DNA of 61,976 nucleotides, filler included, from Aduncisulcus paluster (taxonomy: Eukaryota): assembly GCA_024181965.1 (NCBI GenBank). It is 9 parts of 9 records of this genome, joined end to end, with 100 filler letters (N's around TTAATTAATTAA, not from the genome) between each part and the next. Parts side by side here need not be neighbours in the genome. Positions count along the whole stretch, not along the records: positions 1 to 16,842 come from BQXS01011264.1; 8 more parts are not named here. The stretch is one strand, 5' to 3'. Positions 1 through 61,976 of the stretch are shown here, in pieces. Under the pieces are notes generated by a model. It was not told the origin of the DNA and did no database searches. It was given only the letters and a program-made list of their open reading frames with translations. Numbering within the stretch: position 1 is the stretch's first letter; every line of letters starts with the position of its first letter. The position numbers and the translations under genes are program-made.

Positions 1-459
1 GACAAAAAAATTGATACCACGGGAATTCACCGTGTCTATTATCAATATCTTTGTCCGTTTTGGCATGAAAATGTTGTCAAAAGAGCCTTTAAATGGTCCA
101 AACAGGGTTCCATGGTAATAATAACGTTTATCATCTGAAATTTTCAAGGAAACCCGTGACAATATTATATTAAATAAATAATATCCGTATAGATTCAATG
201 AAAGTGCGATGACGAGCGAGGTACGAAAAGCAAAATCACTCTGAAGGTGATATAGAAGGGTAGCGCAGGGAGAAATCAAGAAAAAATTTATTTGAGTAAA
301 ATGGCATAATGAATCAACTGGAGAAGCCTTCTCTGAAGACGAAAATAAGCAAGAATACAATTTGAGACGCCAAACGGTCTCAACACAGTAAATCAAAATA
401 AATACAATTTGTTGAACAATTTGATCATCTCGAATCTTCAAACGCAATGAAAGAAAAAC
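1..459 (-). CDS. Probable coding exon of unknown protein, runs off the window start
   Basis: Stop-free minus-strand frame of about 150 codons (VFLSLRLKIRDDQIVQQ...NSRGINFFV) starting right after an in-frame TAG that could be an acceptor. No recognisable motif. Confidence 0.35.
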
Positions 460-795
460 CTATTATGTAAAATTGTCACCATAATTATGGTTTAGGAAGA
501 CAATTTTTTTCGCATAAAATAGATCCAATAAAATAGAATTAATGATGAGTTTCTCAATAAAACCCAAAAATAGAAATATCATCATAAATCTTGAACCCAC
601 AGTGTTGTGTTATAAATATAATAAATCATAATGGTAAAACGCTAAATGGTAAATAATAATAATAAAATAATATATCAAATAAAAGTGTAAAACGCACACA
701 AATGCCGCGAGATATAACAATAATAACAATAACAATAAACAAAAGAATGATTGAGAATATTTTACGAGGTTGGTATATATATATATTGCTTATTT

Positions 796-3711
796 TTAAC
801 CACCCCTTGTATTCTTTCTAATTTCAATTTCTTTTGTTATCATCTCTTCTTTTGCCCCATCAAGCTTCTTTTGAAGCGCCCTCTGTTTCTCTCTAAGATC
901 CTTTACGTGTGCAACAAGTTGTTTGGCATCAGCTTGAACCTGTTTCGAACGCTTTCTCTTTGCAGCTAAACTTTTATGTTTTTGCTGGTCTCTTTCAGCA
1001 GCAGAGTTGAGCATCCACTTTGAATTCTTCTCAGCATATTTCAATTTACGGGCACTCACTTGTCGAAACAGCTTCATTTGCTTATTAAAGCCTTCAACAA
1101 GACTTTGAGCAGGTTTTGCAACATCTTCTCTCGCAATAGCAAGGTTTTGAAGTAATTTATCAATCGAATTGGCGAGTTTCACTGCCGAATCCCTCCAGAA
1201 AGATGCTTGGGGACGTTTAGGAGGGATTAGTTTGCGTGCAGTTGGAATACCATCCGGATATGCCATGTGCAAGTTAGCTCTCCAGATAGACATAGGGATT
1301 GATTCGAGTGGAGATTTGAAGAGATCTGTCTGCTGACTCAACAAAGCAGCGGCATCCATTCCTCCTTTTGAACCTTCAGATGATCCAAACTGTGAACTGG
1401 TGCTTCCTTTCTTCTTGGAGCCATCGGGACCATTCCCAGCAACACTAATGACCATTCCTTTGACACCCGATGTCTTTCTCCGATCTGTGTGAAGTGGAAC
1501 GATTGGGAGCATCTTGCCCTTCAGATAGTGATCTTGATGGTCTGAATACACAGATCCATTTGTGTTAACGAGGGAAAATGATTTGTGAATGGCACGTTGC
1601 TTCTCTACATTGCAAATGATTACCACGCCACGCTTTTCCTGAGTTAGCGCAACACGCCGAGAAAAGGCAAGATGAATTCGAGTGGCAGACAAAATTGCCA
1701 TTACAATCTTCCGAAGGGAATATTTCCTCTTCTCAACAGGATCAGATATATCAAAAACACTCTGGGCATTGTCAGCGGTTATTCCGTTCGACATAATGAC
1801 CTTCGAGCGGTGTGAAGAAGTGAACCTTGAGGCTTGAGTGAACATAGTACGTCCTGGCTTGTGAGCAACAGGTCTCCTCGAACCGCCCTGTGGATTGGCA
1901 GAAGAGTGGACCAATGAGGATGAAGTTGATGTGGAGTGACGCGGGGCTGTGCGTTGTGTGGACGAACTCCCCGAAATACCCAAACGCATCCGAGCCCTCA
2001 GAGAATCCAACGAAACGGCCATAGCACTTGACTTGCCGACAAAACTACTGTGCTGGTGAACACCTGATCTATTCTTATTCCTCGGTATGGGTGGCAACTT
2101 TCGAGCAGAAGGACCAATCTCATCGGGCGCCGTGTGAAATGAGACTGTTCGTTTAATAGGGCCAGAAGGAGAAGGCTCCTCAAGGAAATGCAGGGATCTA
2201 GATATTCCAGAATCGGTATGAGAATGCCGGAGAGATGATGAATCAGATACGGCACTGCATTCATGTTCATCCTCGTCTTGCCCATACTCATCATAATCGT
2301 ACTGATACTCGTATTCCATAGATGCTTCAGGATCACCAGCTGTACACACAGCTTTTTCAGCAGAAGCTATTCCATCATCGAGGTGTGTTATCTGTTCTAT
2401 TTTTGGATCAACACCGGTTGTGGAACGTTGATCGGTGGCAGGAGTAATGTCAATCCCATCAACCGAGATAAGAGAAGGAAGAGAGGATTGTTGGAGTTGA
2501 GACGGTTGCTCAGTAATGTCACTGCCCCCGCCGAGAGAATCAACAGATACTGCAATCTTAAATTTCTTCACTTTTCTTCGGCTTTCTTTCCTTTTCTTTG
2601 CTCGCAACAATTTGATTTCTTCTTCTTCAATACGTTTTTCCTCTATACTCTTGACTGAATTTATCCTATTAATTGATGGTAAAAGAAGCATTTCAAGGTG
2701 AGATGACATCGGAAAACATGAAGTCCTCAATAAATACAGGCGGCATGCCGTCAAAATAAGAATAATGTCGCCAACAGTTCGGTAGAGAAAACCTATGAGT
2801 TGAATACAGGGGATTGTGTGAGGAGGAGGAAGGGAGAGCGACGAGTAACCAACTTGCATTAATTGTTGGGGCGGTGATTTCGGAGATGGAATTGAGAGGG
2901 GAATCACACCGGGACCAGTCTGGTCATGGGACACAGAGGAAGGTGGGGAAAGAAGTCTACCATGAGATGATTCGGGTTTGGGACCTGTAGGAGATTTTGG
3001 AACAAATTTTGAGGTGGCCATGGTTACATTTTGACCCCTTTTTAGTTGTCTTTGGCCCATGGAAGTGCTTCCATAACTTATTTTCTTAACAAGAGCACTC
3101 TGTTGTTCAGAGACATTCTGTTCAAATTCTGATGGTGGATGAAACTTGGGGCGATACGCCGAATCACGACGAGTCGGATCAGAAAGAGATTTCCTTTTAT
3201 CTGGTTTCATTTTCTGTTGGTAGATTTTAGCCTTTTTAACAGCGTGATCTCCAAAATACGAATCTGAAAGTTTAATTAGATCCTCAATACTTTTTTGAAG
3301 TGTTGGCATCAATGACGATATGGCATATAATGGACCAGCAGCAGGAACACCACTGGATGAGCTTGGAGCGGGAATACAGAGAACACGATAAGCAAAAACA
3401 TCATCACGAAGACTATTAGGAGCAGCTACAATTGGAATAATTTGATTATCAGGAACAGATTCAAGGGAAGCTAGGATTCGACAACCTCCTTCAAAAACAC
3501 TCTTAATTGCTTGATATAATGAAATAATATCATTTGGTACATGATATGTTAAACACTTCATGTCTGGAAGTGAATATTTTGAGAGTAATGAACGAAGATC
3601 TGAACCATAAAGACACAAAGAGTCACTAAGGTGGTATTTTTTTGCTAATAAATCAGAAATGGTCGATGGATTCTGTTCATGATCAAAATATATGGATGAC
3701 CATTCTTCCAT
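796..3711 (-). CDS. Hypothetical ~970-aa protein, Ser-rich/disordered with C-terminal coiled coil
   Basis: Long ORF (track 796..3891). The likely start is the ATG at 3711 (MEEWSSIYF), since the upstream codons are AT-rich intergenic-like sequence. No family recognised. Confidence 0.8.
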   Translation of the reverse strand: MEEWSSIYFDHEQNPSTISDLLAKKYHLSDSLCLYGSDLRSLLSKYSLPDMKCLTYHVPNDIISLYQAIKSVFEGGCRILASLESVPDNQIIPIVAAPNSLRDDVFAYRVLCIPAPSSSSGVPAAGPLYAISSLMPTLQKSIEDLIKLSDSYFGDHAVKKAKIYQQKMKPDKRKSLSDPTRRDSAYRPKFHPPSEFEQNVSEQQSALVKKISYGSTSMGQRQLKRGQNVTMATSKFVPKSPTGPKPESSHGRLLSPPSSVSHDQTGPGVIPLSIPSPKSPPQQLMQVGYSSLSLPPPHTIPCIQLIGFLYRTVGDIILILTACRLYLLRTSCFPMSSHLEMLLLPSINRINSVKSIEEKRIEEEEIKLLRAKKRKESRRKVKKFKIAVSVDSLGGGSDITEQPSQLQQSSLPSLISVDGIDITPATDQRSTTGVDPKIEQITHLDDGIASAEKAVCTAGDPEASMEYEYQYDYDEYGQDEDEHECSAVSDSSSLRHSHTDSGISRSLHFLEEPSPSGPIKRTVSFHTAPDEIGPSARKLPPIPRNKNRSGVHQHSSFVGKSSAMAVSLDSLRARMRLGISGSSSTQRTAPRHSTSTSSSLVHSSANPQGGSRRPVAHKPGRTMFTQASRFTSSHRSKVIMSNGITADNAQSVFDISDPVEKRKYSLRKIVMAILSATRIHLAFSRRVALTQEKRGVVIICNVEKQRAIHKSFSLVNTNGSVYSDHQDHYLKGKMLPIVPLHTDRRKTSGVKGMVISVAGNGPDGSKKKGSTSSQFGSSEGSKGGMDAAALLSQQTDLFKSPLESIPMSIWRANLHMAYPDGIPTARKLIPPKRPQASFWRDSAVKLANSIDKLLQNLAIAREDVAKPAQSLVEGFNKQMKLFRQVSARKLKYAEKNSKWMLNSAAERDQQKHKSLAAKRKRSKQVQADAKQLVAHVKDLREKQRALQKKLDGAKEEMITKEIEIRKNTRGG

Positions 3712-3900
3712 AATGAATACTAGAGTGAGTGTGTAAACAAATCGAGGGATTCCATAACCAAGCAAAACAGAAAGGATTTTGGTGAATAGTTTAAACAAAT
3801 AACAAGTATATTGCAAACAATTGTTAATCATAATTCGAAAATACGCAAAGAATAGGGAGATAATAATAAAAATATGATATACGCAAATCATGAATTATAT

Positions 3901-4366
3901 TTATTCAGAGGCGTAGGGACGGATCTGGTAACCAACAACGGAGGTCTTGTTAACCTTGTAAAGGTCACGAGCTTGTTTCTTGAAGAGGTATTGTTGAACA
4001 AGGCACTTAACGTAACGCTTGGCGAAAATGTTACGAGAAGAGAGACGGATAGTGTCTTGATCAATATCTATGTTCAAAGAAGAAGTTTGTCCCTTAAGAC
4101 CACGCTTCTCAGCCTTGAAATGACGGAGAATGTAGTCTTTCTAATATTTTTGAAATCGAAAATAATTATCAATGAAATATTTAAAATAATAAAATAATTT
4201 TTCAAAATAAAGGAATATCATCAGTAAGAATACCTAAAGCTCACAATCTAAGGAGTTATGATAAAAATATGGAAATACGTACGAAACCCTGGACATTGGC
4301 AACTTGCTTGTCAACCTTGGAGAAGTCAACGGTGTAAGAAACACGTTTCTTGATCTTAAGGGCCAT
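3901..4366 (-). CDS. RPL22: 60S ribosomal protein eL22 (L22e), two exons
   Basis: Exon 1 4366-4283, intron 4282-4141 (GTACGT...TAG, 142 nt), exon 2 4140-3901. Spliced product is 107 aa, MALKIKKRVSYTVDFSKVDKQVANVQGFKDYILRHFK...FAKRYVKCLVQQYLFKKQARDLYKV...YQIRPYASE, which fits the L22e pattern (F.KRYLKYLTKKYLKK..LRD..RV). Not in the ORF track. Confidence 0.9.
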
Positions 4367-4764
4367 CTCTAACTCACAGTCGCGAAGATTGGAAAATAAT
4401 GAATTGGTCGAAAGTGAGAATATATCCATCCTATTTTTGGATCAATTCATCTCCACAGCTAATTCAATTAATATAATATTTTTTTCAATGCCATATATAA
4501 CAATTACAGAATTAAATCTAAAACTGAGTTCTTTATTTCAATATATCCTGTATTTTACACTTTACATCGAAATCAAACTTCTCCTCTTGAATAAAGCATA
4601 TTTATAAAAATTCTGCTCTAACATTGCAAAATTAGGCAATGTATTGTTTAAAAACTATATGTATTGGAGATATTTAGCCAAGAGACAAAAAGACATCACT
4701 CCGCATAAATTACAAAAAACAATCCAAAATTCTTTATTGTTTTTCAAAATAATCCTCTATTTCC

Positions 4765-6318
4765 TTAAAAATCTTCAACTATATCATCAATTCCATTGGC
4801 CTTGTTCTCAGCAATCTTACGTTGATATTTCTCGTTCCAAGTTTCCTTATAGTTGGCTCCATACCACCAAGCAAAAACGATAACGAGCGAGAGACAAAGT
4901 GAGAGAATGAATATTCCGGTGTTCCAAGCAGGAAGGATATCAATACAACTCTCAACAACATCACCATTAACAAGGGATTGACAATGCTGAACATTGGCAT
5001 CAATTCCGTCACTTGAAGGAACAAAAGTAGCAAATGTCTGATCGGTACGAGATGGGTATACCCTGAAGTAATAGTTTGAGAATTCATCTGGGATAGTTTT
5101 CTTTGAGTCAGGTTCATTGGGAATGTTGGCAATCAAGAAAGCACAGGCATCAGAATCTACGCTCATTTCAGTTCCGTCAGAGAGGACAGCCTTTCCAACT
5201 TCGTGTTCATAGTATGTCTGAACGAGAATGTGGGTATCTTTGGTAAGAACGTGGTCTTCCTGATAACCAGTGAAACCAACATTATATCCAGCTCCAGCAA
5301 AACCAGCCTGAGCAACGATGTTCTGCATAACAGTTCCTCCATTTGAAGGAACTGAGGCATCTGACTCCTTACCGGCAACAGCAATAAAGTAATTAGTAGC
5401 CATCTGGAATCCAACGAGAGACTCCTTAACATCTTCATAATAATAGTTGGCCTCAGTGACAACGACCTCAGATTCAAGGTTGTCGTAGAACTTAGGGTTA
5501 GGGATGCTAGGCTTGTCATAGAAATGAACAATACGATGAGCAAGAGTGAGGGGGATAACGCTCCTATCAACGACAGTGGGTTCATATAAATTATAGAAGA
5601 ATGTCTCAAAATCAAAAACATCCCCTGGGGTGTAATCTAAAGTGTGGCTTGAAGAGGCAACTCCTGAAGCGTAACTGTTAGATCCATTGACACAAAAGTT
5701 GAAAGCTTGGAGGAATCCGATACAACCGGGGAGAGAAAGACCCTCACCCATGAATTTAGCACCATTGTATACAGAGTAGACGATCGTAAGATCCTTAAGA
5801 TCATCGTAGGGGAATTTGAAAGGAGCTTTTGTAGTATCATAAGTAATCTCACCTGTGTAAAACTCTCCACCTAAAAATCCGTAATCGTTCCTGCTCATAA
5901 CGGTAAGATTGGCTTGGATGAGCTCAACAATGGTGTTAAAATAATACAATTCAATTTCGCTAATAGAGCAGTCATTAGACGCACTGAAAAGCATAGAAAG
6001 GGCGGTGATTTCAGGATCAACAATGGTTGTATGATATTGTCCACCAAAGACATTATCATCATCGTTGAAGTAAGTGTCCACAATTGAAGTGTTGAAAAGA
6101 TTCCAAACATATTCGTTATCTCCAGTTTGCATCTTAGTAATGAAGCTTCTCAACTTACAAGGAATGTCTCCACTGAAAAGGTCTGAATCATAACGAGCAG
6201 AAGCTTCGTCAGTACCAATATTAAGCACATATGAGGGGGCTTCCAATGGATATTGAACAGCTTTGGCAAAAGTAAGTCCAATAATCAGTGAAACAAAGGT
6301 TAAAAATAATAGCTTCAT
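4765..6318 (-). CDS. Type I membrane protein (signal peptide + C-terminal TM), possibly Ntn-hydrolase (NAAA/C45)-like
   Basis: ATG at 6318 gives signal peptide MKLLFLTFVSLIIGLTFA; TM segment GIFILSLCLSLVIVFAWWYG. Motifs MSRNDY and SLPGCIGFLQAFN recall acid-ceramidase/C45 segments (inference). Confidence 0.75.
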   Translation of the reverse strand: MKLLFLTFVSLIIGLTFAKAVQYPLEAPSYVLNIGTDEASARYDSDLFSGDIPCKLRSFITKMQTGDNEYVWNLFNTSIVDTYFNDDDNVFGGQYHTTIVDPEITALSMLFSASNDCSISEIELYYFNTIVELIQANLTVMSRNDYGFLGGEFYTGEITYDTTKAPFKFPYDDLKDLTIVYSVYNGAKFMGEGLSLPGCIGFLQAFNFCVNGSNSYASGVASSSHTLDYTPGDVFDFETFFYNLYEPTVVDRSVIPLTLAHRIVHFYDKPSIPNPKFYDNLESEVVVTEANYYYEDVKESLVGFQMATNYFIAVAGKESDASVPSNGGTVMQNIVAQAGFAGAGYNVGFTGYQEDHVLTKDTHILVQTYYEHEVGKAVLSDGTEMSVDSDACAFLIANIPNEPDSKKTIPDEFSNYYFRVYPSRTDQTFATFVPSSDGIDANVQHCQSLVNGDVVESCIDILPAWNTGIFILSLCLSLVIVFAWWYGANYKETWNEKYQRKIAENKANGIDDIVEDF

Positions 6319-6816
6319 GGAATGTGGCAAGAAAGAAGATTATGGAAAAAAATTGGCTCTATTTTTAGATGCACTCGATATTCCTATTCACCTTTCAAAA
6401 TGGAGGTCAAGAACAGTAAAGTCAAATCACAGTAACATATTTTATTGATATTATATGAACATTTTCAATNNNNNNNNNNNNNNNNNNNNTCCAATGGATA
6501 TTGAACAGCTTTGGCAAAAGTAAGTCCAATAATCAGTGAAACAAAGGTTAAAAATAATAGCTTCATGGAATGTGGCAAGAAAGAAGATTATGGAAAAAAA
6601 TTGGCTCTATTTTTAGATGCACTCGATATTCCTATTCACCTTTCAAAATGGAGGTCAAGAACAGTAAAGTCAAATCACAGTAACATATTTTATTGATATT
6701 ATATGAACATTTTCAATTTCTTTATGGAATCCGCCCCCTAGAAAATAACAGTCAGATCAAAGTAAAAAAAGTTTATTTTATGAATTACATTTCCATAATT
6801 ATTAATTATCTTGACC

Positions 6817-7782
6817 TTATAACAATTTCTTATTCCTCGGAGGCCTCTGAGGACAATGGATAATGCATGAAGCAATAAAACCCCCAATAAAGCAAAAAAT
6901 AACAAGACAAACTAACAATGCGCTCAAAAACACAATGTCATGATTATATATTGAATTTATAGAAGGAAACGAATACTCAACACCACCTAACGAATCATCG
7001 GAAGTTTTAATATGGAACCAATTGTATATTTTGGATAATAGATTCGTGTAAATAGATTGAAGACGACTTTCTTTATAATAACTTTGGAGGTTGAGATCTT
7101 TTTTCTTCACCATATCAACGGAACTCAAGAACCTATCATTTGTTTGAGTAGCATGTGGATAAGATGCTAGAAATGATGCTGTTGAAGTTGTATGTCCAAT
7201 ATAATCAGCCGAAGAATAAATTGGCTGTCCAAATTGATCCAAAATGTCAGAGAAATTCCGAGAGACTGATGATGTTTCCGACATTGGCCGGCATAATCCA
7301 GAAAAACAAGTAAGTCCACCAAAAATAAGATTTGCATCAGTTGAAGCATCTTCGTAACCTTCAAACGAAGAGAGTGGGGCGAAACAGTTTGATGAAACCC
7401 CACAAGGTTGATGTAACATTGGATGAGATGAAATATTTTCACAAACTCCATTGAAAGAACAAAATTCATCAATATTACACGCATTGGCTGCACTTTGTGT
7501 CAAAATCCACTGGAGATTTGTATCTGTACATTCTGAATAACAACAGATGGATTTCACACTCGATTTATATTGGGGAAGAATGGTGGAAAATGAATCAGGA
7601 TGAGGTATAAAATTCATTGCCCCAAAAGTACCAGGGACACATTCCATGCAAATACCAGCATCAATATGACAGAATTCGAAAGAATCGCATTCATCATCAG
7701 ATGAGCAACAAAATACTTCATAAATCAAACAAATAAACAATAGAATACGAAATATAAAAATATTTAATCGAATACCACTCAT
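6817..7782 (-). CDS. Cysteine-rich type I membrane/surface protein
   Basis: Hydrophobic N-terminus, Cys-rich modules (CSSDDECDSFEFCHIDAGICMECVPG; CNIDEFCSFNGVC; CGVSSNC...LTCFSGLC), C-terminal TM helix and basic tail. Confidence 0.8.
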   Translation of the reverse strand: MSGIRLNIFIFRILLFICLIYEVFCCSSDDECDSFEFCHIDAGICMECVPGTFGAMNFIPHPDSFSTILPQYKSSVKSICCYSECTDTNLQWILTQSAANACNIDEFCSFNGVCENISSHPMLHQPCGVSSNCFAPLSSFEGYEDASTDANLIFGGLTCFSGLCRPMSETSSVSRNFSDILDQFGQPIYSSADYIGHTTSTASFLASYPHATQTNDRFLSSVDMVKKKDLNLQSYYKESRLQSIYTNLLSKIYNWFHIKTSDDSLGGVEYSFPSINSIYNHDIVFLSALLVCLVIFCFIGGFIASCIIHCPQRPPRNKKLL

Positions 7783-8547
7783 TGTAATCTAATTTCAAAA
7801 GAAATCCAAAAAAACATAGAAGACGTCGCAAACCATAATATTTGAGCATATATAAGAGATGACATATAAAGAATAGCCATCATAAGAGACAATTATATGG
7901 AAAAATTCTGATGATGTTGGTTTTTTACAAATGCAAAAAATGAGTGCGAAATGAAACAAATTTTGACGGATTAAAAAAACTCCAAGTTCATATTCCAGAA
8001 GTAATAAATGATGAATACAGGAATACTTATCATTGAATTATTGTAGATGGGCAACAAAATGATCAGAGCTGAGAGGAAATAACTCAAAAGCTCGGAAGTG
8101 AAGAATTATGTGAATTTAGAATGTAGAATGAAACCATAAGTCAAATTAGATTAATGATAAGCACGATCTATGTTCTACATAGTGAACCATCAAAAATAGC
8201 CAGACAACATTCAAATAGAAATACGAATTTTCTCAGAACTCAATACACATCAGTAATAATATAATTGGGTTTCCTTTTTAATTTTTCCTTCCCGAAAAAA
8301 AATATTCTTCAAATAAATATGCACGAAATATTATCAGAAGAACGTGTATCTATTCAACTTCTTCTCTATCTGATCATCACACTTCCAAGGACAATACCAC
8401 CTGCAACTTATTGTAAATATTCATTTTAATTCTGTAAAGATGAATTTTATTTTTTAATCGGCTTATTGCACCAAATAATAGCCATTGCCAAAAATAGATC
8501 TGTGCGCATCAAAATGACAGGATCTCTTGACACAATACAGCGTAATA

Positions 8548-9999
8548 ATGAACACTAGAACATTGTTGGATTATTGTGGTAAACGTAGATGTCAAAGTTT
8601 ATATACCTCATCACATTTTCAACATGATTCTAGAGCTCAACACGACGGTGTTGTTCCACCAATATCTTCCACCAAATCAGATTTACATCCCACCAAAAAA
8701 CAAATCAAATCTTTTGAATATACTTTGAAAACTCAATTGGATGTTCATTATTATGCACTTTACATATGTTTTGTCCGGAAAGTGTTTCGATCTCTTTGTC
8801 GCCGAGAAAAGATATCCTGGACTGAACTCCCAGTTCATTTGGGAGGAAGAAGCCAATTAGAGAAAAAACGTTCCGAGTCATCAGTAATCCCAGCATCAGA
8901 TATTCACCACCCTCACTTTGATCTTGGAGGCAGCCTCCGTCCCCATATGCCCGTTTTTCTTCCTCCAAGAGATCCTAAATATTCTTTTTCTGCCGTTTTT
9001 GACATGGATCATACACTTTTATATGCTTCGTCCAGGAGAATGTCAGGATGCAACGGAAAAGTTGTTGTCTGGGAAGGCCGAAAGAAGTGTAAATATTATG
9101 TTAAAATACGTCCATACGCTCGTAAGTTATTGGAAAAAGTTAGATCTGTTGGTGGAGAAGTTATTATATTTACTGCTGCGCTCCAACCATATGCTGACAG
9201 ATGCCTTTCGATTTTGGATCCTGAAAATCGTTTAATTGACTATAGATTATATCGTGAGAGTTGTATTATGATTGGTGGCGTCGACATTGGTCAAGAACGA
9301 GATCAGCTCTATGAAGACGTCAAAGCTCCAATTCTGCCCGTGGATTTGAAAGCAAAAGCTATTTCAGACGAAAAAAAATTGATGAAACTGCATTATCCTG
9401 CTTTCTTCGAAGACGAAGATGACTCCTTTATTACCTCATCCACTGAGGATGATAGTTCTCCATTCCTCAAATTCGAAGAATTAACATTTACAACATGTTA
9501 TTTGAAAGATTTATCCCGTCTTGCTCGTGATGAAAGAGAAACTTTTCTTATCGACGATTGTCCTGCTTCATATGCTCTTCAACCTCTCTCTGCGATTGCT
9601 TGCAGACAATATTATGGTGAAGATGATGACGAGGGCCTCCTTTTTGCCGGATCATGTCTTTTCCAGGCAGTTCGTGATGGTCACACAGAGAATTGCAGTG
9701 GAATCATTGAAGCTTTAAGAAATGGCCAACAACATATTGAAAGATATCGGAAAGGAAGAGACTTTGAAGATACATTGAGAAAAGATATGGAGACAGCAAT
9801 TTTTTCCACACCAAAAGCTTCTCAAGATCTTGACATTTCTTTCTCACAAACAATTGATGAAGATGAGGATTTACCAACACCTTCTTCCGATAGAAGAGAC
9901 GCACTTATGGAGTTATCTCCAATCAATGAGAAAGAACTTGGATTACCACCAAAAAGTTCCACTCATGTTGATAGTGTTATTTTGAACGTTGAAGTTTAG
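8548..9999 (+). CDS. SCP/CTDSP-like (NIF/FCP1 family) HAD phosphatase
   Basis: DxDxT motif FDMDHTL; VKIRPY; IFTAALQPYAD; YRLYRESC; YLKDLSRL; LIDDCPASY. First ATG at 8548. Confidence 0.88.
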   Translation: MNTRTLLDYCGKRRCQSLYTSSHFQHDSRAQHDGVVPPISSTKSDLHPTKKQIKSFEYTLKTQLDVHYYALYICFVRKVFRSLCRREKISWTELPVHLGGRSQLEKKRSESSVIPASDIHHPHFDLGGSLRPHMPVFLPPRDPKYSFSAVFDMDHTLLYASSRRMSGCNGKVVVWEGRKKCKYYVKIRPYARKLLEKVRSVGGEVIIFTAALQPYADRCLSILDPENRLIDYRLYRESCIMIGGVDIGQERDQLYEDVKAPILPVDLKAKAISDEKKLMKLHYPAFFEDEDDSFITSSTEDDSSPFLKFEELTFTTCYLKDLSRLARDERETFLIDDCPASYALQPLSAIACRQYYGEDDDEGLLFAGSCLFQAVRDGHTENCSGIIEALRNGQQHIERYRKGRDFEDTLRKDMETAIFSTPKASQDLDISFSQTIDEDEDLPTPSSDRRDALMELSPINEKELGLPPKSSTHVDSVILNVEV

Positions 10000-10168
10000 A
10001 GAATTTATTAATTCGATTTTTATTTCAAGCATTAAATAAAATTTAACAACTGTATCTTCCTTTTTTTCGTTATTACGATGGGTTTAGGATTTTTCGTCTT
10101 TTTGAAGCGGAGAGCGCAACCCAACGATTAATCAAAGAATTTTTTAAATAATAATACGCTTTTATAAT

Positions 10169-10480
10169 ATGAGCCTTTGTTTATCATGCATTTTTATTGA
10201 AGCTTCTGAAGCGAAAAAGAGAACTCTCCAACAGGCCGAAAAAATAGCAAAAACATACATAGATGCACTACATTCAAACAAAATTGATTTCCCAACATTA
10301 GCATTAACTCGATCAGATGATGAAATTACTCGACGAAAATGTGGTAGGCTTGGATATGTTACTCGTTCTTTCCCAGTCGCCGGATTTTATGAAAATGGAT
10401 TATCAATGCCTCTTGGTGGAATAAGCGATGAGCCATACCCTGTAGAAAATGGTTATTATATTTTTTGGAGGGAAGAATGA
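10169..10480 (+). CDS. Divergent parvulin (Pin1/PpiC-type rotamase) domain protein
   Basis: RT.QQA...A..Y, FPTLALTRSDD, GRLGYV, SMPLGGISDEP.PVENGYYIF follow the parvulin fold pattern. No WW domain. Confidence 0.75.
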   Translation: MSLCLSCIFIEASEAKKRTLQQAEKIAKTYIDALHSNKIDFPTLALTRSDDEITRRKCGRLGYVTRSFPVAGFYENGLSMPLGGISDEPYPVENGYYIFWREE

Positions 10481-10590
10481 TTTATTTTATTGAAAGGAGT
10501 GAGACCTCACAAACTCTGAAAGTTAGACCTACAAAATAGCAAGCCTTTACAAATTATTGAAAAAATGAATAAATTTGAATAATGGGTCGA

Positions 10591-10991
10591 TCATTCTTTT
10601 AGATCCTGAATGGCTGTAACATTATCTCCTTTTAGTAATATTTCGCCAAGATGTTTTCTTTTTCCACTCTTAATTTCTACTTCATCACAATTAACGAGAG
10701 TTAAATTCATGTATGGATCAAAAGCAACAAGTCTTCCTTCCATTCTTGTTCTAGTATTCTCAAACAACCAAACACTAACTCTTCCGCCCTATCAAAAACA
10801 AAAACGACAATTAATAAAAATTAAACATTATGTATTAAAATAAATTGGTAATATATATTGCATACCTTCTTCACAAGATCATAAACAAAAGACTACAATG
10901 AAAACAAGTTAATTCTAATGATATCAAAGCAAATTTAATCTGAAATAGATATATAAAGATAGTTTAAACATACTGGAACATTCCTACTCAT
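10591..10991 (-). CDS. SNRPE: Small nuclear ribonucleoprotein SmE, three exons
   Basis: Exons 10991-10974 (MSRNVP), 10892-10866 (SFVYDLVKK) and 10788-10591; introns 81 nt and 77 nt (GTATGT/GTATGC...TAG). Product RVSVWLFENTRTRMEGRLVAFDPYMNLTL...KHLGEILLKGDNVTAIQ matches the SmE Sm1/Sm2 motifs. Not in the ORF track. Confidence 0.9.
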
Positions 10992-11168
10992 CGTAATTTT
11001 TTTATAGGCCTCAAAAAAGCCACGTGTATGTGTGTGTGATAAAACATACACAGTCAAGAAGATCAACGTTCAATAGTTTTTATTTTCAAAGAAAGCGCAA
11101 TTCAAAATAATTATATAGTAAATATTTAGAGTATGATTAGTAAAGAACAAACAAATACAATGATTTTT

Positions 11169-14100
11169 CTAATACCCACCACCTAACCTTGAAGATAATT
11201 CCGAAAGTTCATTAGGAACTGGTTGTCCAGCATCGGTAAGCACTTCAACGAGTTCAAAAGTGAGGTTTGCATCCTTGTCAGTGAAGAAGGTGAGAGATTC
11301 TCCCTTTTTACCGGCTCTTCCAGTTCTTCCGATTCTGTGGATATATGTGGTAATATCACGGGGCATTGAGAAGTTGACAACCCAATCGATGTCAGGGACA
11401 TCAATACCACGAGAAGCAACATCAGTGGCAATGAGGAGACCTCCTGTGCTTCCCTTGAAGTTTCTGAGAGCACTTTCTCTAGTGAACTGGTCCTTATCAC
11501 CATGAATGGCGGAAGAAGGGAATCCTTCTCTCTCAAGATCATCAGCAAGGGTATCACAATCAAGCTTCCTCTCCTCGAAGACAAGATACTTCTTGGCTCC
11601 CTGTTCCCTCAAGAACTTGACAAAGTGAGAGAATTTGTCATCTCTGCGGCAGAAAACAAACTTCTGAAGCACATCCTTACAAGCATGCTGCTTCAATGAA
11701 CCCAAGTTGATCTGTTGATAACCACGGGGAAGGAATTGTCTTGCAAGATCCACAACAACCTTAGGCCATGTAGCAGACCACATCAGAGTCTGTTTCTGCT
11801 CATGGATTCGACGTTGGATCATAACAATATCACGCTTGAATCCCATATCAAGCATTTTATCGGCCTCATCGAGAACAAAATAGGTCACACGACGAAGTTT
11901 AAGAACTCTGTTCTGAACAAAGTCCATGAGACGACCAGGGGTTCCAATAGCAATGTCTACACCACTACGGATGATATCAGCCTGTTCACGACGGTTTCCT
12001 TTTCCACCGTNNNNNNNNNNNNNNNNNNNNCTGCTCATGGATTCGACGTTGGATCATAACAATATCACGCTTGAATCCCATATCAAGCATTTTATCGGCC
12101 TCATCGAGAACAAAATAGGTCACACGACGAAGTTTAAGAACTCTGTTCTGAACAAAGTCCATGAGACGACCAGGGGTTCCAATAGCAATGTCTACACCAC
12201 TACGGATGATATCAGCCTGTTCACGACGGTTTCCTTTTCCACCGTAGGCCACACCAGCAACGTAAGGACCTCCGGCGAGGAATTTGTTTGTTTCTTCGAA
12301 AATTTGGATGGCAAGCTCACGAGTAGGGGCCAAGATAAGAACGGAAGGTCCATCCCTGTCACCACGTGGAGGTTGGGCCTGAAGATGAACGATAGCAGGA
12401 GCAATGAAAGCAAGAGTCTTCCCACTACCAGTGTCAGCAATACCGACGACATCTTCACACATCAAAACAGTGGGGATGGCTTGACTCTGAATAGGACGAG
12501 GAGCAGTGAACCCATGATCTTTGATCCTATCGAGCAAGAAAGGAGGAAGATTCATCTCGTCAAAAGTTAAACATGGCTTAGGAACACCGGGAGTACAGGT
12601 AATGCGATGAGATTGACGCCACTCATCGACTTCAGCATCTGAACGTCTTGCAACAACAGGATGTTCGACATAGAATCCCTTCTTGAATGTAGGAACATCC
12701 TCTGTGTGCCAATCGACTTGTTCCAATTCAATATTGTTTTCGCCATCAGCAAAACGACGTTTACCATCAGCATCGGGAGATCCCTGGTCAAATGAACCAC
12801 CAGAGCTCCCACCCCATTCAGGAGCAGGAGCCGAAGATCCAGCTCCGCCCCAACCAGAGTCCGAACTTGATTGAGCAGGAGCTGAAGAACCCCAACCAGA
12901 ACTTGAAGAACTTGATTGGGCTGGAGCCGAACTACCCCAACCAGAACTTGAAGAACTTGATTGGGCTGGAGCCGAACTACCCCAACCGGAACCAGAGGAA
13001 CTTGATTGAGCAGGAGCTGAAGAACCCCAACCAGAGCTTGAGGAACTTGATTGGGCTGGAGCCGAACTACCCCAACCAGAACTTGAAGAACTTGATTGGG
13101 CTGGAGCCGAACTACCCCAACCAGAACTTGAGGAACTTGATTGAGCAGGAGCCGAACTACCCCAACCAGAACTTGAAGAACTAGGTTGAGCTGGAGCCGA
13201 ACTACCCCAACCGGAGCTTGAACTTGATTGAGCAGGAGCTGAAGAACCCCATCCGGAACTAGAATCTTGTTTGACTTCAGAAGAACCCCAACCACCACTA
13301 ACAGTGGTAGGACTAGATGCAGCAGNNNNNNNNNNNNNNNNNNNNGTGCCAATCGACTTGTTCCAATTCAATATTGTTTTCGCCATCAGCAAAACGACGT
13401 TTACCATCAGCATCGGGAGATCCCTGGTCAAATGAACCACCAGAGCTCCCACCCCATTCAGGAGCAGGAGCCGAAGATCCAGCTCCGCCCCAACCAGAGT
13501 CCGAACTTGATTGAGCAGGAGCTGAAGAACCCCAACCAGAACTTGAAGAACTTGATTGGGCTGGAGCCGAACTACCCCAACCAGAACTTGAAGAACTTGA
13601 TTGGGCTGGAGCCGAACTACCCCAACCGGAACCAGAGGAACTTGATTGAGCAGGAGCCGAACTACCCCAACCAGAACTTGAAGAACTAGATTGAGCTGGA
13701 GCCGAACTACCCCAACCAGAACTTGAAGAACTTGATTGGGCTGGAGCCGAACTACCCCAACCGGAACCAGAGGAACTTGATTGAGCAGGAGCTGAAGAAC
13801 CCCAACCAGAGCTTGAGGAACTTGATTGGGCTGGAGCCGAACTACCCCAACCAGAACTTGAAGAACTTGATTGGGCTGGAGCCGAACTACCCCAACCAGA
13901 ACTTGAAGAACTTGATTGGGCTGGAGCCGAACTACCCCAACCGGAACCAGAGGAACTTGATTGAGCAGGAGCCGAACTACCCCAACCAGAACTTGAAGAA
14001 CTAGGTTGAGCTGGAGCCGAACTACCCCAACCGGAGCTTGAACTTGATTGAGCAGGAGCTGAAGAACCCCATCCGGAACTAGAATCTTGTTTGACTTCAG

Positions 14101-14255
14101 AAGAACCCCAACCACCACTAACAGTGGTAGGACTAGATGCAGCAGGCATTTGATCCCAACTATATGAAAAAATAATTATAATTATAAAAAGGGGATATTA
14201 TAAAGAGAAAAAATAAAAAAATAATTATAAAAAACATTCCTACATACCTAGACAT
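11169..14255 (-). CDS. DBP2: DEAD-box RNA helicase, DBP2/DDX5(p68) type, with N-terminal GWG repeat array (locus broken by two gap duplications)
   Basis: Exon 1 14255-14248 (ATGTCTAG), intron 14247-14160, then MSSWDQMPAASS.... Motifs: DBP2-like FKKGFYVEHPVVARRSDAEVDEWR, Q-motif GFTAPRPIQ, ADTGSGKT, PTRELA, TPGRL, DEAD, SAT, HRIGRTGRAG. Stop at 11169. Confidence 0.9.
12849..13293 (-). repeat. Coding 45-bp tandem repeat (GWGSSAPAQSSSSSS), copy with 11 GWG motifs
   Basis: Repeats of ...ccccaaccagaacttgaagaacttgattgggctggagccgaacta... read directly; motifs counted in the translation. Confidence 0.95.
13489..14113 (-). repeat. Coding 45-bp tandem repeat, second assembled copy with 15 GWG motifs
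   Basis: Same unit. Segment 13346-14145 duplicates 12706-13325 but is 180 bp (4 units) longer. Confidence 0.95.
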
Positions 14256-14475
14256 AGCTCCAAATTCAAGTTTTGGATATTCAGTCAATTCCGGATAATA
14301 AAAATCCATAAATAGAATAGAAATATATCTTCATAGGATAGACATTAAAATATTTGGTTTAGTTTTCAATAACAAATTGTATATCTGGAAATCCACATTT
14401 GAACATCATTATCTCAATCAATCCAAAAAAATATTTTGGTCATTACAATATTTATCAGATATTTTATAAATTTTA

Positions 14476-15849
14476 ATGAGCCAATCAATATCTACACCGA
14501 AGAAACTTGTTCGGGGAGTTCATCTTCACTACAATGAGGAAAAGGGTGAATATCATGGAGTTCCAAAAGCATGGTTAAAACTTGGAATTATTCCTGGTGC
14601 AAAAGAAGCGGATTATGGTTCAATTCCTCCAAGTTTAATTCCTAAGGAAGTTCAACCTGATTTCGCCAAAAAGCTATTAAAATCAACTCCTGGAATATCA
14701 TCCAGACCAAAAAATATTAGACATAAAGTTCATGTAGATTTTCATAGTGATACAGGCTTTGTTGGATTACCCCCAGAATTAGAAGCTGCCATGAAGCATA
14801 ATGGAATAACAAAAGAGGAGGTTATGAAACAACCTGACGTAGTGTTGGATGTGTTGACAACATATGTTGATACAGAAGGGTTTTCCAAACAAATTAAGAC
14901 CTTACCAAGGGAAATGACAATTCCTGCTTCCTTGGTGCCTCCTGGACTTCCATCAAAGGCCGAATTTAAGAGACAAATTGCTCAAGTTACATCTACATTT
15001 GCTGAAATTCGGTCAGTTGAAGAAATATGGACAGGACTTGAGCCTGTTGGGCATGGTGCTGCTGGTGTTGTTTATCGTGGCAAACGGAAAGCCGACGGAG
15101 AGATAATCGCTATCAAATCTGTCAAACTAGGCGGAGAAACACCTTTTGATGCCTTAGTTCAAGAAATTACCCTCCAACAAGCTTGTAAACATGAGAATAT
15201 CGTTAAAATTTATCAAAGTTATTTTGAACAAAGAGGACGCTCTCAGCGTCTTCATATTGAGATGGAATTGATGCCAAAAGGAAGTATTTACTCATTTTTG
15301 ACGAAATATGGAACTCCGGGATTTACTGATGAAGCAGTCATTGCTGGGATCTTGAAGAGTGTTTTAAAAGCTTTAATCTATCTTCACTCTCTCCATAGAG
15401 TTCACAGAGATGTTAAGAGTGATAATGTACTTGTTGGTACTGATGGGACTTGTAAATTGGCTGATTTTGGATTTTGTGCTCAGCTTTTGCGTGAAGAAAG
15501 CGCCAGACAAAGTGTTTTGGGAACTCCTTCATGGATGGCTCCAGAATTGATTCGTGGAGTCAGATATGACCATAAAGTTGATGTTTGGAGTACTGGGATT
15601 CTTGCACTCGAACTTGCTGATGGTGAGCCTCCATACCTGTCTTTACCACCTCTTCGGGCTGTTTATCTCATTGTCACTGGTCCAACTCCAAAATTAAAGG
15701 AATCTGCCAAGTGGTCCAAGGAATTTAAAGATTTTTTGAAACTGTGCTTCCAAAAGGATCCTGCCAAACGTCCTGAAGCTCTGGATTTGCTGCGTCATCC
15801 ATTTATCATGAAAGCCAAGTCAACAACTTGCTTGAAAGAATTCAAATAG
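14476..15849 (+). CDS. PAK/STE20 Ser/Thr kinase with two CRIB/PBD-like modules
   Basis: GHGAAGVV, AIK, HRDVKSDNVL, DFGFCAQL, GTPSWMAPEL, GEPPY. CRIB-like ISTPKKLVRGVHLHY...GVPKAW and ISSRPKNIRHKVHVDF...FVGLPPE. Confidence 0.92.
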   Translation: MSQSISTPKKLVRGVHLHYNEEKGEYHGVPKAWLKLGIIPGAKEADYGSIPPSLIPKEVQPDFAKKLLKSTPGISSRPKNIRHKVHVDFHSDTGFVGLPPELEAAMKHNGITKEEVMKQPDVVLDVLTTYVDTEGFSKQIKTLPREMTIPASLVPPGLPSKAEFKRQIAQVTSTFAEIRSVEEIWTGLEPVGHGAAGVVYRGKRKADGEIIAIKSVKLGGETPFDALVQEITLQQACKHENIVKIYQSYFEQRGRSQRLHIEMELMPKGSIYSFLTKYGTPGFTDEAVIAGILKSVLKALIYLHSLHRVHRDVKSDNVLVGTDGTCKLADFGFCAQLLREESARQSVLGTPSWMAPELIRGVRYDHKVDVWSTGILALELADGEPPYLSLPPLRAVYLIVTGPTPKLKESAKWSKEFKDFLKLCFQKDPAKRPEALDLLRHPFIMKAKSTTCLKEFK

Positions 15850-16253
15850 GCTCGTACCAATCTCACATTCCTCTGTCAAAAATACCCTCAAAATATGTCG
15901 AAAGTCAAAATCATTCAAGTGACAACTTTCTATCTCCTTCTTATTTATTTCCCATAACTGGTACTTCTGATTCTTTCTCGTTTCAAGCATGTTGTTCGTC
16001 TTATTCATCATAAATTTCCTTGTTTTTGTGTTTGTTATTTTAGAGCTCCGAAATTGGGAGTTTAGATACATCTTACCTTTCTTTGATAAAAAAAATTTAT
16101 TTTTAATAAAAATAAATGACTCGTGTTAAGTTTTCGAGAAATTTTCATTCGAAAGTTCAACTTTCTGAAAGTTTAAAATACTTTTCAAACTCAAATTCAA
16201 TTTGCTAATGGTCAACTTGGCCAGAATAAGCAAGTTTCGTTGAATATTTAAAT

Positions 16254-16842
16254 TTACTTCCAGGCAGGGAAACCGTAAGGCATGTCAGGTTCATCCTCAA
16301 CAATCCTCAAGATTTCGTTGTACTTGGCAACACGCTCAGATCTGCAAGGAGCACCAGTCTTGATCTGACCAACACCAAGACCAACAACGAGGTGAGCAAT
16401 GAAGACATCTTCGGTCTCACCGGATCTGTGAGAAGCCATAACAGCCCACTTGTCAGAGAGAGCAGTCTTAACAGCATCGAAGGAGTCAGTGATGGAACCA
16501 CACTGGTTGATCTTGAGCAAAAGAGCGGTGGCACCCTTCTCCTTGATGATCCACTCAATACGCTCCTTCTGGGTAACGGAAAGATCGTCAGCAACAATTT
16601 GAACGTGCTTGGGCATCTTGGCGACACAGTGAGCCCAGTTCTTGATATCCATCTGATCGAATGGGTCCTCAATAGAAACAATGGGGTAACGCTCAGTCCA
16701 GTCAAGGTAAAGAGCAGTCAATTCCTCACCAGTAACAATGTTAGGCTTGTCGGCCCACTTTCCGAGATCGTACTTTCCATCAACGTAGAATTCAGAAGCA
16801 GCAACATCCATACAGATCTTGATCTTTCCAGTGTATCCAGCC
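16254..16842 (-). CDS. ENO: Enolase, C-terminal part (5' truncated by contig end)
   Basis: [57 protein letters not shown]. Confidence 0.97.
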
Positions 16843-16942
16843 NNNNNNNNNNNNNNNNNNNNNNNNNNNNNNNNNNNNNNNNNNNNTTAATTAATTAANN
16901 NNNNNNNNNNNNNNNNNNNNNNNNNNNNNNNNNNNNNNNNNN
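16843..16942. other. Artificial contig linker (N44-TTAATTAATTAA-N44)
   Basis: Stop-in-all-frames spacer. Identical 100-bp linkers at 20963-21062, 24804-24903, 37942-38041, 43205-43304, 46650-46749, 51639-51738 and 56848-56947. Confidence 0.98.
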
Positions 16943-17038
16943 ATGATGCTCTGAGTGCTGGACAGTTTTCTAAAAAAATAGAAAAAAAAATGGACTCCAG
17001 ATCTTGTGCTTTTTGATCACACTCAACAACAGAAATAT

Positions 17039-17587
17039 ATGTATTATTTTATTGAGGAAGAGATACCCATATCTATCGCCCCCATTGAAAAATCCAGCGA
17101 CTCTTCCGCCCAATTCATTTATATCGACGTTACTGTCAAATCGAAGAGAGTGAAGCCAAGGTATATATGTATCAAGAACAAATACACACATAAAGTCTCA
17201 ATAGATTTTCAAGAATACGACGATGGACCATGGAAACCGTGTTTACGAGACTTTGTGCTCATGCCAAACCCTCACGTTGAATTCCATGCGAACGATTTCG
17301 TATTTATTTCACACGAGCATTTTTTACCATCATATGTCAACGCATATTCCATTTCAAAACTCAGAATATTCCTTTTCCAGCCATCTCCACTTTGGCAAGA
17401 TGTTGGTCTTGCCCAAATCGTTTGTTATGGAGAAAGAGAGTTTAAACGGATCGAAAAATATATTAAACAATCGAAAATTGAAAAGATTTCCACTTCAACG
17501 GCTCAGAAGATGGCTCAATTGATGCATTCAATCGCTGAGTCCAAAATGTATATTCAAAGAGTTAAAAACCGTCGAGGAATAGAGTAA
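17039..17587 (+). CDS. NICN1: Nicolin-1-like (tubulin polyglutamylase complex subunit)
   Basis: IDVT, IKNKYT, WKPCLRDFVLMPNPHVE and LRIFLFQPSPLW match the NICN1 blocks (W..CLRDYCLMPDPH.E; LRLILRQPSPLW). First ATG at 17039. Confidence 0.82.
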   Translation: MYYFIEEEIPISIAPIEKSSDSSAQFIYIDVTVKSKRVKPRYICIKNKYTHKVSIDFQEYDDGPWKPCLRDFVLMPNPHVEFHANDFVFISHEHFLPSYVNAYSISKLRIFLFQPSPLWQDVGLAQIVCYGEREFKRIEKYIKQSKIEKISTSTAQKMAQLMHSIAESKMYIQRVKNRRGIE

Positions 17588-17826
17588 CTTCTCGTTTCAT
17601 TTGATAATTTGAATTTAAATAATTAAATGTTATCTATCTGTCATCTATTTTTTTGCCTTTTTTTAATGCATTGAAGATTTGGTGAATATATCTATGACAT
17701 CCATGGTTTGTCATGGTTTATTCGTTGATGAAGACTATTTCTTGAAAATTCTGAAGTGAAGAAATGAGGAATGTGTGCATAGTATGCATACATATAGTTT
17801 ATTAATGATTAATGATTAATCGATAA

Positions 17827-18163
17827 AATTCCTGAAGATGGAGCAGCCTGAAAAATTGGAAAGATGTAAGATAATAGAAATGCACACGCTGGTCATAGCA
17901 TCGACAGTGTAGATTCTTCAGGAAAAGTGGAAACTCAGTTTCACTGTTTCACATGTGACATGTGGTTTGTGTATATACATAGGATATAAACAATAAAACA
18001 AAAACAATAACAATAACAACGAATAAAGAAATACGAACAACTATAGATTCTATTTGATCTAATATCTAATATAAACAATATACAATAATAATAACGAATA
18101 AAATAAAACAAAATAACAACATTAGCATCAGCATTATGTCATATTTGGACTCAGTTGAGTTCC
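17827..18163 (+). repeat. Dispersed non-coding repeat, copy A
   Basis: Shares aattcctga-agatggagcag, aaaattggaaagat..agataatagaaatgc.cacgctgg, aagtggaaact and aaaacaaaataacaacat...catatttggactcagt.gagttc with 19575-20048. Confidence 0.75.
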
Positions 18164-18325
18164 TTTGTACAAACTTTGTATCACAATGAATAGAGGTTGA
18201 TTTTCTACATATATATACTTATACATCACGAACGAGAGATGGTGGATACAACATAATCATTGTTAGAGATAAATAAAAGATTAGAGGAGACACTCTAATC
18301 ATATTGCCATGATATCAGGATATTA

Positions 18326-19297
18326 TCAGACCACTCGTTGTTTCATCACCCAATAAGCAGTTCCAATGACACCTAGTAAAACGATAATTAAGATGATATC
18401 AACAGCTACTTGGCTCCCACTGCGCAACTTCTTCACGACCCTTTTCAGTCTTTTTGTCTCATTATCCAACTTATCTGCCACAACTTCCATCCCTTGGCCT
18501 ATTTCTTCAACCATGACGGCTTGCCAATCCATTTCTTCATGGATCCTACGTGCCTGTTTCTTTATATTTAGTAAAATATCATGCATCTCATCCAATTTAC
18601 AATCTATGTCTTTTTCTTGCTCCCTAATAATTGCCATGCGAATCTCGGGATCGTCATCAATATCCTTCTCCAGATCTTTATCAGGAATAGAGATATCAAC
18701 CTCGGGTATCGGGTCAATAATCTGCCCTGGAGAGAACAAACTGGGTTTGGTTTGAAGTTCACGTCGGGTGGGTGTCATTTTTTCTGTTTTTGGCTGTGAG
18801 AAAATCAACTGTTGTCTTCCACCAAATCGTCTAAAATTCCTTGTATCGGAAAGAGTATAAAAATCATCTTGAATCTGAGCATAATTTTTATCCATAAAAT
18901 CACAACTTCTCTTTCTTTCTGTATTAATATCTTCAGCATCCCGAGGATCGAGTCCATCCTCATCAACACGTTTTTGAAGCTCAATTTTACCACGTTCATA
19001 CAACTCTCGAAGCTCTGCACGTTCACGATCGAAGAGTTGAAGCTCTCTCCTCAACATTTGAAGCGATGATATTCTTTTAAATTTCTGTTCAGGATCTTTG
19101 ATTATAGACTCAACTTCTCTTATTGTTTTCTTCAGATTTAGCATAATTTTATGAACAAGGGTTTTTTTCAATAAAAATATATCAACAGGTTCTCGGGGGT
19201 TTGCACTGCAAACTGCGGCAGTTTCGGAAGGGAGTGCTTTAAAAAAATGACTTCCAACACTTTCCAAAAAGGCTATGATTTCGTCTAATGTATCCAT
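18326..19297 (-). CDS. Qc-SNARE, SYP7-like syntaxin
   Basis: C-terminal SNARE motif (DCKLDEMHDILLNIKKQARRIHEEMDWQ...KLDNETKRLK) followed by LRSGSQVAVDIILIIVLLGVIG TM, resembling the plant/protist SYP7 tail. Confidence 0.85.
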   Translation of the reverse strand: MDTLDEIIAFLESVGSHFFKALPSETAAVCSANPREPVDIFLLKKTLVHKIMLNLKKTIREVESIIKDPEQKFKRISSLQMLRRELQLFDRERAELRELYERGKIELQKRVDEDGLDPRDAEDINTERKRSCDFMDKNYAQIQDDFYTLSDTRNFRRFGGRQQLIFSQPKTEKMTPTRRELQTKPSLFSPGQIIDPIPEVDISIPDKDLEKDIDDDPEIRMAIIREQEKDIDCKLDEMHDILLNIKKQARRIHEEMDWQAVMVEEIGQGMEVVADKLDNETKRLKRVVKKLRSGSQVAVDIILIIVLLGVIGTAYWVMKQRVV

Positions 19298-19574
19298 TTC
19301 AAGAAGTAGAAATTATCAAAATAAAATACAAATGGTGAATTCTGGTCGAGAAAACGAGATATCGTCAGGAAAGAGCATAAAACATCATGTTTCTTCGTTT
19401 AGAATGAATCATTTCGGTTAAAAAAGAATAATGACAATCATATCGTGTTTTTAAAACTATAATAAAAGAAAGAGTTTTCTCCAGATTTTTCAGAAAACTC
19501 GTTTTCTACATCGTATAGTCCTAAATTACGAGTCTTTTCCGAATATATTTATTGATATAAACAAAATAAATAAT

Positions 19575-20048
19575 AATTCCTGACCAGATGGAGCAGATAT
19601 ATTGGAGAACTATCTCCAAGACAACAATCCGATTCAAAAAAAAAAAAAAAACTTTCCAAGATCCCAAATATAGACCCAATAACAATATTGATGCTTTCAT
19701 TTCCTTCTCTCTTTGATATCTTGCCGATTCCTTTTCTTATATACTGGATCATCCGAGCATGTTTAGATTTTAAGTTGACCTGTTATGACCTATTATCTCA
19801 CGGCAAAAGGTGATGAAGGTGACTCGATACAATCCTGCAATCATAAGTGAAAATTGGAAAGATACTAGATAATAGAAATGCCCACGCTGGATGCGGCATC
19901 TACCATCGAGTAGCAGAAGTGGAAACTGTGTGTATAATGAAAACCGTCAAAACAAGATAATACAATATCAAATTATAATTAATAAAGTAAAAACAAAATA
20001 ACAACATCGGCACCAGCATTGCAGCATATTTGGACTCAGTAGAGTTCT
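19575..20048 (+). repeat. Dispersed non-coding repeat, copy B (about 250 bp extra at 19597-19848)
   Basis: Same blocks as 17827-18163, in the same order and orientation. Confidence 0.75.
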
Positions 20049-20415
20049 GTCCCAAACAAGAGAAGGCTTCCATGGTCCAACAACAACTCGAAATATATTC
20101 GGAACGTGGAATATGCACTACACTATAACTGGACGATATAGTTACGACATATGTCTCATCAAAGGTATGTTAGTGGTGGCACAAAATGGAGATCTTTGTT
20201 CATTTTGGACAAACACGATGCTATTATGCATATGGCAGGCATTATTATATCGTACAATGGCATACATTAGCATCCAATCCATTTAAAATGAGCCATGTCG
20301 AAAGTCAACACACATGATAGCTTTCCGACTCCGATGTCAGCTTTTGGTTGCATAAAGTATAAGACTTCTGGCAACTTCGGGATATATTTCTGCATTTGTT
20401 TAATCTATTGTGTCC

Positions 20416-20962
20416 ATGAAGCAACATAAGTCGAGCCAGCAAGAAGATAGCACAAAAGAGTCCATTTCTTCCACGATCCCTCTCAGAGATCTGCAACAAA
20501 GGCATGATTCCAGGATAATAAGTTGTGAATCCGACATCCATCCCTTATGTCGAATTGGTGAAGGTGGATTTGTAAGAGTTATCCTTGTGAGGATCGAAGG
20601 GATTGATTCGCCATGTGTTCTGAAGATCCTGCCTCGAGTTTGTGATGACGAAGTTCTCAAAGCATGTGGTGAAGGGTTTGATACTCAGATGGAGCTGTTC
20701 ACCACTCCCCAATGTTTCAACCGTATCCCTCGTCCTATCTGCATCCTTGATCTTCTCGATGAGCACCACGAAGGGGCGTATGGGTTTTGCACGGAGTTTT
20801 GTATTGGAGGAAATGTGAGAGAGTTTTCCAAGAGTTGGTGTGATGTCGTTGGAGGGAAGTCTTATGGTTATGAGAGTGATGAAGATAAGCTTGACACTGT
20901 CCTTGAACCCATGACCCTTGATCCTCTGAGAGTGAGTGCATTGTGTGTTGGAATGATCGAGT
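20416..20962 (+). CDS. Lineage-expanded protein kinase-like gene, N-lobe fragment (3' truncated)
   Basis: PLCRIGEGGFVRVILVRIEG...PCVLK, EMELF-like helix C, RIPRPICILDL, YGFCTEFCIGG. Gly-loop degenerate; may be a pseudogene. Confidence 0.7.
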
Positions 20963-21062
20963 NNNNNNNNNNNNNNNNNNNNNNNNNNNNNNNNNNNNNN
21001 NNNNNNTTAATTAATTAANNNNNNNNNNNNNNNNNNNNNNNNNNNNNNNNNNNNNNNNNNNN

Positions 21063-22035
21063 TGGCTGGGAAGAGAAAGATGGCTTTGTGTCCGAACACC
21101 ACGAACCCACTGTTCCTTATGGAGACGATGTCTTTCTCCAAGATGACTTGTGTCACCCTGCCGAAGACTGGGATCTCTTGGAGGAAGAACTCTTAGAGAG
21201 AAAGCAAGGAAGAAGTGAAGAGGAAGAAGAGGAAGAGGAAGAAGAAGAGGAAGAGGAAGAAGAGGAAGAGGAAGAGGAGGAAGAGGGGGAAGCATCCTCA
21301 CACGTTAAGAGAGAGAAGTCAAAGACCTCACTGTCTGAAGCTCTTGCAATAATTGGGGAGAGTCCGTCTCAGGACACAATTGATACCGATGCCTCCACCA
21401 AGTTAGCTTCTGATCATCATGAAGAGGAGGATGATGCTTTCCTAAGTATTGGATTAGGTGATGAATCAACCCCTTTGACACATTTACTGGCTCTGATGAA
21501 ACCTTTGGATGTGTACAGCGTTGGATCCATTGCTCATTTGCTGTTATGCGGGTTTCCACCGGTGATTGTTCCAGAAGAATCTACAAAAATAGAATCTGAG
21601 AAACACCTTGAGAAGAAACCTTCTCCGTTTCCTGTATCCCCTGAAAGTGAGAGAGAACTGGAGAGAGGGAGAGAGAAAGAGAGAGAAGAAGCTTTGACAG
21701 TTGCTTCAATTCCTCGTCCGAAAGTTCCATCCTTGTCCACACAAACTTCTTCTTCTTCTTCTCATCCATCTGTGGGTGTATCTGGAGATTCAAACAAGAA
21801 GTTATTCCAACATTTCCATGTCGACTATGAGAATCCACGCCAAATATGGAATCACATATCCGATAAATGCAAAGATTTCTTGTCCAAAGCTCTGTGTCTT
21901 AATATTAAGGAACGGTCATCTATTCTTGACCTTATACAGCATGATTGGATACGAAACACATCACTGAACCCTGATAAACCTTTGTATCAATCCATGATAA
22001 ATCTTAGAGAATGGAGAAAATCATATCACGAGTGA
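21063..22035 (+). CDS. CAMK-like kinase, C-lobe fragment with large low-complexity inserts (5' truncated)
   Basis: KPLDVYSVGSIAHLLLCGFPP and WNHISDKCKDFLSKALCLNIKERSSILDLIQHDW; long poly-Glu tract. Confidence 0.75.
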
Positions 22036-32952: not shown

Positions 32953-35900
32953 TTAAGCATTGAATTCTAATATTTTTCTTCTTTTATATTCTTTCATGCA
33001 ATTCTCTACAATTTTCTGGTAACTAGTCCCAACATCCACCATAATTCTCTGAATATGCTTGGGTTTAAAGAGAGGAATTATTTTAAACACGCATTTTAAT
33101 GCATAATCGACGCATTGACTTGGTAATTTATGAACGTTTAATGCGTAAACACGGAGAAGAGTTTGAGCTGGATGTAATAACTCACTTTCGTGGTGAGAAT
33201 GTTTCTCACGTCTATAAATAGATGATATAGTTTGAGAAAGTTTATATAATGCTTTCTTTATAGTTATACTGACATCATTGACTATCCAAACCTGACAAAT
33301 GATACATTCAAATACATTTGAGCAAACCAGAAGTAAAATAGATCCCTTAACACCATTTTTAGATCCTATTCCTATGATAGAAATCAGATGGAAGAGAGAA
33401 GAAGAATAATCTGGCTCTTTGGAAAGAGAGAGAGAAGTATACTTTGATCGTAGCATTTCAGAGACTCCAAATTGAGCTAGACGTTCAATGAGAGGCTTTG
33501 AAAGGAATGGAGATATTTCGGACAAAATATCCGAGAATAATTCCAAGACAAAAGGGAGAGAAAAAGAGGATATCGTCGAATTTAATAATTTCATGAGGAA
33601 AGACGAGATATTTGAGACAGGGATAATCCGAAAGTCAGTAGAATAATTCTCGTCGTTCATAGAAGATGTACGCCTTTTCCCACTTTTCTCCTTCTTTCTG
33701 GCTTCTTTATCACCCTCTTTATCACTTGTCTTGAACTGCTTCATAAAAAGATATTCTTTCTCATGAGCTTCTGAAATGGATAAAAATAGGACATAATATC
33801 TCATAAAAATAGAATTCTTCTCAAGGTAATTTAAATCACCAGCTTGACCATGGCCTTTTTGATGATCTCTTATTTCAACTTGAAGGTATTTAAAAGCACG
33901 TCTAAAAATAAACCGAAGTTGCTCATCACTAAAAATAGAACATATTTTGGAACAAGATGAAGCAGGAACATGATATCCCTTTTCCATGGCCAACAGTAAG
34001 AACCGCATTAGAATGGTGGAATATGGTATTTCTATTTTTGGATCTTGATGAGAAATAGTTTTATCATCAGATACCAGTATTAATGAAGACCTCTTTTTCT
34101 TTGTTTCCATTCCATTTTTTCGTTTTTTCTCCTTTTCTACTTGTTTTGCTCGCTTATAAATTAAGTTGACCAATGATGGAATCAATTCATTGCCGAATAA
34201 ATATAATTTCTCCAACATTTCTTGTGCGATCAAAACACTCGAAGAACGCAAAGAGGAGATAATATTTGGGAAAACATTGTCAGAAAACCTTTTCAAAACA
34301 GAAAGACTCGATTCAATTTTAGATTGAATAACGGAACTTGAATAAGATTCAATGTCCTTTGATCTAAATTTAGAACCACAAATAATTTCACGGCATGTAC
34401 AACATAGACTATCACATAGAACACAGACGAAGCCTCTGGTTCCTGTCTTGGAAGAGGCGAAAGCAAAACATTTGAGGACAAGTTGAACACATCTTTGCCC
34501 AATAAACACGATTGCATTAGAATAATTCAATTCTGGATGTTTGACTTCTTTTGAGGAGAAGTGCAAGGACTCGAGGAATAGGTTTAAAGAGAGAAGAAAT
34601 TGAATATAATTTTTGGGAAGAATGCTACAAGAATATTCCTCGAGAAAAGAAAGGAAAATTCCTTGTTTGGGGGATACAAATGCATCACAGAGCTGAACAA
34701 ACATCTTTCCTCGTTCATCTTCACAAGAAATACCACATCGAACAGAAGATTCTTGTTCCACTTCCTCCTCTTCCTCCTCCTCCTTATTCTCTTCCTTATT
34801 CACAATCGGTGTGGATATGGATGAGAATGGATATATTTGGCATGAGGCAATAAGATGAGAAAAAGCTTGAGTTAAGATGGGATAATAATGCATATTTTGG
34901 GAATATATCTGTGAAGAAACGAGAAGTGGGAGAGCGAGAGAGAAAATATTGTAATTTTTTGTGTCAAAGGTCTCCTTTTTAATCGATCTAAAGGCGGAAA
35001 GAAGACTTTGGAGGCCAGAAATGTTGGGAAAGATGATATCTGATGGATCAAGATCAAGATTAATACATAGACGGAGGAAAAGACAGATTCCAATGCTTCC
35101 AAAAAGAAAACAAAAAGAAGAAAGAAAAATAGTTTGCAGATAGATTCCAGATTCAATGCCTCTTTTTTCATCTATTTTTAGACCTTTTATATATTTTTGG
35201 ATTGAATAACTCACTTGAGAACATTGGGATAAAAATAGAACCAATATTTGACCTTGATTGGGAACAAGAGAAGACACACTGATATCCACACCACACACAC
35301 GTAATAAACACGAATAAGCAAATAAATATAGAATACTAATATCAATTGAGAAGTTATTTTGAATGAGCCAAACGACATTCTCTTTCTTCTCAGACTTAGA
35401 TGACACTTTCTCAGGCCTGTTCCATAAATATATCTTATTCAACACCGATTCCCATGTCTTCAGTAATAGCTCAGATGCTTCAATTTCATTCTTATTCCTC
35501 GAAATTCCTTTGTTCATCGATGATATGCATCTTTCATATACAATAGCAACGAAAGAGAATGATACCAAAAGTCTCAGGGTATTTGTTGTCTCGAACAGAG
35601 ATTGCTCAATATATTTGTTGAGAAAGGATATATATTCTTCTGTTCGAATAGCTGGAATGGATAAACCACTCAAATCTGAAATAAACTGATGACAAATCGA
35701 TAGAATATCAACATTAATATCTCTAAATTTGGTATCATACTGAACTATAGTATTCTGAGGAAAGGAAAGAGGAAGAAACTCAAGACGAGAAAGGACACTA
35801 GAACTAATTTCTAATGCATCATATCCCATGTGAGTGATCAAAATAGGGAGCAATTGGATAGATTTGAGGGGAGGAAGTTTCTCAAACAGAGGAGACATCA

Positions 35901-37107
35901 TTTTGGGCACTGAGGGATCATATTGACATAGAATGGATGAGAACTTGGAAATATCTATCGATTTATGACTAGATATCATGGTTTCGATCAGTATTTGACT
36001 CGAGTGGGTCCGACTCAATTCCATATCGGTCGTTATTCCACCCAAAGTAAGACCACGAGATATTCCAGTTTCAAGCGAGGCAAAAAGGAGGGATAAACAC
36101 TTAGAAATGAAGGCGGAGGAAGTCGTTTCTTTCATGCCAGTTGTATCTTTAGATTCTATTTTTAGATTCTTGAGAAAATGAGACACAAGATCATCGGTGT
36201 ATTCCTTGGCGATTGAAGGCACATCTAATTTCCTTTTAATCTTCTTTATCTTCTTCCCTACAGCTTTTAAAGATTGAATTTGTTTTAAAATATCATTTTC
36301 TTCATCAAATTCTGCTTGATTTAGACACAAAGAAGTGGTCGAGATATCAGGCCAGTGGAAAACATCTTTTAACAGCGAATGAGACATTGATGGGGACAAT
36401 AATATCGATTTACGTTGAATAAATGATGAAATAAACGATGAAAGGTGAGTTTGAAGCCCCAATTTATCGCCTAAATCAAGAGATTGCGACAAGCAAGAGC
36501 AAATTGTGTTGAATGATTTTGGATCCGTTTTTTTCTTCTTACTTGAATCGATATGGGCTGATTTCAAAATATTTTTAGCAATCAAAGCAATGACACCATA
36601 AAATTGAAGGAAGATGTTGACTTGTGTTGAAGATGACGCAGAAGAAAGTAACAAGGGAATAAAAGTCTGTAAAAATGCATATTTAATGTCATTTGAGGCC
36701 AAGGACTGGAGATAATCTTCAAAAAGTTGAATTATTGCATCGTAATCAAATTCTGGAATCTTTTCACTATCCTTTTCATTTTGGAGAATTGAGAGAAGGA
36801 AGTTCCATGAATGTGGTATTTTTCCAAATGCTGAACACACATTTTCAAATTCAACGACTTTGTCCGGATGAAACAACTTGAGGCAGAAACAGAAGTCAAA
36901 GAGCTGCTTTGCATTTTCAATGGTAAAGATGACATTATTTAATTGTGTGACAACTATACTGGTGGCCAAATTAGGAGCAGGATGCGGACGAAATGAAGGC
37001 CAAAGTAATACAGACGCAATCTGAATCCAATCTTTTTTCCCAAGTTTTAAAGCCATATGTGATGGAACATTTGCCGCAATATCACCTTCTAAATAGAACA
37101 AAGACAT
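32953..37107 (-). CDS. Large alpha-helical protein, C-terminus Urb2/Npa2-like (tentative)
   Basis: ORF of about 1380 aa from the first ATG at 37107. The terminal ...CVFKIIPLFKPKHIQRIMVDVGTSYQKIVENCMKEYKRRK resembles the Urb2 C-terminal domain pattern (inference). Confidence 0.7.
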   Translation of the reverse strand: MSLFYLEGDIAANVPSHMALKLGKKDWIQIASVLLWPSFRPHPAPNLATSIVVTQLNNVIFTIENAKQLFDFCFCLKLFHPDKVVEFENVCSAFGKIPHSWNFLLSILQNEKDSEKIPEFDYDAIIQLFEDYLQSLASNDIKYAFLQTFIPLLLSSASSSTQVNIFLQFYGVIALIAKNILKSAHIDSSKKKKTDPKSFNTICSCLSQSLDLGDKLGLQTHLSSFISSFIQRKSILLSPSMSHSLLKDVFHWPDISTTSLCLNQAEFDEENDILKQIQSLKAVGKKIKKIKRKLDVPSIAKEYTDDLVSHFLKNLKIESKDTTGMKETTSSAFISKCLSLLFASLETGISRGLTLGGITTDMELSRTHSSQILIETMISSHKSIDISKFSSILCQYDPSVPKMMSPLFEKLPPLKSIQLLPILITHMGYDALEISSSVLSRLEFLPLSFPQNTIVQYDTKFRDINVDILSICHQFISDLSGLSIPAIRTEEYISFLNKYIEQSLFETTNTLRLLVSFSFVAIVYERCISSMNKGISRNKNEIEASELLLKTWESVLNKIYLWNRPEKVSSKSEKKENVVWLIQNNFSIDISILYLFAYSCLLRVCGVDISVSSLVPNQGQILVLFLSQCSQVSYSIQKYIKGLKIDEKRGIESGIYLQTIFLSSFCFLFGSIGICLFLRLCINLDLDPSDIIFPNISGLQSLLSAFRSIKKETFDTKNYNIFSLALPLLVSSQIYSQNMHYYPILTQAFSHLIASCQIYPFSSISTPIVNKEENKEEEEEEEVEQESSVRCGISCEDERGKMFVQLCDAFVSPKQGIFLSFLEEYSCSILPKNYIQFLLSLNLFLESLHFSSKEVKHPELNYSNAIVFIGQRCVQLVLKCFAFASSKTGTRGFVCVLCDSLCCTCREIICGSKFRSKDIESYSSSVIQSKIESSLSVLKRFSDNVFPNIISSLRSSSVLIAQEMLEKLYLFGNELIPSLVNLIYKRAKQVEKEKKRKNGMETKKKRSSLILVSDDKTISHQDPKIEIPYSTILMRFLLLAMEKGYHVPASSCSKICSIFSDEQLRFIFRRAFKYLQVEIRDHQKGHGQAGDLNYLEKNSIFMRYYVLFLSISEAHEKEYLFMKQFKTSDKEGDKEARKKEKSGKRRTSSMNDENYSTDFRIIPVSNISSFLMKLLNSTISSFSLPFVLELFSDILSEISPFLSKPLIERLAQFGVSEMLRSKYTSLSLSKEPDYSSSLFHLISIIGIGSKNGVKGSILLLVCSNVFECIICQVWIVNDVSITIKKALYKLSQTISSIYRREKHSHHESELLHPAQTLLRVYALNVHKLPSQCVDYALKCVFKIIPLFKPKHIQRIMVDVGTSYQKIVENCMKEYKRRKILEFNA

Positions 37108-37331
37108 CCTATTCGCAAGGAAATGGCGATTTCCTCCGACTCCAATTTCAAATACACTTTGAGAGAAATCTTTTGTCAATTCCAAATAAATAATAAGGAA
37201 TATATAATAATTTTATTAAATTTTTGATTGACGTCCTTCGCATTTCAGTTAAAAAATGGGTGACGAAATTCATTTCTTGTTGCGCCTAGTAGGCGAATCT
37301 AATTTTATTAGCAATGATGTTCGAAGAAGAC

Positions 37332-37941
37332 TTAAGCACAGAGACCAGCAACAACGTTACCCTCGATTCCACACTCGTTGGAACCACGGAGGATCTTGAA
37401 GTAACCAGTTTCTCCCCAGTCACTTCCCCAAGAGTTGGCAACCAACCAGTAGGGCTTGAGGGTTTCAGTTCCCCAACCGAGGATCTTGATAGCGTGACCA
37501 CCGACGTAAGAACCAGTCTTGTGAACGTAGACACCGCTCTCGTATGAGTAGAAGTCCTCATAAACGTTGAAAGCAGCCTCGACGGGACCGTTGCTGTAGA
37601 TCTCGTTCTCGATGGCAGTCTCAGTGGAACGGACGTTGTAGTAAGAAGAAGCCTTGTAGTGAGTCATGGCTGTTCCATCAGAGCAAGTGGAAGGACAAGA
37701 AGGAGCAATACCGAAATCGTAAGTCTTAGTGGCGTAGGGGAAACAGGTGTCAGTGACAGTACCAGTTTTCTTCAAGAAAGCCCAGGCCTTGTCAAGGTTT
37801 CCACCATTGCATCCACTGTTAGTGGAGTCACAGGCGACAAGGTACTCAGGGGAGAGCTCGACGAAGGTACCGTTGGAGATACCGCAACGGTCAGCAAGAG
37901 CCTCGGTGGCACCGAAAGCCCAGCAAGAACCACATTGACCT
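37332..37941 (-). CDS. Cathepsin B-like cysteine protease, mature domain (5' truncated)
   Basis: QCGSCWAF, GCNGG, GPVEAAFNVYEDFYSYESGVY, GGHAIKILGWG, YWLVANSWGSDWGETGYFKILRGSNECGIE. No occluding-loop HH. Confidence 0.95.
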
Positions 37942-38041
37942 NNNNNNNNNNNNNNNNNNNNNNNNNNNNNNNNNNNNNNNNNNNNTTAATTAATTAANNN
38001 NNNNNNNNNNNNNNNNNNNNNNNNNNNNNNNNNNNNNNNNN

Positions 38042-40344
38042 TGCTCACAAATCCATTGACACTCTCTTCCTCTGGGAAAGATCACCATAGCCTTGCTGGA
38101 TTTAAATCACTTCCTTCCTCTTCCTCTTCCTCCTCTTCTCTCTCTTCAAGGTCGATATCTCCTTCAGGTTCAGAGTCCGACTTGAGTGGCAATTTCCTTC
38201 ACTCTCTGCATCATTCACGGAAACAGTCATTCTATTCATTGCAACAATCTGGAGTTAAAAATGGGAGTATTATTCGTTCACGAAGTGCTTCAATATCTTC
38301 ATCTCTCTTAAGTACCATGGAAATGAAGGGAGTTCCATCAACTTTTATTGATTTTCTAAAGAGCAGGGGAGTTGATATGGATGAAATCGAACATCGATCA
38401 GTGGCCGAGGGTATGACGAAATCGTCTTCCGGCGGCAGTTCTTTCGGTTCTGCCGTAGAAAAGGAAAATGGGAAATCATTTGATTCGCAAACTGCTTTAC
38501 AGCAACATAAAACTGTGTTAACTTTGCTCTCCTCTTCGAAAATACTCTCTGGCATTACGACCAAACAAGCTTCTCGAATCGGTTCCCCCACTCGGTCTCT
38601 GATTCACTCTCCTGGGAGCCAAACTCCTGTTTCTTGGGGTCCAATGCACTCGTTATCGTCGACATGTGCCCATATGCTCTCTTCCACAGTGACGCAAGCC
38701 ACTCTGATGTTCCCTTTCTCATCGGCCCCTATCGATACGTGCATTCTAGGTATCAGTGGAGGCTGTGTTCGTCTATTCATCCTTTGCCAAGAGGCTGTTC
38801 ATGAGGTGTGCATTCCTTGCAGTGTGTTGATATGGGTAGTTTGGGAAAGACAACAATGGGTGAAGACCAAACTCACAGAATGGGAGAAGAAAAAGCAAGA
38901 AGATGATAATTTGAGAGGAGAAAACACATCCACGAGTGAAATGCGTTCATTAAAGGCCAAAAAGAAGATTGAGCTGGAAGAAAGCGCTGGTCAATGCAGT
39001 GAGCTTACCGATTTTATTGTTAATCGAACTCTACTTCCCACTGATGTATTCCCCACTTCAATTTATAAACATATTCCCACCCATCGTGATCAATCTAATA
39101 ATTGGGTTGGAGCCGAGTTTTCTGATCTTGCGTTATCATATTCACACTATCCGAGTGTATATATTGGTTGTGGTGACGGTATTATCCTTGTGTATGAGGC
39201 TAAGCGTGGTAAATTGAAGCATCGGGTGAAAAAACCAGTCATTCCTTCCGGATCTGGATCTCTCGCGGATTCTTCTGCCAGCTCCTCTGGATCCAAACCT
39301 GTTCCACTCACATCTGTGTTTGAATCCCTTGAAGGTGGTCTTGATGAAGAGGATCTTCTGGATGATGGTACTGCTGGAATAAGCTTAGATGAGGATGTAT
39401 TCGAGGTTTACCCAACCAATCTCGTCCGTATTGGTGAGTTTACAGTGCTGCCACAGAGATGTTCTCAGAAAGAACACCTAATAACCCATATGGCAGTCAG
39501 TGAGGATGGTTGTTTCATTGCTTGCATAACAAATAGTGGATTAATATCTATTATTCGTGTAGCTAGGAAATTGAAGCAGTTCCATGTAGTCTGTAGGGTG
39601 TATTTGGGATTAAAGAATGTTACACAGCTATTCTTTACTTCTATCAATTCTCTTGGTGTTATGATCTGTTTCAATGATTCTTGCAATCGTCACAATGCAG
39701 CCATGTTATCTGTCCTTGCATTCAGTCCAATATTTACAAGAATTGTCTCCCATATGGAAAAAAGTGCTATCATCGAGACCAATCCTGTAGCTCTACGAAG
39801 CTTTGGCGGGGCACATGTAGGCATTGTGTGTTCAGCAAAGTGTCCCACGTGGTGTATGAGAACTCTCAGAAAAGTGTTTTTGAAGAAACGTTTGTCATGG
39901 CAATTATATGTGTTCGTTTTCCATCGTTTTGCCGAGAAAAAAATCAATGGTTTTGAAGTTGTCGTGCTCGATTTGGCTGCAAATTCTGTCGTTTGTTCGT
40001 GTGAATGTGACTCTGGTTCTATCCCTATTTCTGGAGGTATTGAGTTTATTCAAACTCCGATGCCTCAAATGATTAAGAAGAAAGATAGTAGTGAAGTTCC
40101 CGCACTTGATTCGATTATTCTACGTTTGGTGATCAATACTATTACTAGCCAAGGAAATCATTCTGAAATCCAAGTTGACATTAAATACGACAGACAAAAA
40201 TCAATTTCTGGAAGTTTTAAGAAACTATTGGGAGCGTCAAGTGAAGCAACCCTTTTGAAAACAATTTCTTGTTCCCAAATCCCATACGGTATTAGTGTGT
40301 ATTCTCACGACAAAAAGAATATTACTTTGTTTGTAACTGAATAA
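38042..40344 (+). CDS. Hypothetical protein, possibly degenerate WD40/beta-propeller (5' truncated)
   Basis: Open frame of over 760 codons. VYIGCGDGIILVYE and ITHMAVSEDGCFIACITNSGLISI resemble WD blades. Confidence 0.75.
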
Positions 40345-40960
40345 GATCTGATATATCAATATCATAAATAATTTTTTTGAAAGGCGTTTCATCCCCTTTT
40401 AGAGCTGCGATGAGGAAAAGTCTGAAAAGCGTACACACTATTACTAGCCGAGAAAACTATCGAGCGTGACAAGCTCGAGCATGCAAAAGAGGTCCTTAAA
40501 TTTAGATCCACAATCACAATGCTGAGAGAGGAACTGGTCGAAAAGGAGAGATCTTTGGGAGAAATTGGAGACAAACTCTTAGATGCCCAAATGGAAACGA
40601 TAGCCCGTCTTCAAGCTGATGGAATCCAATAAATTCGGTATATTTAATTCCAAATTTTTCGATAAAAGTTTTTCCAAAAAAAAGAGGTGATTCTTGAATG
40701 GAATGCCTTAAAATTGATTCTCTTCAAAGTTCAATGGAAATTTTCCATGTAAATTCCACTGGAAAGAATTTATTCATCGTTCTCATTATATCTCCATGGT
40801 ATTGAGTCACTATTGTCCATATAGGTTTGAATACATGCCCAAATTAATTCATTCTTTCGCCGACCAGGTTTCCTGAGAGCCAGAAAAGAAAAGAAGAAGA
40901 AAAGAAGAAGAAGAAAACTTTCTGAATATAATGTTTAAAATAGAAAGAAAATAAAGAAGT

Positions 40961-41281
40961 TTATAAGAGTGATTTAATCATAAGCTCAATCCTTCGTTCA
41001 GATGCGCCCGTGAATGATTCTTTTTTCTCTCCATTAAGGTAGGAAATGAATGTAGGCATTGCGGCGATTTCTAAATATTCAGCCAGATCCTCAGCCTCAT
41101 CAACATCGATTTGAACAAAATCAATAGTCGAATATTCGGGCTTTTCGGCCAAAGAATGGAATATGGGGCTAATACGTTTGCAAGGACCACACCATTGTGC
41201 GAAGCAATCTATTACGACTTTAGGGTGATGTTCAACGAATTCTTTAAATTGTTCAAGAGTCAAAATGGATGTAATGGGCAT
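40961..41281 (-). CDS. TRX: Thioredoxin
   Basis: VIDCFAQWCGPCKRISP, IDVDE, AMPTF; 106 aa. Confidence 0.96.
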   Translation of the reverse strand: MPITSILTLEQFKEFVEHHPKVVIDCFAQWCGPCKRISPIFHSLAEKPEYSTIDFVQIDVDEAEDLAEYLEIAAMPTFISYLNGEKKESFTGASERRIELMIKSLL

Positions 41282-41282
41282 T

Positions 41283-42626
41283 TTAGTTCAAATGATTTGA
41301 GTAATTCGTGCAAAAAGATGACAAAAACATCAAAATAATAAAAATGCCTATAATCAATGAAAAAATAAAAATTGGTTGAATTCTAAATTGATTTGAGTCT
41401 TTAAATTCTTCAGATGAAGTCCTCCTTTTTCCAGATGATCTGGTTTCATGAGATGTCAGATCCTGACCGAAATAATAGCATGTATTCCCAAGTTTTGTCA
41501 TGATATCATCTTTGGAATGTTTCCATGGCAGAAGGGATAATAGTTCACTCACAACTATTTCTTCGGGGATCGTAAATACAAGGGAGTTGATCCAGAAATC
41601 TCGACTATTCTTATCAAACCATGTTCCTTTCCCTTCAATCTCACATAACACAACATTCATCAAATCAATTGGAAGGAAGTGCCATTCAAATACATGTTCA
41701 GGTTCTGTGAATTCATACTTCTTGGATGTCTTCTTACCATCACAATCAGTGAAAGTGAAGAGAAGAGAGGGTGAACTCCAAACATTATTAACACAGATAT
41801 AAGCACCTTTCATTGGACTAGGTAATGGAAAAGGGATGGAAAGATGGGATAACCATACAAAACCTTTCCCTATTAACATTGTTTGTGCTTGTGAACTCTG
41901 ATCATATTCCTCGGATTCCTTTCTATATGAATCTCTCTTGCACTTAACCATTGGGAATAAAGGATCTACAATCTGTGGATCATCACGTGGAATGGGAATA
42001 GAATCCCTACCATCAGATTCTTCATCTCCTTCCTTAACAAACTCTGGTTTCACAACTGGAACTTCAGACCATAGTTTCTCTCTGGCTTCACGAGCTTTGA
42101 TTTCTTCATGAGTTTCTTCTCTACTAATGAAAACAAGGGAAGGGATGTAAAAATACTCTTCCTCTCTTCCTTTCCCTGTAATCTCACACAAAACAACATC
42201 AGGGAGATCGACAGGAAGAAAATACCAATGCCAAGCTTCAAATTCAGGAAATTCATATTTCTTGGATCTTTTCTCACCCTTTGAAGATGTGAGAGTGAAG
42301 GTGAGATGTGATGGAGGTGAGATATGATACCAATGTATCAAACCATTCAGACAGATATAAGCTCCTTTCATTTGAGAAGATGAGGAGAAAGGAATGGAGA
42401 TATGGGTAAAGTGACCATTATTAACCTCTCCTTTCATCATCCTTTGTGCTTTAACACTTTGATCGTACTCTTCGTCATCTTCTTCCCTAGATTCATTGAT
42501 TGCTTTGATACTTGGAAACTCTGAACTTTTAATATTGGGGGAATCTCTAGGAATTGGACAGCAACCTCCATGTCCTTCATGAATAAACTCAGGTTTTACA
42601 ATTTGTATATCGGTTGAAGAACTCAT
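41283..42626 (-). CDS. Lineage-specific repeat-domain protein (two tandem ~170-aa modules)
   Basis: Internal duplication: VKPEF..EG...PIPRD.P...YDQS..AQ.M..G....H.SIPF....MKGAYIC.....L.FT.T...G.K.SKKYEF.E......W.FLP.DL..VVLCEI.GKG occurs twice. Confidence 0.85.
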   Translation of the reverse strand: MSSSTDIQIVKPEFIHEGHGGCCPIPRDSPNIKSSEFPSIKAINESREEDDEEYDQSVKAQRMMKGEVNNGHFTHISIPFSSSSQMKGAYICLNGLIHWYHISPPSHLTFTLTSSKGEKRSKKYEFPEFEAWHWYFLPVDLPDVVLCEITGKGREEEYFYIPSLVFISREETHEEIKAREAREKLWSEVPVVKPEFVKEGDEESDGRDSIPIPRDDPQIVDPLFPMVKCKRDSYRKESEEYDQSSQAQTMLIGKGFVWLSHLSIPFPLPSPMKGAYICVNNVWSSPSLLFTFTDCDGKKTSKKYEFTEPEHVFEWHFLPIDLMNVVLCEIEGKGTWFDKNSRDFWINSLVFTIPEEIVVSELLSLLPWKHSKDDIMTKLGNTCYYFGQDLTSHETRSSGKRRTSSEEFKDSNQFRIQPIFIFSLIIGIFIILMFLSSFCTNYSNHLN

Positions 42627-43304
42627 TGACAACGGAAAAGAGTCGGGATCTAAGAAAAAAATAAAAAATAAAAAATATTACAATACAGTGAATATAATTG
42701 CATGACATCGCATAAAATATGTCTTAATGCGCATTTAATGAAATATATGACATACAGTAAATCTTGAATTGCTTGCAACGAAGGAAAAGCAGAAGACGAA
42801 AACACAAAGTCGCGAATGACAACCTCAGGAAGCAATATCATACAATATATAAATAAATTTATATAGTCATTTTTCTTTCTATCATATATTGCATGCCATC
42901 CTTGTGAGTCCACTCCTGACACGAAATCGTTTCATAACTTCGACATTTGTTTACATAGTGGATTATAAGGTGACAAAATATGCTGATAAGTTGCAGTTGA
43001 AATCTATGAATATTGTGAATATATCATCGACTTCTTGGCAGAGAAGCTATTCTTCTGGTTTTCTTTGCTTCTCGAATCGTTCTCACTCTTCTCTGCTCTC
43101 TGCTCGATTGATAAAAACTAATTCAGTTTATTATTTGTTTATTTTTTGTTTTCTTTCGCTTTTAATTCCTTACCAAGATGTCTTCGAAAGGAATTAACAA
43201 CATTNNNNNNNNNNNNNNNNNNNNNNNNNNNNNNNNNNNNNNNNNNNNTTAATTAATTAANNNNNNNNNNNNNNNNNNNNNNNNNNNNNNNNNNNNNNNN
43301 NNNN

Positions 43305-46300
43305 AAAAAAGGAAGACGTGCAAAGAACGGCAATACTAATAATCCATCTTCTTCACCAAGTCGTGTTTCTCTTAGTATGGGTTCATCCGTGCTTCCTCCT
43401 CCCTTCTCCTCGCCTTTCTCTCCTTATCTCCTCTCTCTCTCATCTTTGGCGACATTGCCTTCAATTCCGTTATCTTCTCTCCTTTTTTCATCACTATCGG
43501 GTTTTTCAATCAATCTCTTTGCCTTGCTCACACGATATGTCAAAGGTAAAACTTCCCCTCCCCTTCCGCCACCGCCTTTCTTGTCTCTCTTGCTGGCTGT
43601 GTGTCAGAGTGGTTGTGAGTGTGCCCGCAGAGTGAAGATTCATGGAGAAAAGAGAGAAAGGAAAGAGAAAAGAGAGAGAAGGAAAGAAAAGAGAAGGAAG
43701 GAAGCTTTACTCAAACAGGAGAACGAATCTGTTGAAGACATTGATAATGAGAAGAATGAAACAACGGGAAAGGTCAACAATGATTCTTTTGAATCCGCGG
43801 ATTGTCTTGTTATTCGAGATTTCTCCAAATCGGATAAGAAATCTAATCTTATCGGAGTCAACGATAAAATCAATGATTTGATTGAGAAAATCGATTCTAA
43901 ACTCATTAACATTAAGAAAAATGGTAAATCTTTTGACACTACGGTTTCGAATGAGATATCAGAGCTTGATCGTACATTTGCTGATATTGAATCTCTTGTT
44001 TCTGCCCATAAATCTGAAGAAGCTGCGGATTCTCAGGATTCTAAAAATATATCAACTGAACTTCCAACCAAACTTTCTCAACTTCGTTCTATTCTTGGAT
44101 ACCGTACGAACACGTGTGTATCCATGCATTCTGAGTCTGTCTCCTTCCTTTCCTCTCTTATGTCTTCCTTATCTTCCCTTTCTTGTATTATTTCTTCTCA
44201 AATGAGTGCTTGTCAAGAGGTTAATGATGAAGATGAAGATTCCTTTGACGAGTATGAGTATTCTTTGTATGAAGACGAGGAAGAAGGCAAAGAGGAAGGC
44301 AAAGAAGAACAAGGAGACATGAAAGGGGAGCAATCTCCAAGAAAGAAAGGGAAAAAGATGAAGAAAAGGAAGAGGAAGAGACGAGTTTGGGATGATACTC
44401 TTTTCACAACGGCTCCTTCTTCTCTCCCGTCATTTATCCCAACTCTGACCCATTCAGGCATTGGTATCACATCTCCACAGGCCATCCTTGAGTCCGGTTC
44501 ATCCACTTCCCCTTCTTCCTCTCTCCTATCGGGCGGTGTGGAGCCATCTCCCGGTGCCAATCGTTCATCCAAGAAACGCAGTGCATCAGGTGATGTGTAT
44601 GACTCTGGCGTGTATCCAAGGAGATCCATTCATAACCTTAACTCGTCCTCATCAATCCATCCCCACACCATACAGTCCCACGTCGTGTCTCCACATAGTG
44701 CTGGAATGGTCCTGTCGGCTTCTGGGTATTCATCAAACCACAGACATTCTCTCTCTTCCTCCCTCCCCATTGGAGGTCAGTATAGCCACTCACATACTTC
44801 ATTCAGACATCTCCATCCTGGGGCTTCTTCCCCGTCCTTGTTTGTAGGTTACTCGGGAGAATCTCACTCACTTGCCACTCGACTCATGAATAGCCATGCA
44901 AAAGTCGTGAAAGGAGAAGAGAAGAGGAGACGTTTGATTAGGGAGCTTCGAGAAGAGAGGATGAAAGTAATTCGGGTTAAGAGAGAATGTGAGGAAGAAA
45001 GGAAAGATTGGGTGAAAGAGAGGAAATCTCTTGAAACAGAGTTGAAAATGCTACGTTCAACTCTTGCTTTGAATGGTCTTGGCAATGAACTCACGACCTA
45101 TTCCAACGCCATGTCTTCTTCTCTAAAGTTGAAGACATCTCCAGTCAAATCTCCTTACTCTCACCGCAAAAAGGTCTCCATTGGTGAGTCTGTGCTTAAG
45201 GGAGTGTCCCCTGCGATTGGATTTGGCTCATACTCACATTCCCTTGCATTCCAACACTCCCCGGCCACTTCTTTGGACATTCCTCATGATAACCAGGAAG
45301 ATAAGGCTGCTATCGTTGGTTGGGATGTTGATGTGACTCCTGAACACCAAGGAAACCTCCATCACGCCACTCCGGGTAACTCTGGAGCCTTGCATCACTC
45401 AAAGATACCTGCCATGGCACACTCTCCCTCGCTGTCTCTGTTGTTGCGTAGTGCTGAGCAGGAAAGGAAGCATCAGGCCTCTATCCGATCCTCTTCATGT
45501 TCTCCTCCTCCTTCTCCTTCTCCCACCCTCCTTGCTAAGCTCGCCTCACTGAACAATACTTATAACGAACGAAAGAGAGCAGTCGAGACTGTGAAACACC
45601 AACTTGATGAAACTGAGAAGTCTTTGTTTGACGCTGAGGATCGGCTATTGGACTTGGAAAGAACTTTACGTCAGGAGGAAGCCAGTGATGATCAGCCATC
45701 TTCCACCAGTGACAGTTCTGACGAGTTCCTTTCCATGCTCACTCAGGGAGCAGCAACTACAACATCCATTCCGACATCCACAGAGAGCATTGGATCTTCC
45801 CCGAGTGATGGAACAGGTGAAACATTTGATGGCGAGTCGGTGGAACTCCTTGACGATACGACCCAACAACAAGTCCATCTTGCTGCGACATCCCCTTCTG
45901 TTATGCTGGCCCAGAGGTTAAGGGAGCAAAGAAGACGTCTTCGTGCTCTAAAAAAAGAACAAGAACTTGACACGAAACGCGCACAAGCTCAGCTTGATTC
46001 GAATCGTCTCACCAACATGCGTTGTGAAGTTGAGACCCTACGGGCAAAAGTTACACGTCTGAAGTCCGTATATAAGGAAACAATTGGAACAACGAAAGAG
46101 ATTCGTGGGGAAATCAAGAGAGTTAGAGAGAGTATTCGTCGGGAAGAGGAAGAGGAGAGAAAGAGAAGGGAGAGGGAACGGTATTTGAGAGAAGAAGAGG
46201 AAAGGAGAGAAGAGGAAAGACGGGAGGAAGAAAGGAGAGAAGAAGAGATTGAAAAGAAAGAAGGAGAAGTGAAGTACACTCATGTCTCTGAACCTGAGGA

Positions 46301-46649
46301 GATATCACATTCTGTTGATGAAGAAGAAGAAGAAGAGGAGGAGGAACAGGAACAGGAACAGGAACAGGAGGAAGAAGAGAAAGGAGAACTCCAACAAAGC
46401 GAATTATTGATCGAGATGAACAAGAAAGATGAAGAATTGAAACATTTGAAATCATTGGTTGATTCTCTTCGAATTTCTCAAATTTCTAAAAATAGAACAA
46501 GTGAGAATGGTGATATTTCGAGCAAGGATGATGTTATTGGTTCTTCATCCAAAGAAGCTGGGAAGACTTTTGATTCTGAGATTGCACAATTTATTGCTCA
46601 TTCCGAGGTAGTTTCAAAAGAGAAAGAAGAATCGATAAAGAGTTTGCGT
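43305..46649 (+). CDS. Hypothetical low-complexity coiled-coil protein (3' truncated, probably also 5')
   Basis: Open frame of over 1100 codons with Ser-rich and E/R-rich coiled-coil blocks. Confidence 0.8.
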
Positions 46650-46749
46650 NNNNNNNNNNNNNNNNNNNNNNNNNNNNNNNNNNNNNNNNNNNNTTAATTA
46701 ATTAANNNNNNNNNNNNNNNNNNNNNNNNNNNNNNNNNNNNNNNNNNNN

Positions 46750-47936
46750 TCAAGGTCGAGATTGGCAACAAGATCATAAATATTCACCTCATCATCCCCG
46801 GGTGAAATAGTTCGAATATACCGATCAAAGGTTTCAGATCTCTCACATGTCATGACACATTCCTCCTTGCAAAGACCGGGCAGATGGAACATTCTCATAA
46901 ATCCAGGAATAGAACACGAAAACGTTGACTTATCGTGGCTCGAGTCAGTATCCCAAGGCAATGAAACAAGAATAAGGGATTGACGTTGTGTGAAGGCAAC
47001 AATGGATTCAGTAAGAAAGTAAGGCACTGAATCTTTCAGTCGTTGATCAAATGAAAGAACAATTCTTGATGAAGCGCTTACAATGAATGGATATAACGTC
47101 CTCTTACGAAGTCCAACAATGTACTTGCCATCGACAGGAGAAAAAGAATATCTTTGGATTGCCATTGGTGGGCCCAATCCTGATGAATCCTCATCGCCCA
47201 GATCCAAAATGGCACTGACCGATCGAAATTTGACAGAATATCGATCCTCACAGAGAATAATGTCTCGATTGGGGTGAAATGTGCAGCGAATGTATGTTGT
47301 ATCCAACGAGGAGTTATGTCCAAGGAGAGAACCATCAGAAGAGAAGATAAGGATTGAAGATGATGAAGAATTAGAGGGATTCACAAGTAGACAGATTTGA
47401 TCATCAAAGGTAGAAAACCCAGAACGTATATATGAGCCAACTTCAACAATTTTTTCAATCTCACCAGAAACAACGTTAATAAGTCTAAAATTAGGAAGAA
47501 ATGGTTGGAATATAATCAAAACAGGATGTTCATGAAGATCAAATGAAGAAGGGATAATAATTTCACAATTTCGAGACCTTTCGAGTCCATATTGTTCTGG
47601 GGAAATCAAAACAAAAGGTGATTGTTGATATGAAAGAGCATGAATAAGGTCGAATAAAACAAGATGATTCATCCTTTCAGAAGATTGGGTGAAATTAATA
47701 CACAAATAATCTTCATTAGGTGAAAAATGGACACTTTTAATAACAGAATCCGGCAATGGAAGGGGAAGAATAAAAAGACGTAAAGAATATGTATTGATCG
47801 CAAAAAGGCGATCATTCGGAGACTCAAGTTGTCTAAATATTTGGTAATACCGACTATTATAAGAAATTTCAATTTGATGTTGAAATAGAGCGATTGTTGA
47901 AATAAGTGGGAATCCACACGATTCAGACCCCCTCAT
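46750..47936 (-). CDS. Hypothetical beta-propeller-like protein (3' truncated)
   Basis: ORF from ATG 47936 with repeated (F/H)SP.G/D-type blade motifs (VHFSPNEDYL, TFHPNRDIIL, SFSPVDGKYIV). Confidence 0.7.
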
Positions 47937-48263
47937 TGATTATCATTCAGCAAATAAAAATGGATATTGAAAGAATACTGATCGTATTGAGTTTCAAGAT
48001 TGCGAAATCAATCAAAACACGGTCCAAATCCACCAAAGTCATTTTCGACATATTCCAACCTTTGAACATTCATTTCTTTGACCTTTTTTATTTTTAATGG
48101 CGAAATTATTAAACAATTTCACAATATTTCTGTTTTATTTGAGTGTTGGCGATGTATTCCATCTTGACATTTTCTTTCGAATTTTACACTTTACTTCCAG
48201 TTTTCTACACGCCAAAAACCCCATCAATATTCCCCGTCTCTCCATATCTCTTCACTTGTCTTT

Positions 48264-48440
48264 TCACAATTTCATCAATCGAATGGCATTCCCACCTTTC
48301 TCCAATCTTGGCAGGACGTCTCTTATTTCCTCGCCAATCATCATTCTGGCCTCTGACACGCTCAACCTCTTTTCTGGATTGATAGATGTGAATCCTTTAT
48401 ACACCTCATTGAAACAATTGAATATCTTGAAATTTTGATC
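48264..48440 (-). pseudogene. Remnant of a kinase C-terminal lobe
   Basis: CFNEVYKGFTSINPEKRLSVSEAR...VLPRLEKG resembles kinase subdomain XI (P..R.S..E). No upstream kinase body. Confidence 0.4.
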
Positions 48441-48466
48441 TCCTTTATAATCTCCATGAAGTGGAA

Positions 48467-48766
48467 TCAAATTATTTTCTTCTTTCGAGTCTTCTTCCTT
48501 CTTAATCTATACCCAGCAAGGGTTTTAGCAATACGAAATGCTTCCATTAATTCAGCGATGTCGATCTTAATTTTTCTAGATTTTGAAGGATTGGGAAATG
48601 AGCTTTGTTTTTGGGTTACCATTTGTTTCCATATTTTAATTGCATTTTTGAGAAGGTTCGAGAGAACTATATCTAATGATTTCCCAATATCCTTCTGTTG
48701 TGTCGATAACTCGGGATAGTAGCGAGCAATAAACTCTTTACATTCTTTTGTAGATATTAACTCCAT
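48467..48766 (-). CDS. Small basic protein, possible histone fold
   Basis: 99 aa: short helix, long helix (LDIVLSNLLKNAIKIW), loop (KSRKIKI), helix (IAELMEAF), basic tail. Confidence 0.5.
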   Translation of the reverse strand: MELISTKECKEFIARYYPELSTQQKDIGKSLDIVLSNLLKNAIKIWKQMVTQKQSSFPNPSKSRKIKIDIAELMEAFRIAKTLAGYRLRRKKTRKKKII

Positions 48767-48918
48767 ATAATTTAAATAATAAGATGAATATTGAATATTA
48801 TATTAAATTAAAAAGGTAAAAATCAGGCTAAAATGATACCTTTATCTCTATACTTGCCAAACAGAGAGAAAAAAAAAGAGTGTTGGATTGAATTTGATAG
48901 TGTGTTTTTCTGGACTGA

Positions 48919-50805
48919 ATGCAACGGCTTGCCAATTATAGAACGAAGATCAAGAATTCCATACTTGCATGTGAATCTAAATTGACAATTCCTTTGTTTG
49001 ATGAAGCTTTGCATGATATTCCTGAGTGGTCGAGCTTATGGATTGATGCTGCCTCGTTTGCTGGAGAACAAAGTAATTTTCCACTGAAGGAAGCATATTT
49101 GCGAAATGGAATTCTCGTGTGTCCTTCATGTGATTTGTTATTTTTCCTTCTTGCTGAACATTTATTTCAAATGGATAGAAAAGAAGAGGCAGAGAATGTT
49201 TTTAAAGATTTATGCAAGATAAGGGGAAATAAGCCTTCTCCATTAATAATAATTGAATATTTAAAGTTGATAGCAATGATAGATTCAGATAGAATTGGTC
49301 CTTTTGTCAATTATGTAAGGACAGAATTCCCTTCGTCATGTACTTGGGATTTTGATATTGCCTTAGCAGGAGTTCAAGCATATTTATTGTCTCATCGTGT
49401 CTTAAATATCATTGAACTTCGAGAGAGTTATGGAAAGAAAGCTCACCCAATTGTAGACATCATTCATGGAATTTACCACACAGATAGACATTCTTTGAGC
49501 AAAGAAGAATTATCCAAGCTTGTTAGTTATGATATAACCCTTGGAAAGATTCTCCCTCGCGATCAATGGCGGAAAACAGTAGATTCTGCCTTTTCTGCCC
49601 ATAAAAAGAACCCTGAATTTATTCAACGTGCTATAAATACATTATATTTGGGAGGAACTGAACGCTCAATTCTTGGGGACGTTTCTTGTGGCACCCATCT
49701 CAAATCTCAGTATGAACTCGATAAATCTGTTGAAATTAAGGCTCTAAATCCTGAAGAACAGATAAAAGAACTATGTTCTTCCTCCATTCCAGATCTTTCT
49801 TTGTCAGTTTCCCCGCAGGACTCTCTCTCATTCTCTCATGTTCATCCTTCCCTTCGACACCTTGTAACTCACACATTTTCGACATTATTACCAATTCCAG
49901 CGTCAAATCTTCCTCAATATTTCCTCAATGGTACTGAAGATCTCGTTGATCACTCGAGTGAAGGGAAAGAAATTTCAAAGCCCACACCGGACAGCTCTTC
50001 CACCCCTACTTTCTCATCATTTGAGAAACTTCCCTTTGCATCAACATGTTTCACTCACAACCCTGAATTATTGGCCACAGCCATGAATTGTGAGCCTGTA
50101 GTGTTTCTATCAGGTTCCTCATCACCCAAGTCTAGATCAACTCAATCAACATCAAAACCATGCCCTCATCAAACAGCGATAAAAGTGGAGGTGACTGTAT
50201 CTCCAATTATTCCTCCTTCCTCTTTGTCCTCCTCACATTCTATTCCGGCAATCTCGATGGATCAATCCCTTGCCAGTTTTATTGTCGCTAGAGTTGGAAA
50301 GGACGAATATCAGGACATTCCGAGGCAAAAGAGATCGTTTGTTGTTGCAAGAGATAAAGCAAAGAAAGTCGCCTCTTTTGGATCCATTAAGAAAGAAAAG
50401 ATTTCTGAACTCTTGTCACAATCATCATATCCTCCAGCGACTCCACCCAGTGTCATTCAATTCCATGTCAAATTGAAGGAATATTCCTCCAATTTCCACC
50501 ATATGTTACGCACTCACTTTTCAACATATGGCTCACATCAGTTTTCGGGGATTTCCGTGGATAATGTCATGGATCTGCTTTTGATGGAACCAATTCCAAC
50601 GCGAACAAGTGATGTGTCAACGCCTCTTCGTCTCCTTTCAAGAGATAGTGAAGATGTGTTGGCCACTGTCATTCCAAATGTCTCATTGGATATTCCTGTC
50701 GAAGCTAAGATTGAATCAATGAGATCATATACCGTGTCTGACCCAAGAGTCGCTGGAGGGAAGAGGAGAAGCAGAAGAGGAGGAAGAAAAAAGGGGTCGA
50801 AATAG
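48919..50805 (+). CDS. HAT-repeat protein, CstF-77/Rna14-like (tentative)
   Basis: LWIDAASF, GILVCPSCDLLFFLLAE, PLIIIEYLK are HAT-like repeats. The C-terminal PP..PP...SVDNVMDLL..EPIP resembles the CstF-77 hinge (inference). Confidence 0.6.
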   Translation: MQRLANYRTKIKNSILACESKLTIPLFDEALHDIPEWSSLWIDAASFAGEQSNFPLKEAYLRNGILVCPSCDLLFFLLAEHLFQMDRKEEAENVFKDLCKIRGNKPSPLIIIEYLKLIAMIDSDRIGPFVNYVRTEFPSSCTWDFDIALAGVQAYLLSHRVLNIIELRESYGKKAHPIVDIIHGIYHTDRHSLSKEELSKLVSYDITLGKILPRDQWRKTVDSAFSAHKKNPEFIQRAINTLYLGGTERSILGDVSCGTHLKSQYELDKSVEIKALNPEEQIKELCSSSIPDLSLSVSPQDSLSFSHVHPSLRHLVTHTFSTLLPIPASNLPQYFLNGTEDLVDHSSEGKEISKPTPDSSSTPTFSSFEKLPFASTCFTHNPELLATAMNCEPVVFLSGSSSPKSRSTQSTSKPCPHQTAIKVEVTVSPIIPPSSLSSSHSIPAISMDQSLASFIVARVGKDEYQDIPRQKRSFVVARDKAKKVASFGSIKKEKISELLSQSSYPPATPPSVIQFHVKLKEYSSNFHHMLRTHFSTYGSHQFSGISVDNVMDLLLMEPIPTRTSDVSTPLRLLSRDSEDVLATVIPNVSLDIPVEAKIESMRSYTVSDPRVAGGKRRSRRGGRKKGSK

Positions 50806-51481
50806 CCAAGATTCTCAATTATTCCAACAATTTAAAGATATATCTATATATTATCTATATATATCATCATATTTTGTCTATAAATAGTTTATTATTGAGT
50901 CTCATTTGAGTATTCAAGATTTTACTCTCAGACTTTTCCTACGAGGATAAATAGTATTTATCATTGACCGTACCATAATAATAAATCATGTCATTGAATG
51001 TGAGACACTGTGAAACACCCCATTCCGATTGGTTCATTCATTGAGTTTTCGCTCCAGAGTTCGGATGCTCCAAGTGGGGAGAGATCGATGATATGTCTGT
51101 TTTGTACCGAAATGAGTTGATACGATTCCTCAACTATTGTGAATACCACTATTTTTTTTTTGGTGATTTTGGATTCGGAATTTATAGATTTTGGACGACT
51201 CGTTATGTCGGACATTTCGAACTTGATTTTCTTTTTAAAGATCATGAAAATTTCAAAGTTTTGATCTTTGAAATGACTTTGCTCAAAGTTTGCTTGGTCC
51301 GAATGGATCGTGACTGAGCAAAAAACGTTATCAATGTATGGACAATTGCAAGCGAGAGATAGAACTTTCAAGAGCTTTTCAATAATGAAAGTGGAATTTT
51401 ATTTTCCTAGACACACTAAAAGGAGGAATAAAAGTTGAAATAAACGATGACAAATGCTTTGATATACAATCCCTATTCACA

Positions 51482-51638
51482 TTACAGGAACTTCTGTCTG
51501 GCAGCCTCGACCAAAGAAGCGGGGAGAGCATCAGTGAAGAGAGGAGGAGCAGACTTGGAAGTATCTTTGGCCAATAACACACGGGCATCAAGGGTAACAT
51601 TGGAAACTGGACGAGCAAGAACAGGGTTCATGTCGATC
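51482..51638 (-). CDS. C-terminus of ADP-forming acetyl-CoA synthetase (ATP-grasp), 5' truncated
   Basis: IDMNPVLARPVSNVTLDARVLL...ARQKFL* matches the D.NP.......LDAR motif of acetate-CoA ligase/succinyl-CoA synthetase beta-type ATP-grasp domains. Codon usage looks like a highly expressed gene. Confidence 0.75.
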
Positions 51639-51738
51639 NNNNNNNNNNNNNNNNNNNNNNNNNNNNNNNNNNNNNNNNNNNNTTAATTAATTAANNNNNN
51701 NNNNNNNNNNNNNNNNNNNNNNNNNNNNNNNNNNNNNN

Positions 51739-51879
51739 GAAACAACATTGAAGCATTTAATTCGAAAAGCTGGATACCATCGTTCCTATGTTGATTGTCA
51801 ATCTGTTATCAAATCGCTCACTCGTTATAAGTCCTCAAAAATGTCAATGACCTACGAAGAATATTCTAAAATTGAATAA
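51739..51879 (+). CDS. 3' end of an unknown gene (degenerate EF-hand-like)
   Basis: Open frame from the contig edge: ETTLKHLIRKAGYHRSYVDCQSVIKSLTRYKSSKMSMTYEEYSKIE*. Confidence 0.4.
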   Translation, partial: ETTLKHLIRKAGYHRSYVDCQSVIKSLTRYKSSKMSMTYEEYSKIE

Positions 51880-52066
51880 TTTGCAAAAGATTATATAGAT
51901 TCAACTTTCTTTTTTTTTATTACTCACATAACCAACCTCCCAAACGCGAAGGTCAATAAATATCTATTTCACATGAAAGATCTGATTAGATCTAAAAAAG
52001 CATGAAAAATATTGTAAATACTTTGAATTGTTATAATAATAGAATTATTTATATCGATTCGATTCT

Positions 52067-53302
52067 CTATTTAATTGGATCTATATCTTTGTCACCTTCT
52101 AATTCATTATCCTGAACTATAACGACCTTGACTTCACCATGGGGGTCCTTTTTCGGAGCATGGATACATGTCACAAGAATACCAAGCAAATGCCTTAATG
52201 AAATAACTCCCAACAGGGACTTTTTATCGTCAACTATAAACACCCGATGTATGTTATTCTGGGCAAACATCTTGAGAACATGGGCAAGAGAATCCGTCAT
52301 CAACACAGTACTCAATTCTTCCGCACTCTCTGGTCGGGAGGAGAGCACACTTTCAACCGTCCTATTAAGATTCTTGAAGGATCTATCGAGAACTTGGAAT
52401 ACAAAATCATGCTTCGAAATCATATCCACACAAACTCCATCCTCATTCACAACAGGAATAGCAGAAAGTTTATGGTTAACTAATTTTTTGACAGCAGAAC
52501 GTAGCCTGCTTTGAGGCCGGACAGTAACAACCTCGCTATCACCAATATCTAACTCGGCAATAGTCTTTCTCAATAATGAAGCTGATAATCTAAATTTAGC
52601 CACAAGGAATCGACATACTGCTCGATAAGTTATAACATTAAGTAATTGTCCTTCGTCATCAAATACAGCCAATCTGTGAACTCCTTCGCTTTTAATAAAC
52701 TTAACGGCCGTGGCAATATCGGTTTCAGTTGTGCATGCAACAAGAGGACGTTTATATGGGGGAAGTTGCTTCCAGTCATGGACAGAAACCCTGTCGAGCA
52801 TAATTACAACATTTGCATGGAGCTTTGAGGATGGATTTGGAAATAGAGGAGATTTAGGTGGAATGGATTTGGAGGATGTTTGATCTTTTATAAGTTGAGA
52901 AGGATTTGTGGTCGTTTCGAAAGAAGAAGAAGTGGAGGCTTTGGATATTCTGTCACCGGAAATGGTTGTTTTGTCATGTTCGATTCTAAGAGAACTCTGT
53001 TTGGACAATTTCATATGTCTTTTTAAGGTTTTGATTGGAGGAGGAACAAAAGCATCATGTAATGATAAAAGAGCGATCATAATATCAGAAGCAGTAAAAA
53101 TACCAGTGTATCGTTCCTCTGAATCATCCCATATCGCAGCTGCAGTACAAAAATTTTCAGCCAGTACTTTCCACGCTCTAAACATTGATAACTTACTGTT
53201 TAAAGTAACCAATTTAGAGCTATCAGGCATCAAATCATAAGCGGTATAAACAGAGAGAAATTCTTTAATATTTTGAGTTTCATAATCAGCAGACTCTTCC
53301 AT
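52067..53302 (-). CDS. SNF4: AMPK gamma subunit (SNF4), CBS domains
   Basis: FLSVYTAYDLMPDSSKLVTLN, AAAIWD, GIFTASD, VHRLAVFD, LSAIPVVNE.G, IHRVFIVD...GVISLRHLL. Confidence 0.9.
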   Translation of the reverse strand: MEESADYETQNIKEFLSVYTAYDLMPDSSKLVTLNSKLSMFRAWKVLAENFCTAAAIWDDSEERYTGIFTASDIMIALLSLHDAFVPPPIKTLKRHMKLSKQSSLRIEHDKTTISGDRISKASTSSSFETTTNPSQLIKDQTSSKSIPPKSPLFPNPSSKLHANVVIMLDRVSVHDWKQLPPYKRPLVACTTETDIATAVKFIKSEGVHRLAVFDDEGQLLNVITYRAVCRFLVAKFRLSASLLRKTIAELDIGDSEVVTVRPQSRLRSAVKKLVNHKLSAIPVVNEDGVCVDMISKHDFVFQVLDRSFKNLNRTVESVLSSRPESAEELSTVLMTDSLAHVLKMFAQNNIHRVFIVDDKKSLLGVISLRHLLGILVTCIHAPKKDPHGEVKVVIVQDNELEGDKDIDPIK

Positions 53303-53828
53303 CTTTCAAAAAAGATTTTTATCTTTTTTGTGGTCCGTATTAATCTCGAGAAAACAGCGAAAGATGGATGAAATTCTTGTCAGTATGAAAAAGAATCATA
53401 TTAAGGCTTAATAATGATATAATGGAGTTTTACTTGATATATTAAATTAAGGGAATGGACATCACGCTATTTTGAACGCTGTAGGGAAAATATTCACTAA
53501 TGAGTGAATTACTAATGATATCAATTGATTATTATAAACATTATAAGTGCTGGCTTAAATGCTTGACTTTTTAATGAATATCATGTGATTTTTGTGGCAA
53601 GACTTTTTGCAAAAAAAAAAAAACTTGTAAAGTTGCCCGTGGTCAGCATTACTTTGTTTTAAAGAGGAGAATAAATGTAATAGTATTATCATTTATCAAT
53701 TAAGCGGCGATTATTCAATAATCTTTCAATTCCATTCCATTCTTTAATTACAGAAGAATGTGTTTGACCGTCTGCTCGATTTCCTCATCTTAAGTTTTCG
53801 TGTCAACACGAACTAATCACATCTTATT

Positions 53829-55058
53829 ATGTCCAAATCTCGCTTTTCTGGAGTTGTTCAGGGCCCTCCTGATCCTATCCTCAATCTAGGTGTCATGTTT
53901 AGAGCAGACCCTCATCCCAAAAAAGTTAATCTCGGAATTGGAGCTTACCGTAACGCTGAACTTAAACCTGAAATTCTTCAATGCGTTCGTAAGGCTGAAG
54001 AATTCATTTATAAACATCCTGAGACTTATACTAAGGAGTATCTTCCTCTTGAAGGATATGTTCCTTTCCTCAAAGAAGCCCAAAAACTTATCTTTGGCCC
54101 CGATCATGTTGCCCTTAAAGAGGGTCGCGTGTGTTCAATCCAAGAACTTTCTGGTTCTGGATCTCTTTTGATTTCTGCCGATTTCATGCACAGGTTGTTG
54201 GGTATTAATAAGATATATATCCCCAACCCTACTTGGGGTAATCATGGTGCTCTTATTGGCAAAGCTCTTTGTGAAACTGAAAAATACACCTACTTGGGTG
54301 CTGACGGTCTCTACATTGATTTCGAAGGTATGAAGAAAGATTTCCTCGCCATGCCTGACGGATCTGTCATTCTTTTGCACGCTTGTGCTCATAATCCTTC
54401 TGGTGTTGATTTGAATGAAGAACAATGGCGTGAACTCCTCCCTATCTTCAAGAAGAAACAACATTTGCCTTACTTCGACTGTGCTTATCAAGGTTTTGCT
54501 ACTGGTGATTTGGATAAGGATGCTATGGCTATGAGACTATTTGCCGATGAAGGTATTGAGTTCATTATTTGTCAGTCTCTTTCCAAGAACATGGGACTCT
54601 ATGGTGAACGTTGTGGAGCTATCCACATCCACACCGTCGACAAGGAGACCGCTGACAGAGTTGCCAGTCAGGTTAAACGTATCGTTAGAGCCACTCACTC
54701 TGTTTCTCCTTGCCATGGTGCCTACATTGCTTCTGTTGTTCTTGGCACTCCTGAGCTTTTTGAATTATTCAAGGAAGAAGTTAAGAAGATGGCTGGCAGA
54801 CTTCTTGACATGAGAAAGAAGATTTATGATGCTCTTTCTAAAACCGCTCCTGAGAAGAATTGGGATCACGTTATTTATCAGAGAGGAATGTTTTCGTTTA
54901 CTGGCTTAGATTCTCATCAAGTCAAGATGTTAGCTGATGAGTACCACATTTATATGGTTTCAAGCGGTCGTATGGCTCTTACTGGATTGAATGACGGTAA
55001 TATTCAATATGTTGCTGATTCTATTAAGGCTGTTCTTGATAAAACGGCTAAAAAGTGA
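53829..55058 (+). CDS. GOT1: Aspartate aminotransferase (cytosolic type)
   Basis: PPDPIL, KVNLGIGAYR, PTWGNH, LHACAHNPSGVD, FDCAYQGFATGD, SLSKNMGLYGERCG, QRGMFSFTGL. Confidence 0.96.
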   Translation: MSKSRFSGVVQGPPDPILNLGVMFRADPHPKKVNLGIGAYRNAELKPEILQCVRKAEEFIYKHPETYTKEYLPLEGYVPFLKEAQKLIFGPDHVALKEGRVCSIQELSGSGSLLISADFMHRLLGINKIYIPNPTWGNHGALIGKALCETEKYTYLGADGLYIDFEGMKKDFLAMPDGSVILLHACAHNPSGVDLNEEQWRELLPIFKKKQHLPYFDCAYQGFATGDLDKDAMAMRLFADEGIEFIICQSLSKNMGLYGERCGAIHIHTVDKETADRVASQVKRIVRATHSVSPCHGAYIASVVLGTPELFELFKEEVKKMAGRLLDMRKKIYDALSKTAPEKNWDHVIYQRGMFSFTGLDSHQVKMLADEYHIYMVSSGRMALTGLNDGNIQYVADSIKAVLDKTAKK

Positions 55059-55680
55059 GTACAGTAGTTGTTTATTTAATAAAATGTTTGGATTGATTAA
55101 TATTATGNNNNNNNNNNNNNNNNNNNNCAAGGAAGAAGTTAAGAAGATGGCTGGCAGACTTCTTGACATGAGAAAGAAGATTTATGATGCTCTTTCTAAA
55201 ACCGCTCCTGAGAAGAATTGGGATCACGTTATTTATCAGAGAGGAATGTTTTCGTTTACTGGCTTAGATTCTCATCAAGTCAAGATGTTAGCTGATGAGT
55301 ACCACATTTATATGGTTTCAAGCGGTCGTATGGCTCTTACTGGATTGAATGACGGTAATATTCAATATGTTGCTGATTCTATTAAGGCTGTTCTTGATAA
55401 AACGGCTAAAAAGTGAGTACAGTAGTTGTTTATTTAATAAAATGTTTGGATTGATTAATATTATGCCTTGATTTGAGTGTAATCGACAATTCTTGTACTA
55501 CATTAGTAATGTCATCAATTGTACGGGGAAATAGTTTTCGACATAAGAAAAATTTAAATTCACAGAAATATATTTCATAATTTTGATATTATCCCATGAT
55601 TAGTGTTATAATATTTTTCTTATTTGGTCGTTTAATAAATATTTGTTTTCTTCGCTCAACAAGAAGAAAAGAAATTCGAA

Positions 55681-56055
55681 ATGCCTCTTGAAATGATTAC
55701 TAGTGATAAGATTCCCTCCCTTGGTCCTTACAGCCTTGCTGTTAAGACCCCCAATGGATTTGTTCACACCAGTGGTTCTCTTGGTTTGAAGGATGGTGCT
55801 CTTGTTGAAGGAATTGAAGCCCAGACCCTTGTTTCTCTTCAGAACCTTGAAATTGTCTTGAAAGAAGCTGGTTGCACCAAGTTCGACGTTGTTAGTGTGA
55901 CTATCATGCTCGCTGATTTGAAGGATTTCGCCAAGGTCAACAAGGTCTACGGTGAATTCTTTGAGGGTCACAAGCCTGCTCGTGCTTGCACTCAGCACGC
56001 TGCCATTCCTGCTGGCGGTCTCATTGAAATGAGCTGCATCGCTTTCAAAGAGTAA
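55681..56055 (+). CDS. ridA: RidA/YjgF/UK114 family imine deaminase
   Basis: GPYSLAV, SGSLG, QTLVSLQNL, DFAKVNKVYGEFF, PARAC, LIEMSCIA. Confidence 0.93.
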   Translation: MPLEMITSDKIPSLGPYSLAVKTPNGFVHTSGSLGLKDGALVEGIEAQTLVSLQNLEIVLKEAGCTKFDVVSVTIMLADLKDFAKVNKVYGEFFEGHKPARACTQHAAIPAGGLIEMSCIAFKE

Positions 56056-56213
56056 ATTTTAATCATGTCAAAATTCCAATTCAGGAAATAACGAGTTTGT
56101 CCGACCTTTCCACATAAAAGTTTGATATAAATCTAAAATTTATTCCTGATTTTCCTTGAAAACTACAATATTATTCACTATTCTTTTCATTGTTATGAGA
56201 GCGTGGTTTCGAC

Positions 56214-56847
56214 TTACTTGTGTGTCAATCTGTAAGCGTGAGGCAGAGTTCCCTTTGCATATATCTTATCGGTGAAGAAAACTCTTCTAATACGTGTGTT
56301 GGCATGGATTTGTAACCTCAAAGTCTCCATATATCCAGTTCTGAAAGCACGGTAGGTGTAATCGAGCAAGTTACATGAAATTGTGTTCCATCCATCATCA
56401 AGTCTTAAGGGCATTGTACAAATGAATGGCTTAACACGAGTTTTTGGTTGATAAGTCGATGAACGCAAACGACGCTTAACACCACGATCGTCCAAGATAG
56501 TAACTTCGAAGGAGAACTGTTTTTTCAAGTTTTTCACAAGTAAAACGATAACTGGCAATTTAATTCCGAGGGTTTGCTTGGGATCATCAGGGTGGGTGAT
56601 GTAGCATGTATTGACATTGGGACTCATAATCTCAATAACACATGCTTGAATATCAGGATCGGTAATACGTTTAATATGTCCACTTTGAACGTGGGTACCC
56701 CAGTCAAACAGGGGTTTTGATCTGTATTTAAAGAGAAACAAATATGAGATAAGGAAAACAACATTATGGAAAAAAATTGGTATATTTACCAAAATTTTAG
56801 CACATACCCAATTGCATAGAGACAATCTATGAAACTTTTCGGTCCTA
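56214..56847 (-). CDS. CFAP20: Cilia- and flagella-associated protein 20 (BUG22), 5' truncated, spliced
   Basis: Intron 56807-56722 (GTATGT...CAG, 86 nt) joins ...[65 protein letters not shown]. Confidence 0.95.
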
Positions 56848-56947
56848 NNNNNNNNNNNNNNNNNNNNNNNNNNNNNNNNNNNNNNNNNNNNTTAATTAAT
56901 TAANNNNNNNNNNNNNNNNNNNNNNNNNNNNNNNNNNNNNNNNNNNN

Positions 56948-57836
56948 ACTTGATCTCTCAAAAAACATTGTTGTGATTGCTTCTGTTCCTGGACTTTCAA
57001 AGAAAGATGACAAAAAGGAAAAAGATAAAAAGAAGAAGTCAGATTTACCTCACGATGAACAGATTATGGAAGTTATTTGTCACGCTGCCGAATGTCTTCC
57101 AACAGAGCTGTTAGATTTTGATCTCGAATTTTCAGATGGCCAACCATGCTGTACAGTGGGAATTGATCATTCCATGCTCTCAGGAGGTCGTCAAGATAAC
57201 TTATTAGGTTGTTATGGATGTGTTCGTGCTTTGCTCGATTCATCAAGTCAAATTAGTCGTGATATTCGAATGATCACTTTGTTTGATCATGAAGAGATCG
57301 GATCTCGGAGTAGAGTAGGTGGATGGACTCCTACCCTCTATCGTACTGTCAGTCGAATTGTGAATTCATTATATTCCGATATCATGACCACTCCCCCCGA
57401 CATTGATTGTATTATTGCCCGTGGAATGGCATTATCCGTTGATCAAGCCCATTCTGTCCATCCTGGATACTCCGATAGGGTGTGTAGCCATACTGTTGAG
57501 CACATGAATGAAGGAGTTGTTCTGAAGGCAAGTGCAAGACAATCATATTCAACATCTGCAGGTGCAAGTGCTGTGGTTCGAATGATTGGCAAGAAGAGCG
57601 GCGTTCCCATCCAAAGCAGCTCAAAAAAGAACACAGTCCTAGGCGGTGGTACACTTGGTCCCATGGTGGCCTCTACAACGTGTATTAGAACCTCTGATAT
57701 TGGTGTCGCCATGCTTGCTATGCACTCTGCCAGGGAACTAGTGGGGTCCAAAGATGTTGAGTATCTAGTCAAGTTCTGCAAAGAGTTCTTAATATCCCTC
57801 CATGATTTCATCGATGACATGATCAAATTAGAATGA
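56948..57836 (+). CDS. DNPEP: Aspartyl aminopeptidase (M18), C-terminal part
   Basis: GRQDNLLGCY, LFDHEEIGS, SVDQAHSVHPGY, GGGTLGP, DIGVAMLAMHSARE. Confidence 0.92.
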
Positions 57837-58269
57837 AGTAATGACTTGGACCTGTTTCATTGAGTTTATTTTTATGGGTAACAACCTATTTATTTTATTT
57901 ATTGCCTATTTTATGTCCAATTGTACTCGAGTTTATTGGGGAAAATGTAGATCTACTATAGACTGCTAGTTCAAGTGACATAACATCAAGTATTAGTGAA
58001 AATGCGAATATGCATAAATCCCCGGTATTACCAGAGATATTTACACCCAAATAAATTGATAAATTTGCATATTATCCAGTGATGAGTTGTCTATACTGTA
58101 CTAGTTGTGATTTAAGGATCTTGGCAGTTCAGAAGAACATGCCTCCAACATCAATATTGCATTTTACACATAATATATATCTGAAATTGTTATTTTGACT
58201 TGAAGTAAAAGAACATCCCACAATCGAGAACAAATTGGAACGGAGAAATAAAGAGTGAAAATAGTCAAT

Positions 58270-58816
58270 TTATCGTTTTATATTCATTGTCAAAAACAAA
58301 AGAATTGGTATTTCACTGGAATCTACCTTTCTGTGGAGCCCCAGTTGAGATAGTAGAAATTCTCTATCCAACACCTCGTTCGATATATCAGCCTCTAAAA
58401 AAGCAAAAAAATAACATAAATGATACAATAATTTTGCTCATGATAAAAAAGACAATTCTGCAACATACCTTCAGCAAGAGTTTTAATGGTTCGATCAAAA
58501 CCAAAGGAACTGAGAGCCTCCTTCATAAGCTCAAACAATAAATACTGTTCGTGAGTGTGTTTCATCTTTGAATCTTCCTTTACAACGTATTTTTCGTCCA
58601 AACACCTTTCAACCATGTCACGAAGCTCATCTCGAATCCGTTCAAGTTTCCCACTCTTTTCAAGTTTTGCCCGGACAATATCATCTAAAAAACAAAGAAA
58701 TCAAAGTAAATAGTTGTATTTTTAAAACAAGACGCACTACTTTAGTAGGAAAAGTGTGACAACAGCTCTATGAATTAATAACTCAACCACATACAATCTT
58801 TTTGATGTTCACTCAT
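58270..58816 (-). CDS. FOR20: FOR20/FOPNL (CEP20)-like LisH basal-body protein, three exons
   Basis: Exons 58816-58795, 58684-58469 and 58394-58270; introns 110 and 74 nt (GTATGT...TAG). Product MSEHQKDYDIVRAKLEKSGKLERIRDELR...LLFELMKEALSSFGFDRTIKTLAEE...LDREFLLSQLG...IPILL matches the FOR20 TOF/LisH/PLL pattern. Confidence 0.82.
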
Positions 58817-59198
58817 ATTATATTAAATATATGCTTGAAAAAGGAGAATAGTATTATTGGATAGAACCAAATGAAGAAATTGAATGTTGTCTTGGCATTG
58901 CTTGATCTATGGCACAATAAAAGATCTATTTAATCAAAATGACCTGTTAAATAATCAAATCACATGATATTAAATCTCCTGAGAAGACCTGGAATCAGCT
59001 TAAAATCTGGAATTGGCCAAAGAGGGCAAGAATCATCAAGATAATATTCTGCAATTAATTAATCGTTATTATTTAATATTAATATTTTACTCGAATATAA
59101 ATTTTCCTTCCTATTTCAGCCCTTCTATTTTTAGAAGGAAAACGTTTTTTTTTCAAGTTGCGCTCTTTTTGTTCCATTGGTAACACTGCAAAAATATA

Positions 59199-59891
59199 AT
59201 GATAATTATAATAGAAGGGAATATATCGGCGGGGAAGTCCACTCTTGCAAAGAAACTTGCTTCGACACTCGGTCTTAGGTTGTTTCAAGAACCTGTTGTA
59301 GAGAATCCATATCTCGCTAAATTCTATGAAGATCCTTGTAAATGGGCTCTAAAAATGCAGATGTGGTTACTTAAACAACGTTATGATACATATCAAGAAG
59401 GAATTAAGCATTTTAAAGCCACTGGCCAAGGAATCATTTTTGATAGATCAATATACTCTGATGACGTGTTTGCTCGGAATAGTACAAAATGCGGGCAAAT
59501 ATCCCCCGATGGATATAAGAAATACTGGGCCAAACGCGCTGAGTATTTAGAACACTGTGAAATACCTCATTATACCATTTATTTAGACGTCTCACCTGAA
59601 ATATGTCATTATCGCATTCGTCATGTCCGGTGTCGGGCTTGTGAATCTTCTATTCCCCTCGAATATTTGAAAGCTTTGCATTCTGAATATCTTACCTTCC
59701 TTCATGATATGAAACAGAAGGGAAGTATTGTTTTGAGGATTGACTGGGAGCGTTTTGGATCGGTCGATAGTATTGTTGCTCTTGTTTGTCCTCCAGTTAA
59801 AGATGAAGAAGAGGAAGAGGAAGAGGAGGAAGATGTTCACTCCTATTCAAAGCTTCAACATGTTACAGTTGAATATGAGGTTGAATTGTGA
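59199..59891 (+). CDS. Deoxynucleoside kinase (dNK/dAK family)
   Basis: IEGNISAGKST P-loop, EPV..NPYL.KFY.DP, DRSIYSD..F, IYLDVSPE.C..RI..R.R..E..IPLEYL. Confidence 0.93.
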   Translation: MIIIIEGNISAGKSTLAKKLASTLGLRLFQEPVVENPYLAKFYEDPCKWALKMQMWLLKQRYDTYQEGIKHFKATGQGIIFDRSIYSDDVFARNSTKCGQISPDGYKKYWAKRAEYLEHCEIPHYTIYLDVSPEICHYRIRHVRCRACESSIPLEYLKALHSEYLTFLHDMKQKGSIVLRIDWERFGSVDSIVALVCPPVKDEEEEEEEEEDVHSYSKLQHVTVEYEVEL

Positions 59892-60122
59892 TATCAATTA
59901 TACATTTATTTCAGAATTATATATAATAAGGAATTTTAAATTTGAATAACACTCAGAGTAAGATGATGATTCATTCTGGAGTGATTTTGGATTGAATAAA
60001 GTTTTTTCATGAAATTATTTTTAATTTTGACCAATATTAATTCCAAATAATGATTTTTTTTTGAGAATTCCAATTCGGTGAGTCTCCAAAAAAAACCAAA
60101 TTCAAAAAACCAATTTTGCTAG

Positions 60123-61976
60123 ATGGATGGTGAGTCCGATCGACCATCTCAGGAAAGTCCTGAGAAAGAGGCTCGATTAGATCCCCCTGAAAGGAAAAAA
60201 TTAAAGAAATCTCAAAGATACTCCCTCTTACAAAGACTTGGATCTGGTTCTTTTGGGAAGGTGAAACGTATGTATTATATTTTTCTTGAATTTAAGAATA
60301 TTAAAAGAATTTATTGGCGTATCTTACATTATCTTTTGTTTCATTTTGCTATTTGATCATGAACTCGTAATATTGCTGTTTCTTTCAATTCAAATTAATT
60401 ACATGTTATTTAATCATAGTTGGGAGGCATGTTGATACAAATGCTTATGTTGCCGTTAAAATTTTGTCAAAAAGAAGACTGCGATCCGTTAGACTGACAG
60501 AAAAGGTATTCCAGGAGATTCACATTTTAGAAATGCTCCATCATCCTCACATCACCCAGCTTTTTGAATTTTTGGATACAGATGAACATTATCTTCTCAT
60601 CATGGAGTATGTTGGAGGTGGAGAGTTATTCAAACTGATTGCTCAAAGAAAAGGGCGTGGATTAAGAGAAAGTCACGCTCGAAAGATGTTCCAACAAATG
60701 GTTTCTGCCATTCAATACTGTCATCGGCGGTATATTGTCCACCGTGACCTGAAACCGGAGAATATTCTCCTCGACCGTGATGGAAATGTTAAAATTGCTG
60801 ATTTTGGTCTTTCTTCCCTTATTTCTGAAGGGGATTTTATTGAAACGTCATGTGGATCCCCAAATTATGCGGCTCCTGAAGTTGTCTGTGGAAAACCCTA
60901 TGAAGCGAGTGGAATTGATGTCTGGTCCCTTGGAGTGATTCTGTATGCTCTTTTGCAAGGCAGACTCCCATTCAACAACCCAAATATTGGTCTTTTATTC
61001 GAACAGATCAAGAAAGGACGATATCACACTCCTGTGGGGGTTTCTGAGGATGCCATTGATCTTGTGCAACAATTACTGACTGTTGATCCCATGGAACGGA
61101 TTACCCTCGAGGAAGTCTTCGAGCATCCCTGGTTTAAAGTGGATATACCGGAATATCTGAAGACAGCTTTTGTGGAGGAGATTGTGGAGAAACGACCGAC
61201 TTCTCAACCTCGTTCTGCTGCTGAAAAACGAGCCATTGAAAGGAAAAAATCCATGTTACGTGCCAGTCGAAAAGGAAAACATGCTGTTCTTGGTAACTAT
61301 GACATTGATGACTCCTTAATCAAGTATATGAAAGATCGATTTGTATTTAACGAGGAAACTCTTACTGCTGACCTCGAACAAGATAACACAAACCCAGAGA
61401 CTGTTGCTTACCGAGTTCTCGAGACTCAAAGGATAAATGAAGAGCTCCATCATTTGTATTTTGGTGCCCAATCGATCCCCAATGGATCAGCTTTGCCTCG
61501 TCGAATGTCAGGAAGTGACCAAGATTCGGCCCAATCCCTTGTCGACATGGATGGAAAACACTATGCTCCGGATTCTCTTACATCCATCCAAGACTCTTCC
61601 GCCCACGGATCTCCTGTGGGTTCACGTCCTTCGTCTGTACCGAGAATACAACCGCCTAGCACCGAAACCGACGGATCTCTCCCTCCGGCTGACGGCCAGC
61701 ACCGGTCAACCTCAGGCCCAACCTCTTTGTCGACCATTGAGCTTCCCCTCGGTCACGTATATTCCACGTCATCTTCTATCTCTTCTTCCGGCGTTGGTAC
61801 ACCCGTCGAAACACAAGAGAACAATCCATTTGAAGGTGTCAATCTTATGACCTTCATTAAAACACGCACAAGAGATAAAGAAAGGAGAGAGAGGGATAGG
61901 GAAGGTTTGAAATATGTCGATTACGAACAAGAAGAGGATGAGAGCGATGGTGATGCCGAAAGGATATTTGAAGAAG
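60123..61976 (+). CDS. SNF1: AMPK alpha/SNF1 catalytic kinase, spliced, runs off the window end
   Basis: Exon 1 60123-60267 (LGSGSFGKVK), intron 60268-60419 (GTATGT...TAG, 152 nt), exon 2 from 60420: VAVKIL, MEYVGGGELF, HRDLKPENILLD, KIADFGLS, TSCGSPNYAAPEV, DVWSLGVILYALL.GRLPF. Confidence 0.92.

Follow-up and report, generated by a model that had tools for sequence, protein, structure and literature searches.

A DDX5/DDX17/Dbp2-type DEAD-box helicase gene of Aduncisulcus paluster with a tandem GWG-repeat N-terminus

Yeast Dbp2 and human DDX5 (p68) and DDX17 (p72) consist of a helicase core with all of its motifs and an N-terminal flank upstream of the Q motif, and RGG/Gly-Arg-rich terminal tails are common in this subfamily without strictly defining it. 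RNA helicases bearing GW motifs are represented by Arabidopsis SDE3, a UPF1/MOV10-like SF1 helicase and not a DEAD-box protein, in which the motifs are few and do not form a regular tandem array. SDE3 has been listed as a WG/GW protein with a dos score of 74.5 (Karlowski et al. 2010; PMC2910046), and its binding to Argonaute has been shown by others. Reiterated GW/WG motifs in a disordered, Gly/Ser-rich context of the "strong" composition range are also found in the Argonaute-binding domain of GW182/TNRC6 and in plant NRPE1 and SPT5L/KTF1, where the repeats are poorly conserved and irregular and are carried by non-helicase proteins. The helicase of Aduncisulcus paluster described here shares the complete core and the N-flank with Dbp2, DDX5 and DDX17 but lacks their RGG/Gly-rich tails, has almost no C-terminal tail, and carries at its N-terminus an array of 11-15 GWG units, whereas eight or more GW/WG motifs in the terminal extensions were found in none of 239 listed DDX5/Dbp2-like homologues. 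Compared with the GW182, NRPE1 and SPT5L platforms, its array has a near-perfect 15-residue period, contains 40% Ser and has no Pfam Ago_hook or GW182 match; compared with SDE3, it is a candidate Argonaute ligand on sequence grounds.

The window analysed here is a 61,976-nt stretch of DNA that contains, on its minus strand, one DDX5/DDX17/Dbp2-type DEAD-box helicase gene at positions 11169-14255 (Table 1). The public protein model of this gene (P0122) carries the name of A. paluster, a fornicate, in line with the fornicate-like protist proposed by an earlier, sequence-only reading of the locus. A. paluster is a free-living relative of Giardia. Pfam recognized DEAD (PF00270, E 7e-39) and Helicase_C (PF00271, E 1e-27), and motifs Q, I, Ia, Ib, II, III, V and VI were all found in the coding sequence once assembly duplications had been removed. 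Judged from match scores for each half of the core rather than from a tree, the core belongs to the DDX5/DDX17/Dbp2 subfamily. The best PDB matches of both halves were DDX17 (199.5 and 229.4 bits for the N and C halves) and Dbp2 (198.5 and 223.6 bits), with DDX46 as the next family (165.5 and 189.5 bits) and lower scores for DDX53 (142.3 bits, N half only), Vasa (134.4 and 196.8 bits) and DDX3X (about 100 and 185 bits). The core is thus closer to DDX5/DDX17/Dbp2 than to DDX3, Vasa, DDX43/53, DDX46 or DDX23, and the possibility that it is a Vasa or DDX3 protein was rejected on these scores. Among named proteins, the best matches were DBP2/DDX5, at about 50% identity. The subfamily N-flank (DW..LP.F.K.FY.EHP.V) is present before the Q motif, the DDX17 match beginning at query residue 8 (chain 8-235), and is retained in a 31-sequence consensus. 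RGG/Gly-Arg-rich terminal tails are absent, and only 48 residues follow motif VI. Both the DBP2/DDX5-type core and the near absence of a C-terminal tail, as claimed in the sequence-only reading, are thus borne out.

Table 1. Features of the helicase gene and of the assembly artefacts within it (positions along the window).
Feature	Position	Strand	Basis
Putative first exon, 8 nt, ATGTCTAG	14248..14255	-	Sequence; N-terminus of public model P0122 (MSSWDQM...)
Putative intron, 88 nt, GT..AG, very AT-rich	14160..14247	-	Sequence; public model N-terminus
Assembly version A of the N-terminus, 15 GWG + EWG, running into the gap at ...EQVDWH	13346..14149	-	ATG 14149; array ~13454-14113; dos 254.2 half-bits
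20-N scaffold gap	13326..13345		Sequence beyond gap restarts at codon 3 of helicase ORF
Assembly version B of the N-terminus, 11 GWG + EWG, contiguous and in frame with helicase	12814..13323	-	dos 186.4 half-bits; pLDDT 36-57, no secondary structure
Short charged linker, DDX5-type N-flank (EQVDWH..FKKGFYVEHP), Q motif, first RecA domain (I, Ia, Ib, II)	12031..12813	-	Pfam DEAD; DDX17/Dbp2 best PDB matches; pLDDT 81-97
Artefact: 215-nt duplicate of 12031-12245 (11796-12010) and 20-N gap (12011-12030)	11796..12030		Identical overlap; X1 contig
DEAD end (motif III SAT), Helicase_C (V, VI), short tail ...SSRLGGGY, stop 11169-11171	11169..11795	-	Pfam Helicase_C; DDX17/Dbp2 best matches

Two 20-N scaffold gaps lie inside the gene interval, and duplicated flanks were found at all five 20-N gaps of the window. 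At the gap nearer the stop codon, 215 nt on each side are identical, and a 12,099-nt contig of DNA run X1 passes straight from 11795 to 12031, skipping 235 nt. At the other gap, the 15-unit version (13346-14149) and the 11-unit version (12031-13323) are two assemblies of one array, because the sequence past the gap restarts at codon 3 of the open reading frame; their flanks are identical over 196 nt and 312 nt, and their length difference is exactly 180 nt, or four units. The presence of two separate GW arrays in one protein was rejected on the basis of these identical flanks and of the position at which the second copy begins. The earlier count of 11 or 15 motifs plus an EWG therefore holds for the kinds of motif, GWG units and EWG both being present, but the two numbers belong to two assemblies of a single array. 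Contigs of run X1 end at both array edges (12892 and 14042) and none crosses the array, so that the repeat number is 11, 15 or another value no lower than 11. An X2 contig (12502-12887) and the X1 contig reaching 12892 span the boundary where the array meets the helicase. The de-duplicated coding sequence comprises 641 or 701 codons (11- or 15-unit version) with no internal stops, and the real protein is about 641-707 residues long. The public model has 925 residues, 25 GWG motifs and two DEAD motifs. It is incorrect whatever the role of the tail, since two contig overlaps were left unmerged and both the repeat and a stretch of the DEAD domain appear twice; the form with 25-26 units is an artefact of these overlaps. 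Unmerged overlaps of this type recur as gaps in the A. paluster assembly.

The N-terminus is the translation of a 45-nt tandem repeat with the unit GWGSSAPAQSSSSSS, detected by TRF as one array (score 939) that is the sole large tandem repeat of the window. A degenerate DNA pattern for GWGxxAPAQ gave 22 matches, every one in the helicase gene, with none expected from 100 shuffles. GWG units occur every 13-15 residues upstream of the core, in addition to one EWG, and the tail consists of 40% Ser, 16% Gly, 12% Ala and 6% Trp, with two Arg in the 202-262 residues of the extension. It is predicted to be disordered, at pLDDT values of 36-57 compared with 81-97 for the confidently modelled core. The even GWG spacing ahead of the helicase, put forward in the sequence-only reading, was confirmed by these data, and the disorder that it proposed for the Ser/Gly/Ala N-terminus is supported by prediction. 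A Pfam scan of a 268-residue tail (E <=0.01) found no family, hence neither Ago_hook nor GW182. Across the 11 regular units, which represent only six DNA versions, nine codon columns are variable and in seven of these nine all changes are synonymous, a switch between the AGT and TCT serine codons among them, while Trp is present in every unit. The differences between units are mostly synonymous and therefore point to constraint on the peptide in the GWG frame, with a pN/pS among units of 0.14 that rests on few events, given the small number of units and their common descent.

The explanation tentatively preferred here, at a little under even chances, is that this is one real DDX5/DDX17/Dbp2-type helicase gene whose multivalent Trp-sticker tail replaces the usual RGG tails. 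According to this explanation, the N-terminal 200-260 residues would derive from a recent expansion of the 45-nt coding repeat to at least 11 units, giving a tail that is uncharged and probably disordered, with Ser-rich "spacers" between its Trp "stickers", and this tail would occupy the place where relatives usually carry RGG/Gly-rich tails. The sticker-spacer picture is an analogy, and DDX5/Dbp2 helicases are not known to be driven into condensates by uncharged Trp/Ser tails. The tail would most likely be a multivalent, low-affinity interaction module, acting either by self-association and partitioning into RNP condensates or by weak docking on Trp-accepting surfaces; either route might concentrate the helicase on RNP assemblies, and Argonaute would not be needed. 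Were Argonaute binding absent, the protein would provide a clean natural case of an uncharged Trp/Ser sticker-spacer tail in place of RGG tails, on a well-studied helicase family, and could help to find out what function such tails serve.

The distribution of GW arrays in other proteins bears on this explanation. In the terminal extensions of the 239 listed DDX5/Dbp2-like homologues, at least three GW/WG motifs were found in 14, at least four in eight and at least six in one. The sequence-only reading held that DBP2/DDX5 orthologues normally have RGG-rich termini and not Trp arrays, which by these counts is largely but not wholly correct. In Sporidiobolales and Kickxellomycotina, the termini of Dbp2 orthologues carry short clusters of GW interspersed with RGG. 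When 27 GW-rich proteins selected from 81 matches to the tail were scanned with Pfam, they included a wheat BURP protein, a cofilin/LIM/SH3 protein of Thecamonas and a bacterial DEAD-box helicase with a tail of KRWGNSS repeats, and comparable arrays recurred on RNA-related proteins (DEAD-box, Btz, RRM and zinc-finger). A word-indexed search with the tail gave one match, a Rhizopus microsporus protein named "DED1" (P0121), which carries a Trp-periodic low-complexity tail on a DEAD-box core and shares the nonapeptide GWGSSAPAQ with the A. paluster tail. A eukaryotic protein (P0251) combines a GW array, CCHC knuckles and a DDX3/Vasa-type core (420.7 bits to DDX3X vs 289.7 to Dbp2), and a protein of Candidatus Synchoanobacter obligatus (P0309) has a basic, Trp-periodic tail on a DEAD-box core. 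These three belong to helicase subfamilies other than that of the A. paluster protein, and P0121 and P0309 carry their tails at the C-terminus. The combination of a GW array and a DEAD-box core thus exists in databases, because such arrays sit on DDX3/Ded1-type, DDX3/Vasa-type and bacterial helicases. The searched literature contained no description of P0121, P0251 or P0309, nor of a GW-repeat DDX5/Dbp2 helicase. Together with the GW/RGG clusters of Dbp2 orthologues, the arrays found on helicases of other DEAD-box groups and on proteins with no connection to RNAi support an Argonaute-independent role.

It has also been proposed that the tail is an Argonaute hook, which was the suggestion of the sequence-only reading together with a GW/WG scoring check. 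This check was carried out with the dos score, re-implemented from the Table 1 matrix of Karlowski et al. (2010; PMC2910046; dec 8.6, threshold 6.99, "strong" above 150), and both versions of the tail lie above the "strong" limit, in the class that holds NRPE1, SPT5L and GTB1. The 12-16 Trp stand in a Gly/Ser/Ala-rich, hydrophobic-poor context, and by composition the tail appears to fit the hook definition very well (186-254 half-bits vs 74.5 for SDE3 and 92 for TNRC6A; PMC2910046), which counts against the preferred, Argonaute-independent explanation. What raises the dos score is length together with Ser/Gly content, and false positives such as hornerin, at 161, are reported (PMC2910046). In the hook model, evenly spaced GWG would insert into Trp pockets of the PIWI domain of an A. 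paluster Argonaute/Piwi, and a single helicase molecule would in this way hold one RISC or more and link the unwinding or remodelling of RNA to silencing by small RNAs; this model is considered unlikely. The minimum Trp spacing for bridging two Argonaute pockets is about 10 residues, which the 15-residue spacing of the array exceeds. A helicase with a GW hook already exists in SDE3 (PMC2910046, Table 2), and p68-type helicases work in small-RNA pathways, for example Lia2p/Drh1p in Tetrahymena (PMC5200911). Against this, the tail has no Pfam hook match, Trp pockets of AGOs other than the metazoan ones are described as "remarkably variable" (PMC12477606), and the only report found in the literature on Aduncisulcus and Argonaute is that newly sequenced diplomonads (Fornicata) have no identified Dicer or Argonaute, S. 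salmonicida being said to be similar (PMC11437800). Of the 22 window ORFs of at least 220 residues outside the helicase interval, 20 were scanned, and these contained neither a Piwi nor a PAZ domain. The gene annotation of A. paluster has a BUSCO score of only 40.4% (PMC9933649), which would make the absence of a gene from it weak evidence. A broader version, in which the tail is a true multivalent hook wiring a DDX5-type helicase to RISC and the GW arrays on DDX5-, DDX3/Ded1- and DDX3/Vasa-type helicases of unrelated eukaryotes are convergent couplings of RNA unwinding to small-RNA effectors, appears quite improbable. If the tail does bind Argonaute, it would be the first direct tether between a DDX5-type helicase and Argonaute and would offer a way into the study of RNA silencing in Carpediemonas-like organisms, for which this pathway is uncharted.

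It could also be hypothesized that the array is a largely neutral coding microsatellite, grown by slippage or unequal exchange of the 45-nt unit in a tolerant disordered N-terminus and persisting without a specific function. Many units are identical at the DNA level, the four-unit difference between the two assemblies would be expected for an unstable array, and conservation of the array is seen in no close orthologue: protein searches found no relative above 54% identity besides the organism's own model, a metagenome contig scan with the N half of the helicase gave 528 relatives with a top identity of 48% among the best 80 loci, none of them close. That these searches gave no orthologue near enough to reveal whether the tail is conserved also counts against the preferred explanation. 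A Protein Atlas search gave no usable match. However, the predominance of synonymous differences, the retention in every unit of Trp, a rare and costly residue, and the recurrence of comparable arrays on RNA-related proteins all argue against neutrality, which is regarded as doubtful. CCR4-NOT is broadly conserved across eukaryotes, and the motifs of GW182 that bind its CNOT9 subunit lie in the silencing domain and not in a regular array. CNOT9/Caf40 binds GW182 and has W-binding pockets (PMC4737751). A tail that serves as a ligand for these pockets, recruiting the CCR4-NOT deadenylase or bringing the helicase to it as GW182 Trp motifs do, without Argonaute, is very unlikely.

Minor points concern the 5' end of the gene. 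Run X2, tentatively taken to be RNA, has no coverage at 14276-14500, and both X1 and X2 have uncovered bins inside the duplicated array; these observations were not taken as evidence. A start at 14255, as in the public model, requires the 8-nt exon and the 88-nt GT..AG intron (14247-14160), for which no joint was found in the X1 and X2 contigs placed on the locus. The alternative start, ATG 14149, leads to the same protein shortened by six residues.

On the minus strand, the ORFs of the interval 11169-14255 encode a repeat rich in Ser, Gly, Ala and Trp and, after it, a DEAD-box helicase. Pfam recognizes DEAD (E 7e-39) and Helicase_C (E 1e-27) in the helicase ORF and no family in the 268-residue repeat piece. 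The de-duplicated CDS, of 641 codons with 11 repeat units or 701 with 15, is free of internal stops and contains motifs Q, I, Ia, Ib, II, III, V and VI. By match scores, on which the family assignment rests, the core is of the DBP2/p68 type, as the sequence-only reading had proposed: DDX17 (199.5 and 229.4 bits) and Dbp2 (198.5 and 223.6 bits) rank highest for both halves, above DDX46 (165.5 and 189.5), Vasa (134.4 and 196.8) and DDX3X (about 100 and 185 bits), with DDX53 at 142.3 bits against the N half. The match takes in the subfamily N-flank, and among named proteins of the collection searched, DBP2/DDX5 match best, at ~50% identity. The helicase already has a public record with an ordinary name. 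This record, found in a search for longer proteins, is 925 aa long and 100% identical: 'Probable ATP-dependent RNA helicase ddx17 [Aduncisulcus paluster]', beginning MSSWDQM.

This public model contains GWG 25 times and the DEAD and TPGR motifs twice each; it bridges both gaps in the gene, and so carries both of their duplications. A. paluster is a free-living fornicate, in agreement with the earlier guess of a fornicate-like host, and its genome is a short-read MaSuRCA draft (N50 4.6 kb, BUSCO score 40.4%) with BRAKER2 gene models built on RNA-seq hints (PMC9933649). At all five 20-N gaps in the window, flanking sequence is repeated on the other side. For the first gap in the helicase gene, a 12,099-nt contig from the DNA sequencing run X1 links 11795 straight to 12031; the helicase ORF is therefore continuous, with part of the DEAD domain written twice. 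For the second, the array upstream counts 15 GWG units plus EWG, against 11 plus EWG downstream; these two versions have 196 nt in common at one end and 312 nt at the other, while their lengths differ by exactly 180 nt, or four units. The "11 or 15" motifs proposed earlier are thus both present, as one array assembled twice, and X1 contigs end at both array edges (12892 and 14042), so that 11 and 15 are assembly versions rather than a settled length. The repeated flanks of the other three gaps mark them as unmerged contig overlaps too, and gene models crossing them may contain duplicated segments like those of the helicase model.

Features of the window and of related database proteins
Feature	Position	Strand	Description
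Putative first exon	14255-14248	-	8 nt; required by MSSWDQM start
Putative GT..AG intron	14247-14160	-	88 nt; required by MSSWDQM start
Gap	12011-12030		215 nt identical on either side
Gap	13326-13345		sequence beyond it restarts at codon 3 of same helicase ORF
Other gaps	6470-6489, 28445-28464, 55108-55127		20 N each; 203-338 nt repeated on both sides
Inter-contig spacers	16843-16942, 20963-21062, 24804-24903, 37942-38041, 43205-43304, 46650-46749, 51639-51738, 56848-56947		44 N + TTAATTAATTAA + 44 N
PAK-type kinase	14476-15849	+	P21-Rho-binding domain and kinase domain; divergent from helicase
NIF/CTD-phosphatase-like gene	8527-9999	+	on a different contig from the next
NIF/CTD-phosphatase-like gene	30885-32540	-
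P0121, Ded1/DDX3-type helicase fragment	residues about 445-565		C-terminal GW array repeating GGWGSSAPAQ, after three RanBP2 zinc fingers
P0251, eukaryotic protein, 1146 aa			three CCHC knuckles, then about 20 GW motifs, then DDX3/Vasa-type core
P0309, Candidatus Synchoanobacter obligatus DEAD-box helicase, 521 aa	residues about 383-497		seven KRWGNSS(D/E)..SRDS repeats at end

The tail is encoded by a single 45-nt array (TRF score 939), the sole large tandem repeat across the window, and all 22 matches to the degenerate pattern GWGxxAPAQ fall inside the helicase gene (0 expected from 100 shuffles). With 11 units, Ser makes up 40% of the tail, Gly 16%, Ala 12%, Pro 7% and Trp 6%, and Arg occurs twice. 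An AlphaFold2 model built with a 31-sequence alignment shows no secondary structure in tail residues 1-200, where block means of pLDDT are 36-57, as against 81-97 in the core. The 11 regular units comprise six DNA versions and three peptides; seven of their nine variable codon columns are purely synonymous, one such change being a switch between the serine codons AGT and TCT, and pN/pS comes to 0.14. The units being few and related, this bias lends modest support to a translated frame and a constrained peptide. A neutral coding microsatellite is considered unlikely.

Similar tails occur on other proteins. A word-indexed search found a single match to the tail, the Rhizopus microsporus protein P0121 ('DED1', 565 aa), whose array has the nonapeptide GWGSSAPAQ in common with the fornicate tail, probably by convergence. 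Exhaustive phmmer against 1.84 billion representatives gave 81 matches, many of them Trp-periodic arrays, including two DEAD-box helicases. One, P0251, whose cluster comprises 9 members from contigs of about 3.8 kb, resembles Vasa/PL10 helicases and has an extended GW platform of the form (S/N)GWGQ.xQQ.K and a core scoring 420.7 bits to DDX3X. The other, P0309, has a Trp-periodic but basic tail and belongs to a bacterium, in which a eukaryote-type Argonaute hook is not expected. Among 29 proteins scanned with Pfam (27 GW-rich ones picked from the 81 matches and two helicases added by hand), DEAD plus Helicase_C was found in four, two of them the hand-added ones; the others include Btz/CASC3, RRM, CCCH, a topoisomerase, Plus-3/SWIB/GYF, a wheat BURP protein and a Thecamonas cofilin/LIM/SH3 protein, and GW arrays hence extend beyond RNAi biology. 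In the 239 DDX5/Dbp2-like homologues listed, terminal extensions with at least three non-overlapping GW/WG motifs number 14, with at least four 8, with at least six one and with at least eight none; the richest listed are Dbp2 proteins of Sporidiobolales and Kickxellomycotina, where GW motifs adjoin RGG. Trp motifs thus recur on the tails of DEAD-box proteins, usually sparsely, and the A. paluster array is the extreme case. No description of a GW-repeat DDX5/Dbp2 helicase was found in literature searches; in Tetrahymena, a p68-type helicase is reported to act in a small-RNA pathway, but the GW proteins there are polypeptides distinct from the helicase (PMC5200911).

The gene, its family and the assembly artefacts are demonstrated; as to function, which is inferred, the tail may tentatively be regarded as an Argonaute-independent, multivalent module of Trp stickers that would stand in place of RGG tails. 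This reading is ranked first because similar tails exist where Argonaute is irrelevant and an Argonaute partner here is only putative. The proposed Argonaute hook was assessed by the dos score, a measure of composition for WG/GW domains, re-implemented from the Table 1 matrix of Karlowski et al. (2010; PMC2910046): the tail reaches 186.4 half-bits in its 11-unit version and 254.2 in its 15-unit version. The same paper sets the threshold at 6.99, classes values above 150 as 'strong' and gives 74.5 for SDE3 and 92 for TNRC6A (PMC2910046). The dos score rises with length and with Ser/Gly content, and hornerin, at 161, is given as a likely false positive (PMC2910046). As a control, among the 239 listed homologues, 84 score at least 25 half-bits and one reaches 150. 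An Argonaute in A. paluster is the decisive condition. Outside the helicase interval the window has 22 ORFs of 220 aa or more; in the 20 of these that were scanned, Piwi and PAZ domains were absent. Newly sequenced diplomonads are reported to be without Dicer and Argonaute, unlike Giardia (PMC11437800). A 2025 survey concludes that Trp-binding sites are 'remarkably variable' outside metazoan AGOs and do not belong to the shared eukaryotic Argonaute repertoire (PMC12477606). That the species has an Argonaute is judged somewhat probable and that the tail would bind it rather doubtful; their product leaves the hook unlikely, at the level of the microsatellite. Trp pockets have been described in CNOT9/Caf40 (PMC4737751), and a tail serving as their ligand is improbable.

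Separate contigs are glued by the spacers, and genes across a spacer have no physical linkage; the helicase gene lies on the first of nine contigs (1-16842). Many other long ORFs in the window have no Pfam family. The start codons of the PAK-type kinase and the helicase are about 220-330 bp apart.
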